From a virus (lineage: Duplodnaviria; Caudoviricetes): a stretch of 36,297 nucleotides of DNA. The DNA is taken from the IMG/VR virus record IMGVR_UViG_3300044606_000119, positions 1 through 36,297 of that record; one strand, given 5' to 3'. The stretch's first letter is position 1. Each line of letters begins with the position of its first letter. Shown piece after piece: positions 1 to 36,297 of this stretch. The position numbers were made by a program, and so were the translations under genes. The notes under the pieces were generated by a model. That model was not told the origin of the DNA and ran no database searches. It was given only the letters and a program-made list of their open reading frames with translations.

Positions 1-149
1 TTACAGTTTTTTGAAACGGGCATTTCAGAAATCTGAAACGGCTCATCTGCTAACCCATTGATATTGCTGCGATTACAGTTTTTTGAAACGGGCATTTCAG
101 AAATCTGAAACGGCTCATCTGCTAACCCATTGATATTGCTGCGATTACA
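1..149. repeat. 72-bp tandem repeat (origin iterons), duplicated at 36149-36297 as circular assembly overlap
   Basis: Units 1-72 and 73-144 plus TTACA are identical to 36149-36297. Each unit holds two related 18-mers (TTACAGTTTTTTGAAACG and TTTCAGAAATCTGAAACG) and an IHF consensus (51-63, minus strand TATCAA-TGGG-TTA). Confidence 0.9.
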
Positions 150-476
150 TCGTTTTGCCTCTGACCCAGCAATCCATCGTGAGTAATCCTTTTGGATACT
201 CAGACGCCTCACCCCGTCACCGTTCACGTCAGCCGACAAAACGCGCCGATCAATCAGGTCCGAAACTATTGAGCAGCAACGAGCCTTGCGGATGCCAGTT
301 GCTGCCACAAACTCCGAAAGAGTAATGTCGGCCGCTCGCTGCCGGAACCCATAGGTTCTACGGATCACCACATCGATGATCTGCCGCTCCTGCCCGGCAA
401 AGCGCGTCCGCGCCAGCGCTTCCAGCAGCTCGTTCGCAATCTTTGTGAAACCGTTTTCTACCTGAGGATTCGCCAT
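1..476 (-). CDS. Lambda O-type phage replication initiator, N-terminal part (continues across the circular junction into 35530..36297)
   Basis: ATG at 476 translates MANPQVENGFTKIANELLEALARTRFAGQERQIIDVVIRRTYGF..., the typical Phage_rep_O N-terminus. The frame stays open to base 1 and matches the frame of ORF 35530..36243. Confidence 0.9.
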   Translation of the reverse strand, partial: MANPQVENGFTKIANELLEALARTRFAGQERQIIDVVIRRTYGFRQRAADITLSEFVAATGIRKARCCSIVSDLIDRRVLSADVNGDGVRRLSIQKDYSRWIAGSEAKRCNRSNINGLADEPFQISEMPVSKNCNRSNINGLADEPFQISEMPVSKNC

Positions 477-583
477 GAATTAATCGGTTTTGCTCCCGTA
501 GGTAAGATCATTGTCGTCTGTCGGCCCGTCGCCGCCCAGATTCCGCCAGCAGTGAGACGCAAGGTCGGCCTGCATCTGGGTAA

Positions 584-778
584 TCAATCCAACCTTCTCC
601 AGATGCCCAGCCCGACCCCAAATATACGTCTGAAACGACTCATTGTTATTAATGATCCCGATCCTACAACCCCGAAAAGGCAGATCGACTGAATAGGGCA
701 GCAATCCACCTGCATTGCCACCACCATATGATTAGAGCGCTCCTCGTTCACCTTGAAATCTCTGACATTGATCTTCAT
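584..778 (-). CDS. Hypothetical protein (64 aa)
   Basis: ATGA overlap with the stop of the upstream 775..1113 gene; lies in the early operon. Confidence 0.5.
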   Translation of the reverse strand: MKINVRDFKVNEERSNHMVVAMQVDCCPIQSICLFGVVGSGSLITMSRFRRIFGVGLGIWRRLD

Positions 779-1113
779 AAAGCATGAGTCCCTTCTACGC
801 CGCGTCTCTGACGTTCAGAAGTACGATGATTCAGCCAGTGCAGCGCTTCCTCAATCTTAGTAAGAGCCAATGCATTCTCCCGGCACGCATACGGACCCGA
901 TTGAAAGCACCGCAGCCGATGTATCACGATTGCCAGCAGATCCTCGTTATGGCATCCGTTTACGCCACTTTCCTTGATCGGACCGTTTTGAAAGCTGATC
1001 GTAGCAAAAACCTGAACCAGAGCTTTGTCCAGAGCCCCGTCATTTTCAACTGACGAACCGACGCGATATTTATGACACGCCCCGCCGGCCCCCGGTTCGT
1101 CCATCACATGCAC
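775..1113 (-). CDS. tad1: Tad1-like anti-Thoeris/anti-CBASS cyclic-nucleotide sponge protein
   Basis: Motifs GxGGAxHxY, TIxFQxG, G...EDLLxIVxxRLxxFQxGP(Y/F)xxRENAxALTxxEEALxWxNxRxxxRxxRxVxGT match Tad1 proteins as I recall them. The frame is open up to 1155. Confidence 0.85.
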   Translation of the reverse strand: MHVMDEPGAGGACHKYRVGSSVENDGALDKALVQVFATISFQNGPIKESGVNGCHNEDLLAIVIHRLRCFQSGPYACRENALALTKIEEALHWLNHRTSERQRRGVEGTHAL

Positions 1114-1168
1114 CTGCGTATATCTTTGCGAACCAATATCTAATATTTTCTTCTCTCAATCTCCTTAA

Positions 1169-1348
1169 TCAGAAAGTAACAGGCACAGTCTTCACATACC
1201 AGCTCACGGTATCGCCGTCGGCCTGAATAAACTCACCAGAATGAGCCTCATCGTCAATAGCCTGCACTGCTTTATAAATCATCGCAGGAGCGGCATTGAT
1301 ATCCAACACTTCAACAGTAATCTGAACTACCACCTTATTCGCTCGCAT
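1169..1348 (-). CDS. Hypothetical protein (59 aa, MRANKVVVQITVEV...)
   Basis: GGAGGG SD upstream of the ATG at 1348; fills an operon gap; not in the supplied ORF track. Confidence 0.6.
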   Translation of the reverse strand: MRANKVVVQITVEVLDINAAPAMIYKAVQAIDDEAHSGEFIQADGDTVSWYVKTVPVTF

Positions 1349-1397
1349 CTGAACCCTCCATCAGCCAGACCACCCGGCTTACAATTCTTGCAGCTCA

Positions 1398-1718
1398 TTA
1401 CTCAGCCTCGATCCGGTCTACCACCAGCGCCTCAAGCAGCAGCAGATAGTTACGAGCATCCCCGATCTTCTCCCGCCACCGCTCGATCGGCGCAACGATC
1501 CCGCGGTCAATGTCCTTGATCATATCGTGGATCGAAGTCAGGTGCTTCTCGTTCATGCCCTCCAGAGCCCGCTCCGGCGTGCATTCCTGCCGTGCAGCGG
1601 CCAGCTTGAAATTACTGAGCCGATCACCCCGCGCATACTCATCCGCCTTAGTACAGAGCGTCGCACGCTCCCGCGCCACCGCCGCATCAAACAGCCGCTC
1701 AAACGTCTTTGTCTTCAC
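1398..1718 (-). CDS. DUF1599 / nucleotide-modification-associated all-alpha protein
   Basis: K-x-x-EY...DRLSNFK and EKIGDARNY motifs; SD GGGAGAG upstream. Confidence 0.6.
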   Translation of the reverse strand: MKTKTFERLFDAAVARERATLCTKADEYARGDRLSNFKLAAARQECTPERALEGMNEKHLTSIHDMIKDIDRGIVAPIERWREKIGDARNYLLLLEALVVDRIEAE

Positions 1719-1896
1719 GCATCTCTCCCTTCTGATTATTCATTCTATTCATTTTGAACCCCATACAACGGCCGTCCGCGCCGATCCTAAGGGGCCTCAG
1801 CATCGTCCATACCGAGCATAACCCTTGCTCATGATACGCGCACGCACGAGCCTGACAGATCAGCTCTACGCCGGCAATCTGCGTCTTCTGCGACAT
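1699..1896 (-). CDS. Small Cys-rich hypothetical protein
   Basis: MSQKTQ...CQARACAYH...C...C pattern; overlaps both neighbours in the operon; start uncertain. Confidence 0.45.
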   Translation of the reverse strand: MSQKTQIAGVELICQARACAYHEQGLCSVWTMLRPLRIGADGRCMGFKMNRMNNQKGEMREDKDV

Positions 1897-2090
1897 ATCC
1901 GTTGGCGCATAGGCGGAATCCCCCGCTCCATCATCGCATCCATCCCCGCAATCGTCACGCGCCATTCCTTGCCGTCCTTCGTCGCGCCCGGCACCTGCCC
2001 GCGCAGGCAGCGCAACCGGAGCACCCGCACGTCGTAGTCGTACAGCTTTGCAGCCGTCTCCAGCCTCATATACCGTTTTGTTTCATCCAT
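1866..2090 (-). CDS. xis: Excisionase / MerR-like HTH recombination directionality factor
   Basis: YMRLETAAKLY...VLRLRCLRGQVPGATKDGKEWRV winged-HTH signature; GAGG SD before the ATG at 2090. Confidence 0.7.
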   Translation of the reverse strand: MDETKRYMRLETAAKLYDYDVRVLRLRCLRGQVPGATKDGKEWRVTIAGMDAMMERGIPPMRQRICRRRRRLPA

Positions 2091-2226
2091 AGCAGACCTC
2101 AATCAGAATTTGTTCAATGCAGCTATCGCATATCAGCTGCATACGCACATTTTCGGGCCACGGACCGCGCAATACAGGTATCCGATCCCCGCACATTTCA
2201 CACCTATCCGGCACGATCAAGTACAT
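2083..2226 (-). CDS. Small zinc-finger protein (47 aa)
   Basis: MYLIVPDRCEMCG...ICDSC has two CxxC pairs; TGATG coupling to the ssb stop. Confidence 0.55.
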   Translation of the reverse strand: MYLIVPDRCEMCGDRIPVLRGPWPENVRMQLICDSCIEQILIEVCYG

Positions 2227-2612
2227 CAGAACGGCTCCAGATCGCTCATCTCATCGGGTGGCGGCTGCTCTCCCTGGCCGCTCCCTGTGCTCTCCTTGCG
2301 CGAGAGAAAGCGCACATTACTCGCCACCACTTCCATCTTCTGCTTCTTCTGGCCCTCGTGCTCCCAGCGGCGCTCGCGCAGACGGCCTTCAACCAGAACC
2401 GGCCGGCCTTTGCTGAGATACTGCCCGCACGTCTCTGCCTGCCGGCCGAACACCACCGCATCAATAAAAAGCGTTTCCTCTTTGCTCTCATCTCCCTGCC
2501 TGTAGCGCGAATTCACCGCAATGGCAACGGTCGCAACCGGCGTACCACCCGGCGTATAGCGCACGTCAGGGTCTTTGGTCAGATTGCCGATCAGAATCAC
2601 CCGGTTAAACAT
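2226..2612 (-). CDS. ssb: Single-stranded DNA-binding protein
   Basis: MFNRVILIGNLTKDPDVRYT...VEGRL OB-fold; acidic tail DLEPF. Confidence 0.97.
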   Translation of the reverse strand: MFNRVILIGNLTKDPDVRYTPGGTPVATVAIAVNSRYRQGDESKEETLFIDAVVFGRQAETCGQYLSKGRPVLVEGRLRERRWEHEGQKKQKMEVVASNVRFLSRKESTGSGQGEQPPPDEMSDLEPF

Positions 2613-2859
2613 CCGCCGCACCCCCTTTCTTCAGAGGCTCCGAAACATATAATTTCTTGTCCGGAATCACCTCCACCTTTATGCCGTCCGCTAAATAATC
2701 AGCGATAGCCCGTTCAAATACCGCCACAGCGTCCCATCCCTCAGCTCCGGACTCATCGCGTTTTCTTTCGGCATCAGCAATACTTTCACAGCCTTCCGGT
2801 ATATCGAACTCCACTTCAGGCCAACCCTCAATCTCAGTAAACGTCACGCGCACGCGCAT
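2605..2859 (-). CDS. Hypothetical acidic protein
   Basis: GGGGAG SD before the ATG at 2859; coupled to ssb. Confidence 0.6.
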   Translation of the reverse strand: MRVRVTFTEIEGWPEVEFDIPEGCESIADAERKRDESGAEGWDAVAVFERAIADYLADGIKVEVIPDKKLYVSEPLKKGGAADV

Positions 2860-2860
2860 A

Positions 2861-3001
2861 TCAAAAATTCTCCCCATAAAATTTTTCGATCACCTCCAGA
2901 AACTCACGGCGCGTAAACGCCCCGCCCTCGCCGCTGGCATGCTCAATCCAGACATGCTCCTCATCCCACAAACGAATGCGATACGGCCAGATCACCAACA
3001 T
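2861..3001 (-). CDS. Hypothetical protein (46 aa, MLVIWPYRIRLWDEEH...)
   Basis: GGGAGG SD; fills an operon gap exactly. Confidence 0.55.
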   Translation of the reverse strand: MLVIWPYRIRLWDEEHVWIEHASGEGGAFTRREFLEVIEKFYGENF

Positions 3002-3017
3002 AGCTCATCCTCCCGTG

Positions 3018-3290
3018 TCATACCACCATAGCCGTTTTCAGCCTCATTGCAGCCTTTGCCGCGCGCCGAGCCGGAGCAGCCTGAGCCTCCCTGGAGCGTG
3101 CCCAGCGCCGCACCGATTTACACTCACCCGCGAACTCAGGAAACATCCGCGCATTACGCAGCCCGCGTCTGCATTTTTGGCAGTCCAGATACTCCTGCAC
3201 CGCCGCCTGCTTTTGCCGGAGAATACAGCACCGGAAGCTCAACGTACCCACAAGCGTAGCGCAATAAAACGAATCAGAAAGCAGCTTCAT
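3018..3290 (-). CDS. Hypothetical Cys/Arg-rich protein
   Basis: ATGA coupling with the upstream gene; CxxC present. Confidence 0.6.
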   Translation of the reverse strand: MKLLSDSFYCATLVGTLSFRCCILRQKQAAVQEYLDCQKCRRGLRNARMFPEFAGECKSVRRWARSREAQAAPARRAAKAAMRLKTAMVV

Positions 3291-3565
3291 TGCCGCGCCG
3301 CCTTTCTGATCGGCACATCGGCCCCTGCCCCTGCAATCTCGTAGGCTCTCGGCGAAGCCGTGAGCTTTACCTTTGAGCCGACCAGATAAAACGGCCTCCC
3401 TTCGCGCGCCGCCTCCTCGATCTCCTGCCGCACCTGCTCAAGCGCCATCTTCTGCCCTTTCTCATACGCCACATCCAGCAGCAGCGCACCGGCCAAAAGC
3501 CCCAGCGCCGCACCGCTTACCGCCAGCATCAGCACAACCCACCAGCGTATCTGTATCATCAGCAT
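3287..3565 (-). CDS. Hypothetical membrane protein (one N-terminal TM helix)
   Basis: Hydrophobic WWVVLMLAVSGAALGLLAGALLL; GAGGAGG SD. Confidence 0.7.
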   Translation of the reverse strand: MLMIQIRWWVVLMLAVSGAALGLLAGALLLDVAYEKGQKMALEQVRQEIEEAAREGRPFYLVGSKVKLTASPRAYEIAGAGADVPIRKAARQ

Positions 3566-3765
3566 TCCTCCTCAATAATCCGCCGCGCCAGCTCCACCAT
3601 ACGCGGCCACTGAATCATCAAAACCCGTTGCCGCGCATCAGCGTTCGGCTGACCATCGGCAGCAAGTACGATCCGCGCAAGCGCCAGAGCCTCCGCACCA
3701 CTCACCACAGCCCCGCCGTCCCTCGTATCGCCTGTAGACACTATCCAGTTTCCTGCTACCTTCAT
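3559..3765 (-). CDS. Hypothetical protein (68 aa)
   Basis: ATGA coupling; GGGAGG SD. Confidence 0.6.
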   Translation of the reverse strand: MKVAGNWIVSTGDTRDGGAVVSGAEALALARIVLAADGQPNADARQRVLMIQWPRMVELARRIIEEEC

Positions 3766-4181
3766 AGCGCCTCCCGGAACCTGCGCATTTCCTCCAGCAA
3801 GGCCGGGTCTGTACCCAGCCCGTCCTGCGTGTTTGCCTCGGGCTCGGCTCGTTTCGCCGTGCCGGCCGATAGGGGAGCAGGGGAGGGCTGACCATGGAGA
3901 GGTCGTTGATGCACGGACACCCGAGGCGTGCCATTTCTTGGGATCATAATCTCCCGCCGGGCATGTTCCAGCTGCCCGAGCGAGCTTTCAATCACATACG
4001 TATTTGTTTTATCGTTATGGTGGTACGCCACCAGACCGCGCAGCCTGAGCCCTCTGAGCCGCGCCCGTCCACTGAGCTGATGCTTCGGATGCGCCTGCTC
4101 GACCTCATGAATCGGAATCGACCTGATGCCGTTTGACACATACTTGATAATCAAATCAATCACCGCCTGCTCCACCGTCAT
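3762..4181 (-). CDS. Hypothetical protein, possible winged-helix DNA-binding N-terminus
   Basis: GAGGAGG SD; pattern ARLRGLRLRGLV...NTYVI. Confidence 0.65.
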   Translation of the reverse strand: MTVEQAVIDLIIKYVSNGIRSIPIHEVEQAHPKHQLSGRARLRGLRLRGLVAYHHNDKTNTYVIESSLGQLEHARREIMIPRNGTPRVSVHQRPLHGQPSPAPLSAGTAKRAEPEANTQDGLGTDPALLEEMRRFREAL

Positions 4182-4193
4182 GGCCTTGCCTCC

Positions 4194-4391
4194 TCAGCCT
4201 CCGCACCGCTCGCAGTAGCGCGGATCGGCATACACACGCACCTGAAACTTCGGCATAATACAGTCCCGAAGCACCTGCCCCGCGCTTGCAGGCAGCTCAT
4301 CCGGGTCCGCATGAAGCAGCAGCACCTGCATCACCCGATACTCCTCCAGCGAAAACTCCAGCGTCATCACATCCATCGGCTGATCAACCAT
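4194..4391 (-). CDS. Hypothetical protein (65 aa)
   Basis: GAGGTG SD; coupled to the upstream gene. Confidence 0.6.
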   Translation of the reverse strand: MVDQPMDVMTLEFSLEEYRVMQVLLLHADPDELPASAGQVLRDCIMPKFQVRVYADPRYCERCGG

Positions 4392-4791
4392 GGTTCACCT
4401 CGAACAATTTTTCCAACCCATGCGCCTTGATCGTGCGCCACAAAAACTTCACCTCATCCTCGGCAGTCATCGGCCGTTTTTTGCGCGGATACTCCCGATC
4501 AGCCAAATCACACATATACCCCACCACCGACGTAAAGAACGCATCCGGCGCTTCCACCAAGAGCGCCGCAATCATGCCGGCCTGAAACGGCTTCGCCTCC
4601 TGCTCGTTATTGGAGTTCAGGATTTCGTTAATGTACGTATAGGATTTATCGCAGAGCGCAGCAAAGTGCTTCCGCCCGATGCTGGCCGCGCATCCTTTAT
4701 AGAGGCGATCCAGCTCCGCCGCCACCGCCTTGATGCGCGCCTGCTTTTCCTGCAGCTCGATGTCCGCAATCGTCATCTGCACAGCAATCAC
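4384..4791 (-). CDS. CII-like phage regulatory protein (putative)
   Basis: HTH-like RKHFAALCDKSYTYINEILN; second gene of the early operon. Confidence 0.55.
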   Translation of the reverse strand: MIAVQMTIADIELQEKQARIKAVAAELDRLYKGCAASIGRKHFAALCDKSYTYINEILNSNNEQEAKPFQAGMIAALLVEAPDAFFTSVVGYMCDLADREYPRKKRPMTAEDEVKFLWRTIKAHGLEKLFEVNHG

Positions 4792-4982
4792 GACCGTTTC
4801 CCCATCGCAATCACCGTCAGCGCCGACACCAGCTTATGCACCCGCCACTGAGGCATAGTAGCCAACACCCCCGCCAGCAAGCGGCACGCACTCATACTGC
4901 ACCCCACAATCTCACGGATCAGCTCAGCCACTTCCTCGTTGGAGTAATGCTTTTCCTTCAGCTTCAACAAATGCTTATTCAT
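4788..4982 (-). CDS. Cro-like small early protein (putative)
   Basis: AGGAGG SD; first clear gene divergent from the repressor; 64 aa, helical. Confidence 0.5.
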   Translation of the reverse strand: MNKHLLKLKEKHYSNEEVAELIREIVGCSMSACRLLAGVLATMPQWRVHKLVSALTVIAMGKRS

Positions 4983-5056
4983 GCTTCCCTCCTGTTGCCA
5001 GAAAAAAACGCCCCGAAACGCCCGAAAACGCCGAAAAACGCCAGGAGCATCGAGGC

Positions 5057-5087
5057 AAAAAAAATAAAACGCTGGTCATCGCCAGCG
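5057..5087 (-). terminator. Intrinsic terminator/attenuator in the early-operon leader
   Basis: Minus strand reads CGCTGG-CGATGA-CCAGCG followed by TTTTATTTTTTTT. Confidence 0.7.
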
Positions 5088-5231
5088 CAGTCCATGAAAA
5101 TAAGGGCATGAGACGGAACGATTTTGGAAAGATGCAACGTGGACGCGGTGCACCCTCTGGAGGGAGAAAGCGCCCGCCCCATGCCCAGCCTTGATTGCAT
5201 CGTTGTAACAAGTACCGCGTCCATGTCTAAG

Positions 5232-5260
5232 AGTATACGAAAATAGTAATTAAAAAGCAA
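5232..5260 (-). promoter_or_regulatory. Early lytic sigma70 promoter
   Basis: TTGCTT-17 bp-TATACT; overlapped by the inverted repeat TAGTAATT (5244-5251) / AATTACTA (5266-5273). Confidence 0.7.
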
Positions 5261-5347
5261 TAAAAAATTACTAAAAAAGACATTAATTTTATTGTTGGTT
5301 GCTATAAAAAGTAATTATAGGGGGAGAAATATGATCATAATGAGTAA

Positions 5348-5376
5348 TTGTCCAAACGCGATAACTCGGCTACCAT
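5348..5376 (+). promoter_or_regulatory. PRM-like repressor promoter (probably leaderless mRNA)
   Basis: TTGTCC-17 bp-TACCAT; the ATG at 5382 is 5 nt after the -10 and lacks an SD. Confidence 0.55.
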
Positions 5377-5381
5377 ATTAC

Positions 5382-5804
5382 ATGCGAGCCTTAGACCAAT
5401 TGATAGCAGCCAACCTGCGCCGACTCCGCGAGCAGTACGCCTTATCGCAACAGGCATTGGCGGACATGATTGGTATTGATAAAAGTAAGATCAGCGCATG
5501 GGAAAACGGACATGCAGGGGTCGGAAAACTATGGCTCGAAAAACTCTGTACGGCTCTAAAAGTCCGCCCTTACGAGTTCTATATTGAACCTTCGACACCC
5601 ATAGCCGAAAACGACCAGGAAATGCAGCACCTGCTGTTGTATCGCGAGGCCCGGCAGCTCGGGCTTGCCGACGAAATCGACCGCTACACGAGGTATACCG
5701 TAGAACATGAAAAATCGCGCCGGGCTGAGGCGCATGACCAAAATCCTTCAGTTCACGCGCGGGCGCGGCAGACGGGGCAAAAGAGAGGCAAACGGTCAGC
5801 TTGA
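5382..5804 (+). CDS. CI-like XRE-family HTH repressor
   Basis: IAANLRRLREQYALSQQALADMIGIDKSKISAWENG HTH_3 motif; divergent from the early operon; no S24 peptidase domain visible; alternative start at 5331. Confidence 0.9.
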   Translation: MRALDQLIAANLRRLREQYALSQQALADMIGIDKSKISAWENGHAGVGKLWLEKLCTALKVRPYEFYIEPSTPIAENDQEMQHLLLYREARQLGLADEIDRYTRYTVEHEKSRRAEAHDQNPSVHARARQTGQKRGKRSA

Positions 5805-5985
5805 ACTCTTCGGTGATTGCGCGGAGCAATCACCCTGTAAAAGAACCGATTTGAAAGCACTATTGGTTAATGCACTCGCAAAGATAAATTGTACCAGTTG
5901 TGATAAAATCAAGACGTGCCTCTGCCAGATATCGTTGAGGCATATCCAGCGAAATCTCTCATATCTACTCAACACACATCTTTAG
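5734..5985 (+). CDS. Hypothetical Cys-rich protein overlapping the repressor 3' end
   Basis: GAGG SD before the ATG at 5734; QLELF and CTSC motifs. Confidence 0.5.
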   Translation: MTKILQFTRGRGRRGKREANGQLELFGDCAEQSPCKRTDLKALLVNALAKINCTSCDKIKTCLCQISLRHIQRNLSYLLNTHL

Positions 5986-6001
5986 GGCGCAGAACAGCCT
6001 G

Positions 6002-6160
6002 TTATCGAAACCTCACTTCATATATACGATCAGCCTCTTTGCTCCAGTCTCCAGGACGTCCCCATTGCTCAAGCCTATCGTTCAAAAAATAAAGCCAGTA
6101 AGCTTCAGCAAGGCTGCCATCGGCCCAATTATGCTTTCGATATTCCCATATTTCAACTAG
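6002..6160 (-). pseudogene. Probable C-terminal remnant of an envelope (lipo)protein gene
   Basis: VEIWEY...YWLYFLNDRLEQWGRPGDW reads like a real folded domain, but its upstream part runs through the 6158-6211 operator/promoter with no credible start or signal. Confidence 0.35.
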
Positions 6161-6182
6161 ATAGTAATTATCTAAAAAATTG

Positions 6183-6211
6183 TTGACAAATGCCGTAAAG
6201 TGTTCTATAGT
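6183..6211 (+). promoter_or_regulatory. Near-consensus sigma70 promoter for the regulator-integrase operon
   Basis: TTGACA-17 bp-TATAGT; palindrome TAGATA-GTAAT-TATCTA at 6158-6174 just upstream. Confidence 0.8.
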
Positions 6212-6230
6212 GATATTGGGAGGGAGCACC

Positions 6231-6695
6231 ATGGACAAAACGGCAAAGGTTTACCGTCTGCTGCAAGAGCGCTTTTTAGCGCACTACCACACCCTGCAGG
6301 ACTTCAAGAAGCGCACCGGCTGCAAACTCTCAGCCGAAACCATCCGCGCACACATCTACAACGCGCGGCCCGCCAGCGCCCCGATCCTGATGCTGCTAGC
6401 CAAACATCTCGACTTCACGCCGGCGCAAATCCGCCAAATGCTCATTGACTGTGGAGACACCGATTTTCATCAGCTGCTGGCAGCGGACGATGCGAGCGAG
6501 CGGCTGAGCACCGCAGATAGGGCGCTGCTTGCCGCCGTGCAGGCAATCAAGGATCGCCGGCCGGAACACCTCAAAACCATCGCCGACCACCTCGATCTCA
6601 TTGCCGCAGCCTGCGGCGTGCGGATCGACGAACACACCGTAAAACTCCGCGCATCCAGAAAGACCGCGCACAAACGCAGAAAGCAGAAGGAGTAG
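6231..6695 (+). CDS. Second HTH-type regulator (154 aa, putative)
   Basis: GGGAGGG SD; TLQDFKKRTGCKLSAETIRAHIY HTH-like N-terminus; co-transcribed with int. Confidence 0.65.
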   Translation: MDKTAKVYRLLQERFLAHYHTLQDFKKRTGCKLSAETIRAHIYNARPASAPILMLLAKHLDFTPAQIRQMLIDCGDTDFHQLLAADDASERLSTADRALLAAVQAIKDRRPEHLKTIADHLDLIAAACGVRIDEHTVKLRASRKTAHKRRKQKE

Positions 6696-6698
6696 TCT

Positions 6699-7793
6699 AT
6701 GGCCCGTTACAAAGTAGAGCGCTGCCGCGCCTGCGGCTACCGTCATAACGAACCAAAGCCCGGCAAAGTCAACAAGCCATGCCCGCGCTGCGGTACAGAA
6801 ATGTACTACTCAAAGAACTGGTACATCAGCTACCAGACCGAAGGCGTGAAGTACGTCGAAGCGGTCTCCCCGCGTGCCATGGATGCGGACGATGCCGTCT
6901 CCAAGCGCAAAGTGCAGATCCGCGAGAACCGCTTTTTCGACATCAAAGCTGATATACCTTGGCATAGCGCCGTCGAAAAACTCCGGAGCACATACAACCG
7001 CATCAAGAGCGCCACATGCCGCATGTATGAAAACAGCATTGCCCAGCTGGAAGCGCATGGCTTCAAGCGTTATCGCCTTACGGACCCCGACTTCCCCGAC
7101 CGGATCGCCGACTTCATCAGCCACCGGCAAAACCACGTAACAAACGCCAGCATCAACCGCGACCTTGCCACCCTCAAACGCATGGCAAAGCTCTGCAAAC
7201 TCTACGACCTGTTCAACGAAATCCGCATGCTCCCCGAGAACAACGAGCGCATACGGTACCTCACGGAAGCCGAGCAGGCAGCGCTGCTGCAGGCATGTGA
7301 AAGCCCGCAGATGCGCATGGCCGTGCTCATCGCGCTCAACACCGGATTGCGCGCCGACGGCGTATATAAAATGATGTGGGAGCACATCGATTTCCAAACC
7401 ATGACGATCACGCGCCAGGTCAAGCGCGACAAGCAGATCAACATACCGCTGACACCGCAGCTTGCCCACGAACTCAAGGAATATCGCAAACAGAGCATCC
7501 TGTCAAAATACGTCTTTCCCAGCCCCGTGAAAAGCGGCGAATCCATCCGGAGCGACAACCGGCGAGGCTTCAAAAACGCCTGCACCCGAGCGGGCATAAC
7601 CGACTTTCGCTTTCACGACCTCCGCCATACCTTTGCCACATGGTTTTTGTACCGCACCCGCGACAAGCGGGCCCTGCAGGAAATACTCGGCCATAGCGAC
7701 AGCCGCATGACCGACCGCTACGCACATATCCTCGACGAACACAAACGCGAAGCCATGCAGAAATTCGCAGACGCTGCGGCAGGAAATACATGA
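6699..7793 (+). CDS. int: Tyrosine integrase with N-terminal zinc ribbon
   Basis: Catalytic TGLR, HDLRH, LGH and RY motifs; N-terminal CRAC...CPRC; AAGGAG SD. Confidence 0.96.
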   Translation: MARYKVERCRACGYRHNEPKPGKVNKPCPRCGTEMYYSKNWYISYQTEGVKYVEAVSPRAMDADDAVSKRKVQIRENRFFDIKADIPWHSAVEKLRSTYNRIKSATCRMYENSIAQLEAHGFKRYRLTDPDFPDRIADFISHRQNHVTNASINRDLATLKRMAKLCKLYDLFNEIRMLPENNERIRYLTEAEQAALLQACESPQMRMAVLIALNTGLRADGVYKMMWEHIDFQTMTITRQVKRDKQINIPLTPQLAHELKEYRKQSILSKYVFPSPVKSGESIRSDNRRGFKNACTRAGITDFRFHDLRHTFATWFLYRTRDKRALQEILGHSDSRMTDRYAHILDEHKREAMQKFADAAAGNT

Positions 7794-7817
7794 TCCTGCC
7801 TGCTTTATCAGGCGCGA

Positions 7818-8090
7818 TTTTGCTGACCGTTTGCTGACCGCCTGCTGACCGCTGCACCTCGTAACATATTGATTTATAAGACATCAAAACAGCAAGCAAG
7901 AAAATAACAATCTATTAGCAAGCTATTACAAATCAATAAGTTACCATCATTTTTCACAAAAAACCGTATTTTTTTTGCCTGATTCGTAATCATCCGAAAT
8001 GCTGCTATAAGTTACTGAATAATAACGATAATTATGATGATGAAATGTTTTGCTGACCGCTTTGCTGACTGCTTTGCGGTTTGCTGACGA
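7818..8090. mobile_element. attP site (arm repeats, IHF sites, core)
   Basis: TGCTGAC direct repeats at 7821, 7832, 7843 and 8051, 8063, 8082. Perfect IHF consensus at 7862-7874 (minus) and 7931-7943; weaker match at 8008-8020. Central TGA-TTCGTAA-TCA at 7980-7992. Directly downstream of int. Confidence 0.85.
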
Positions 8091-8091
8091 T

Positions 8092-8167
8092 GCCGAAGTA
8101 GCTCAGCTGGTAGAGCAGCTCACTCGTAATGAGCAGGTCGACGGTTCAAATCCGTTCTTCGGCTCCA
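8092..8167 (+). tRNA. tRNA-Thr(CGT), complete with encoded CCA
   Basis: Acceptor GCCGAAG/CTTCGGC; D arm GCTC/GAGC; anticodon arm GCTCA-CTCGTAA-TGAGC; T arm GACGG-TTCAAAT-CCGTT; 76 nt. Confidence 0.97.
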
Positions 8168-8173
8168 CTGCAC

Positions 8174-8203
8174 AAAAAAGGCAGGTCCTCGTGACCTGCC
8201 TTT
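8174..8203 (-). terminator. Intrinsic terminator of the lysis/late transcript (possibly bidirectional)
   Basis: AAAGGCAGGTC-CTCGT-GACCTGCCTTT hairpin; T6 tail on the minus strand; lies between the convergent tRNA and lysis genes. Confidence 0.85.
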
Positions 8204-8223
8204 GCTGTCTGGTGGATCAGGGC

Positions 8224-8424
8224 CTATCGCATTGCATCAATCGCCCGTGCACGATCAGCCTCTGCAATGATCTCGTCACTTGGCCGGAGCCTGCATGCTT
8301 GCAGCCGTTTGATTTCGTCGCTGATATCCTGCGGCTCGCCGCTTCTGATGACGCTGAAAATCTTCATGCCGAGATCGAGCACGACGGGCGCGAGCTGGAG
8401 CGCTGCCGTAACATTCAGTATCAT
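8224..8424 (-). CDS. Small lysis-cassette protein (66 aa)
   Basis: GGAGG SD; ATGA coupling; last gene before the terminator. Confidence 0.7.
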   Translation of the reverse strand: MILNVTAALQLAPVVLDLGMKIFSVIRSGEPQDISDEIKRLQACRLRPSDEIIAEADRARAIDAMR

Positions 8425-9068
8425 TGAACACCTCCGAATCCGAGATTTATGTTAAATGCTGCAGCAACATCCATGAGGTCTTTCAGCATGATCGGCAGAT
8501 TTTTCAGTGCAGCGTCATACTGCAGCTTCACATCGGCATTATACGATTTCAGCAAAGAGAGCCGCGTGTCGATCACGATATTCTGGCACGCCCGATACTG
8601 GTCGTAGGATCGCTTGATCTTCTGGAAATCGGCATCACTGAGCTTGCCCGCATTCTGCATGACCCTTGCCTCATACAGTATAGCCTCTGCGGTCACCTTG
8701 CCGATCTCATACGGCTGAGTATTCTGAGCAGTGGCGCAGCCAGCCAGCAGACCGAGCGTAATGCAAAAGATCAGTATTGCGGCGGTACCTTTTCCCGCAA
8801 CCTTTTTCAGCAACCCGTACAGCAGCTGAAAGAGACTATTCGCCTTGACCGCCGGAATCAACGCGAGCGCTTCGGAGATCGCAAACAGCGCCGCAAATAT
8901 CGCCGCGACAACAGCCGTCTGCTGCGGAGTGAGGCCAAAGAGCATGCAGAGCGCGCCGATATCCACACCGTACAGATCAGCAGCAAACGCCATGCTGGCC
9001 GCTACCAGTAACGACAGCAGCATAAAGATCATCATGCACACCATATCCACTGCTTTTTGACTCTTCAC
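8421..9068 (-). CDS. Membrane protein: signal peptide, holin-like segment, internal lipobox (spanin-like)
   Basis: AAGGAGG SD and GTG start overlapping the upstream TGA; AFA|AD cleavage site; LFAISEALALIPAVKANSLFQL segment; LLAG|C lipobox near residue 111. Confidence 0.7.
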   Translation of the reverse strand: MKSQKAVDMVCMMIFMLLSLLVAASMAFAADLYGVDIGALCMLFGLTPQQTAVVAAIFAALFAISEALALIPAVKANSLFQLLYGLLKKVAGKGTAAILIFCITLGLLAGCATAQNTQPYEIGKVTAEAILYEARVMQNAGKLSDADFQKIKRSYDQYRACQNIVIDTRLSLLKSYNADVKLQYDAALKNLPIMLKDLMDVAAAFNINLGFGGVQ

Positions 9069-9316
9069 ATCTTCCTCCTTTGCAGTCCGATCGGACCATG
9101 ATTCTGTTCGTGTTGTGCTTCCAGTTTTGCCAGACGTTCGGCATGCTCGTTGCGCGATTCGTACAGATTGCATACGTCCGTTTCGAGTTTCTGAAAATAC
9201 TTGACTGCCATTTTCGTGACGGCAATCACGCACACCCCGAGAATAGTCAGCACGCTGCTTATGATGAGCATGAGCACGTCGGAGTGTTCGGCCATTGACG
9301 TTACCTGCACCTTCAC
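9065..9316 (-). CDS. Putative holin / single-TM coiled-coil lysis protein
   Basis: One TM (LMLIISSVLTILGVCVIAV) plus a coiled coil; directly after the endolysin; start 9316 or 9295. Confidence 0.6.
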   Translation of the reverse strand: MKVQVTSMAEHSDVLMLIISSVLTILGVCVIAVTKMAVKYFQKLETDVCNLYESRNEHAERLAKLEAQHEQNHGPIGLQRRKM

Positions 9317-9789
9317 CTCCCGTTATCACCGGTATTTTGCGGAGCCAGCTGCAAATGCGGCAGATCAGGATTGCGGAAATGCCGACCCGACACCAGACCG
9401 AGCCGCTCGCCGATCATGGCGCATTCAACGTAATCAGGAATCTGGTCTTCATCAATATCCGCTTTTGCGTTGGTAATGTACTTGCCGTTATGGATGATGC
9501 CGAAATCGAAGGCATGGCTGCGGCCGTGACGGTCGGGAAAGTGCAGGCTGTTCATGGTCCACGTGACGCATCGGCGGTTTTCCTCTGCCGTAATCGGAGC
9601 CATCTTTGCTGCTTTCCGGAGCGCGTTCACCAGAGGGAGCGGATCGCGCCCCTGCGCAAAGAGCGCCCGCTGCTCATCAATCGTCGTATCGGTACGGGTA
9701 ATGATGACGTTATGGCCCGCCGCAGCGCACCCGGCAAGAAATCGCTCGATCAGCTCCGGATACAGAAACTTGTTCGGATCGCGCCCCAT
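9313..9789 (-). CDS. Endolysin, M15-family L-Ala-D-Glu peptidase-like
   Basis: EQRALFAQGR, SLH, HAFD and DLPHLQ zinc-peptidase motifs; AAGGAG SD. Confidence 0.88.
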   Translation of the reverse strand: MGRDPNKFLYPELIERFLAGCAAAGHNVIITRTDTTIDEQRALFAQGRDPLPLVNALRKAAKMAPITAEENRRCVTWTMNSLHFPDRHGRSHAFDFGIIHNGKYITNAKADIDEDQIPDYVECAMIGERLGLVSGRHFRNPDLPHLQLAPQNTGDNGR

Positions 9790-9806
9790 AGTACAATCTC
9801 CTTTAT

Positions 9807-9855
9807 AGAAATAAACAATCTAATAGATTGTATCACTATCACCGCGCAAAGTCCA
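9807..9855 (-). promoter_or_regulatory. Lysis-cassette promoter with overlapping operator
   Basis: TGGACT-17 bp-TACAAT with extended TG; palindrome ACAATCTA-A-TAGATTGT at 9815-9831. Confidence 0.6.
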
Positions 9856-12800
9856 TGATGTCGAGATACTGCGGCCTGACCATGGTCGGTGTCTGCATGA
9901 TCATCCGGATATCCTGCGGTACGACTTTGTTGATCAGCTCGCGTTCAATCATCTGGCTATCAATCACCACGCCATTGTCGGCAGCCTTGGCAATACTGGT
10001 TGCCAGTCGGTCAGGATCACCCTGCATCAGCGCATCGATGATTCCGTCAACCGCCTGTTTGGTCTTGTCCTGATACTGCCTGGTGTAATACTGCCGCACC
10101 TGCTCAACATCGGCGAGCTTGGCTTCCTGCAGCGGCCTGAACCCGGTCCCCTTGGCGATCACATCAGACATCGTTGCATGATACTTCATCCGTTCGCGCC
10201 GGAGCGGATCAGCAACGTCCATGTTGTTCAGGGCCGTCTCGATCGCCGTCAGAATGTTGCCGACTGATGGTGTCAGTGACCGCACCAGTTCAGTCCTGTC
10301 GGCTCCTTTTTCGAGCACCTTTTTTGCCTGCAGCACGGTGCCGATCGTCGGACCGAGCAGGTCTGACGGACGCTTCGGCAGGATATCGCCGGTCCCGGTA
10401 CGCTTTGAAATATCCACACCCACCTGCGAACCCACCCCGTACAGAACGATCTCAGCCACGCGTTTCCGCGCACCGTCAGCGCCAGCCCATTGCATGAGAG
10501 AACCTTTCACTTCCAACAGCGGGTCCTTCCCGGTCAGCCATTCGATAAACTCGGCAAGCCCCTCAACCAGCGGAATTCCCATGACACCGGCAATCAACAG
10601 AACCGGCACCCAGAACTTGATATGCTCGGCCCCTTTCAGTCCCATGATCGCTTCGATCTGCTTAATGGCATACGGCTTGAATTGCCCCAGCAGACGGCCT
10701 GCCGGATTGCGAAAGATGCGGGCTGTATCGGCCACCGAGTAATTGAACTGCGTTTCATCGACCATGCGCCGCGCATACTGCCGCGCCTGCCGCTCAGCAT
10801 ACCCGAGTCCCGTGCGCGCATAGCGGTATGCGGCAAGTGCGGTAACAACCCGGTTCGCCCGCTCCGCTGCCTGAAAGAAGACCATCGAAGCTTGCACTGC
10901 CATGCCGCCCTTGTGTGCCATCGAATACCCGCCGGTATCACCCAGCCCCAGATCATACGGCACGCCGATCCGCCGGAGCACCGCACGGTCAGCGTCAGTC
11001 AGGTGCATGGCACGCTGCAGCGCCCATGCAAAATGCTCAGCCGGCAGCTTGGCGAAGGTATTCACCAGCTGCGTCAGGTTCACCACGCCGGCAGACAGGT
11101 TGAACAGGCCCAGCTTCATCACACCGGTCAAGTGCAGCAGCTTGTTCACCGTCCAGATCGTCGGCCGCTCAGTACGGACAAACGCGCCGAGATACCGCTT
11201 CATCGAGGCATCGATCAAGTCCTCCACCATTCCGGGAGCGCCATTCAGATCATTGATATATTCCTGCACATACCGGGCAATGTTCCTGTCCCGGAGCGCC
11301 TGATCCCCGCGCCCCAGCTCCACCCCGAAATCCTTTTCAAACTTTGGCACAACCCGCGCCTTGAAATCGTCCAGCGCCAGATACCGGGCAGTGGAATCGT
11401 AGTAATGTTTCAGGATATCGTGCAGATCGTCCCGGACAAAGCCGCTCTGCCCCGAGCGTTTCATTGCCGGTCCGAACATGCGCCGTCTTGATTTACGCCG
11501 CGCCACATCGTTCACCAGATCAAACGCCTGATCCCTATTTAGCGTAAATGCGTTTTCCACCTTCTCCACCAGCTTGAAGTAACTGGCATCCTTCAGAATC
11601 GTGCGCTGAATCACCTCATCCGGCAACCGGAACGTCTTCGGCTGTATCCGATACTGTTGCGCCGGATTCAGCGCATTGGCGAAGCTGACCGCTTCGCGCA
11701 GACTCCTGAATGTACCCGCAATACCCGCATTGTTTCCCTGAGCATCCACCTCGTACACATTCCAGTTTTCAAACAGATGCGGCACATGGCCCTCGCGTTT
11801 ACCCATTGCGCCGCCATATGCCTTCCGGTGCGCGCTCAGCATGCGCCATACCTGATTATGGAACGTCCGCCATGTCCCATATGCCTGCTGCACCGGAGCG
11901 CTCACCCCCATCTGCTGCAGCTCCGCCGGGCTGAATTCCTTGCCGAGCGCATCGCCCTCAAATGCGAGCGCAGTCAATTCCTCCATCAGCTCCCGGCGCC
12001 GGATCGGCCCAAATATCTCCTTCAGCTTGTCATGCGCGAGCGCACGCAGACGGTCCTGCTTGAGCACCGCGTTTTTGCCGTGCACCACATAATACCTTGC
12101 CGGTCCCTCGATGCGGCCCGGCGATGCCAGCAGCGACTTGACAAAGCCCAGATCATGCGGCCGGTTCTGCACTGCGACATTGGCAGCGGCCTTCGGATTG
12201 ATCGATCTGAGCAGCCGCACCGCAGCATCATAGAGCTGCGACATCCCCATAAAATCGAGCGTCACCACCGATGATCCGCCCCGGCTCCGCTCCGGCATCA
12301 TCACATCGGTCACCGGCCGGTGCTTCGTCAGTCGTTCAAATACGGCAGGAGCCTCATCGCCGGCCGGCACAAACCAGCGCGTTTCGTACTGCACCCGTTC
12401 GCTGAACAGGCCGGCGCGCTGCAGCTCCGCCGCATACGGATACAGACTTTCGCTGGCGATCAGCTCCACGCGGCGCTCGCCAGCCACACGGGCCCGGCGC
12501 ACCTTCCAGCCGTTAGCCAGCATGATCGTAGCGCCATCGTCAAGAATCATCCGTATGGCATTGTCCGGAGACACCGCTTCTTTCGTGCGGTTTGCCCCGA
12601 GCCGCCGGAGCGTTTCATCGATCACCCGGTTGGGGATTTCCCGGCCGATCAACCTGCGGCCGTCATCCGTCTGCACCCGCACCACGCGGGTCCGTCCTGC
12701 AGACAGCCGATCCCAGATCGGCAGCAACGCGCCGATTATCAGATGCACCCGCTCGCTCCGGTATTGCGGCACATCGGCGGATGCCTTTTCCCAGAGCGCT

Positions 12801-15800
12801 TCGGCATCATGCAGCGCAACCGGCTCCCAGCCGTCCTGCTCCAGACGGTAATCAGGCATAACCTGTTCGCGCCCCTTTTCCGGCCCGACCAGCTTGACCT
12901 CGCCCGTGACGAGTCCATACTCATCCGTTCTGCTGCCATAATCCCGCACCGCCCAGATGCGGCCGCTCTTGCGGTTACGATAGAACCCCCTGAATTTGAC
13001 CATGTTCGCAGCATCAGTGAAGGAAACGAGCTTGTTCTTGTGCTTGACCTCCAGCTGCACATAGCTGGTAACCGCTCCGGTTTCCGGCTGCGTATAAACC
13101 GGCTTTTCCTCGACAATGGACACCGCATCGGCCTTCAGGTTTTCCATGCCGATATCCAGCTCTCCTGTAGCGATCGCCAGCTCCACATTTTTTTCGAGAC
13201 GTTCGTAAAATTCGTTGAATACATGGTTCTGCACATCGATCTGCAGCGACAACAGGCGGTTCAGAAACTGCGGCACATCCGGCAGTTTAGTGCTGTTGAG
13301 ATTACCGTTCCGGTCGATCATGCCGTCCAGTCCCATCATCCGCATGGTGGAGGCCAAATCCAGCCCGGCAATAGCATGGTTATGCAGATCACGGATGAAC
13401 TGCTCAATCGCATCGTTTGCGTATACACTTTCGAGATTGTCCTTTTCGCTGAAGAGTCCCTGCGCCCCCGCGTCGCGCTGTCCGCGCGTCATTGCCCCGA
13501 GCTGATTCAGCCGCCGGGCGATCGACGAGAGAAAGCGCCGCTGCCCCTGCAGATCGGTCGTCACCAGCACATAATGCGGAGCCTGCGCCTGATTCGTCCG
13601 GTGCGTGCGGCCGAACCCCTGCACCGCCTTGTCGGCGCGCCACCCCGGCTGGATCAGATAATGAATGCGCTTGCGCCGGTTCTGGACCGTATTATCAGCG
13701 TGGAAACTGCGGCCGGTACTGCCGGCATCAGAAAAGACAAGGATACGCCGCTTGTCCTGCTGAAACTCTGCGGCTTCCTTTCCTGCGACGTGAGCGCTCC
13801 GGCGCTCCACAACCGTCTTGGTTTTGCCGCTCTCATCGGTCACGCGCACAATACGCTGCGTGCGGCCTGTTACTTCCGCTACCTGCTCGGACCCGAAATA
13901 GCCCAGAATATACTCAAGCGGCCCATCCGGCACCTTGAGACTGCCGAGCTGGTCGAGCAGCCGCTCCCGCATGGCAATCGCCTCAGCGCTCTGCACCGGA
14001 TTGCCATTGGAATCCTCTGCCGGCACAAAGCGCACCTCGCCGTCCGGTCCCATCACTTCCTGATAGACTTGCGTAGGAAATGCGTGTTCCAGGTACTGCA
14101 TCAGCGCCTCGCGCGGAGTCAGGTCGAGGTCCTCAAGATCGCCATCCTCATCCTTCACCTTTGCGTGCTGCCGTTTCTGCGTTGCCTCATTGGTATTGAC
14201 CAGCTGCAGCACGACCGCGTGGCCCGCATCGAGGTTCCGCTGGATATCCGACAGCACCGACGGCATCTGCATGGACGTAATGATCTGATTGAAAAACCGC
14301 TGATGCGCACCCCAGAACTGCGCCAGTGCCGCGCTCTTGGCCTTACTGTTTGAGCCCTGATTGGTCACCTGCAGCGCTTCATGGATGTTCTGCAGCACGA
14401 TCTGCCATGCCTCAGCAAGAGTATCGTAGATCGCCCGTTGCTCCGGTGTGAGCGCATGCTCAAGGCGGCCATAGGTAACATCATCGTAGGACAGTGACCG
14501 GGCATCATACACACCCATCGCCTTCATGTCGCGCGCCACCACTTCCATCGCAGCCAGCCCGCCAGAGGCGATCTTGTCGATAAAGTCCCGCTTGTTTGCA
14601 AATGCAGTGCCTTCACCCCAGAGCCCGAGCCGGTCAGCATACGCCAGATTGCGCACTTCAGTCGCACCGGTAGCGCTCACATAGACTACGCGGGCATTCG
14701 GCACCCGCCGCTGCAGCTCCATGCCTGCCAGCGCCTGCAGCGACGGCTTGGTCGATCCGCGTTTGCCCCGCATCGAGATGGCATTCTGCATATTATGGGC
14801 TTCGTCAAAGACCAGCACCCCGTCGAAATCATCGCCCAGCCATTGAATCAGCTGCTCCAGACGCGACTGCTTCGCGCCTTTTTTCTGCGCAAGCGCAGAG
14901 CCGGTATTGTTCGCTTCCGATCCGGTCGATATGAGCTTGTACGTGGTGAAGATGATGCCGTCCGTGGCCGCAATGTCCATACCGGCCTTGGTTTTGGCCT
15001 GCGGTACCAGCTTCTCAGGATCACCGCCGATATCCTTCCAGTCGCGCACCGCATCCATCACCAGCGCCTGACGCTCGGACACCCAGACCGCTTTTTTTCT
15101 GCCCTGATTGAAATTGTCGAGAATGATGCCGGATATCTCCCGGCCCTTGCCCACGCCGGTACCATCGCCGATAAAATATCCTTTACGCGTTCCGTCCGGC
15201 AGCGTCTGCTGGTGCGCCTGCCCGGCGTAGACAATCGCCTCCAGCTGCGCATCCGAAAACGCACCGCGCTCGATCAGTTTCCGGGAAAGGGTAGGGATAT
15301 AGGCAGGTGTCGGCGGTTCAACCGAAGCCATGGCCGCGCTCTGCACGAGCTTGCCGGGATGGGTCTTGGCTCCGGGTATTCTGACCTTTGCCGGCCGGTA
15401 CGTCTCAAATATGGCATCCGTCAGCTCGCCGGCGGCAGCCTTCGGATGTCCGGCAGCAATCTCAACCGTTATGCCCGGTTCGGGCTCTAGCCCTCCAGCT
15501 GCATCTCCCGGTAATCCGTCAGCAGGCGGTCGATCGACATCACTGCGTGCAGCTGTTCGGTCAACAGGCTCGCCGCTTCCTGCGGGCTGCGCTTGCGGAG
15601 ATCGCCCGCCACCACGTCCGGACCGTCGCCGCTGCGTTCCTCCGGCGGCCCCATCAGCAGGTAATCCAGCACCGCCTGCTGATCCTCCTCCTGCTGCAGC
15701 ACGTACAGGAAGTCCTCCATCATCCGCCGCTGATACCGGAAGTACGGTTCGTAATCCGTCCGCTCCAGATTCCACTGAATCAGCTGCAGCACGTACAGGC

Positions 15801-18800
15801 TGGTCAGTTCTGCTTTTACGCCCAGCGCCTGCAGGTGTTTGAGCGCTTCGCGGTTGAGCGGCAGGTTGTTGAGCTTCTTGATCTGCTGAAATGTCGCTGC
15901 GTTCATTGCGTATCCTCCCGAGCGCCGGAAGTGCATCGAGCACATCCTCATAGCGCTCCTTGATTACAGTATCGCCTGATGCCGGCACCTTGTCAATCAC
16001 CAGAATGCGGTTATCATAGGTAGTGCCGTACTTTTCATATCCCTTGCCGGAGAGCTCGATGATCGCGCGGAACGCATACTGTTTCTCGATCGTCGCAAAC
16101 CAGTCCCGCACCGCCCGGCTGTCACCGAGCTTCCACTTGCCGATCAGCGCCACCAGACGGCCCCCCGGCTCCAGCCGCTGCAACGCCTGATCGAGATGCT
16201 TGATCACATTGGCGCTGTCCCGCTGGCCCGGCACGCGGCCGGCCGTAGCAGAGAAGGGCGGATTCATCAGCACCACGGTCGGCTTGACTTCGGGCGGCAG
16301 GATATTGTGCAGCTGCTCGGCGTTTTCCGTAAAGACCGCAGCATAGCCCTGATCTTTGAGCAGCGCGGCGCGGCGCGGCGAAAGCTCGTTCACATAGACC
16401 TTGTCAACGTCAGCGCTTTTCGCCCACGACGCAAGGCCGCCGACACCGGCGGAGGGTTCCAGCACGGTATCGGAGCGGTTCAGATTCGCCGTCCATGCCA
16501 TTGCATACGCAAGGTCTGGCGGCGTGCTGAACTGCTGAAACTCATCCGTCTCGGCAGTGCGCAGACCGGACTGAGACGGAATCTTCTCCAGAATGACGCT
16601 GCGGATACGGCTTACATGGTATGCCGCTTCGGTAGCCAGATCGGTCGTAACGGCCGCGCGCGGCTGCTCAGCAATGAACTGGTTAATGCCAAGCTCAAGC
16701 GCATCAAACGCATCCTTCGGCGTATATTTGCCTTCGGACTTGCGGCCGCCGTATGCCTCGTTGGCAACGTCCCAGAGCTCTTTCTTGGTGAACGTCTGTC
16801 CCGTGGTCAGCTGGCGCTGCACCCAGTCAGCAATCATCATCGACGGATCGCCCTTGATCTGCTCAGGCTCCGCCGGAGCGGGTTGCTGCTTTTCACCTTC
16901 GGCGATCACTGGCTTTTCGGGTTCGGCTGCCGGACGTTCGGCAGCTTCATAGTACGGGTTATTGTAAGCATTCAATGTTTTGACCGATCCGGAGCTGTCC
17001 CTGATCGTAGCCATGCCATTACGATCCGGATTGATTACCTCATAAACCGTCCCGTCATACACATCGCGCACATAATCGCCCCGCCGGAAGGTGTGCAGGT
17101 TTACACCTATCGGTTCTGGCGCTTCGATCCGAGGGGATGCGTCTGGTGTTACTTCTTGTTGTTCAGGAACGGATGGAAGTTCGGACTTTCGGCCGCTGCG
17201 TGAAGCGCTTCGATTGTTCTTTGGTGAAAGGATTTTTTCGGTGCGGGCTCTGATTTCGTCTGCTGCTGCGGCAAGGTGCTTGCTGGTGATTGGGTCTGTT
17301 CGCTCATAATGACCTCCTTCGTTTTTAGTATACTCCGTATGCATGAGCAAGTCAAACAATGCCTGATCCGCAATGGTGAAATTGCCGCCGCTGCCCGAGA
17401 ACACCAGACGCGGCGAGCTGCCATCAGCATTGTTGTCGCGCAGGAGGAATTCCACATTCGGGTTATCCCGGTACCGGCGGAACATTTCAATAAACGTTGG
17501 CAATGATCGGTTCGCACCCTTGATGGTTGCCTCTTCAGGCACCGGTCGCACATGCTTGCCATCGCGTTTGTAGAGCTCGTCGCGTATGCCGATACGTACC
17601 CGTGCAGTGACAGGATCAACATACATCATCGACAGATTAACCTTGCCGCCTTTGCTCAACACCTTTTCGACCATGCCGTTCAGCAGCGCAAAGTTTGTCC
17701 CCTGCGAATCGTATATGACATGCTTGTCCGTGTCCAGTGCTTTCTGCAACAGTTCCTTGGCATACGCTGATGATTCCTCGTGTGCCTCATTGGTCGGCTC
17801 CAGACGCATGCGTTCCTTGTAATGATCGGAATTCACCTCGACAAACTGGCTCCGCACTGCCGGGTCCAATGCCTCCAATAACGAGCCCTTGCCCGAGCCG
17901 CCCACGCCGAGCGTTGCGATCAGTTCCTGCGGAGTTTCAGCGGTCGCGGTCGGCCGACCGTGAAAATAGTAGGCATCTACCTCCGGCTTGGTCAGCTGTG
18001 CGTTTTTATCCTTGCGGAGCTTTGCGAGCGCCGACCGGTAAAACGGTTCATAATCAACCGTTTCCAGAGGCGCTTGCGGCTTCTCTGCCACGGCAGGCTT
18101 TCCGGGTAGTAGCGTCTGTTCACCCATGGGTTGCGGCGCAGCGGCCGCCGAGGCCTGCGGGCCCGGTTCCGCAGCCGCCGCTTCCGGAGCGGCCTGCTGC
18201 TGAGCGCGCAGGCCGGCCTGATACTGTTGTTTTGCCTGCTCGCCTTCAGCCAGAATAGCGTCCATTTCCCTCGTTGCCGCATCCGCAAACGGATCGAAGT
18301 CCACCGGCTTCAGCGTGACCGGTTTTTCCCCTGCCTGCGGTATGGGTTCGGTCGAAACAGGCGCTTCCTGAGCCTCTGGCGAAGCCGGTTTTTTCGGTAT
18401 CGTCTGTTCACCCATGGGTTGCGGCGCAGCGGCCGCCGAGGCCTGCGGGCCCGGTTCCGCAGCCGTCGCTTCCGGAGCGGCCTGCTCACCCGTGGCGCGC
18501 CGCCGGATCGCCTCCTGCTTGAAGGCAAGGGACATTTTCGCCAGATCAGCCTCTGAGAATCCCCGCTTCAGCATCGCATCGTAATTGGCGGCGAGCTCAT
18601 CAGGCGTAAGCGGCACCAGACCGCGTTCGTTGATCGTAGCCTTCCGGTACCACGTCGAATCCCTCACCGCCTGCATGCCGGCCTGCACCGGCCGCTTGGC
18701 AAACGGCGCACCGACCGCCGCCACCAGCGCAGCTCCCTCGATCGCCGCTTGCATCTGCGGATCGCGCGTCAATTTCTTTGCGCCATCTGCGACAACGGTC

Positions 18801-19333
18801 GCATAGACGGTAAACGGAAACGCCAGCAGTCCCTCGACAGTCTGGCCGTGAAACGTCTCGGCATGCGGTATGCTCTCTGCCCAGAACTGCTTGAGCGCGG
18901 CAGTCGAACCTGCCCAGTCCACCTCGCCGCGCGTCAGCTTCTGGCGCAGCACATCACCGATCCAGCCGGCCGCTCCCGCCGGAATCGCCACCGTTGCACC
19001 GACCAGACCGGCCATCGTCTCGCTGACCGGGTCGTGGGGCAGCTCCTCGCGCTGTCCGCTGGGCAGCGTGGTGGCATCGCCCTGATCGATCAGCTGATCA
19101 CCCTCCAGATACCGGGGCTTGGGTTTGACGTGCGGATTGACTTTTTCGAGCTGGATGCCAGCCTTGTCGAGCACCGATGGCGCGTAGTCAGTCGCAAAGG
19201 CCGCCGCTTCCGGCGGCAGCGCATCGGGATCATTGACCGGCGCAAACGGGTCGTAGTCTACCGGTCTCAGCGTCGGGGCAGCGGCGGCCGGATGAGCAAA
19301 CGGGTCGATGTCTACCGGTACCAGACGCGCCAT
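9839..19333 (-). CDS. Giant polyvalent internal virion protein (~3164 aa): Zeta-like P-loop kinase, N6-adenine MTase, Strawberry-notch SF2 helicase; DarB-like
   Basis: GVGGSGKG/NSDHYK/HEESS (Zeta-like); EPSAGVG and NPPF (MTase); GDGTGVGKG, DEAH, QGFGRTHR (Sno helicase). Located after the ejection proteins. Start MARLVPVD at 19333 follows the upstream stop at 19335. Confidence 0.9.
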   Translation of the reverse strand: MARLVPVDIDPFAHPAAAAPTLRPVDYDPFAPVNDPDALPPEAAAFATDYAPSVLDKAGIQLEKVNPHVKPKPRYLEGDQLIDQGDATTLPSGQREELPHDPVSETMAGLVGATVAIPAGAAGWIGDVLRQKLTRGEVDWAGSTAALKQFWAESIPHAETFHGQTVEGLLAFPFTVYATVVADGAKKLTRDPQMQAAIEGAALVAAVGAPFAKRPVQAGMQAVRDSTWYRKATINERGLVPLTPDELAANYDAMLKRGFSEADLAKMSLAFKQEAIRRRATGEQAAPEATAAEPGPQASAAAAPQPMGEQTIPKKPASPEAQEAPVSTEPIPQAGEKPVTLKPVDFDPFADAATREMDAILAEGEQAKQQYQAGLRAQQQAAPEAAAAEPGPQASAAAAPQPMGEQTLLPGKPAVAEKPQAPLETVDYEPFYRSALAKLRKDKNAQLTKPEVDAYYFHGRPTATAETPQELIATLGVGGSGKGSLLEALDPAVRSQFVEVNSDHYKERMRLEPTNEAHEESSAYAKELLQKALDTDKHVIYDSQGTNFALLNGMVEKVLSKGGKVNLSMMYVDPVTARVRIGIRDELYKRDGKHVRPVPEEATIKGANRSLPTFIEMFRRYRDNPNVEFLLRDNNADGSSPRLVFSGSGGNFTIADQALFDLLMHTEYTKNEGGHYERTDPITSKHLAAAADEIRARTEKILSPKNNRSASRSGRKSELPSVPEQQEVTPDASPRIEAPEPIGVNLHTFRRGDYVRDVYDGTVYEVINPDRNGMATIRDSSGSVKTLNAYNNPYYEAAERPAAEPEKPVIAEGEKQQPAPAEPEQIKGDPSMMIADWVQRQLTTGQTFTKKELWDVANEAYGGRKSEGKYTPKDAFDALELGINQFIAEQPRAAVTTDLATEAAYHVSRIRSVILEKIPSQSGLRTAETDEFQQFSTPPDLAYAMAWTANLNRSDTVLEPSAGVGGLASWAKSADVDKVYVNELSPRRAALLKDQGYAAVFTENAEQLHNILPPEVKPTVVLMNPPFSATAGRVPGQRDSANVIKHLDQALQRLEPGGRLVALIGKWKLGDSRAVRDWFATIEKQYAFRAIIELSGKGYEKYGTTYDNRILVIDKVPASGDTVIKERYEDVLDALPALGRIRNERSDISADQEAQQPAAQPRSAQTPAGAGRKSRTDQPVRAAADSVESGADGLRTVLPVSAADDGGLPVRAAAGGGSAGGAGLPADGAAGGTQRRRSGRGGGRSPQAQPAGSGEPVDRTAARSDVDRPPADGLPGDAAGGLEPEPGITVEIAAGHPKAAAGELTDAIFETYRPAKVRIPGAKTHPGKLVQSAAMASVEPPTPAYIPTLSRKLIERGAFSDAQLEAIVYAGQAHQQTLPDGTRKGYFIGDGTGVGKGREISGIILDNFNQGRKKAVWVSERQALVMDAVRDWKDIGGDPEKLVPQAKTKAGMDIAATDGIIFTTYKLISTGSEANNTGSALAQKKGAKQSRLEQLIQWLGDDFDGVLVFDEAHNMQNAISMRGKRGSTKPSLQALAGMELQRRVPNARVVYVSATGATEVRNLAYADRLGLWGEGTAFANKRDFIDKIASGGLAAMEVVARDMKAMGVYDARSLSYDDVTYGRLEHALTPEQRAIYDTLAEAWQIVLQNIHEALQVTNQGSNSKAKSAALAQFWGAHQRFFNQIITSMQMPSVLSDIQRNLDAGHAVVLQLVNTNEATQKRQHAKVKDEDGDLEDLDLTPREALMQYLEHAFPTQVYQEVMGPDGEVRFVPAEDSNGNPVQSAEAIAMRERLLDQLGSLKVPDGPLEYILGYFGSEQVAEVTGRTQRIVRVTDESGKTKTVVERRSAHVAGKEAAEFQQDKRRILVFSDAGSTGRSFHADNTVQNRRKRIHYLIQPGWRADKAVQGFGRTHRTNQAQAPHYVLVTTDLQGQRRFLSSIARRLNQLGAMTRGQRDAGAQGLFSEKDNLESVYANDAIEQFIRDLHNHAIAGLDLASTMRMMGLDGMIDRNGNLNSTKLPDVPQFLNRLLSLQIDVQNHVFNEFYERLEKNVELAIATGELDIGMENLKADAVSIVEEKPVYTQPETGAVTSYVQLEVKHKNKLVSFTDAANMVKFRGFYRNRKSGRIWAVRDYGSRTDEYGLVTGEVKLVGPEKGREQVMPDYRLEQDGWEPVALHDAEALWEKASADVPQYRSERVHLIIGALLPIWDRLSAGRTRVVRVQTDDGRRLIGREIPNRVIDETLRRLGANRTKEAVSPDNAIRMILDDGATIMLANGWKVRRARVAGERRVELIASESLYPYAAELQRAGLFSERVQYETRWFVPAGDEAPAVFERLTKHRPVTDVMMPERSRGGSSVVTLDFMGMSQLYDAAVRLLRSINPKAAANVAVQNRPHDLGFVKSLLASPGRIEGPARYYVVHGKNAVLKQDRLRALAHDKLKEIFGPIRRRELMEELTALAFEGDALGKEFSPAELQQMGVSAPVQQAYGTWRTFHNQVWRMLSAHRKAYGGAMGKREGHVPHLFENWNVYEVDAQGNNAGIAGTFRSLREAVSFANALNPAQQYRIQPKTFRLPDEVIQRTILKDASYFKLVEKVENAFTLNRDQAFDLVNDVARRKSRRRMFGPAMKRSGQSGFVRDDLHDILKHYYDSTARYLALDDFKARVVPKFEKDFGVELGRGDQALRDRNIARYVQEYINDLNGAPGMVEDLIDASMKRYLGAFVRTERPTIWTVNKLLHLTGVMKLGLFNLSAGVVNLTQLVNTFAKLPAEHFAWALQRAMHLTDADRAVLRRIGVPYDLGLGDTGGYSMAHKGGMAVQASMVFFQAAERANRVVTALAAYRYARTGLGYAERQARQYARRMVDETQFNYSVADTARIFRNPAGRLLGQFKPYAIKQIEAIMGLKGAEHIKFWVPVLLIAGVMGIPLVEGLAEFIEWLTGKDPLLEVKGSLMQWAGADGARKRVAEIVLYGVGSQVGVDISKRTGTGDILPKRPSDLLGPTIGTVLQAKKVLEKGADRTELVRSLTPSVGNILTAIETALNNMDVADPLRRERMKYHATMSDVIAKGTGFRPLQEAKLADVEQVRQYYTRQYQDKTKQAVDGIIDALMQGDPDRLATSIAKAADNGVVIDSQMIERELINKVVPQDIRMIMQTPTMVRPQYLDIMDFAR
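15487..15906 (-). CDS. Nested +1-frame gene (139 aa, helical, acidic) inside the giant protein gene
   Basis: GGGAGG SD 7 nt before the ATG; strongly GC3-biased codons (CTG, CAG, GAG); the giant's frame here is an A/G/R/P-rich linker. Confidence 0.8.
   Translation of the reverse strand: MNAATFQQIKKLNNLPLNREALKHLQALGVKAELTSLYVLQLIQWNLERTDYEPYFRYQRRMMEDFLYVLQQEEDQQAVLDYLLMGPPEERSGDGPDVVAGDLRKRSPQEAASLLTEQLHAVMSIDRLLTDYREMQLEG
17149..17307 (-). CDS. Nested +1-frame small gene (52 aa) directly after the Zeta-like domain
   Basis: AAGGAGGT SD 4 nt before the ATG; MSEQTQSP...KKSFHQRTIEALHAAAESPNFHPFLNNKK. Confidence 0.6.
   Translation of the reverse strand: MSEQTQSPASTLPQQQTKSEPAPKKSFHQRTIEALHAAAESPNFHPFLNNKK
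18113..18486. repeat. 86-bp direct repeat (18113-18198 and 18401-18486) in the giant gene
   Basis: One mismatch; 288 bp apart; encodes QAAPEAxAAEPGPQASAAAAPQPMGEQT twice. Confidence 0.9.
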
Positions 19334-19334
19334 A

Positions 19335-20429
19335 TCACTGCACCACCTGCGACCACCCGCTCCTGCTCCTGGGGTCGCGCACATACCATTTGCCATCGGG
19401 TGCCTTCTGCGCGCCGGGCACCGGCGGGAGCTCCACCGGGGGGGTCTGCCGCGGCACAACCGGCGCAGCAGGCGCAACCGCCGATGCGCCCTGCTTTTCC
19501 TGCAGCTTGTTTTTCGTAAACTGCTTGATACCGTAGGGGTCATTCATGTCGGACTTCTGGCTCTTCCACTGTTCCAGCGTCAGCTCCGGCTGGCCTGTTT
19601 TGCGCCGGTCGGCATTGATCTGGTCGAGTTCTTTCATGTCCGGCGTGCGGCTTTCTTCTTTCGGTCCTGCAGACGGACGCGAAGCGTTCGCGATGCGTAC
19701 CTTGCGCGTCTCCCACTCGGAGCTGATCTCCGCATCCGACATGCCATTGGCTTTCATTGCCTTGTAAAAGAGCGCAAAATCGCTCGACGGTTCAGTGCCT
19801 TTTTGCCAGGCGAGATAATCCTTGAGCGTCATAGCACCTTCCGGGGCCGGCATAAAGGTCGGTTTGCCCTGATCGTCCACCCCGCTTTGCATGAAGAGCT
19901 TGCCGTTCTGGAAATACCCCTGTTTGGTCACCCACCTGCCGTCAGCGTCCTGCTGCACAACGGCCTCAAACGACAGCGCCCCGTTGCCTTTGGCAAAGCC
20001 GCTCAGCGGCGGCAGGCCGGCCTGCACGAGCAGCGGATTGATCCGCTCGATAACCGCCTGACCGCGCTCCCGGTCGGGCAGGGGATTGCCGTTCTGATCG
20101 ACGAGGCTGTCCCAGAGGGCGTTTGCATTGGCAAGGCTTTCCTTCATCGTCTCCTGCTGGAATTTCAGCGCCTCGCGCTTGTCCTTCGCGGCTTCGATCT
20201 CCGCCTTTTTCTGCAGATACGTGTTGATCTGCGCCTGCATGTCATCGTCCCACTGCTCGCTCTTTGCCATGTCAGCGCCCATCATGGCATAGATAAACGG
20301 CTGGGCATAGCCGGCATTTTCAGCGACCTTGCTTGAGATCAGGAGCTTCCGGTCATACGGATTCGACCGGCCGCCATACAGAGACGCAAGCCCCGCGCCG
20401 GGTACTCTTGGTGTTGCGATATCGCTCAT
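19335..20429 (-). CDS. Internal virion / DNA ejection protein (putative)
   Basis: Position between the pilot protein and the giant protein; helical, charged; C-terminal GAQKAPDGKWYV motif. Confidence 0.7.
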   Translation of the reverse strand: MSDIATPRVPGAGLASLYGGRSNPYDRKLLISSKVAENAGYAQPFIYAMMGADMAKSEQWDDDMQAQINTYLQKKAEIEAAKDKREALKFQQETMKESLANANALWDSLVDQNGNPLPDRERGQAVIERINPLLVQAGLPPLSGFAKGNGALSFEAVVQQDADGRWVTKQGYFQNGKLFMQSGVDDQGKPTFMPAPEGAMTLKDYLAWQKGTEPSSDFALFYKAMKANGMSDAEISSEWETRKVRIANASRPSAGPKEESRTPDMKELDQINADRRKTGQPELTLEQWKSQKSDMNDPYGIKQFTKNKLQEKQGASAVAPAAPVVPRQTPPVELPPVPGAQKAPDGKWYVRDPRSRSGWSQVVQ

Positions 20430-20440
20430 TGCAGACCCCC

Positions 20441-21307
20441 TTATGCGTTATAGACATCAAAGGCCAGCGTGCTCTTGCCCGATGCACCCGGCAGCATGGA
20501 TTGATCGCGCTTGTTGCCAAGGTAACCATACATATACGCCAGCCCCGAAGCAGTGCCCAGGAGTTTCTGGTTCTGGTCGCTTTTGATCTTCCAGCGTGCC
20601 AGCTGATCCTGACTCTGCGCATTGTACGCCCCCAGCAGCGCGGCGGACGCGCTGTTGATGCTGTTTTGAGCAATGCCGAGCTCCGCCATGCGCTGCGCTG
20701 CATCGGCGCGCGCGCCGGAGTCCAGCGCGTTCAGCGTATTGAGCCATGTCTGCTGATCCTGCTGCTCGGCGGCGCGGGCCATGAGCACGCCTTTCTGCTC
20801 CACATCGGCATCGCTTTCGAGCTTGGACTGAGCGAGTTCGGCATGAGTGTCCACATCGGCGCGGCTGCCGGTCATGCCGCGCGCCTCCATGCTCTCCTCG
20901 GTGGAGCGTTGGAGCTTCGCAAACTCTCGGTCAGTGCCTTTACGCATCGATGCGACAAAGGTGTTCTTGATCTCCTCATACGCTGCCTTGCGGTCATCGG
21001 GAGTTGCGTTCAGATTGTTGAGCATTTTGGTGCGTATCTGCGTGCGGAGCGCCATCTCCTGCCGCTCTTCAGCAGAAAGCTGGCGTGGCATGGTGATATA
21101 GGCATTGCGGACCGGGTCCCAGACCTGCGACGCACCCTGCACGAGATTGCCGTTGTGGTCATACTCGTACGAATAATAGCTGGCCGGTGTGGGCGGCGCA
21201 CCGCCGCCGCCTTTGCCTGCCTTACTGCCCTGGACAATACTGGCAGTCGTTCCGGCAGCCGAAATCGCCAATCCTGCAGCGGTCGCAATGGTTGAAAATG
21301 CAGCCAT
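20441..21307 (-). CDS. Internal virion / DNA pilot protein (putative)
   Basis: Gly/Ala-rich hydrophobic termini with a central coiled coil; follows the GNAT gene (TGATG overlap). Confidence 0.72.
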   Translation of the reverse strand: MAAFSTIATAAGLAISAAGTTASIVQGSKAGKGGGGAPPTPASYYSYEYDHNGNLVQGASQVWDPVRNAYITMPRQLSAEERQEMALRTQIRTKMLNNLNATPDDRKAAYEEIKNTFVASMRKGTDREFAKLQRSTEESMEARGMTGSRADVDTHAELAQSKLESDADVEQKGVLMARAAEQQDQQTWLNTLNALDSGARADAAQRMAELGIAQNSINSASAALLGAYNAQSQDQLARWKIKSDQNQKLLGTASGLAYMYGYLGNKRDQSMLPGASGKSTLAFDVYNA

Positions 21308-21756
21308 CAGCACACCTCCTTGGTATACGCCACTTCTGAGACACGATAGCCTCGGCGCTCGTACACGGTTTTTAAGCGGTCGGGCATCGAATCAGCCATG
21401 TGGCACAGGGTGATAAAACGGCATCCCTGCCGCGCCGCCCAGTGCTCATAGGCCGCCAGCAGCTTCAGGCCATGGCCCCGATGCCCCGGCAACATCACCC
21501 AAAACAGTTCGGTCGCTTTCGTATCGTGTGTGTGCGGATCGGGCAGGGCAATGGCCCCGAGCATGCCGCAGAGCTTACCGCCCTGATCCTCCAGCACAAA
21601 AACAACGCCGATGCCGAGCCGCATAAACTCCCGCCATGAAGCGAGCGCCCGGTCGGGAGAAAAATCGCGCAGCCATGCGGAACTGCCAAACATGGCCGGC
21701 CCCAGCTCAGGAACGAGCAGCGGCAGCTCCTGCTCCGACAGTTCGCGCACTACCAT
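21307..21756 (-). CDS. GNAT-family acetyltransferase (podovirus tail module)
   Basis: ELFWVMLPGHRGHGLKLL...YERRGY motifs. Confidence 0.85.
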   Translation of the reverse strand: MVVRELSEQELPLLVPELGPAMFGSSAWLRDFSPDRALASWREFMRLGIGVVFVLEDQGGKLCGMLGAIALPDPHTHDTKATELFWVMLPGHRGHGLKLLAAYEHWAARQGCRFITLCHMADSMPDRLKTVYERRGYRVSEVAYTKEVC

Positions 21757-22892
21757 TGCACCCTCAAATATCCGTTTGCACCATATGCCCCGACGTATGG
21801 ATACGACGCTCCGCCACCGCCGGCACAGTAACCGCCACCAATAAACGAGCCATTGAGCCCATAAGGATCGTAGGAGGTTCCGTTTGCGTTACCAACATCA
21901 TACCCCAGAGCGCCACCGCCGCCTGCGGCACTTGCCAACGATGCGAACGAGGTCGTTCCGCCACTGGCACCGCTGTTTCCGCTATAGGCACCCGGAGCGC
22001 CACCGCTTCCGATGGTGATCGCATAGGTCGTATAGGGAGTAACAGACACATAGCGCTGAATGAACTGTCCGGCACCGCCGAGCGGCGTAATCTCCGCTGA
22101 TCCCGTTGCACCGCCGCCACCGCCGCCGCACATGGTTACCACCACGCCGTAAACGCCAGCCGGTGCTACAAAGGACCCGCTCGATGTGTATTGGAGCACA
22201 CCATGAGACAAGCCTGAAAACTGCGACCCGTTATTGCTGAACTCCCACGCCTTAGCCGTATCGTTGAACCTGATTTCCGGCTTGTTGGTATCCGCATTGT
22301 TTGCGACAATGCGCTTGTTGCCGGCCGCGCCATCGCCAAAGGTGATCTTGTTGCCGGATGCCGAGAAATCCCCGGTCGTTGTGGTAGCCGTCGCACTGAA
22401 TGAGCCGCGCACCGTCCATGCCGGGTAGTCTTCAGGGTTTGAGGTTGCGGTGTTTTCCAGTATCTCGAATTTGCTTCCGCTGCTCCTGATTCCCCACTCA
22501 TTGCCGCCGACGCTCGTATCAATGAAGCGCCAGATTTTTGCCGCGCCCTTGAGCTTCTGGTCAACGGTAAAGACATTGGTGCCGCTTGCATAGAGCATGC
22601 CGAGGTTGTTCAGGTCGAGATCGCCGATATCGATCCAGGTCGTATTGCCGCCGTTGCGCATCTTGAGCTTGTTGGCCGTCGTGTCCGCCCAGAACATATA
22701 CGGGTAGGGATTGCTGGGAGCCGTCGATCCGCTGGAGTTGGTCGCAAGCGCCTGCAGCGCCGCATTGACCGCCTGCCGGAAGGTCAGGCCGGTATTGGCA
22801 TCGGCGGTCGTGATGTCGAAGTCATGCTGTCCCGCCGCCGCCGGCAGGCAGCACAGAAGGATCAGCAGCACTACGCATAGTATTGATCGCAT
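21750..22892 (-). CDS. Tail-fibre-like protein with Gly-rich C-terminus and N-terminal signal peptide
   Basis: GGGAGG SD; MRSILCVVLLILLCCLPAAA|G followed by QHDF...ALATNSSGSTAP...MFWADT fibre-type N-domain; YTSSGSFVAP...GGGGGG domain. Confidence 0.75.
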   Translation of the reverse strand: MRSILCVVLLILLCCLPAAAGQHDFDITTADANTGLTFRQAVNAALQALATNSSGSTAPSNPYPYMFWADTTANKLKMRNGGNTTWIDIGDLDLNNLGMLYASGTNVFTVDQKLKGAAKIWRFIDTSVGGNEWGIRSSGSKFEILENTATSNPEDYPAWTVRGSFSATATTTTGDFSASGNKITFGDGAAGNKRIVANNADTNKPEIRFNDTAKAWEFSNNGSQFSGLSHGVLQYTSSGSFVAPAGVYGVVVTMCGGGGGGATGSAEITPLGGAGQFIQRYVSVTPYTTYAITIGSGGAPGAYSGNSGASGGTTSFASLASAAGGGGALGYDVGNANGTSYDPYGLNGSFIGGGYCAGGGGASYPYVGAYGANGYLRVQW

Positions 22893-22893
22893 G

Positions 22894-24354
22894 TCAGAAA
22901 CCTCCCTGTTGGTATTGGATTGCCAGATCGGCAATGGACACCGGCAGCGCCGATACATTGCGGAACCGGAGCCGCATCATCCTGCCGCCGCCAAACAGCG
23001 GCACGCGCAGACTGGTAAAGAGCACTTCATCGATCGGGTACAGGCCGTCCCAGTCGGTCACGGCATCGATGTCGGTCATGTTCAGCGGTCCGATCTCGAT
23101 CTGCGTGGTCTGTCCGGCCATGGGTGGAGCCATGTCGAACATGGTCTCCATCTGCAGCGACAGCGGCCGCTCCGGAAACGCGGTAATCTCAAGAATCTTC
23201 GGGTACGTCTTGAAGCCCTGCCGCGAGAGCGTCAGCCATGCCGTTTCCCAGATCATCTCCGGCAGCGCGCCGTCGAACGTCCAGCCGGTGCCGTAGCGGT
23301 ACAGATAGCCGTTGCCGCAGAAAAACATCTCGCCCGCGTCATCGCTGAACACATGATTGATCGCCCCGCCGACCAGACGGCCCCATGCCTTGTAGACATA
23401 GTTGTAAATGCGGATTACATTGCCGATCTGAAAGACGAGCCATCCGCGCGCCGGATAGTGGCAGACCGACAGCGAACCCGCGCGCTTGATATCCTGATAC
23501 AGCTCCGCCGCGATCGCCTGATCGAGATTGCCGACAAACCCCAAGCCTCCGGTAGCCACCACCTGCCGGAGCGTCTTGATACCGCTGGGAGCAACAAAGA
23601 CCAGATCGGTCCCGAACGGGCACGATCCATTGCTGCGCGCGATGCCGGTCTCGTCGATCTGCTGCACGATCCGGTAATCGCCCTCGCTGGTCGGGTTGCT
23701 GCCGGCGTAGATGACCACCGCATCGCGGAAGAAAAAGACCTGCAGATCGATATAGGTCTTGCAGTCCAGCAGCTCAACGCCGCGTTTGAGCACGAACTTG
23801 AAATCGATGTAGCCGGCATTGACCGGGGTGCTGAAATCGGTCGGCGCATTGAGCGCGGAATGGTACGCGATGCCGTCGCGGCCGAGCATCCAGACGCGCC
23901 CCTTGTGCACGTGCGCAAAAAAGCAGTGCGCCGGCACGTTCGCGCCGAGTTCGGTCACGTTGTTACCGTCATATTTCATGTGCGGGTCAACCCCGTTTAC
24001 GATAATGCAGGTATTGCCGATGGCCGCAAATGACAGCAGCGCAGACGTATTGAGCCCGGTCTTGATCGGGCTGAGCGCGTCGCCGACGAGCCGGTAGATC
24101 GTGCCGCCGCCGGCCACCAGCGTGACCACCGTGCCGTCCATCATCCGGTAGCGGAATCCGCTCGTCAGCTGAACGCCGCACGACGCAGCATTGACACGCA
24201 CATAGCCCGGAATCTTGGCGATGCTGCCCGATTCCGACACATGACAGTTCTGCATGAGGCAGCTGAATTTGGACGGCATTGCCGACGCCGGAAATACCGT
24301 AGCCTCGCCGCCGGTCAGGTTGCCGAGTCGTGCTATGCCGGCGCGCTGCGTCAT
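22894..24354 (-). CDS. Tail nozzle / stabilisation protein (P22 gp10- or T7 gp12-like beta-propeller)
   Basis: 486 aa, beta-rich; GG..N..GxIxKxPG N-terminus; follows the adaptor. Confidence 0.75.
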   Translation of the reverse strand: MTQRAGIARLGNLTGGEATVFPASAMPSKFSCLMQNCHVSESGSIAKIPGYVRVNAASCGVQLTSGFRYRMMDGTVVTLVAGGGTIYRLVGDALSPIKTGLNTSALLSFAAIGNTCIIVNGVDPHMKYDGNNVTELGANVPAHCFFAHVHKGRVWMLGRDGIAYHSALNAPTDFSTPVNAGYIDFKFVLKRGVELLDCKTYIDLQVFFFRDAVVIYAGSNPTSEGDYRIVQQIDETGIARSNGSCPFGTDLVFVAPSGIKTLRQVVATGGLGFVGNLDQAIAAELYQDIKRAGSLSVCHYPARGWLVFQIGNVIRIYNYVYKAWGRLVGGAINHVFSDDAGEMFFCGNGYLYRYGTGWTFDGALPEMIWETAWLTLSRQGFKTYPKILEITAFPERPLSLQMETMFDMAPPMAGQTTQIEIGPLNMTDIDAVTDWDGLYPIDEVLFTSLRVPLFGGGRMMRLRFRNVSALPVSIADLAIQYQQGGF

Positions 24355-24998
24355 GCCGGCACCACATCGCCCCAGTTGCTGTCACCCTCGTTTTGGCTGG
24401 TGATGCCGAGCTTGATCCGGAACGCATCCATCTTGACCGATGCGTCCTGACCCTGCTCATCCATCGCCAGCGCGAGCGCCCCGGCTATTATGGTATCGGG
24501 GTCGAGCAGCGGCACATCGGTGGCATTGATGAGCAGCGGCGGCTTCTGCAGCGCCTCGACCTCCACCGTGTAGACCTGATCGGGCACCGGACAGAGCTCC
24601 ACCACAATGGCCGTACCGGTGCGGCTATACCGTCGATAGGCCAGCGGTAGCCCGAGCGCGCCCTGATGACTGCGCTTGATGGCGCGGAAATCCTCATCGG
24701 AGTCAAACATGCGCAGCGGCTCCGACATGCCGGCAATGCAGAGCTCCCTGATCGTATCGAGCTCTTCAATTCCGGGCCCGAGATCGGCAATGGAGACCGT
24801 ATAGAGTGACACCCCTGCCACCGTCTGAAACGAGCCATAGAGCTTGCACTGATCCCACGTAGTGCCTTCGGCCATGAAATCGCGCTGCACCTGGTTGATG
24901 AACGCCAAGAGCAGCTTGGCATGCTGATCGGCCAGCGACGCAGAAAGAGGGAGCCGCAACAGCGTCTGAATCTTGTTAATCATTTCCAGAACGATCAC
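24351..24998 (-). CDS. Head-tail adaptor (tail tubular protein A-like)
   Basis: MIVLEMINKIQ...INQVQRD, TVAGVSLY and PVPDQVYTV motifs; GGGAGG SD. Confidence 0.75.
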   Translation of the reverse strand: MIVLEMINKIQTLLRLPLSASLADQHAKLLLAFINQVQRDFMAEGTTWDQCKLYGSFQTVAGVSLYTVSIADLGPGIEELDTIRELCIAGMSEPLRMFDSDEDFRAIKRSHQGALGLPLAYRRYSRTGTAIVVELCPVPDQVYTVEVEALQKPPLLINATDVPLLDPDTIIAGALALAMDEQGQDASVKMDAFRIKLGITSQNEGDSNWGDVVPA

Positions 24999-25028
24999 CG
25001 CAAACCTCCCTGTCAGTAAGTCACGATC

Positions 25029-25424
25029 TCACGATACTGCACTGCCGCCGATACGGCGCGCGTCTGCATGCTGAGCGCCGACGATAGCGGCAACCCCTGC
25101 GTAGTCAGACGCGCTGATACCATCAGATGCGCCACGGGCCACACCGGCAATCGGGCTGATGGAGCCGACATGGTACCTGAACCTCATGGACACGCCGACC
25201 GGCACCGTGGCGATGTCGTACCGGAACGTAATGGATACTGGTTCAATCGCGATGCGGTACCGGAACGTACCAGAGACCTTTTCCATCGCAAGGTCATACC
25301 GGAACGTACCAGAGACCTTTTCAATCGCGATATCGTACCGGAAGGTAATAGCCTTGGATACGCTGGCGGCACCCTTAAATGGGGCTCCATAGAGCAGCGC
25401 ACCATAGACATCCTTGGAAATCAA
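25029..25424 (-). CDS. Virion-associated protein with ~5 x 13-aa repeats (TFRYDIAxExVS)
   Basis: 39-bp repeats, e.g. 25258-25283 = 25297-25322; TTGA coupling. Confidence 0.65.
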   Translation of the reverse strand: MISKDVYGALLYGAPFKGAASVSKAITFRYDIAIEKVSGTFRYDLAMEKVSGTFRYRIAIEPVSITFRYDIATVPVGVSMRFRYHVGSISPIAGVARGASDGISASDYAGVAAIVGAQHADARRIGGSAVS

Positions 25425-25888
25425 AACGATGATCCCTCCGCTCCGGTAGTGCTTACATCGGAGTTAATTGTGGATAAGAGGCTGCGCAGCTCATCCCTGA
25501 GCCGTTTCTTCTGATCCAGTTTCTCGCTCAGCTTTAGCGGTATGTCATCTGCCTTTATGACGTTCTTGGCCAGCAGAATATCGTATAAATCCTCTACGGA
25601 TCGAGGAACGTCCCGATCGGTAGCGGCCAGCATTTCAGCGGTATGTGCCACGACCATATCTTCAGGCGTTGGCTGCGGCGGCAGGATGCCAGGATCACGG
25701 TCAACATAGTTCCATTTCGATCCGTCGAAAACCACATCCTTGCCGGTAACGATCGGCAGCGGCGGTATGTCGGTCGCTGAATCAGGGATCAAATACACAA
25801 TGCGCCCGCGCTTCAGTTCTTCGGGGTCTTGATAAGCGTCCCGGCTGCCGATGTAAACGTTCTGTTCATTGTAAAAATGCACGAGCAT
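25421..25888 (-). CDS. Tail fibre assembly chaperone-like protein
   Basis: YIG...DP...YLIPxxAT..PP...VFDGSKWNYVD motif; follows the fibre gene. Confidence 0.75.
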   Translation of the reverse strand: MLVHFYNEQNVYIGSRDAYQDPEELKRGRIVYLIPDSATDIPPLPIVTGKDVVFDGSKWNYVDRDPGILPPQPTPEDMVVAHTAEMLAATDRDVPRSVEDLYDILLAKNVIKADDIPLKLSEKLDQKKRLRDELRSLLSTINSDVSTTGAEGSSF

Positions 25889-25900
25889 ACGGCCTCCGAA

Positions 25901-27019
25901 CTAATACTTGATTGCCAAAGCAACGTTAAAATTGATCATTCGAGCCTCGTTGCCGCCACTGGGGTTAATTGTGACGCTGGTAGAAACTGTGGTGCTGAGC
26001 GAGAGTGATACATTGCTCGAACCGCACGAGTACGGCCCGCCACACACTGAACTGACAACAGAAGCACCTCCAGAAATCTGCTCAATCTGTATTTGATTAA
26101 AGTTCAAATTCCCGGAACCGGTCGGTGTTGCAGTAGAACTTGCAGAGCTTGTATGCGTATGAGAATAATTTGAATAGGACTGTTTTGTTCCAACATAATC
26201 ACCCGTTTGACCATCGCCGCGATCAGTTCTCGATGCTCGGTCGGGGTCATTGCTTGATCCATTCGCAACCACTCTCGGCACGCGCCCCTGCACCGCCGGT
26301 AACTTCACCTGCGTGTACCCGAGCACCGATGTTCCTGCGCTTCCAAGAGACACTGCCGAACCGCCCGGAGTCAGTGCTATCTTGATTGTATTTGCATCAA
26401 CGTATAGGACATAGTAAGGACGATTGGGCTGAACTCCAGACGGCATGGTTGCAGCCGTGAAGCATACGGTATCTCCATCGGCCAGATTATGCGCTGTCCA
26501 GGTGATCTGATTGGTTGCGCTGTTGCAGGTGACTGCCGTACCCGTTCCCAGTCCGTAGGGCGCGCAGCTCTGAGTGGGCATTGCGCACGAGTACCAGTAA
26601 TCGATCAGATCGCGGTACAGACTCATGGAGATAAGGCCGCCCTCGCATGGCAGGTATCCGGGCGGTATGGTTGATCCTGATAACATAAGATACGATCCGA
26701 CCGGGGCTTGCGCCTCGTCAATGCGGCCGGCTGTAATCACGTGCGCAATGTTATCGCCGATAGCCCATGCGCGATCAGTAGTGCCTTCCGCCGCCTTGCT
26801 ACACTTAAACACGTCTCCCCCTGCATAGGTGAGCGTGACAATCTCCCGGTTCGGATCATCAATGGGAGACGCATAGGCAGCGCCCCAGATGACGGCGCGG
26901 AACGCTCCGCTGGACGGAAAGCGCGGCGCATGCCCCGATGCAACGGCGAGCTGGGCTGCGCCGATGGCTACCGATCCGCCGAGCGTGCTGAACGCGAAGT
27001 TCTGATTCCGCAAACTCAT
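25901..27019 (-). CDS. Tail fibre protein with tail-collar domain
   Basis: PVGSY...IPPGYLPCEG and LPAVQGRVPR collar motifs; SHTH; C-terminal EARMINFNVALAIKY. Confidence 0.85.
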   Translation of the reverse strand: MSLRNQNFAFSTLGGSVAIGAAQLAVASGHAPRFPSSGAFRAVIWGAAYASPIDDPNREIVTLTYAGGDVFKCSKAAEGTTDRAWAIGDNIAHVITAGRIDEAQAPVGSYLMLSGSTIPPGYLPCEGGLISMSLYRDLIDYWYSCAMPTQSCAPYGLGTGTAVTCNSATNQITWTAHNLADGDTVCFTAATMPSGVQPNRPYYVLYVDANTIKIALTPGGSAVSLGSAGTSVLGYTQVKLPAVQGRVPRVVANGSSNDPDRASRTDRGDGQTGDYVGTKQSYSNYSHTHTSSASSTATPTGSGNLNFNQIQIEQISGGASVVSSVCGGPYSCGSSNVSLSLSTTVSTSVTINPSGGNEARMINFNVALAIKY

Positions 27020-27513
27020 GCTGCATCACCTTCCATGCTCAGGGTATAGCTGTTGTTGCTGTACGATGCGCACGCCGCCGGTACAATACGCCTCATCCAG
27101 ATCATGCGCACCTCGCCGGCAGCAATATTGCCGAGTGACAGACCGGTTGCCTTGCTGCTCGGAGCCGAAAACGATATGCCAGACGGTGCTTCACCCTCTG
27201 ATGCAATGCTCTGCTTCGGGCTGCCGTTGGAAGACTCAATACCGATTTCAATGGAGTCATCGGCAGGCGTGTTCGTTTCGAGCCAGAGCTTGACGTTTTG
27301 CCAGGTCTCAGCACTGGTGTTTTTGATATAAAAGGCGCGATACTCGGTATCGCCGGCGTTTGCCTCAGCTGCCGTCACCCGATCCCACAGGTTATGCAGC
27401 ACGTTATCGGTAATTGCGACCGATGAGACTGCACCGCCCAGCGACAGGGCAGGATCGCTGTTGGATGCACCCCCTGAAAGCAGCATATGTATGTCTGATG
27501 CTGAGATCGCCAT
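27016..27513 (-). CDS. Virion structural protein (hypothetical)
   Basis: LSGGASNSDPALSLGG...YRAFYIKN beta-rich protein within the structural operon. Confidence 0.7.
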   Translation of the reverse strand: MAISASDIHMLLSGGASNSDPALSLGGAVSSVAITDNVLHNLWDRVTAAEANAGDTEYRAFYIKNTSAETWQNVKLWLETNTPADDSIEIGIESSNGSPKQSIASEGEAPSGISFSAPSSKATGLSLGNIAAGEVRMIWMRRIVPAACASYSNNSYTLSMEGDAA

Positions 27514-27522
27514 GACCGTGCG

Positions 27523-27879
27523 CTATGCTTTCTGGCTGAAGGCGAAGCGCTGCACCTTGCGCTCGACCATCTCATTGCCGTCCTGTCCGACAGGACGCTT
27601 CTGAAGTTCGTAATCGGTGATCACGGCGTTGTTCAGCACATGGACCACCGCCTCCGGCACGACGCACTCCTTGTCGCGCGGAATGTTGTAGACATAGCCG
27701 TTGATGCCGACCACGACCGCGTCTTTCTCGCGCTCGGTGCTCGGGATCAAAATGGTGACTTTCCGTTGCTGTTTCAGCTCGTCGCGGATATCGTCGATAA
27801 AGGTTTCTGCGCCCTGCGGTCTTCCGCTGTCTACGGGTTCTGCTGCTGCAGCTTCCGGTAAAATATCCTGTTTTGCCAT
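27523..27879 (-). CDS. Conserved head-module hypothetical protein
   Basis: GAGGA SD; VVGINGYVYNIPRDKECVVPE motif; downstream of the capsid genes. Confidence 0.75.
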   Translation of the reverse strand: MAKQDILPEAAAAEPVDSGRPQGAETFIDDIRDELKQQRKVTILIPSTEREKDAVVVGINGYVYNIPRDKECVVPEAVVHVLNNAVITDYELQKRPVGQDGNEMVERKVQRFAFSQKA

Positions 27880-27899
27880 AAAGTCCTCGCAGTGAAGAG

Positions 27900-27925
27900 G
27901 GCGGGAGCCGCTGCGGGCTCCCGCC
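27900..27925 (-). terminator. Hairpin after the capsid genes (weak terminator or RNA stabiliser)
   Basis: GGCGGGAGCC-6 nt-GGCTCCCGCC, 10-bp stem; poor U-tail. Confidence 0.55.
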
Positions 27926-27934
27926 ACAGGGTTG

Positions 27935-28495
27935 TTACTGTCCGATGGCGAAGTAGTGCATCACTTCGCCGCTGGCGTTCAGGTCGGCATCTGCGCCGAT
28001 GGTAAAGCCTTTTGCAACGCCTGCCTGATTGAGCGCCGTAACGCCCGATTGTGCAGCTTCGTACTTCTGATCGACCGTCAGGCTCGTTGCGCTGGCAATG
28101 TCTACAACACGGCGGAGCACGCCGCCGATGTTGATGAGATCATTCACCTTCAGCTCGGTCGTGAATCTGGTCGAGGTACCGGTCACCACGGCGCTGCCGG
28201 CGCTGACGGCGACCGTGCCGCTCAGCGCAACCGGCATGCCCGAACCGGCATAGGCGCTGATGCCGTTACTGGTGATCTTCGCCTGCGATGCATCGCCGGT
28301 GGAGCCGGAATCGACCACCTTGAGCCCTTTGAGGCCATGGCCGTCAGGCATGCCGGCAAACCACTCCATCGTTGCCCACTTGGAATGGGAATCGTTGGGG
28401 TTGTAAACCTTGACATACTGCGGCACAAAGCCGATGCCGACGTTGATGGCCGCTCCGGTGCCGGTGATGGTTCCTGTAGCAATCTGCAATGCCAT
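27935..28495 (-). CDS. Minor capsid / decoration protein (putative)
   Basis: Directly after the major capsid gene; G/T/A-rich beta protein. Confidence 0.7.
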   Translation of the reverse strand: MALQIATGTITGTGAAINVGIGFVPQYVKVYNPNDSHSKWATMEWFAGMPDGHGLKGLKVVDSGSTGDASQAKITSNGISAYAGSGMPVALSGTVAVSAGSAVVTGTSTRFTTELKVNDLINIGGVLRRVVDIASATSLTVDQKYEAAQSGVTALNQAGVAKGFTIGADADLNASGEVMHYFAIGQ

Positions 28496-28513
28496 ATGCG
28501 TTTCCTCGCTTTC

Positions 28514-29494
28514 TTACAGGTTGGTGCAGGCCGCTTCGAGCCTCACCATCCAGAGGTCGTTGGTGATGATGGCCGTGGTATAGCCCTTCCAGCCGATGCT
28601 GCCGCGCTGCGCCAGTTCATCGCCGTTGACCGCCTTGGGGTTGTTGATGAGCGTCTGGATCGATCCCTTGCCGCCAAGCGGCACCGTGTCGAATGCGTCC
28701 TTGCCGAAGACCAGAAACGGATATACGTCCGCATAGGTTCCACTGGTAGAGATCATGGAGCCTTTGGATCCGCCGGCATCGGCCCACGGGGTCAGGTTGT
28801 TGTCGAACACGACGCGCAACAGGCCGACTGAACCGGCCTCGCCTTCCAGCAGGCCGTTCTGGTTGGGGTACTTGTGCACCGGCACCCAGCCGGTCAGCGC
28901 TTCGAGGTCCTTGCGGAAGTCGCAATGACACGCAGCAACAAACGCGGGCGGGATCGGCACGGTTGCGATGGCGGGACCGGCCTGCACGATCTCGCGCAGA
29001 CGCTTGGCCTCCTGACGCTCCAGAACGCGGGTGATCTTCTGCACGATGGTATCGGAGATTGCCGTATTGACGGCGTTGCGCGCCGAACCGTTTGCATAGA
29101 CTACGTTCGTGCCAGCCTTCAGAATGCCGGCATAGAACTTGTCATACATCTCGGGAGCCTGTTCAGCGAGCATGGCAAGGTGTTCGTTCAGCACCGGGTC
29201 TTCGTGCGTGTCCTGGATGACATCGGTGAACCCGACCCAATCGCCGAGCTGGCGGAGCTGGCCGTACACGTCGGTCTTGGTGCTGGTCTTGCCGGTCGGG
29301 GTAACCCCCTCCTGCAGCACCTGCGGGGTGCTGTCGAGCTTGTTGTAGCGGCGGGCGATGATGGTCAGGCCCTTGTTTTTGGGGAGCGGACGCACGCCGC
29401 CGAGCTGCGCGAGGATATTATTGGCTTTTGCCCGTTCGAGCAGTTTTCCGTCAGCATAGCCCTGAGTGCGCTGGGAAATGTCTGATGTCTGCAT
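28514..29494 (-). CDS. Major capsid protein, N4-gp56 family
   Basis: LPKNKG, LQEGVTP, QLGDWVGFTD, LEGEAGSV and DELAQRGSIGWK motifs. Confidence 0.92.
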   Translation of the reverse strand: MQTSDISQRTQGYADGKLLERAKANNILAQLGGVRPLPKNKGLTIIARRYNKLDSTPQVLQEGVTPTGKTSTKTDVYGQLRQLGDWVGFTDVIQDTHEDPVLNEHLAMLAEQAPEMYDKFYAGILKAGTNVVYANGSARNAVNTAISDTIVQKITRVLERQEAKRLREIVQAGPAIATVPIPPAFVAACHCDFRKDLEALTGWVPVHKYPNQNGLLEGEAGSVGLLRVVFDNNLTPWADAGGSKGSMISTSGTYADVYPFLVFGKDAFDTVPLGGKGSIQTLINNPKAVNGDELAQRGSIGWKGYTTAIITNDLWMVRLEAACTNL

Positions 29495-29532
29495 AATCTC
29501 GTCTCCTGTTCAGCAGAATCGCCCGCTCGCCG

Positions 29533-30504
29533 CTATTTTTTGCCGATGGCAAGAGCGAAGCCGGCGTCGTAGTCGTCCGGGTCGGCGCTGCCAGCAGCCG
29601 CGACCGGAAACGGTGTGCCGCCGGAGCCGCGCAGCGTTACGGTGTTCTGCAGTTTTTCTCGTTTTTCAGCAGCGTCACGCTGCCGGATTGCGGCCGCCTC
29701 GGGCGTGCCGCGATATTTTTTGTACTCACCGATCGCCCAGATCATATCGTCCGCGTCCAGACTGTCAAGCGCAGCATACCGCAATGCGGGACGCTGGCCT
29801 TCAGCCCATTGGAAAAATTCTGGGTTGGCGATCAGCCTGCCATCGGCATCCGTGCGCGCAACCAGCGATTCGTAATCGGGATGCGCTTGGAGCAGCTTCG
29901 GCTTCACCAGAGCCTCAAAGACCTGCCGCGAAGCATCGGCGGCGGCCTGCGACGATGACCGCTCCTGCCCCTGCTTGAGCGTTGCCACTTCGCTCCGCAG
30001 TTCGTTGAGCGTGGTGACCACGGCCTGCAGCGGCTGCTGCAGCTCGGGGTAGTCGGCGCTGACCTGCTCGATCATGTCATCGAGCTTTCCTTGCGCGTTG
30101 TCTACCGCCCGTTGGGCAGCGTCAACCCGCTCCTGCGAACCGGTGCCGGCCTTCAGCGCTGCAAGCTGCTGCTCCAGCGCCTTGTTGCGCTCCAGCAGCG
30201 TGGTAGCCCAGCGCTGCGTGTCGCGCAATGCCTTTTCGCGATGGTCTTCTTTGGGCGGAGCCTCAGCCGCCGGTTTCTCGGCAGGTGCATCAGCCGCCGG
30301 TGCGGCAGATGGCTGCTCGTCTGTGGCCGGTTCAGCTGCCGGTTCCGCAGTGTTGCTGCTGTCGTTGCTGCCCTGATCCTGCCCTGTTGCCTGTGCAAGC
30401 GCATAGCCGGCATCGTACTCAGCCGATGCGACCTGCCCAGTTTCCTGTTCTGCTGCGTCTGCTGCTGCCATGGATGCCTCCACTGTTTCGGGATTCGCCG
30501 TCAT
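29533..30504 (-). CDS. Capsid scaffolding protein
   Basis: Acidic, Ala-rich N-terminus, coiled coil, HPDY...FFQW; located between portal and capsid genes. Confidence 0.8.
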   Translation of the reverse strand: MTANPETVEASMAAADAAEQETGQVASAEYDAGYALAQATGQDQGSNDSSNTAEPAAEPATDEQPSAAPAADAPAEKPAAEAPPKEDHREKALRDTQRWATTLLERNKALEQQLAALKAGTGSQERVDAAQRAVDNAQGKLDDMIEQVSADYPELQQPLQAVVTTLNELRSEVATLKQGQERSSSQAAADASRQVFEALVKPKLLQAHPDYESLVARTDADGRLIANPEFFQWAEGQRPALRYAALDSLDADDMIWAIGEYKKYRGTPEAAAIRQRDAAEKREKLQNTVTLRGSGGTPFPVAAAGSADPDDYDAGFALAIGKK

Positions 30505-30566
30505 GGCGAGTAGCCCCGTGTTATTGCATGCCTGCGGTCCGCCATGGGCGGATAGTCGCGGCATCG

Positions 30567-30791
30567 TTACGCATAGTGATCGTGCTCATGGTCGGTGCTG
30601 GCCGGCTCGATCGGCTCTTCGGTGAGCACGTCGAACACATGGTCCAGCGCGCGCATTTCCCCTTGCGCGCGGTACAGCTCGGTGCCGTCGGCGCTCCTGA
30701 GCGCCGCCAGCACCTCCATGCGCTTGTCGTGCAGCCGTTCGATCAGCTGCCGGTATGCGTCAAAGCCCTGCAGTGCGCGCTCGATGCTCAT
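30567..30791 (-). CDS. Small conserved protein after the portal (74 aa)
   Basis: MSIERALQG...LYRAQGEMRAL; ATGA overlap with the portal stop; GGAGG SD. Confidence 0.75.
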   Translation of the reverse strand: MSIERALQGFDAYRQLIERLHDKRMEVLAALRSADGTELYRAQGEMRALDHVFDVLTEEPIEPASTDHEHDHYA

Positions 30792-32794
30792 GCCGGCACC
30801 TCCTGCGGCATGGCCGGTTCCGCCGCTGCAGCCGCCTGACCGGCCGGCGGAGCGCCCGCCACGCCCTGCATGCGCTGCGGATCGGGCTGAATGCCGAGCT
30901 GCTCCAGCACTTGCGCCTGCTCCTGCGCCGTCAGCAGCGGGAAGAGGCGATCGATGTCGACGATTTCGCGCATGTCTTTGCCGGCCGTGCTGGCGGCACT
31001 CATGTGATCCATGATCTGCTTGATCTCTTCGTCGGTACGCATGATGTCGGTGGTCTCCAGCAGATCGAATATCGCCTTCATCAGCTTGACGCGATCCACA
31101 AAGATCGCATCCTGCGGCGCGCTCGTCACCTGCATGGCCTTGGCATACTGCTCCAGCTTGATCTCCTTGGCCATCAGACTGTCGGCTCCGGTTGCCTTGA
31201 TACGCAGCGGGATGTTCGCCCCGGTATCGGGCGCAAAGGTCATGAACCAGTCGTGCATATCCTCCACGATCGGCTCGATCCAGTAATCGTCGATGTTTTT
31301 GACCGGCACCTTCAGGTTCACGTTCATCTGCGAGATGAGCATGGACATGCCGCCCATGGTCTTGTTCAGAAATGAATCCTGCATGCCGGTGGTGTATTTG
31401 GGTATGCCGGTAGCCTCGTCGGCAAAACGCTCCATCAGCTCGATCAGCTGCTGCAGCCCGAGGGTGACATCGTTGAAGCTGATGCTGTCGATGGCCTGAC
31501 GGGGATCGTAATTGCCCTTGATGTACCACGTCTTGCCGGGGTAAACATCGAGATTGGTCGTGCGCTTGGTGTTGATGCGGTCGATATTGACGGCAACCAT
31601 GCCGTTGCCGCTCAGCGCCTTGTTGTCGATGAGCAGCCGCGCGGCGGAATTGATCATCTTCTGGCTGTCCCGCATTGCCTCGGCAACACCATGGCCGTAA
31701 ATGCTGTGCGGCCGCTTTTTGTACGGGCAGTTGCGGAATTGCCGGTTGCGGAGCGGGTTCACGACCGCCTTGATGACGATGCCATCTGCTGCCAGATGCA
31801 CAATCGCCTCGATGCCGTCATCGTCATGCAGATCACGCGGCACAGCAGTACCATGCGCGCGGAGCAGACCCGCCGGAACGATGCCCTGATACTCCAGAAC
31901 GCTGATCCGGCTGTCTTTCACGCCGCGCTCGCCGGTGTAGTTGTCGCCGAGCTGAATGTGCTTGTAATGCTCGTCCGCGTCGCGCAATGACGCGCGCAAT
32001 GACGCTTCCAGAACCGCTTCCTTGTCGAATCCGCCCTGATAGGCGAGCCGCTTGAAGTGCGCCGGCAGCAGCCGCTGAAACTGAATTTCGCCGATACTGT
32101 CTTTGGCGCTCTTGGCATTGACATCGCAATAATACTCCCAGAGCGGCACATGGTCGATAACTGGAACTGTCGTTTCAGTCCAGCCGATCTCGTACGGGTT
32201 TACGTCTGAGATAATCTGGTTGACCGGCATGCCGCCGATCGTGCGGACCATGACGTTCGGCTCACGCCGGGTCTCCAGAATAGGCCCCTTGAGCACGGCA
32301 TTGCCGAGGATCGTCATCTCCAGTATGGCGTTGTCCATGACCTCTTCCAGCTCGATCAGCCGGAAATGATCGCGCAGGCGCTGCTGTGCGCGCGAGGCGA
32401 TCGCCTTGGCCTCGTCGATGTTCAGCCCCAGTGCTTCATACTGCACGGGCATTGCAGAAAAGGGTATGCCGCCACGGCCAGCATAGAGATCGATGATTTT
32501 CGCATGCGCGGTGTGGCATTTCAGGGTGGTGAGTTTGATGAAGATGCGGCTACGCCTGCTTTTGCCCTCAGTCTTGTGCTTCCAGTTCAGGTTCGGCTGG
32601 TACTGACCGAGATAGTTGAGCCAGCACTCTTCCCAGATCTGTTCATAGGGCCGGCGAGCCTGTTTGAAGTCTTCAAATATCTCCTTGATGTAGCGCGCAA
32701 GCTCCGCCCTGGCGCTGGCTGCGGCCTGTGGATCGACCGGTGAAGCCTGTCCGTATTCGCGTCCGCCCTGAATGCTGACCAGTTCGTCTGGCAT
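30788..32794 (-). CDS. Portal protein
   Basis: 668 aa after TerL; W..C..NYLG, SRIFIKLT, YGHGVAE and TMGGMSML podovirus portal motifs. Confidence 0.9.
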   Translation of the reverse strand: MPDELVSIQGGREYGQASPVDPQAAASARAELARYIKEIFEDFKQARRPYEQIWEECWLNYLGQYQPNLNWKHKTEGKSRRSRIFIKLTTLKCHTAHAKIIDLYAGRGGIPFSAMPVQYEALGLNIDEAKAIASRAQQRLRDHFRLIELEEVMDNAILEMTILGNAVLKGPILETRREPNVMVRTIGGMPVNQIISDVNPYEIGWTETTVPVIDHVPLWEYYCDVNAKSAKDSIGEIQFQRLLPAHFKRLAYQGGFDKEAVLEASLRASLRDADEHYKHIQLGDNYTGERGVKDSRISVLEYQGIVPAGLLRAHGTAVPRDLHDDDGIEAIVHLAADGIVIKAVVNPLRNRQFRNCPYKKRPHSIYGHGVAEAMRDSQKMINSAARLLIDNKALSGNGMVAVNIDRINTKRTTNLDVYPGKTWYIKGNYDPRQAIDSISFNDVTLGLQQLIELMERFADEATGIPKYTTGMQDSFLNKTMGGMSMLISQMNVNLKVPVKNIDDYWIEPIVEDMHDWFMTFAPDTGANIPLRIKATGADSLMAKEIKLEQYAKAMQVTSAPQDAIFVDRVKLMKAIFDLLETTDIMRTDEEIKQIMDHMSAASTAGKDMREIVDIDRLFPLLTAQEQAQVLEQLGIQPDPQRMQGVAGAPPAGQAAAAAEPAMPQEVPA

Positions 32795-34249
32795 TTAGTA
32801 CCCCGCCTCATCATCGAGAGCAAATGCAAAGGCTCCCTCGTCATGCTGGTGAGTAAAGAACTCATCGACCTCTTTGCGGTATTCAGAGACCGGCTGTGCA
32901 AACGTGAGATTATGCGCATCGGCGATGTTCGGGCTTGCGCCGTCAGCGCCGAGGCGTTTTTTCATCTCGTCTTTGGTCTCGATGCGGACCTTGCCGCTGC
33001 TGTTCAGTATCTGATAGCGCGGCGTGGTGAGCTGCCCGAGCAGTTCGTTGTCTGCGTTATCCCAGAGACGGCCCCGGCGCGACTCCAGCCAGTCGCGCAT
33101 GTTGCCCCAGAGCTCGTCGCGCAGGCGGTGATAGCGGCGATCATCAAGAGCCGGGCTTTCAGCGACATTGACCGGTATGACCGGATACCCCAGTTCTTCC
33201 AGCCGGTCGAAGACTCCAGCGCCAATGCCGATCACGTCGATGAATAGAGCGACCGGCTTCTGCTCGTTGGCGAGCTTGGCGATGTATCCGGCCGTTTCCA
33301 TGGTGCTTTTGTTCTTGAGGACGTGATAGGGGTGGAACATATCGCCTTGGCGTATGGCGATGACGGTATCGTCGCTGCCGTAGCGGGCGATATCGCAGCC
33401 GAAGACCTTGCCGTAGTCGCGCTGATCCGGGATGTCGCGCTGCAGGGCATCCTGAACCCATTCAAAGGGTATGTAGCTGTCGCCGTCGCGGTCAGGAAAA
33501 TCGCCCAGTACGCGGATTTTATACATATTGCTCTCGGTACCGTATTTTTTCGCGATGCGCTCCACTACGCGATCCGGAACCATGCCGCCTTTGCTCTCCA
33601 GATTGTCCAGACAGTTCCAGTGAATCAAGTGATATGCCGAGCTGGACGCATGGAATGCATCGTAAAACGTACCCGTGAGGTGCGTCGGGTTGCCACACAT
33701 CAGCTCTTTGGTCTCTTCCGTGCCGGTTGCGCCCTCGATGTACTCAAACGCGCCATCGAACACCGACGGAGCTTCATCGATAATGCGCATCACATAGCGG
33801 GCGTGAATACCGGCAAGGCTGCCGGGGTTGTCTTTGGTGGCGGTGCGGGCGGTGGCGAACCAGTGCGGATGATCCTTGTGGACAAAATGCGTCTTTTGCC
33901 AGATGAACATATCCCGAAACAGCGGATGCATCCGCTTGTGCCACATATTGAGCTCAGACCAGAGCACGTTGTAGAGCTGGTCCTTGGACGGCGAGGTGCA
34001 GAGCGTTTTGCTCTCGGGACGGGTGGCCATGTAATGCAGGATGAGCCAGCTTTCTGAAGCGCTTTTGCCGGTATTGATCCCGGATCGGATGCAGATGAAA
34101 TTGTGCTTGTCGAAGTCTTCCAGCAGCTGCAGCTGATTCGGTTTCGGGTTTGCGCCGATGATGTGCTTGACAAAACCGACCCGGTCGTCGAACAGTTCAC
34201 GGACAATTTCCGCGATGCGCCGGTCGGTCTCGACGGTGACGCGCGCCAT
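32795..34249 (-). CDS. terL: Terminase large subunit
   Basis: Walker A SGINTGKS, Walker B IIDEA, GNPT coupling motif, nuclease GCDIARYGSD and SPNIADA. Confidence 0.96.
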   Translation of the reverse strand: MARVTVETDRRIAEIVRELFDDRVGFVKHIIGANPKPNQLQLLEDFDKHNFICIRSGINTGKSASESWLILHYMATRPESKTLCTSPSKDQLYNVLWSELNMWHKRMHPLFRDMFIWQKTHFVHKDHPHWFATARTATKDNPGSLAGIHARYVMRIIDEAPSVFDGAFEYIEGATGTEETKELMCGNPTHLTGTFYDAFHASSSAYHLIHWNCLDNLESKGGMVPDRVVERIAKKYGTESNMYKIRVLGDFPDRDGDSYIPFEWVQDALQRDIPDQRDYGKVFGCDIARYGSDDTVIAIRQGDMFHPYHVLKNKSTMETAGYIAKLANEQKPVALFIDVIGIGAGVFDRLEELGYPVIPVNVAESPALDDRRYHRLRDELWGNMRDWLESRRGRLWDNADNELLGQLTTPRYQILNSSGKVRIETKDEMKKRLGADGASPNIADAHNLTFAQPVSEYRKEVDEFFTHQHDEGAFAFALDDEAGY

Positions 34250-34689
34250 CAGCTTGCAGCTCCGATTCTGGCGAGCTTGCCTGTTGCCTCCGCAGTGTGT
34301 TCGACCTGACGGGCCTTTTCGCGCTTGGCTGCTGCAATCTCCCGTGCTACGCCATCGAGTGTTGAAAGATAATCGAGCAGATTGCCCTGATCGCCATCGC
34401 CGATGGTCTTTTTGTCGGCAATGATCTTGTCGAGCGTCATCTCTTTCCAGACCTTGGCTGCCTTGACTCGATCGGCCAGCGATGCAGAGCGCTTGATCAT
34501 CACGCCGTTTTTGGAGTCGAGCACTTCGTCGTGCAGTTCGCCACGGATCACCCGCATGAGCATGTCGAGCACGGTCTGATAATCGCCGACCGTTTTGCAG
34601 CGCACGAGCTCGGAGAACTGTTCGTCGTTCATCAGAAGCTCTGCCACCGTAAGCTGTTCTGCTATGCGACCGCTGCCGTCTCCGCCCAT
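34249..34689 (-). CDS. Terminase small subunit (putative)
   Basis: Directly upstream of TerL with TGATG overlap; VLDMLMRVIRGE...DRVKAA helical pattern. Confidence 0.7.
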   Translation of the reverse strand: MGGDGSGRIAEQLTVAELLMNDEQFSELVRCKTVGDYQTVLDMLMRVIRGELHDEVLDSKNGVMIKRSASLADRVKAAKVWKEMTLDKIIADKKTIGDGDQGNLLDYLSTLDGVAREIAAAKREKARQVEHTAEATGKLARIGAAS

Positions 34690-34701
34690 GGTACCACCAA
34701 A

Positions 34702-34760
34702 TAGCAAGAAATTTACAATCTAGTTTGCTAAATTTTACACCGGAAAAACCCGTTTGTCAA
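34702..34760 (-). promoter_or_regulatory. Late-operon sigma70 promoter with downstream operator
   Basis: TTGACA (34755-60)-17 bp-TAAAAT (34732-37); shared motif at 34707-34722; TAGCAA/TTGCTA inverted repeat at 34702 and 34725. Confidence 0.75.
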
Positions 34761-35151
34761 TGAGTTTTTTGAGTCTCATAGCGGCACGCCAGATGCTTGA
34801 AGCATGGACGACAGTACGACACGCGCACAGCACCATGAGAAAAGCAGACGACTCTTGCATACGCAATAAAAAAGGCCGCGTCGCAAGGCCCAATAGCTCA
34901 AGCAGGTGGGACTCCACGCGATCGAAGGGGGGGAGGGGGGGGAGGGGTATCAGGGTCCGGTTTTCCCATCGGCATAATGCTGCCTGACCGGACTTGTAGC
35001 GCGCCCGCCTGATCGAGATATGCATCCTCGATCGCTGAATCCTGCCGGCCGAATCGCGCTCGATTATCATGCCAGCCGGTACGTCCAGACCGCCGAATCG
35101 CGCAGGCCTGATGGCAATCGATACCGCCTGAATATTGCCGGGAAACTGGTG

Positions 35152-35250
35152 CTGCTGATCTGTAATCAGCAGGCATCTTGGTAAAAAGCACTGAATAATC
35201 AGATTGTTGCAATAACCAACCGCCTTTTGCATACCGTTTTGCTGACCGCC
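35152..35250 (+). other. Secondary att-like site (core, IHF-like site, two arm repeats)
   Basis: 32/45 ungapped identity of 35155-35199 to 7979-8023; arm-like TGCATACCG (35228) and TGCTGACCG (35240) at the same spacing as in attP. Confidence 0.55.
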
Positions 35251-35529
35251 CGCCTCAAAAAACCGCATCAATTTGGCTCCGGAAGATCGTACAGATCGCC
35301 AGCATCCGGACCGCAACAGCTATCGCCGTCACCAACATTTCGCGCGCCCGCGCGCTCATTTGAAAACCCCGCCGCCGCCGACTCCACCGCCCCGATCCGC
35401 GCGATCGCCGCCCCGTCGAGCGGGCCACGTCGGAGAAATGCCCGTATGCGCGAGCAGAGACCGCCCCTTTCAGCGGGTCCAGAGCCCACGGCAATCAAGG
35501 CATAGCGCACACACATGCATACCCCCATG

Positions 35530-36297
35530 TTATTTTTTTGCAGAAAAAAGATTATCGATTCTGGCTCTCAAATCCGAACGGCGCGGATCATCGCCCCGCA
35601 GCAGCCGAAGCTCGGAAGTCAGAGAAACAAACTCATCGTAGGACTGAACAGACCAAACATCAGCCGAAAGCAGATCAACAATCCGCTCCTTTGTCCTGAT
35701 TGCCTTACGCCGCTGCTGCTCCCGCTCTGGAGCCACACCAACCAACGACCGATACAAACCAGCAATATCATCCTGCAGTTCCCTTAAAAGGGCCTCTTTA
35801 CGCCGCGCATCCGAAGCAGATATCTCCCGATGATCCACCCAATCACGCCAATTCTGAAACCAGCTTTTCCCCGTCTTGGGACTTTTCCACGGATTCGCGG
35901 CCAGATGCGCAAGATAATTCGTGAGAGCCTGAGATATCGCAGACAAATCATCCTCCGAACAAACAGACTCACGGAACGCCTCCTCTGCCTCGGCCTTACC
36001 GTCTTTGAGCGGATACCGTTTCCAGAGCGTCTCGAAATCGACATAAAAATATATATATTTTTTTTTATTTTCTTTATTTTTCTTTATTGCAGTAATAGGA
36101 GCGTTACAGTTTTTTGAAACGATTATTTCAGAAATCTGAAACGAATCGTTACAGTTTTTTGAAACGGGCATTTCAGAAATCTGAAACGGCTCATCTGCTA
36201 ACCCATTGATATTGCTGCGATTACAGTTTTTTGAAACGGGCATTTCAGAAATCTGAAACGGCTCATCTGCTAACCCATTGATATTGCTGCGATTACA
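35530..36297 (-). CDS. Replication initiator, C-terminal part (full protein 364 or 388 aa depending on repeat copy number)
   Basis: In frame with 1..476; repeat-encoded linker, KKNKENKKK tract, FETLWKRYPLKDGKAEA domain. Confidence 0.88.
   Translation of the reverse strand, partial: CNRSNINGLADEPFQISEMPVSKNCNRSNINGLADEPFQISEMPVSKNCNDSFQISEIIVSKNCNAPITAIKKNKENKKKYIYFYVDFETLWKRYPLKDGKAEAEEAFRESVCSEDDLSAISQALTNYLAHLAANPWKSPKTGKSWFQNWRDWVDHREISASDARRKEALLRELQDDIAGLYRSLVGVAPEREQQRRKAIRTKERIVDLLSADVWSVQSYDEFVSLTSELRLLRGDDPRRSDLRARIDNLFSAKK
36044..36297. other. Replication origin: AT-rich melt region plus iterons inside the initiator gene
   Basis: AT-rich 36044-36088 next to a ~46-bp partial unit (36103) and 72-bp units (36149, 36221); lambda-ori-like layout. 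Confidence 0.8.

What the first reader, a model, noticed from the sequence alone, without database searches (positions are those of the whole stretch)
7978..8167. Disrupt-and-replace integration: attP has only an anticodon loop, and a recoded full tRNA-Thr(CGT) follows it
Seen: the centre of the arm/IHF array is TGA-TTCGTAA-TCA, a Thr(CGT) anticodon stem-loop mimic, and no tRNA 3' half follows it. About 100 bp downstream, in the same orientation, is a complete tRNA with the same anticodon but a different stem and loop (GCTCA-CTCGTAA-TGAGC). Known: many tyrosine integrases cross over in the 7-nt anticodon loop and usually rebuild the tRNA; tRNA-dependent lysogeny has been described in some actinobacteriophages. 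Inference: integration destroys the host tRNA-Thr(CGT), the phage copy lands downstream of the host tRNA promoter and replaces it, and the altered anticodon arm stops it being an Int target.
Basis: partly seen in the sequence, partly recalled or inferred. Interest (0 to 1): 0.75.

Follow-up and report, generated by a model that had tools for sequence, protein, structure and literature searches.

The report
Phage splits, replaces host threonine tRNA
This sludge phage is found inserted in the middle of a bacterial threonine tRNA gene, leaving it in two halves, and it carries a whole, slightly different spare copy 99 bases further on that is likely switched on by the host gene's own promoter, a new example of a trick published in 2024 for mycobacterial phages.

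Summary
Confirmed, with junction evidence. The window is a circular 36-kb phage: integrase, arm repeats, a 14-base core (7979-7992) equal to a tRNA-Thr(CGT) anticodon arm, arm repeats, then a whole tRNA-Thr(CGT) (8092-8167). Of 6 public runs laid, 2 hold the intact attP, 2 hold both prophage junctions and 1 holds the right junction. They break exactly at the core into the 5' and 3' halves of a host tRNA-Thr(CGT) (only 16 host letters seen per side). The likely host class is Thermodesulfovibrionia (Nitrospirota). There, five other loci show a broken half plus replacement, with at least two integrase lineages, beside elements that rebuild the gene. The replacement's arm differs from the broken one in 5 of 6 loci, but such arms are natural alleles elsewhere. 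Host-promoter use and immunity to integrase are inferred. Lethality is not shown: tRNA-Thr(UGU) was found in 5 of 5 genomes. It works like tRNA-dependent lysogeny (PMC10865867), and published phage Gaia has the same layout. The scan found this layout before on other DNA. New member of a known kind.

The parts
6699..7793 (+). tyrosine integrase, 364 aa, with R218 K242 H306 R309 H332 Y341 invariant and an N-terminal CxxC...CxxC motif
   Evidence: PF00589 E 4.6e-31; phrog_1; invariant columns of 30 homologues; reading these residues as the catalytic set is recalled
7797..7814 (+). weak terminator-like hairpin behind int
   Evidence: 1 found; 0.4 expected in shuffles
7818..7854 (+). P arm: three arm-type direct repeats
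   Evidence: homologous P arm beside a 59% identical integrase in G402:C90
7862..7943 (.). two exact IHF-consensus sites in inverted orientation (7862-7874 -, 7931-7943 +)
   Evidence: (I4); consensus recalled
7979..7992 (+). attP common core, 14 bases, centred on the 7-base anticodon loop (7983-7989) of host tRNA-Thr(CGT)
   Evidence: contigs of X2, X4 and X12 leave the window exactly at 7979 and/or 7992 into tRNA halves
7993..8091 (+). P' arm, 99 bases: AT-rich part, then three arm-type repeats (8049-8090) ending 2-3 bases before the tRNA; no sigma70 or extended -10 motif found
8092..8167 (+). replacement tRNA-Thr(CGT); anticodon arm 8118-8134 differs from the host arm at positions 30, 32 and 40
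8173..8205 (.). terminator-like hairpin behind the tRNA, with a T-run on the - strand, facing the convergent lysis genes
   Evidence: (I2), fold; function inferred

Best explanation
The phage inserts at a 14-base core in the anticodon arm of a host tRNA-Thr(CGT) gene, splits that gene, and places its own whole tRNA-Thr(CGT) 99 bases behind the host 5' half, where the host promoter likely transcribes it. Shown: the junction positions, the split gene, and the order and orientation at attL (host 5' half, core, P' arm, phage tRNA) and attR (int, P arm, core, host 3' half). Inferred: (1) the integrase at 6699-7793 makes the cut, around the 7-base loop, as an arm- and IHF-dependent lambda-type enzyme; (2) the host's extended -10 promoter reads through the broken half and the arm, and the tRNA is processed out of that leader; (3) the spare is a poor integrase target, because it changes the G at -2 of both core half-sites and the first base of the loop; (4) the host is a Thermodesulfovibrionia bacterium; (5) the spare restores fitness for ACG decoding, more likely than it rescues an outright lethal loss.
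For:: in X2 and X4 (two studies) one contig follows the window to 7992 and goes on with 16 letters of a tRNA 3' half, and another begins with 16 letters of a tRNA D arm and joins at 7979. X12 (third study) shows the same right junction; X1 and X7 span the intact attP. The two 16-mers flank the core in intact tRNA-Thr(CGT) genes in 17 of 80 loci, among them L183, which matches genome G407 at 99%. G402 has a 59% identical integrase with a homologous P arm, core and only the host 3' half. G441 holds a related phage whose contig starts inside a non-host-type tRNA-Thr 3' half at the same place. Other break-and-replace loci: G490 (whole 64-kb prophage, junctions share the 7-base loop plus one base), L212, L240, G421, G391. 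Promoter: TGnTAnnnT lies within 100 bases upstream of 35 of 42 native loci (0.20 in shuffles) and of 3 of 3 element-borne 5' halves, but not in the window's P' arm; 0 sigma70-like sites in 7700-8300. Arm: 89 of 125 class alleles carry the core (hand count), against 0 of the 5 replacements behind a core-type host half (window, G490, L212, L240, G421).
Against: Only 16 host-specific letters are seen at each junction, below the 31 letters on both sides that the read tool asks for a bridging record; no host contig with this very prophage was found (0). No RNA data bear on the promoter. Three other replacements (L240, L212, G421) have a -35/-10-like motif of their own 5-8 bases upstream, so adjacency does not imply promoter capture, and a weaker motif in 7993-8047 is not excluded. 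G391's replacement keeps the anticodon arm of the gene it replaces, and the G441 phage tRNA keeps the TCA next to the loop. tRNA-Thr(UGU) is present in 5 of 5 genomes checked; the 10 essential E. coli tRNA units in PMC11480407 Table 1 include no CGU-anticodon unit; G613 has a broken half and no Thr(CGT) found, though it is an incomplete assembly.
Confidence: 0.8

Rival explanations
1. Same split and replacement, but the phage tRNA has its own promoter in the AT-rich part of the P' arm (or is read from int), and lies next to attP only so that it travels with the integration module.
For: Fionnbharth's tRNA has its own strong promoter (PMC10865867). L240, L212 and G421 replacements have -35/-10-like motifs of their own. 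7993-8047 is AT-rich and holds partial -10 hexamers.
Against: No sigma70 site at 9 of 12 and no TGnTAnnnT, the motif that native loci and element-borne 5' halves carry. The arm repeats run to 2-3 bases before the tRNA.
Confidence: 0.3
2. The altered arm is a captured foreign allele with no role in avoiding integrase; nothing was recoded.
For: 36 of 125 class alleles lack the core; 12 of 14 such alleles examined sit in plain loci with no broken half upstream. Contigs of other organisms match the window tRNA's middle part with 1-8 differences. G391 keeps the arm.
Against: 0 of 5 replacements behind a core-type host half carry the core, although 71% of class alleles do. The changes hit half-site positions conserved among each element's known sites: -2 in the window, -3/-4 in G490, -4/-5 in L212, -3 to -5 in L240. 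Capture and selection are not exclusive.
Confidence: 0.3
3. Strict tRNA-dependent lysogeny: loss of the host tRNA-Thr(CGT) kills the cell, so the phage tRNA is required for any lysogen.
For: Thr(CGT) is single-copy in 123 of the 124 genomes with a match. 7 of 8 broken loci seen end with a whole Thr(CGT), replaced or rebuilt (window, G490, L212, L240, G421, G391 replaced; G460/G299 type rebuilt, counted once; G613 not).
Against: Thr(UGU) in 5 of 5 genomes can read ACG by wobble in E. coli (recalled); no Thr(CGU) unit is among the essential E. coli units.
Confidence: 0.3
4. The junction contigs are assembly chimeras through a 14-base match with abundant tRNA genes, and the phage integrates elsewhere or into a rebuilt tRNA.
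For: Only 16 foreign letters per side; tRNA genes of many organisms tangle the assembly graph here.
Against: 14 shared bases are fewer than a 31-letter word, so the contigs need words that span the core with both flanks (word length taken from the tool text). The letters are identical in three studies, the two ends come from one tRNA allele, and G402 and G490 show the same junction types on long contigs.
Confidence: 0.04

Closest known systems
tRNA-dependent lysogeny (Guerrero-Bustamante and Hatfull 2024, PMC10865867; parts 1-5 of 8 of the text read, plus passages; figures not held, supplements not opened)
   Same: Tyrosine integrase; core of 8-17 bp in a host tRNA gene; gene not rebuilt; phage tRNA of the same isotype.
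   Different: Likely host phylum Nitrospirota rather than Actinobacteria; target Thr(CGT), which has a wobble backup; in Fionnbharth the tRNA overlaps gene 37 and has its own measured promoter; requirement for viability not tested here.
Mycobacterium phage Gaia (cluster X, KJ567043), a case in that paper
   Same: int, arm repeats, a bare anticodon-loop 7-mer, arm repeats, then a whole tRNA-Leu(CAA) on the same strand 113 bases after the loop and 11 bases after the last arm repeat; the spare's loop also starts with C where the bare loop has T (placing Gaia's core at that 7-mer is my reading of the sequence).
   Different: Other host, isotype and integrase. The paper's main text notes only that the tRNA is 'downstream of Int'; the searched words showed no passage on host-promoter capture or on the altered arm.
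Sinorhizobium meliloti prophages like Mesorhizobium phage vB_MloP_Lo5R7ANS (PMC11476347, passages read)
   Same: Integration in the middle of tRNA-Leu(UAG), gene inactivated and replaced by a foreign-looking prophage tRNA of the same anticodon (at most 80.6% identical to the host's).
   Different: Position of the spare relative to att is not given in the passages seen; Alphaproteobacteria.
Canonical tRNA-targeting phages and islands that rebuild the gene
   Same: Crossover at the anticodon loop; seen at this same tRNA in L083 and L097 (3' half repeated) and in G460 and G299 (element-borne 5' half with its own promoter motif).
   Different: The window's attP carries neither half of the tRNA.

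Membership tests
tRNA-dependent lysogeny | tyrosine integrase with attP recombining at an attB that overlaps a host tRNA gene | tested here: met
   PF00589; junctions at 7979/7992 into tRNA-Thr(CGT) halves; that this integrase makes the cut is inferred from adjacency and from G402
tRNA-dependent lysogeny | short common core, so no functional tRNA at attL or attR | tested here: met
   14-base core; attL continues into the P' arm and attR is preceded by the P arm
tRNA-dependent lysogeny | [quoted passage not shown] | tested here: met
   tRNA-Thr(CGT) 8092-8167
tRNA-dependent lysogeny | disrupted host tRNA is essential and the phage tRNA is required for viable lysogens | not testable with these tools
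   single copy in 123 of 124 genomes, but Thr(UGU) in 5 of 5 and no CGU unit among the essential E. coli units
tRNA-dependent lysogeny | phage tRNA is expressed in the lysogen | not testable with these tools
   no raw-read RNA run was offered
canonical tRNA-rebuilding integration | attP carries the 3' (or 5') half of the tRNA, so the gene is restored at a junction | tested here: not met
   no half beside the core
lambda-type (arm- and IHF-dependent) attP | arm-type repeats on both sides of the core and IHF sites between them | tested here: met
   3 + 3 repeats and two exact IHF-consensus sites; binding not tested; consensus recalled

The most novel reading that the evidence does not exclude
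The attP is a promoter trap: the spare tRNA is silent in the free phage, is switched on only by integration behind the host tRNA promoter, and is shielded from its own integrase by changes at the core-binding bases. When such elements decay the spare stays as the host's only tRNA-Thr(CGT) (G421, perhaps G402), so phages turn over host tRNA alleles in Nitrospirota.
Probability: 0.4. Interest if true: 0.6.

Novelty: new member of a known kind. Interest (0 to 1): 0.42.

Why it matters
It extends break-and-replace integration to a likely Nitrospirota host with junction evidence from the same phage in three studies. It also shows three solutions at one tRNA gene: repeat the 3' half, bring the 5' half with a promoter, or break and replace (the last two within one class). 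The compact int-attP-tRNA cassette of about 1.5 kb makes two open points directly testable in a laboratory strain: whether integration itself turns the tRNA on, and whether the altered arm prevents self-targeting and tandem integration, which the 2024 paper only speculated on. Such prophages also escape island finders that look for a repeated tRNA half (inference).

Tried and rejected
Integrase as a single query in viral contigs: no relative. The alignment query gave only generic integrases of 26-42% identity in viral and genome contigs. The P'-side core stretch in metagenome contigs: 0. Architecture patterns in viral contigs: 0 and 2 chance hits without a tRNA. Core followed by a non-G base in viral contigs: 117 loci from 20 of 64 parts, none with an integrase. 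Host D-arm motif in the phylum of G004: 0 of 251 genomes. No CRISPR-spacer-like match to the window in 5 candidate host genomes. No listed run is on record as RNA; X16 stops at 7905 and tells nothing. Folding a model attL leader was inconclusive: the cloverleaf-forced and free folds differ by 0.3 kcal/mol and 31 of 60 shuffled arms also disturb the acceptor stem, so the idea that the altered arm avoids pairing with the broken half got no support. The idea that G402's tRNA arose by exact deletion at the native locus was not supported by upstream homology with L164. Two of the 6 hits (L369, L374) were dropped as chance matches without a tRNA 5' half. Paper searches for a published adjacent or promoter-capture description gave 0 papers; the library lacks most subscription papers, and the supplements of PMC10865867 were not opened.

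Full report
Observation. The window is the whole record G000 and has a 149-base direct terminal repeat, so it is a circular, excised or free phage genome with terminase, portal, capsid, tail and lysin genes. An integrase gene (6699-7793; PF00589) is followed by three arm-type repeats (7818-7854), two exact IHF-consensus sites (7862 -, 7931 +; consensus recalled), the 14-mer CTGATTCGTAATCA (7979-7992), an AT-rich stretch, three more arm repeats (8049-8090), a whole tRNA-Thr(CGT) (8092-8167) and a terminator-like hairpin facing the lysis genes. No tRNA half flanks the 14-mer.

Where it integrates. 20 listed runs from 12 studies, all sludge, wastewater, biogas or unlabelled metagenomes, hold the region; I laid 6. 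X1 and X7 have contigs across the intact attP. X2 and X4 have no such contig listed; instead one contig follows the window to 7992 and carries 16 further letters, and another carries 16 letters and joins at 7979. The letters are identical in both studies: a tRNA D arm before the core, and a variable loop plus T stem after it. X12 shows the same right junction; its P'-side contig starts at 8006 with no loose end. X16 is uninformative. So 2 of 6 runs show both junctions, 1 shows one, 2 show attP and 1 shows nothing. Caveat: 16 host letters are fewer than the 31 the tool asks for a bridging record. But 16 + 14 = 30 is what a contig end at a branch gives with 31-letter words, and such contigs need words that cover the whole core with both flanks (inference). 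In X4 the attL contig runs on to 8138, through the phage tRNA's anticodon arm.

Host. A scan with the host D-arm and core motif returned 80 metagenome loci: 75 intact tRNA-Thr(CGT), 3 cut by a contig end and 2 broken. 17 of the 80 carry both junction 16-mers, so the allele alone does not name the host. The integrase's closest named homologues are from Nitrospirota MAGs. In the class of G001 (record title of L146: Thermodesulfovibrionales; class name recalled), 2 of 201 genomes have a close integrase. G402 has int (59%), a homologous P arm, the core and only the host 3' half, then host genes. G441 holds a related phage at about 70% nucleotide identity, whose lysis-end contig begins inside a tRNA-Thr 3' half with a non-host stem; G441's own tRNA-Thr(CGT) is intact in the assembly. 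L183, with both 16-mers and the class's larC neighbourhood, matches G407 of the same family at 99%. The host class is therefore likely; the species is not fixed.

Relatives at the same gene. A pattern for broken 5' halves hit 6 of 390 genomes of the class; 2 were chance and 4 real. G490 holds a 64-kb prophage on one contig: 5' half, loop, 104 bases, replacement tRNA and a convergent integrase at one end; arm, loop and 3' half at the other, the junctions sharing the 7-base loop and one adjacent base. G460 and G299 rebuild the gene at the far end from an element-borne 5' half. G613 has no whole Thr(CGT) found (incomplete assembly). L212 and L240 are broken halves with a replacement 116 and 119 bases after the core. 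Of 14 non-core alleles fetched out of 36 (G402 was examined apart; two core-type loci were fetched with them), 2 had a broken half upstream: G421, with a mutated loop, a short spacer, nearly the same replacement as L212 and no integrase within 3 kb, a fixed remnant; and G391. L083 and L097, from other taxa, repeat the 3' half in the ordinary way. The window's integrase is 29-30% identical to those of G490 and L212, which are 51% identical to each other, so break-and-replace occurs in at least two integrase lineages at this gene.

The altered arm. Written towards the loop, the four core half-sites are TTGCCTGA, TCGGATGA, GCAGCTGA and CCTGCTGA; the last three bases are invariant. The phage tRNA has GCAGCTCA and CCTGCTCA, and its loop starts with C, not T. 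Mismatch in the overlap is usually harmful to tyrosine recombination (stated in PMC10865867). By hand count 89 of 125 Thr(CGT) alleles in 124 of 171 class genomes carry the core; none of the five replacements behind a core-type half does (L212 and G421 are not independent). Against: G391's replacement has the same arm as the broken gene; the G441 phage tRNA keeps the three bases next to the loop; and the alternative arms are native elsewhere in the class. 'Non-target allele, captured or drifted, probably kept by selection' fits better than 'recoded'. The window's exact arm occurs in 1 of the 125, in G402, the genome with the related attR; there it sits at the native locus with a similar hairpin behind it but no broken half or arm before it, which I cannot explain.

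The promoter. TGnTAnnnT lies within 100 bases upstream of 35 of 42 native loci (0.20 in shuffles) and of all 3 element-borne 5' halves, which need their own promoter. It is absent from the spacers of the window, G490, L212, L240 and G421; G391 has one poor match. L240, L212 and G421 have a -35/-10-like motif 5-8 bases before the tRNA; the window and G490 do not, and in the window the arm repeats end 2-3 bases before the tRNA. Host-promoter read-through is thus the best reading for this phage (about 0.6), but it rests on motif absence. Folding of the model leader was inconclusive.

Is the spare needed? Thr(CGT) is single-copy in 123 of 124 genomes with a match, and most broken loci end with a whole copy. 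But Thr(UGU) is present in 5 of 5 genomes checked, and none of the 10 essential E. coli tRNA units has a CGU anticodon (PMC11480407, passages with Table 1). The phage uses ACG for 137 of 370 Thr codons in 8 large ORFs. A fitness effect is more likely than lethality; this was not testable here.

Comparison with what is known. PMC10865867 (parts 1-5 of 8 read; passages) defines tRNA-dependent lysogeny. Three of its defining features are met here; the requirement for viability and expression could not be tested. Its case Gaia has the same anatomy: int, arm repeats, a bare loop 7-mer, arm repeats and a same-strand whole tRNA-Leu(CAA) 113 bases on, also with C for T at the first loop base (the location of Gaia's core is my reading). 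PMC11476347 (passages) reports a replaced tRNA-Leu(UAG) in S. meliloti; PMC12429752 (passages) points to it. Four searches found no paper describing promoter capture or the altered arm, within a library that lacks most subscription journals; the supplements of the 2024 paper were not opened. The scan's own notes report this layout on other DNA, including another Thr(CGT) phage; these are unchecked and were not used as support.

Verdict. Real, and well supported as split-and-replace integration: a new member of a known kind, in a likely new host phylum. Promoter trapping, self-immunity and fixation of the spare in hosts are the open and more interesting parts. Interest 0.42.

Noticed in passing
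G460:C34 4829-24020 (L370, L394); G299 (L371, L395); L415: Elements that break tRNA-Thr(CGT) but rebuild it at the far end from their own copy of the 5' half, preceded by an extended -10 motif: a third solution at the same gene. In G391 such an element-borne copy appears to have been broken in turn by a break-and-replace element.
   Followed up: partly
G421:C3 about 1011400-1011570 (L413): Decayed break-and-replace locus: broken half with a mutated loop, short spacer, replacement tRNA, no integrase within 3 kb; the spare is the only Thr(CGT) the pattern found in that genome.
   Followed up: partly
G402:C121 112-186 (L398) and C90 2627: A tRNA with the window's exact anticodon arm and a similar hairpin sits at the native locus with no broken half or arm, while an attR with a 59% identical integrase lies on another contig; possibly a locked prophage, possibly a mixed bin.
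   Followed up: partly
window 6699-6800: The integrase family has an invariant N-terminal CxxC...CxxC motif (C9, C12, C28, C31), a likely zinc ribbon before the arm-binding region.
   Followed up: no
window 9839-19543 (-): A 3234-aa protein with a Zeta-toxin-like kinase domain and Strawberry-notch-type helicase domains; the G490 prophage has a 3510-aa ORF.
   Followed up: no
window 2277-2634: A phage stretch 77-82% identical at DNA level to places in G407, G323, G441 and G361, a further hint of the host family.
   Followed up: no
window 7884-7896, 7924-7925: Strain variation clusters between the two IHF sites, while 7979-8119 shows no difference in the X2 and X4 contigs.
   Followed up: no
L171, L224: Metagenome loci with an array of 12 tRNA genes grouped by amino acid (Thr x3, Asp x2, Val x2, Ile x2, Met x3).
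   Followed up: no
window 1-149 and 36149-36297: 149-base terminal repeat that itself holds a 72-base repeat.
   Followed up: no

Follow-up and report, generated by a model that had tools for sequence, protein, structure and literature searches.

A conserved gene nested out of frame in the interdomain linker of a phage methylase-helicase gene

Gene organization of the locus

The window analyzed in this study, the whole 36,297-nucleotide stretch of the IMG/VR record IMGVR_UViG_3300044606_000119 (Caudoviricetes), carries on its minus strand a giant polyvalent gene (ORF of 3234 codons, 9839..19543) in which a methylase and a helicase share one open frame. The true start is likely the ATG at 19333, directly past the stop codon of the upstream gene. 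The product is an adenine methyltransferase with a SWI2/SNF2-related SF2 ATPase fused to its C-terminal side. A helical domain and the N6-adenine methyltransferase occupy 15899..16855 (minus strand; residues 897-1215) with the motifs EPSAGVG and NPPF, present in the window and in nearly all homologues, and four helices are predicted N-terminal to the methyltransferase, where DarB-like dyads carry LPD36. Further downstream lie the Strawberry-notch ATPase N-lobe (PF13872, AAA_34; 14420..15361, minus strand; E 6.9e-119), with intact Walker A and DEAH motifs, and the helicase C-lobe (PF13871; 13142..13918, minus strand; E 7.2e-85). The giant is likely delivered by the virion; the label of ejection protein was drawn solely from the position of the gene in the late module.

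The initial annotation had reported a second gene fully nested in the giant, and its Shine-Dalgarno (SD) sequence, start codon, length, strand and frame proved exact to the base. The nested ORF (15487..15906, minus strand, 139 amino acids) starts with the ATG at 15906, 7 nt after the SD sequence GGGAGG (15914..15919, minus strand), which is coded within the last methyltransferase helix, and its TAG ends at 15487. It is read on the same strand as the giant, in the +1 frame, and lies wholly between the adenine methyltransferase and the Strawberry-notch helicase. Its codons are GC3-rich as had been claimed, with GC contents of 0.70, 0.31 and 0.84 at positions 1, 2 and 3. The giant frame over the same bases had been likened to an out-of-frame shadow without a stop, and indeed when the giant is divided into 32 blocks of 100 codons, that of codons 1201-1300 is alone in having a giant-frame GC3 below 0.5 (0.30) and alone in lacking +1 stops. 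Elsewhere in this giant, 0.8% of the windows of equal length were open in the +1 frame, and four further +1 ORFs (98-157 codons) showed no codon signature and mostly had no SD sequence. When the codons of the window were shuffled with the linker residues of the giant fixed, the +1 frame remained open in 55% of the shuffles, and the proof therefore rests on homologues and not on the single ORF.

Compensating indel errors had been raised as a possible source of the overlap; four independent public assemblies from four studies cover the stretch, with zero indels. No RNA record was listed as holding the nested-gene stretch. A sigma70-like match, TTGACA-17-GATACT (15968..15996, minus strand), located about 60 nt upstream of the nested start, was considered doubtful as an internal promoter; it was not conserved past the level imposed by the protein (score 8.49 observed vs 8.35 expected).

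Distribution among homologues

Every locus whose linker is long and in frame, 71 in all (48 from viruses, 22 from genomes, and the window), carried the nested ORF, its start falling on the same base and offset in 65 of them and the core SD sequence being present in 61, so that SD sequence, start and ORF are conserved in homologues. Three incomplete loci (L026, L061, L079), four without a continuous frame (L050, L080-L082) and six with a short linker were excluded ahead of this count. The gene was also found in four gammaproteobacterial plasmids, in a sample of 8 of the 643 plasmid matches. Methylotuvimicrobium alcaliphilum 20Z carries it on the minus strand (NC_016108.1, 105497-105153), inside WP_014133156.1. 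The nested gene accompanies the methylase-helicase module in phages as well as plasmids, the latter having a different N-terminal context. As anticipated, it escapes standard annotation, being unlisted in both plasmid records that list the giant, in PLSDB gene tables that are themselves incomplete.

Ten homologues with the same catalytic motifs and short linkers of 41-93 aa lacked the nested gene. Such linkers had been taken to be the norm; they do exist, but all 48 phage homologues have the long form with the nested gene. No separate nested copy was found in any of the four genomes tested that hold a gene-less module (three short-linker, one split), indicating that the enzyme can work without it. 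In a quick tree, one of these losses (L073) fell within a nested-bearing clade.

A core-family profile matched 15 of the 22 held-out genomic loci, while homology was not significant in the other 7. A locus retrieved with the nested profile itself (L098) also had its copy in the same linker, and two weak genome matches (L095 and L100, the latter the C-terminal region of a DEAD-box helicase) were judged to be due to chance. One free-standing homologue was identified, located at the border of an integrated element; no Strawberry-notch helicase was detectable in that assembly. Viral contigs, metagenomes, plasmids and genome samples yielded no more such copies, some of these searches relying on exact words and having low reach.

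Selection on both reading frames

The pN/pS ratio was 0.42 in the nested frame and 1.23 in the giant frame (19 pairs, which share ancestry and were aligned on the nested protein), in agreement with purifying selection in the +1 frame. Among 43 clusters, no stop codon was observed in the giant frame (approximately 294 expected) or in the nested frame (approximately 80 expected). All 47 representatives retained the start codon, whereas synonymous shuffling would be expected to leave it in 19.5, and the Asn codon overlying it was AAT in 32 of 32 cases compared with 43% elsewhere. The SD sequence was selected past the amino-acid constraint across homologues, with an energy of -9.4 vs -6.6 kcal/mol expected and a strength above expectation in 42 of the 47, and the mRNA structure was locally weakest at the nested start. 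A conserved restart for the helicase, present in just 3 of 43, was rejected. These comparisons of sequences showed that both frames are held open and that the nested protein, its SD sequence and its start codon are under selection; it is very likely that the nested frame yields a second, overlooked protein.

The nested family has diverged strongly, with a mean identity of 18% vs 55-56% in either enzyme. Its divergence correlated with that of the helicase regions (r 0.18-0.30) above that of the methylase (0.02-0.12), which is a weak hint.

Predicted structure and family searches

AlphaFold predicted the nested protein as an all-alpha domain (pLDDT 87.8, pTM 0.81), consistent with the helical globular product suggested initially. 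The protein of the window is acidic (net charge -7, pI 4.8), and 42 of the 43 clusters of relatives carry a net negative charge, with medians of -10 for charge (range 0 to -18) and 4.5 for pI. The protein of the window has no Cys and no lipobox, and the prediction is of a soluble helical domain. Read in the giant frame, the same DNA encodes a Gly/Arg/Ser/Ala-rich linker (15485..15877, minus strand) with pLDDT below 50, and this predicted disorder (residues 1223-1353) coincides with the nested span (1213-1353). The view that the giant reads through the nested gene and uses it as a linker accords with this model and with the absence of giant-frame stops.

Searches of Pfam and PHROGs with 37 members and of NCBIfam and PADLOC with 57 members gave no family matched by more than two members, and none of the 37 matched the Pfam TnpV model at E 0.05. 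No match to the nested protein was found among PDB sequences or in the ESM Atlas. Foldseek gave nothing at E 0.001 or better against PDB and BFVD, and the best hit in the wide VIA search had a Z score of 4.9. Such negative results are no proof of a new fold. A phmmer search of 5.8 billion proteins returned a near-copy as the sole match, and a profile search returned 13 gene-caller products, of which all seven inspected resembled the nested family. Longer fused forms of the nested protein were not found, which is weak evidence.

Possible role of the nested protein

The reading that we tentatively favor, at somewhat less than an even chance, is that the nested protein is a dedicated partner of the methylase-helicase, acting on its own enzyme as an inhibitor or chaperone in the producing cell. 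One stretch of DNA would encode two proteins, the giant frame giving a predicted disordered tether and the +1 frame, with its own SD sequence and start, a predicted folded acidic helical domain. Ribosomes would start internally on the same mRNA, in which case enzyme and partner would always be made and inherited together. By binding the methylase-helicase, the partner may hold it inactive, or soluble, within the producing cell; this acidic protein would cover a surface that binds DNA, more likely one in the helicase half. Delivered partner-free, by virion or conjugation, the giant could then move along the incoming DNA and methylate it, as has been proposed for DarB-like dyads. The initial annotation had tied the product to phage assembly; as a general role this does not hold, since the gene also occurs in conjugative-type plasmids that have no virion, and the role is thus not virion-specific. 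A protein that partners a conserved surface would less typically diverge as far as the nested family has.

That divergence would fit an arms race, and the main rival, unlikely though serious, is an independent anti-defence factor, merely co-expressed, against a host restriction or defence enzyme, as with Ocr or ArdA/ArdB. The small size and acidity of the protein, its dispensability in short-linker forms and the free-standing homologue that borders an integrated element, with no partner found in the assembly, would suit such a factor, but all other copies found, L098 included, are locked in the same linker, known inhibitors are unmatched by sequence or fold, and a late-operon position would allow little early expression unless the protein is packaged. 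Less probable again is a helper that the giant would need to enter the capsid or conjugation channel, or an activating subunit delivered along with it: the P1 protein Ulx, similar in size and linkage, aids DarB localization (PMC9024508), whereas here one family serves phages and plasmids despite their differing delivery machines, the capsid signal of DarB is N-terminal (PMC9024508), and the PHROGs search revealed no similarity to Ulx.

We regard as very improbable a programmed frameshift into the +1 frame that would give a short methylase fusion and no separate protein. The ORF starts exactly at the methylase end, and in L050 a frameshift within the overlap joins the frame of the methylase to the second half of the nested ORF; selection on the start codon and SD spacing, the weak mRNA structure at the start and the existence of a free-standing homologue argue against it. 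An explanation without a second protein, in which the +1 frame stays open as a side effect of a low-complexity linker or of faulty assembly, is scarcely credible despite the 55% of open shuffles, given the conservation in 71 of 71 loci, the purifying selection, the fixed start and SD sequence, the held-out profile matches (15 of 22) and the four assemblies without indels.

If the partner is an inhibitor, the enzyme family would carry it out of frame in its own linker as an inseparable donor-off/recipient-on switch with an undescribed fold, and a free copy, which at least one integrated element appears to contain, might work in trans against the enzymes of incoming phages or plasmids. This fuller scheme is possible but on balance doubtful.

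Prokaryotes and their viruses have few long, conserved genes nested within another gene on the same strand, and the best known of these are spanins. The present arrangement, for which searches of main texts in the open-licence literature turned up no counterpart, occurs in phages and elements from several phyla whose enzymes share approximately 50% identity. It illustrates how an overlap can be tolerated when one frame folds and the other is a disordered linker, and it ties an unannotated protein family with no recognizable fold to DarB-like enzymes. M. alcaliphilum 20Z is a cultured carrier in which the nested gene is directly testable.

Comparison with known systems

DarB-like methylase-helicase dyads occur in phages and conjugative elements, and a Strawberry-notch variant has been named, with an example from Methylomonas (PMC5512222, Iyer et al. 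2017). They share with the present giant a helical N-terminal domain, an NPPF adenine methylase and a SWI2/SNF2-type ATPase in one protein, whereas P1 DarB has another SNF2 family; the account of these dyads in that paper mentions no nested gene (PMC5512222). Ulx of P1, a head-associated 17 kDa protein whose gene adjoins darB, is likewise a small protein coded beside DarB and assisting it (PMC9024508), but its gene is separate and adjacent, not nested, its product is a virion component, and no homology was detected via PHROGs. Ocr, ArdA and ArdB are acidic anti-restriction proteins that mimic DNA; the nested family is net negative in nearly all clusters, and the searches gave neither a family hit nor a Foldseek match at E 0.001 or better.

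In Synechocystis, the long intragenic out-of-frame ORFs of slr0489, slr1079 and slr1082 resemble the one described here; both frames are translated, the products interact and the small product is antitoxin-like, that embedded in slr0489 binding the host-frame protein and relieving its growth defect (10.64898/2025.12.20.695498). In our case, too, both frames are open and selected, as judged from sequence. Those genes encode spanin-like membrane proteins on one chromosome, no family relation is claimed, and neither a helicase nor a methylase appears in the main text of the report (10.64898/2025.12.20.695498).

The lambda pair Rz/Rz1, whose embedded and host products act together (PMC6139136; PMC5295617), likewise consists of a phage late gene and a second gene that lies entirely within it, on the same strand but in another frame. 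Spanins combine an inner-membrane i-spanin as host with an embedded lipoprotein, whereas here the host is a methylase-helicase and both products look cytoplasmic. In Rz/Rz1 the structured portion lies in the host frame, while at the present locus it is the embedded frame that is predicted to fold and the host frame that would serve as a disordered tether between two enzymes.

A gene nested within the methylase-helicase linker

The initial annotation had placed a 139-aa ORF, preceded by an SD sequence (GGGAGG), in the +1 frame of the giant gene at 15906-15487 (minus strand), and the coordinates of the ORF, its SD and its start were found to be exact. The codon signature of the giant moved to the +1 frame in this block only. 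As for the objection that indel errors had created the overlap, four independent assemblies were indel-free over 14800-16600, and none of the five substitutions among them inside the nested ORF closed either frame.

Homologous loci (49 viral and 34 genomic) were gathered with the helicase N-lobe as the sole query, so that presence of the nested ORF played no part in the sampling. From these 83 loci and the window, three incomplete loci and four lacking a continuous methylase-helicase frame were set aside, and the linker of the remaining 77 was longer than 100 aa in 71 and 41-61 aa in six. The conservation in homologues predicted for a genuine gene was borne out, as a +1 ORF (start at offsets -14 to +19, at least 60 codons) ran from the methylase end to before the helicase in all 71 long-linker loci, with an identical start offset in 65 of them. 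The nested gene was present in none of the six short-linker loci. One of these, L073, retained the ATG at the conserved place (L073:3310-3500) with the remainder of the gene gone and an unrelated shadow in the +1 frame; this looks like a loss, in a short-linker homologue within a nested-bearing clade.

The 71 nested ORFs formed 43 clusters at 50% identity. The nested protein of the window resembled 14 of the 42 other clusters (z above 4), and the giant-frame shadow, the giant's own reading of the same bases, resembled none of the 42. A profile built from 29 sequences (window and viral) recognised 15 of 22 genomic ORFs, the seven divergent ones being assigned by position only, and a reverse search with the nested profile detected a new locus, likewise nested within a giant. 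Among the eight plasmid loci examined out of 643 matches, all four from gammaproteobacteria carried the nested gene with a profile match; the four from alphaproteobacteria had linkers of 81-93 aa and no nested gene.

Two Methylococcales elements (L057:3030-3500 and L084:4000-4390) share an extra giant-frame insert, about 100-130 aa long, that separates the nested stop from the helicase. The helicase N-lobe match was about 250 nt longer than elsewhere in L043 and L044:4001-5158, and also in L049, which suggests an insertion within the ATPase domain. At L050:3008-3384, a frameshift in the overlap, presumably decay or an assembly error, disrupted both frames at once and let the methylase reading frame run on into the second half of the nested ORF.

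Selection on the two frames

The +1 frame was open in only 2% of equal-length windows elsewhere in these genes. Across the 43 clusters, no stop was observed in the nested frame against about 80 expected with the giant's codons free, and none in the giant frame against about 294 expected with the nested codons free. The nested start persisted though the overlying giant residue varied (N, D, H, R); Asn at this place was encoded by AAT in 32 of 32 cases versus 43% elsewhere, and both the start and the SD exceeded the synonymous expectation. The proposed comparison of selection by frame favoured the nested protein: over 19 related pairs, pN/pS was 0.42 when the overlap was read as the nested gene, against 1.23 when read as the giant; the helicase value was 0.14. 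The pairs are mutually non-independent, and the nested protein served as the basis of their alignment. Third positions dominated the differences in these pairs (292/245/434 by nested codon position). These sequence comparisons demonstrate selection for dual coding in the overlap, and the nested gene is real.

Predicted products and the giant gene

The nested protein was modelled as a seven-helix domain (pLDDT 87.8, pTM 0.81) and is acidic in 42 of the 43 clusters; family and fold searches with it returned no match. The giant-frame shadow is rich in Gly, Arg, Ser and Ala, and giant residues 1223-1353 are predicted to be disordered, with well-folded domains on either side.

Direct terminal repeats flank the window, a whole virus record of temperate, podovirus-like type, with the gene order terminase, portal, capsid, adaptor, tail genes, GNAT, giant, endolysin, integrase and repressor. 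The giant ORF (9839-19543, minus strand, 3234 codons), whose true start is probably 19333 rather than 19543, encodes a zeta-toxin-like P-loop domain in its N-terminal third (17510-17908, minus strand; PF06414, E 1.4e-8), an adenine methyltransferase and a Strawberry-notch ATPase with both lobes. As the helicase has no start of its own conserved among homologues, the giant is very likely a single chain. Its gene position and the DarB precedent (PMC5512222) suggest that it would be ejected together with the DNA. An obvious antitoxin gene for the zeta-toxin-like domain was absent. The N-terminus (about 18000-19333, minus strand) holds four copies of a short L-x-P-V-D-x-D-P-F-like motif and a stretch of about 26 residues duplicated almost perfectly; as a guess, these repeats might serve as capsid-targeting signals.

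A free-standing homologue and the origin of the overlap

A 128-aa homologue (34 bits; genome-wide E 1e-7) stands free on a contig of one genome assembly (G235:C22:18928-19269, equal to L094:1489-1875; minus strand), with a stop in the giant-equivalent frame; the nested family is thus able to exist outside the overlap. It lies on the margin of a putative integrated element, with an AAA_21 and DUF4276 gene pair and an ABC-transporter operon of the host nearby, and neither a Strawberry-notch helicase nor a methylase-helicase was found in its assembly. Because its best matches, L078 and L043/L044, share one proteobacterial part of a quick tree, this copy may have escaped from a nested arrangement instead of being ancestral to it. 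The same tree needed five label changes, at least two of them forced. In two Acidobacteria loci (L080 and L081; about 2600-3300), separate methylase and helicase genes enclose an ORF that is unrelated and about 180 aa long; read-through of such an arrangement could give rise to a fusion. The nested gene may have been an older gene captured by the giant, or may have arisen by overprinting.

Possible function of the nested protein

Internal initiation would yield a separate nested protein, which may act as a cognate inhibitor or chaperone of the methylase-helicase. We prefer this reading tentatively, at somewhat short of even chances, because the nested gene accompanies the enzyme module through phages and plasmids, because the protein is acidic, and because products of known embedded gene pairs interact (PMC6139136; 10.64898/2025.12.20.695498). 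Distance correlation weakly favours the helicase half as the partner. Short-linker enzymes with intact motifs that lack the nested gene, the rapid divergence of the nested protein and the one free-standing copy without a detectable partner were counted against an inhibitor or chaperone; beside it, an independent anti-defence factor is rather unlikely, and a Ulx-like loading role is more doubtful still.

Comparison with known nested genes

Genes within genes are an already known kind. Literature searches of open-licence papers found neither a nested gene in such a host gene nor the nested family nor this anatomy, and as far as these searches go, what is new here is the host of the nested gene, the protein family and the pairing of a folded nested product with a disordered host-frame tether.

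Follow-up and report, generated by a model that had tools for sequence, protein, structure and literature searches.

A conserved gene nested in the Zeta-fold kinase domain of a giant phage protein: a candidate kinase inhibitor with its own predicted promoter

The locus

The window (the whole stretch of 36,297 nucleotides analysed here) is, by its gene content, a temperate phage record. It carries terminase, portal, major head and tail-fibre genes, an endolysin and an integrase, and the integrase together with an HTH repressor-like gene is the reason for calling the phage temperate. A tRNA-Thr(CGT) at 8092-8167 (+), just past the integrase (6699-7793), is a likely attachment site. The lysogeny region has divergent consensus promoters, TTGACA-17-TATAGT at 6183-6211 (+) and TTGAAA-17-CATAAT at 6156 (-), and further consensus promoters lie at 29768 and 34760 (-).

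Amid the virion genes lies one very large gene, referred to here as the giant (Table 1). Its frame is open from 19543, from which residues are numbered, and its start was placed at a later Met at which a 95%-identical relative also begins. The protein combines a Zeta-like kinase, a DNA methyltransferase-like region, a strawberry-notch helicase made of two modules and a PLxRFG-like tail (a match to NF032893 is below cut-off). With several unrelated enzymatic domains in one large protein encoded amid virion genes, it is a polyvalent protein, and its gene position and the description of such proteins in PMC5512222 suggest that it is probably packaged and injected into the host. Pfam gives no match to a MuF domain in the giant, and the kinase is internal rather than C-terminal. 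Upstream of the kinase motifs an Ala/Pro-rich linker segment is duplicated (giant aa 361-380 and 457-476, at ~18460 and ~18175, -); the 95%-identical relative P0120 has no match to either copy.

Table 1. Features of the giant gene and of the genes nested in it (window coordinates)
Feature	Position	Strand	Remark
Giant polyvalent virion-region gene	9839..19333	-	3164 aa from the likely start at 19333
Zeta-fold kinase domain	17213..18046	-	giant aa ~500-777; its C-terminal hairpin and helices share DNA with the nested gene
Walker A loop GVGGSGKG	17885..17908	-	giant-frame reading
Asp573, aligned to zeta toxin catalytic base Asp67	17825..17827	-	Asp in 36 of 39 rows with a residue
Predicted sigma-70 promoter TTGACT-17-TATACT	17327..17355	-	giant frame reads F-D-x6-Y
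Shine-Dalgarno (SD) AAGGAGGT	17312..17319	-	4 nt before ATG 17307
Nested 52-codon gene, +1 frame	17149..17307	-	stop 17151-17149
Second predicted promoter TTGACA-17-GATACT	15968..15996	-	upstream of the second nested ORF
Second nested +1-frame ORF, 139 aa	15487..15906	-	after the methyltransferase-like domain, ATG 15906

The Zeta-fold kinase domain

What kind of kinase does the giant carry, and where does it end? The motifs GVGGSGKG, NSDHYK, HEESS and IYDSQG, from which a first-pass annotation had recognised a Zeta-like domain, are all present in the giant frame, and the region matches Pfam Zeta_toxin (PF06414) above cut-off (giant aa 546-678, E 1.4e-8, 34.9 bits against 22.3). The AlphaFold2 model of the domain has a pLDDT of 95. 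Its best structural matches (Foldseek, VIA-align) are zeta, AvrRxo1 and PezT, with Z of 17.0, 16.7 and 15.8, ahead of polynucleotide kinases; the comparison with 1gvn (Z 17.0) aligns 208 residues with an rmsd of 4.5. Profile alignment places zeta Lys46 on Lys552 and Asp67 on Asp573, and PezT Arg157 and Arg170 on two conserved arginines. At the Walker A Ser/Thr position the window has Gly553, whereas all 39 other aligned rows with a residue there have Ser or Thr; as a result, the window's own copy of the kinase may be weak.

Phosphorylation of UDP-GlcNAc, the known activity of Zeta and PezT kinases, is doubtful here. The zeta residues Thr118 and Arg120, which contact UDP-GlcNAc (PMC3062530), have no counterpart: their columns hold Gln614 and Thr616 in the window, and in the family Thr occurs in 5 of 41 and Arg in 1 of 41, in a comparison made by sequence-profile alignment rather than structural superposition. 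In AvrRxo1, too, the ATP residues are retained and the UDP-GlcNAc motif is absent; its product is 3'-NADP (PMC5087710). We predict a kinase acting on a nucleotide-type substrate, probably not UDP-GlcNAc.

The end of the domain had been set near 17310, at the start of the nested gene. AlphaFold2 extends it by about 30 codons beyond the nested ATG, to ~17213, with a hairpin (giant aa 738-748) and helices (aa 754-777) packed into the kinase domain at a pLDDT of 87-98, and relatives conserve the giant-frame helix after Y-E-R. Because the hairpin and helices belong to the domain, the first ~30 nested codons overlap folded kinase.

The nested gene and its signals in the window

The Shine-Dalgarno AAGGAGGT, the ATG and the 52-aa +1-frame ORF are found just as the first-pass annotation gave them. 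Signals were scored against the sigma-70 consensus hexamers and the anti-SD, and AAGGAGGT forms the best anti-SD duplex among 485 ATG/GTG/TTG triplets within the giant gene. The peptide has a hydrophilic first half, lying over the kinase helix, and a likely helical second half over the giant's linker. Is this more than chance? Upstream of the nested ATG, the +1 frame already runs for 106 codons without a stop. In a recoding null, in which the giant's residues are fixed and synonymous codons are redrawn, a start with an SD of <= -6 kcal and 43 open codons appears in 40% of trials for the window alone, so the case for a nested gene rests on the relatives.

The annotation had missed a near-consensus predicted sigma-70 promoter just upstream of the nested gene, one of 7 sites scoring at least 10 of 12 in the whole 36-kb window. 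No conserved in-frame restart of the giant follows it, so that the small protein is its likely product. Neither a terminator-like site on the minus strand of the giant nor a stable hairpin after the nested stop was found. Among the listed strain variants of the window, two fall in the nested ORF (L35F and one silent), both altering the giant, and five lie between the -35 box and the SD, with none in the boxes, the SD or the ATG; these are not counted as evidence because seven variants were left out of the listing and the downstream flank is equally quiet.

Conservation in relatives

A phmmer search gave 38 relatives at E <= 1e-10 among 115 matches, mostly within proteins of 1400-4700 aa whose other domains differ (InPase, ART-PolyVal, LPD3, ddrB-ParB, RadC, PBECR and SNF2 among the 20 scanned). 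Their DNA was retrieved with patterns of the catalytic core, not of the region under test. At all 19 loci of the kinase subfamily, window included, an SD, a start and an ORF of 43-81 codons occur at the same aligned position. These comprise 15 distinct loci (again with the window), two near-duplicates (L022 and L026) excluded from the 15-locus controls, and two fetched later; duplicates from the same contigs were dropped (L009, L012, L015, L025, L027, L051, L052, L054, L055, L057, L058, L061 and L062). Pairwise identity is 27-49% among the 13 compared of the 15 distinct loci, distances at which silent sites appear to be saturated, and the locus counts below share ancestry and are hence not fully independent.

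Across the 15 distinct loci the SD ranges from -6.2 to -12.7 kcal, and only 2.7% of 814 other +1-frame ATGs in the same genes combine an SD of <= -6 with 43 open codons. The start overlaps a giant Tyr written TAT in 14 of 14 cases; the fifteenth locus, L011, has Ser-Glu instead and a GTG start. Could the giant's residues account for all this? A conserved EGG in the giant frame had been named as a possible explanation of the SD, and for SD strength this largely holds (15 observed at <= -6 kcal against 11.0 expected from the giant's residues alone). The start (15 against 7.5), a frame open for at least 43 codons (15 against 5.2) and all three features together (15 against 1.7) exceed the synonymous null.

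The promoter is conserved as well. At the 15 loci it follows the pattern TTGA(C/T/A)N, 17 nt, TAnnn(T/A), ending 16-31 nt above the start (the -10 box of L014 is TATAGA). Under synonymous recoding of the same loci TTG is observed 15 times against 7.2 expected, TAnnnT 14 against 4.7 and both 14 against 2.8. In 12 of the 14 giants scanned the site passes a strict threshold, and in 9 of them it is the only one to do so. It came to light through a control: a Tyr 7-12 codons upstream of the start proved equally biased to TAT, and this Tyr is the -10 box. The TAT at the start Tyr was consequently dropped as sole evidence. At the level of codon choice, then, promoter boxes, start codon and open frame are retained beyond what the giant's residues require.

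The two loci fetched later served as a prospective test. L053 has the promoter, an SD, an ATG and a 64-codon ORF; L056 has an SD, an ATG, a 65-codon ORF and a TTGACA 60 nt upstream, with no good -10 box. The arrangement is absent from 23 + 2 distant Zeta-like loci, so it goes with one kinase subfamily. At L059 and L060 (5001 onward) the distant Zeta-like domain is followed by a further in-frame domain, with no hairpin, promoter or nested ORF. In L021 and L024 the kinase frame is interrupted (by a stop or frameshift, possibly an assembly error) while promoter, start and nested ORF are intact. The proposal that a nested gene was kept translatable along with the kinase domain is supported, at 19 of 19 loci and with neighbouring domains that differ among the giants.

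Five relatives lie in bacterial genome assemblies, one of them beside portal and tail genes on a contig of 2.97 Mb. Single-protein searches with the window domain gave none in viral contigs, phage records or near-length proteins; 6 of the 8 matches of one pattern search were not relatives, and 400 further genomes of one phylum plus 2 of one order yielded no new copies. At the protein level, the promoter signature [FLIV][DE]x6Y occurs in 24 of 31 embedded kinases and in 0 of 4 forms in which the kinase ends the gene (Fisher p 0.006; 44 rows, after removal of 5 gapped ones, 3 from another subfamily and 1 that was misaligned). The latter four retain the Tyr-Glu/Val start signature, at the protein level only, since searches returned no matching DNA for these forms or for the P0021 subgroup. 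The pattern fits a two-gene overlap that gained a promoter once embedded in a late gene, the kinase-ends-gene forms being known as protein only.

Selection on the nested peptide

Is the peptide itself under selection? The clear signal comes from one pair of loci, L010 and L026, which are 86% identical. Their flanks differ at 140 of 984 positions (14%, mostly giant third positions) and the nested region at 15 of 249 (6%), fewer than the flanks (p 2.5e-4), with 1 of 66 from promoter to SD. Of the 8 changes in nested codons 1-37, over the kinase helix, 7 affect the peptide and 3 affect the giant. Codons 38-81 have 7 changes; none of these changes the peptide, and 6 change the giant protein. Selection in this pair thus switches from the giant frame in the first half to the nested frame in the second, so that the constrained part of each frame overlies the free part of the other. 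The pair L002/L022 is mildly contrary, with 9 of 66 differences from promoter to SD, exceeding its flanks, and both nested changes altering the peptide; it is too close to inform on selection.

Between loci the peptides are only weakly alike (11-29% identity to that of the window; pair score z 3.3-3.4 over shuffles). The window's peptide has no significant similarity to those of L002, L053 and L056 (p 0.17-0.48), and L056 and L002 have a 16-residue stretch in common (p 0.001). Most are basic with one candidate amphipathic helix, and Ser/Thr-rich in places. Pfam gives no convincing family for the 15 nested peptides, ESM Atlas no usable match for the two submitted and PADLOC no match; none of the three kinase-linked peptides looked up in a collection of 15 billion proteins was present.

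Other nested ORFs in the giants

The second nested ORF of the window, after the methyltransferase-like domain, does use the same frame as the first, as had been noted, and has a predicted promoter of its own (Table 1). An antisense promoter-like site, TTGTCA-16-TATCAT at 15990-16017 (+), overlaps that promoter. The only relative found of the second nested ORF is 99% identical, with no distant homolog, and the giant linker over this ORF is 100% identical in the 95%-identical relative. From these two cases it had been proposed that each captured effector domain carries a nested regulator. In the window, the giant carries two units of this kind, with no nested gene behind its helicase modules, and because the other nested ORFs in relatives follow no recognised toxin domain, the general rule is unsupported: these giants often have nested genes where there is no toxin domain at all.

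A second +1-frame ORF begins a few codons from the stop of the kinase-linked ORF in four relatives (L016:6899-7180, L018:6836-7168, L053:5803 onward and L021:1235-1471), each pair of which is possibly a nested two-gene operon; that of L018 is weakly TnpV-like (E 0.29, below cut-off). SD-led +1-frame ORFs also lie ~190 codons downstream in L001 (4815-5015) and L013 (7292-7684), the former weakly TnpV-like (E 0.0013, below cut-off) and upstream of a methylase-SNF2 module. Short basic SD-led +1-frame ORFs of 41-46 aa, with no Pfam match, occur at L017:4961-5098, L001:1479-1601 and L016:5204-5341.

Comparison with known systems

Zeta-like kinases in polyvalent proteins have already been described (Iyer et al. 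2017, PMC5512222), there as here as one domain of a giant phage protein encoded amid virion genes. That work proposes cell-wall precursors as the target, a choice not favoured by the residues of the present kinase; its main text contains neither 'overlapping' nor 'promoter', and its zeta passage names no partner gene. With epsilon/zeta and PezAT, as described in PMC3062530 and PMC10532202, the kinase shares the fold, the P-loop Lys, the catalytic Asp and the equivalents of PezT R157 and R170. It differs in lacking the Thr118/Arg120 pair that zeta and PezT keep and in lying within a 3164-aa protein. The partner had been likened to the small antitoxins of those kinases, and this likeness fails: their antitoxins are three-helix bundles of 90-158 aa (90 aa in epsilon), the gene here is nested downstream and encodes 52 aa, the family's peptides are shorter (43-81 aa), and 0 of 15 match a Pfam antitoxin family.

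A parallel may be drawn with AvrRxo1:Arc1, also a Zeta-fold kinase without the UDP-GlcNAc motif, followed by a small downstream antitoxin gene, whose authors suggest that the 3' part of the toxin gene is conserved to preserve antitoxin expression (PMC4938570). There, as described, the genes are separate, Arc1 has 81-98 aa and 3-4 helices, and identity is only 15-17%; by inspection, the Arc1 motif KExFD(x25-27)(Y/L)ExxYY is absent from the 15 nested peptides. In temperate phages, cognate immunity genes that diverge quickly lie downstream of MuF toxins (PMC12226406), and such modules (also PMC11699363) share with the present case a toxin-like domain on a temperate-phage virion protein and then a small fast-diverging gene. 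In the accounts given there MuF toxin domains are C-terminal and their immunity genes separate; here the kinase domain is internal, which would explain why the partner is nested.

Nesting has precedents too, as with lambda Rz1 within Rz. Same-strand nested genes include comS in srfA and gndA in gnd (PMC11230408). All three resemble the gene described here in being small and out of frame within a larger gene to which their function relates; unlike them, it has a conserved predicted promoter of its own and accompanies one domain from gene to gene. The separate parts (Zeta domains in polyvalent proteins, nested genes and downstream antitoxins) are thus all known, and a search of the open-access literature found no nested partner of a Zeta domain.

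What does the nested gene encode?

Conservation of start, frame and promoter makes the nested 52-codon ORF almost certainly a real gene. It could instead be a by-product, with the motifs merely following from a conserved kinase helix and hairpin (F-D, Y, G-G, Y-E-R); both tyrosines do lie on hairpin strands in the AlphaFold2 model, the giant's residues suffice for the SD strength and the window by itself is not significant. The silent-site pattern, the codon choice and the open frame lie far above the synonymous null, which makes a by-product highly improbable. Selection might instead act on the promoter, with the ORF serving only as a leader, either to hand ribosomes on to a second nested gene or to maintain translation of the transcript. 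The adjacent second ORFs of L016, L018, L021 and L053 would suit such a leader, yet most loci, window included, lack one, and codons 38-81 of L010/L026 are conserved at the amino-acid level; we regard a leader as quite improbable.

Is its product, then, a partner of the kinase? We consider this reasonably likely. The main rival is a passenger, a real accessory gene expressed in the lysogen (a regulator, an anti-defence or an exclusion factor) that would travel with the end of the kinase only because its promoter and start are locked into kinase codons. Other nested genes recur in giants with no toxin adjoining, and the peptides are mostly basic and hardly alignable, as a passenger's might be. 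It sits badly with the strict one-to-one pairing with the kinase subfamily across giants of different make-up and with the start signature still retained by the four kinase-ends-gene forms, and we hold it to be unlikely, while still deserving of weight. A partner need not be an inhibitor: an activator, a chaperone, a protein substrate or a packaging adaptor would draw on the same linkage evidence, the substrate pocket is unlike that of UDP-GlcNAc kinases and the peptides are Ser/Thr-rich in places. A helper of a late gene should, however, need no host-type promoter of its own, and such roles seem improbable.

The reading we prefer, with a probability of about 0.5, is that the conserved nested gene, led by a predicted sigma-70 promoter of its own, encodes a cognate inhibitor, an antitoxin or immunity protein, of the Zeta-fold kinase. 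Its layout, by analogy, is that of the MuF modules and of AvrRxo1:Arc1: a toxin-fold enzyme, here on a probably injected protein, and a separate fast-diverging partner. Kinase and small gene would move as one cassette between unrelated giant virion genes, and host RNA polymerase would transcribe the small gene independently of the late operon. The peptide might bind the kinase via its amphipathic helix. A lysogen would thereby be supplied with inhibitor should the giant gene leak or a related phage inject its giant protein, and the cell producing virions would be protected as well. On infection of a new cell, the injected kinase would be active only for the time before transcription of the incoming DNA. 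More tentatively, and with somewhat less confidence than in the inhibitor itself, the kinase's last codons may spell the inhibitor's promoter, ribosome site and start, making a complete toxin-immunity cassette in one exchangeable domain.

Implications

No immunity gene is visible for the toxin-like domains that polyvalent virion proteins carry in the middle of the chain. Gene catalogues miss nested proteins of this kind (0 of 3 looked up), and what pass for conserved residues and linkers of giants can be constraints of a promoter and a second gene. If the inhibitor reading is true, survival of the producing cell and of the lysogen would be explained by a nested partner with its own transcription, and an injected kinase would be self-limiting once the DNA is read. 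Lysogens would get allele-specific immunity to the virions of kin, domains could be shuffled as units, and a phage could stack toxic domains anywhere in an injected polyprotein.
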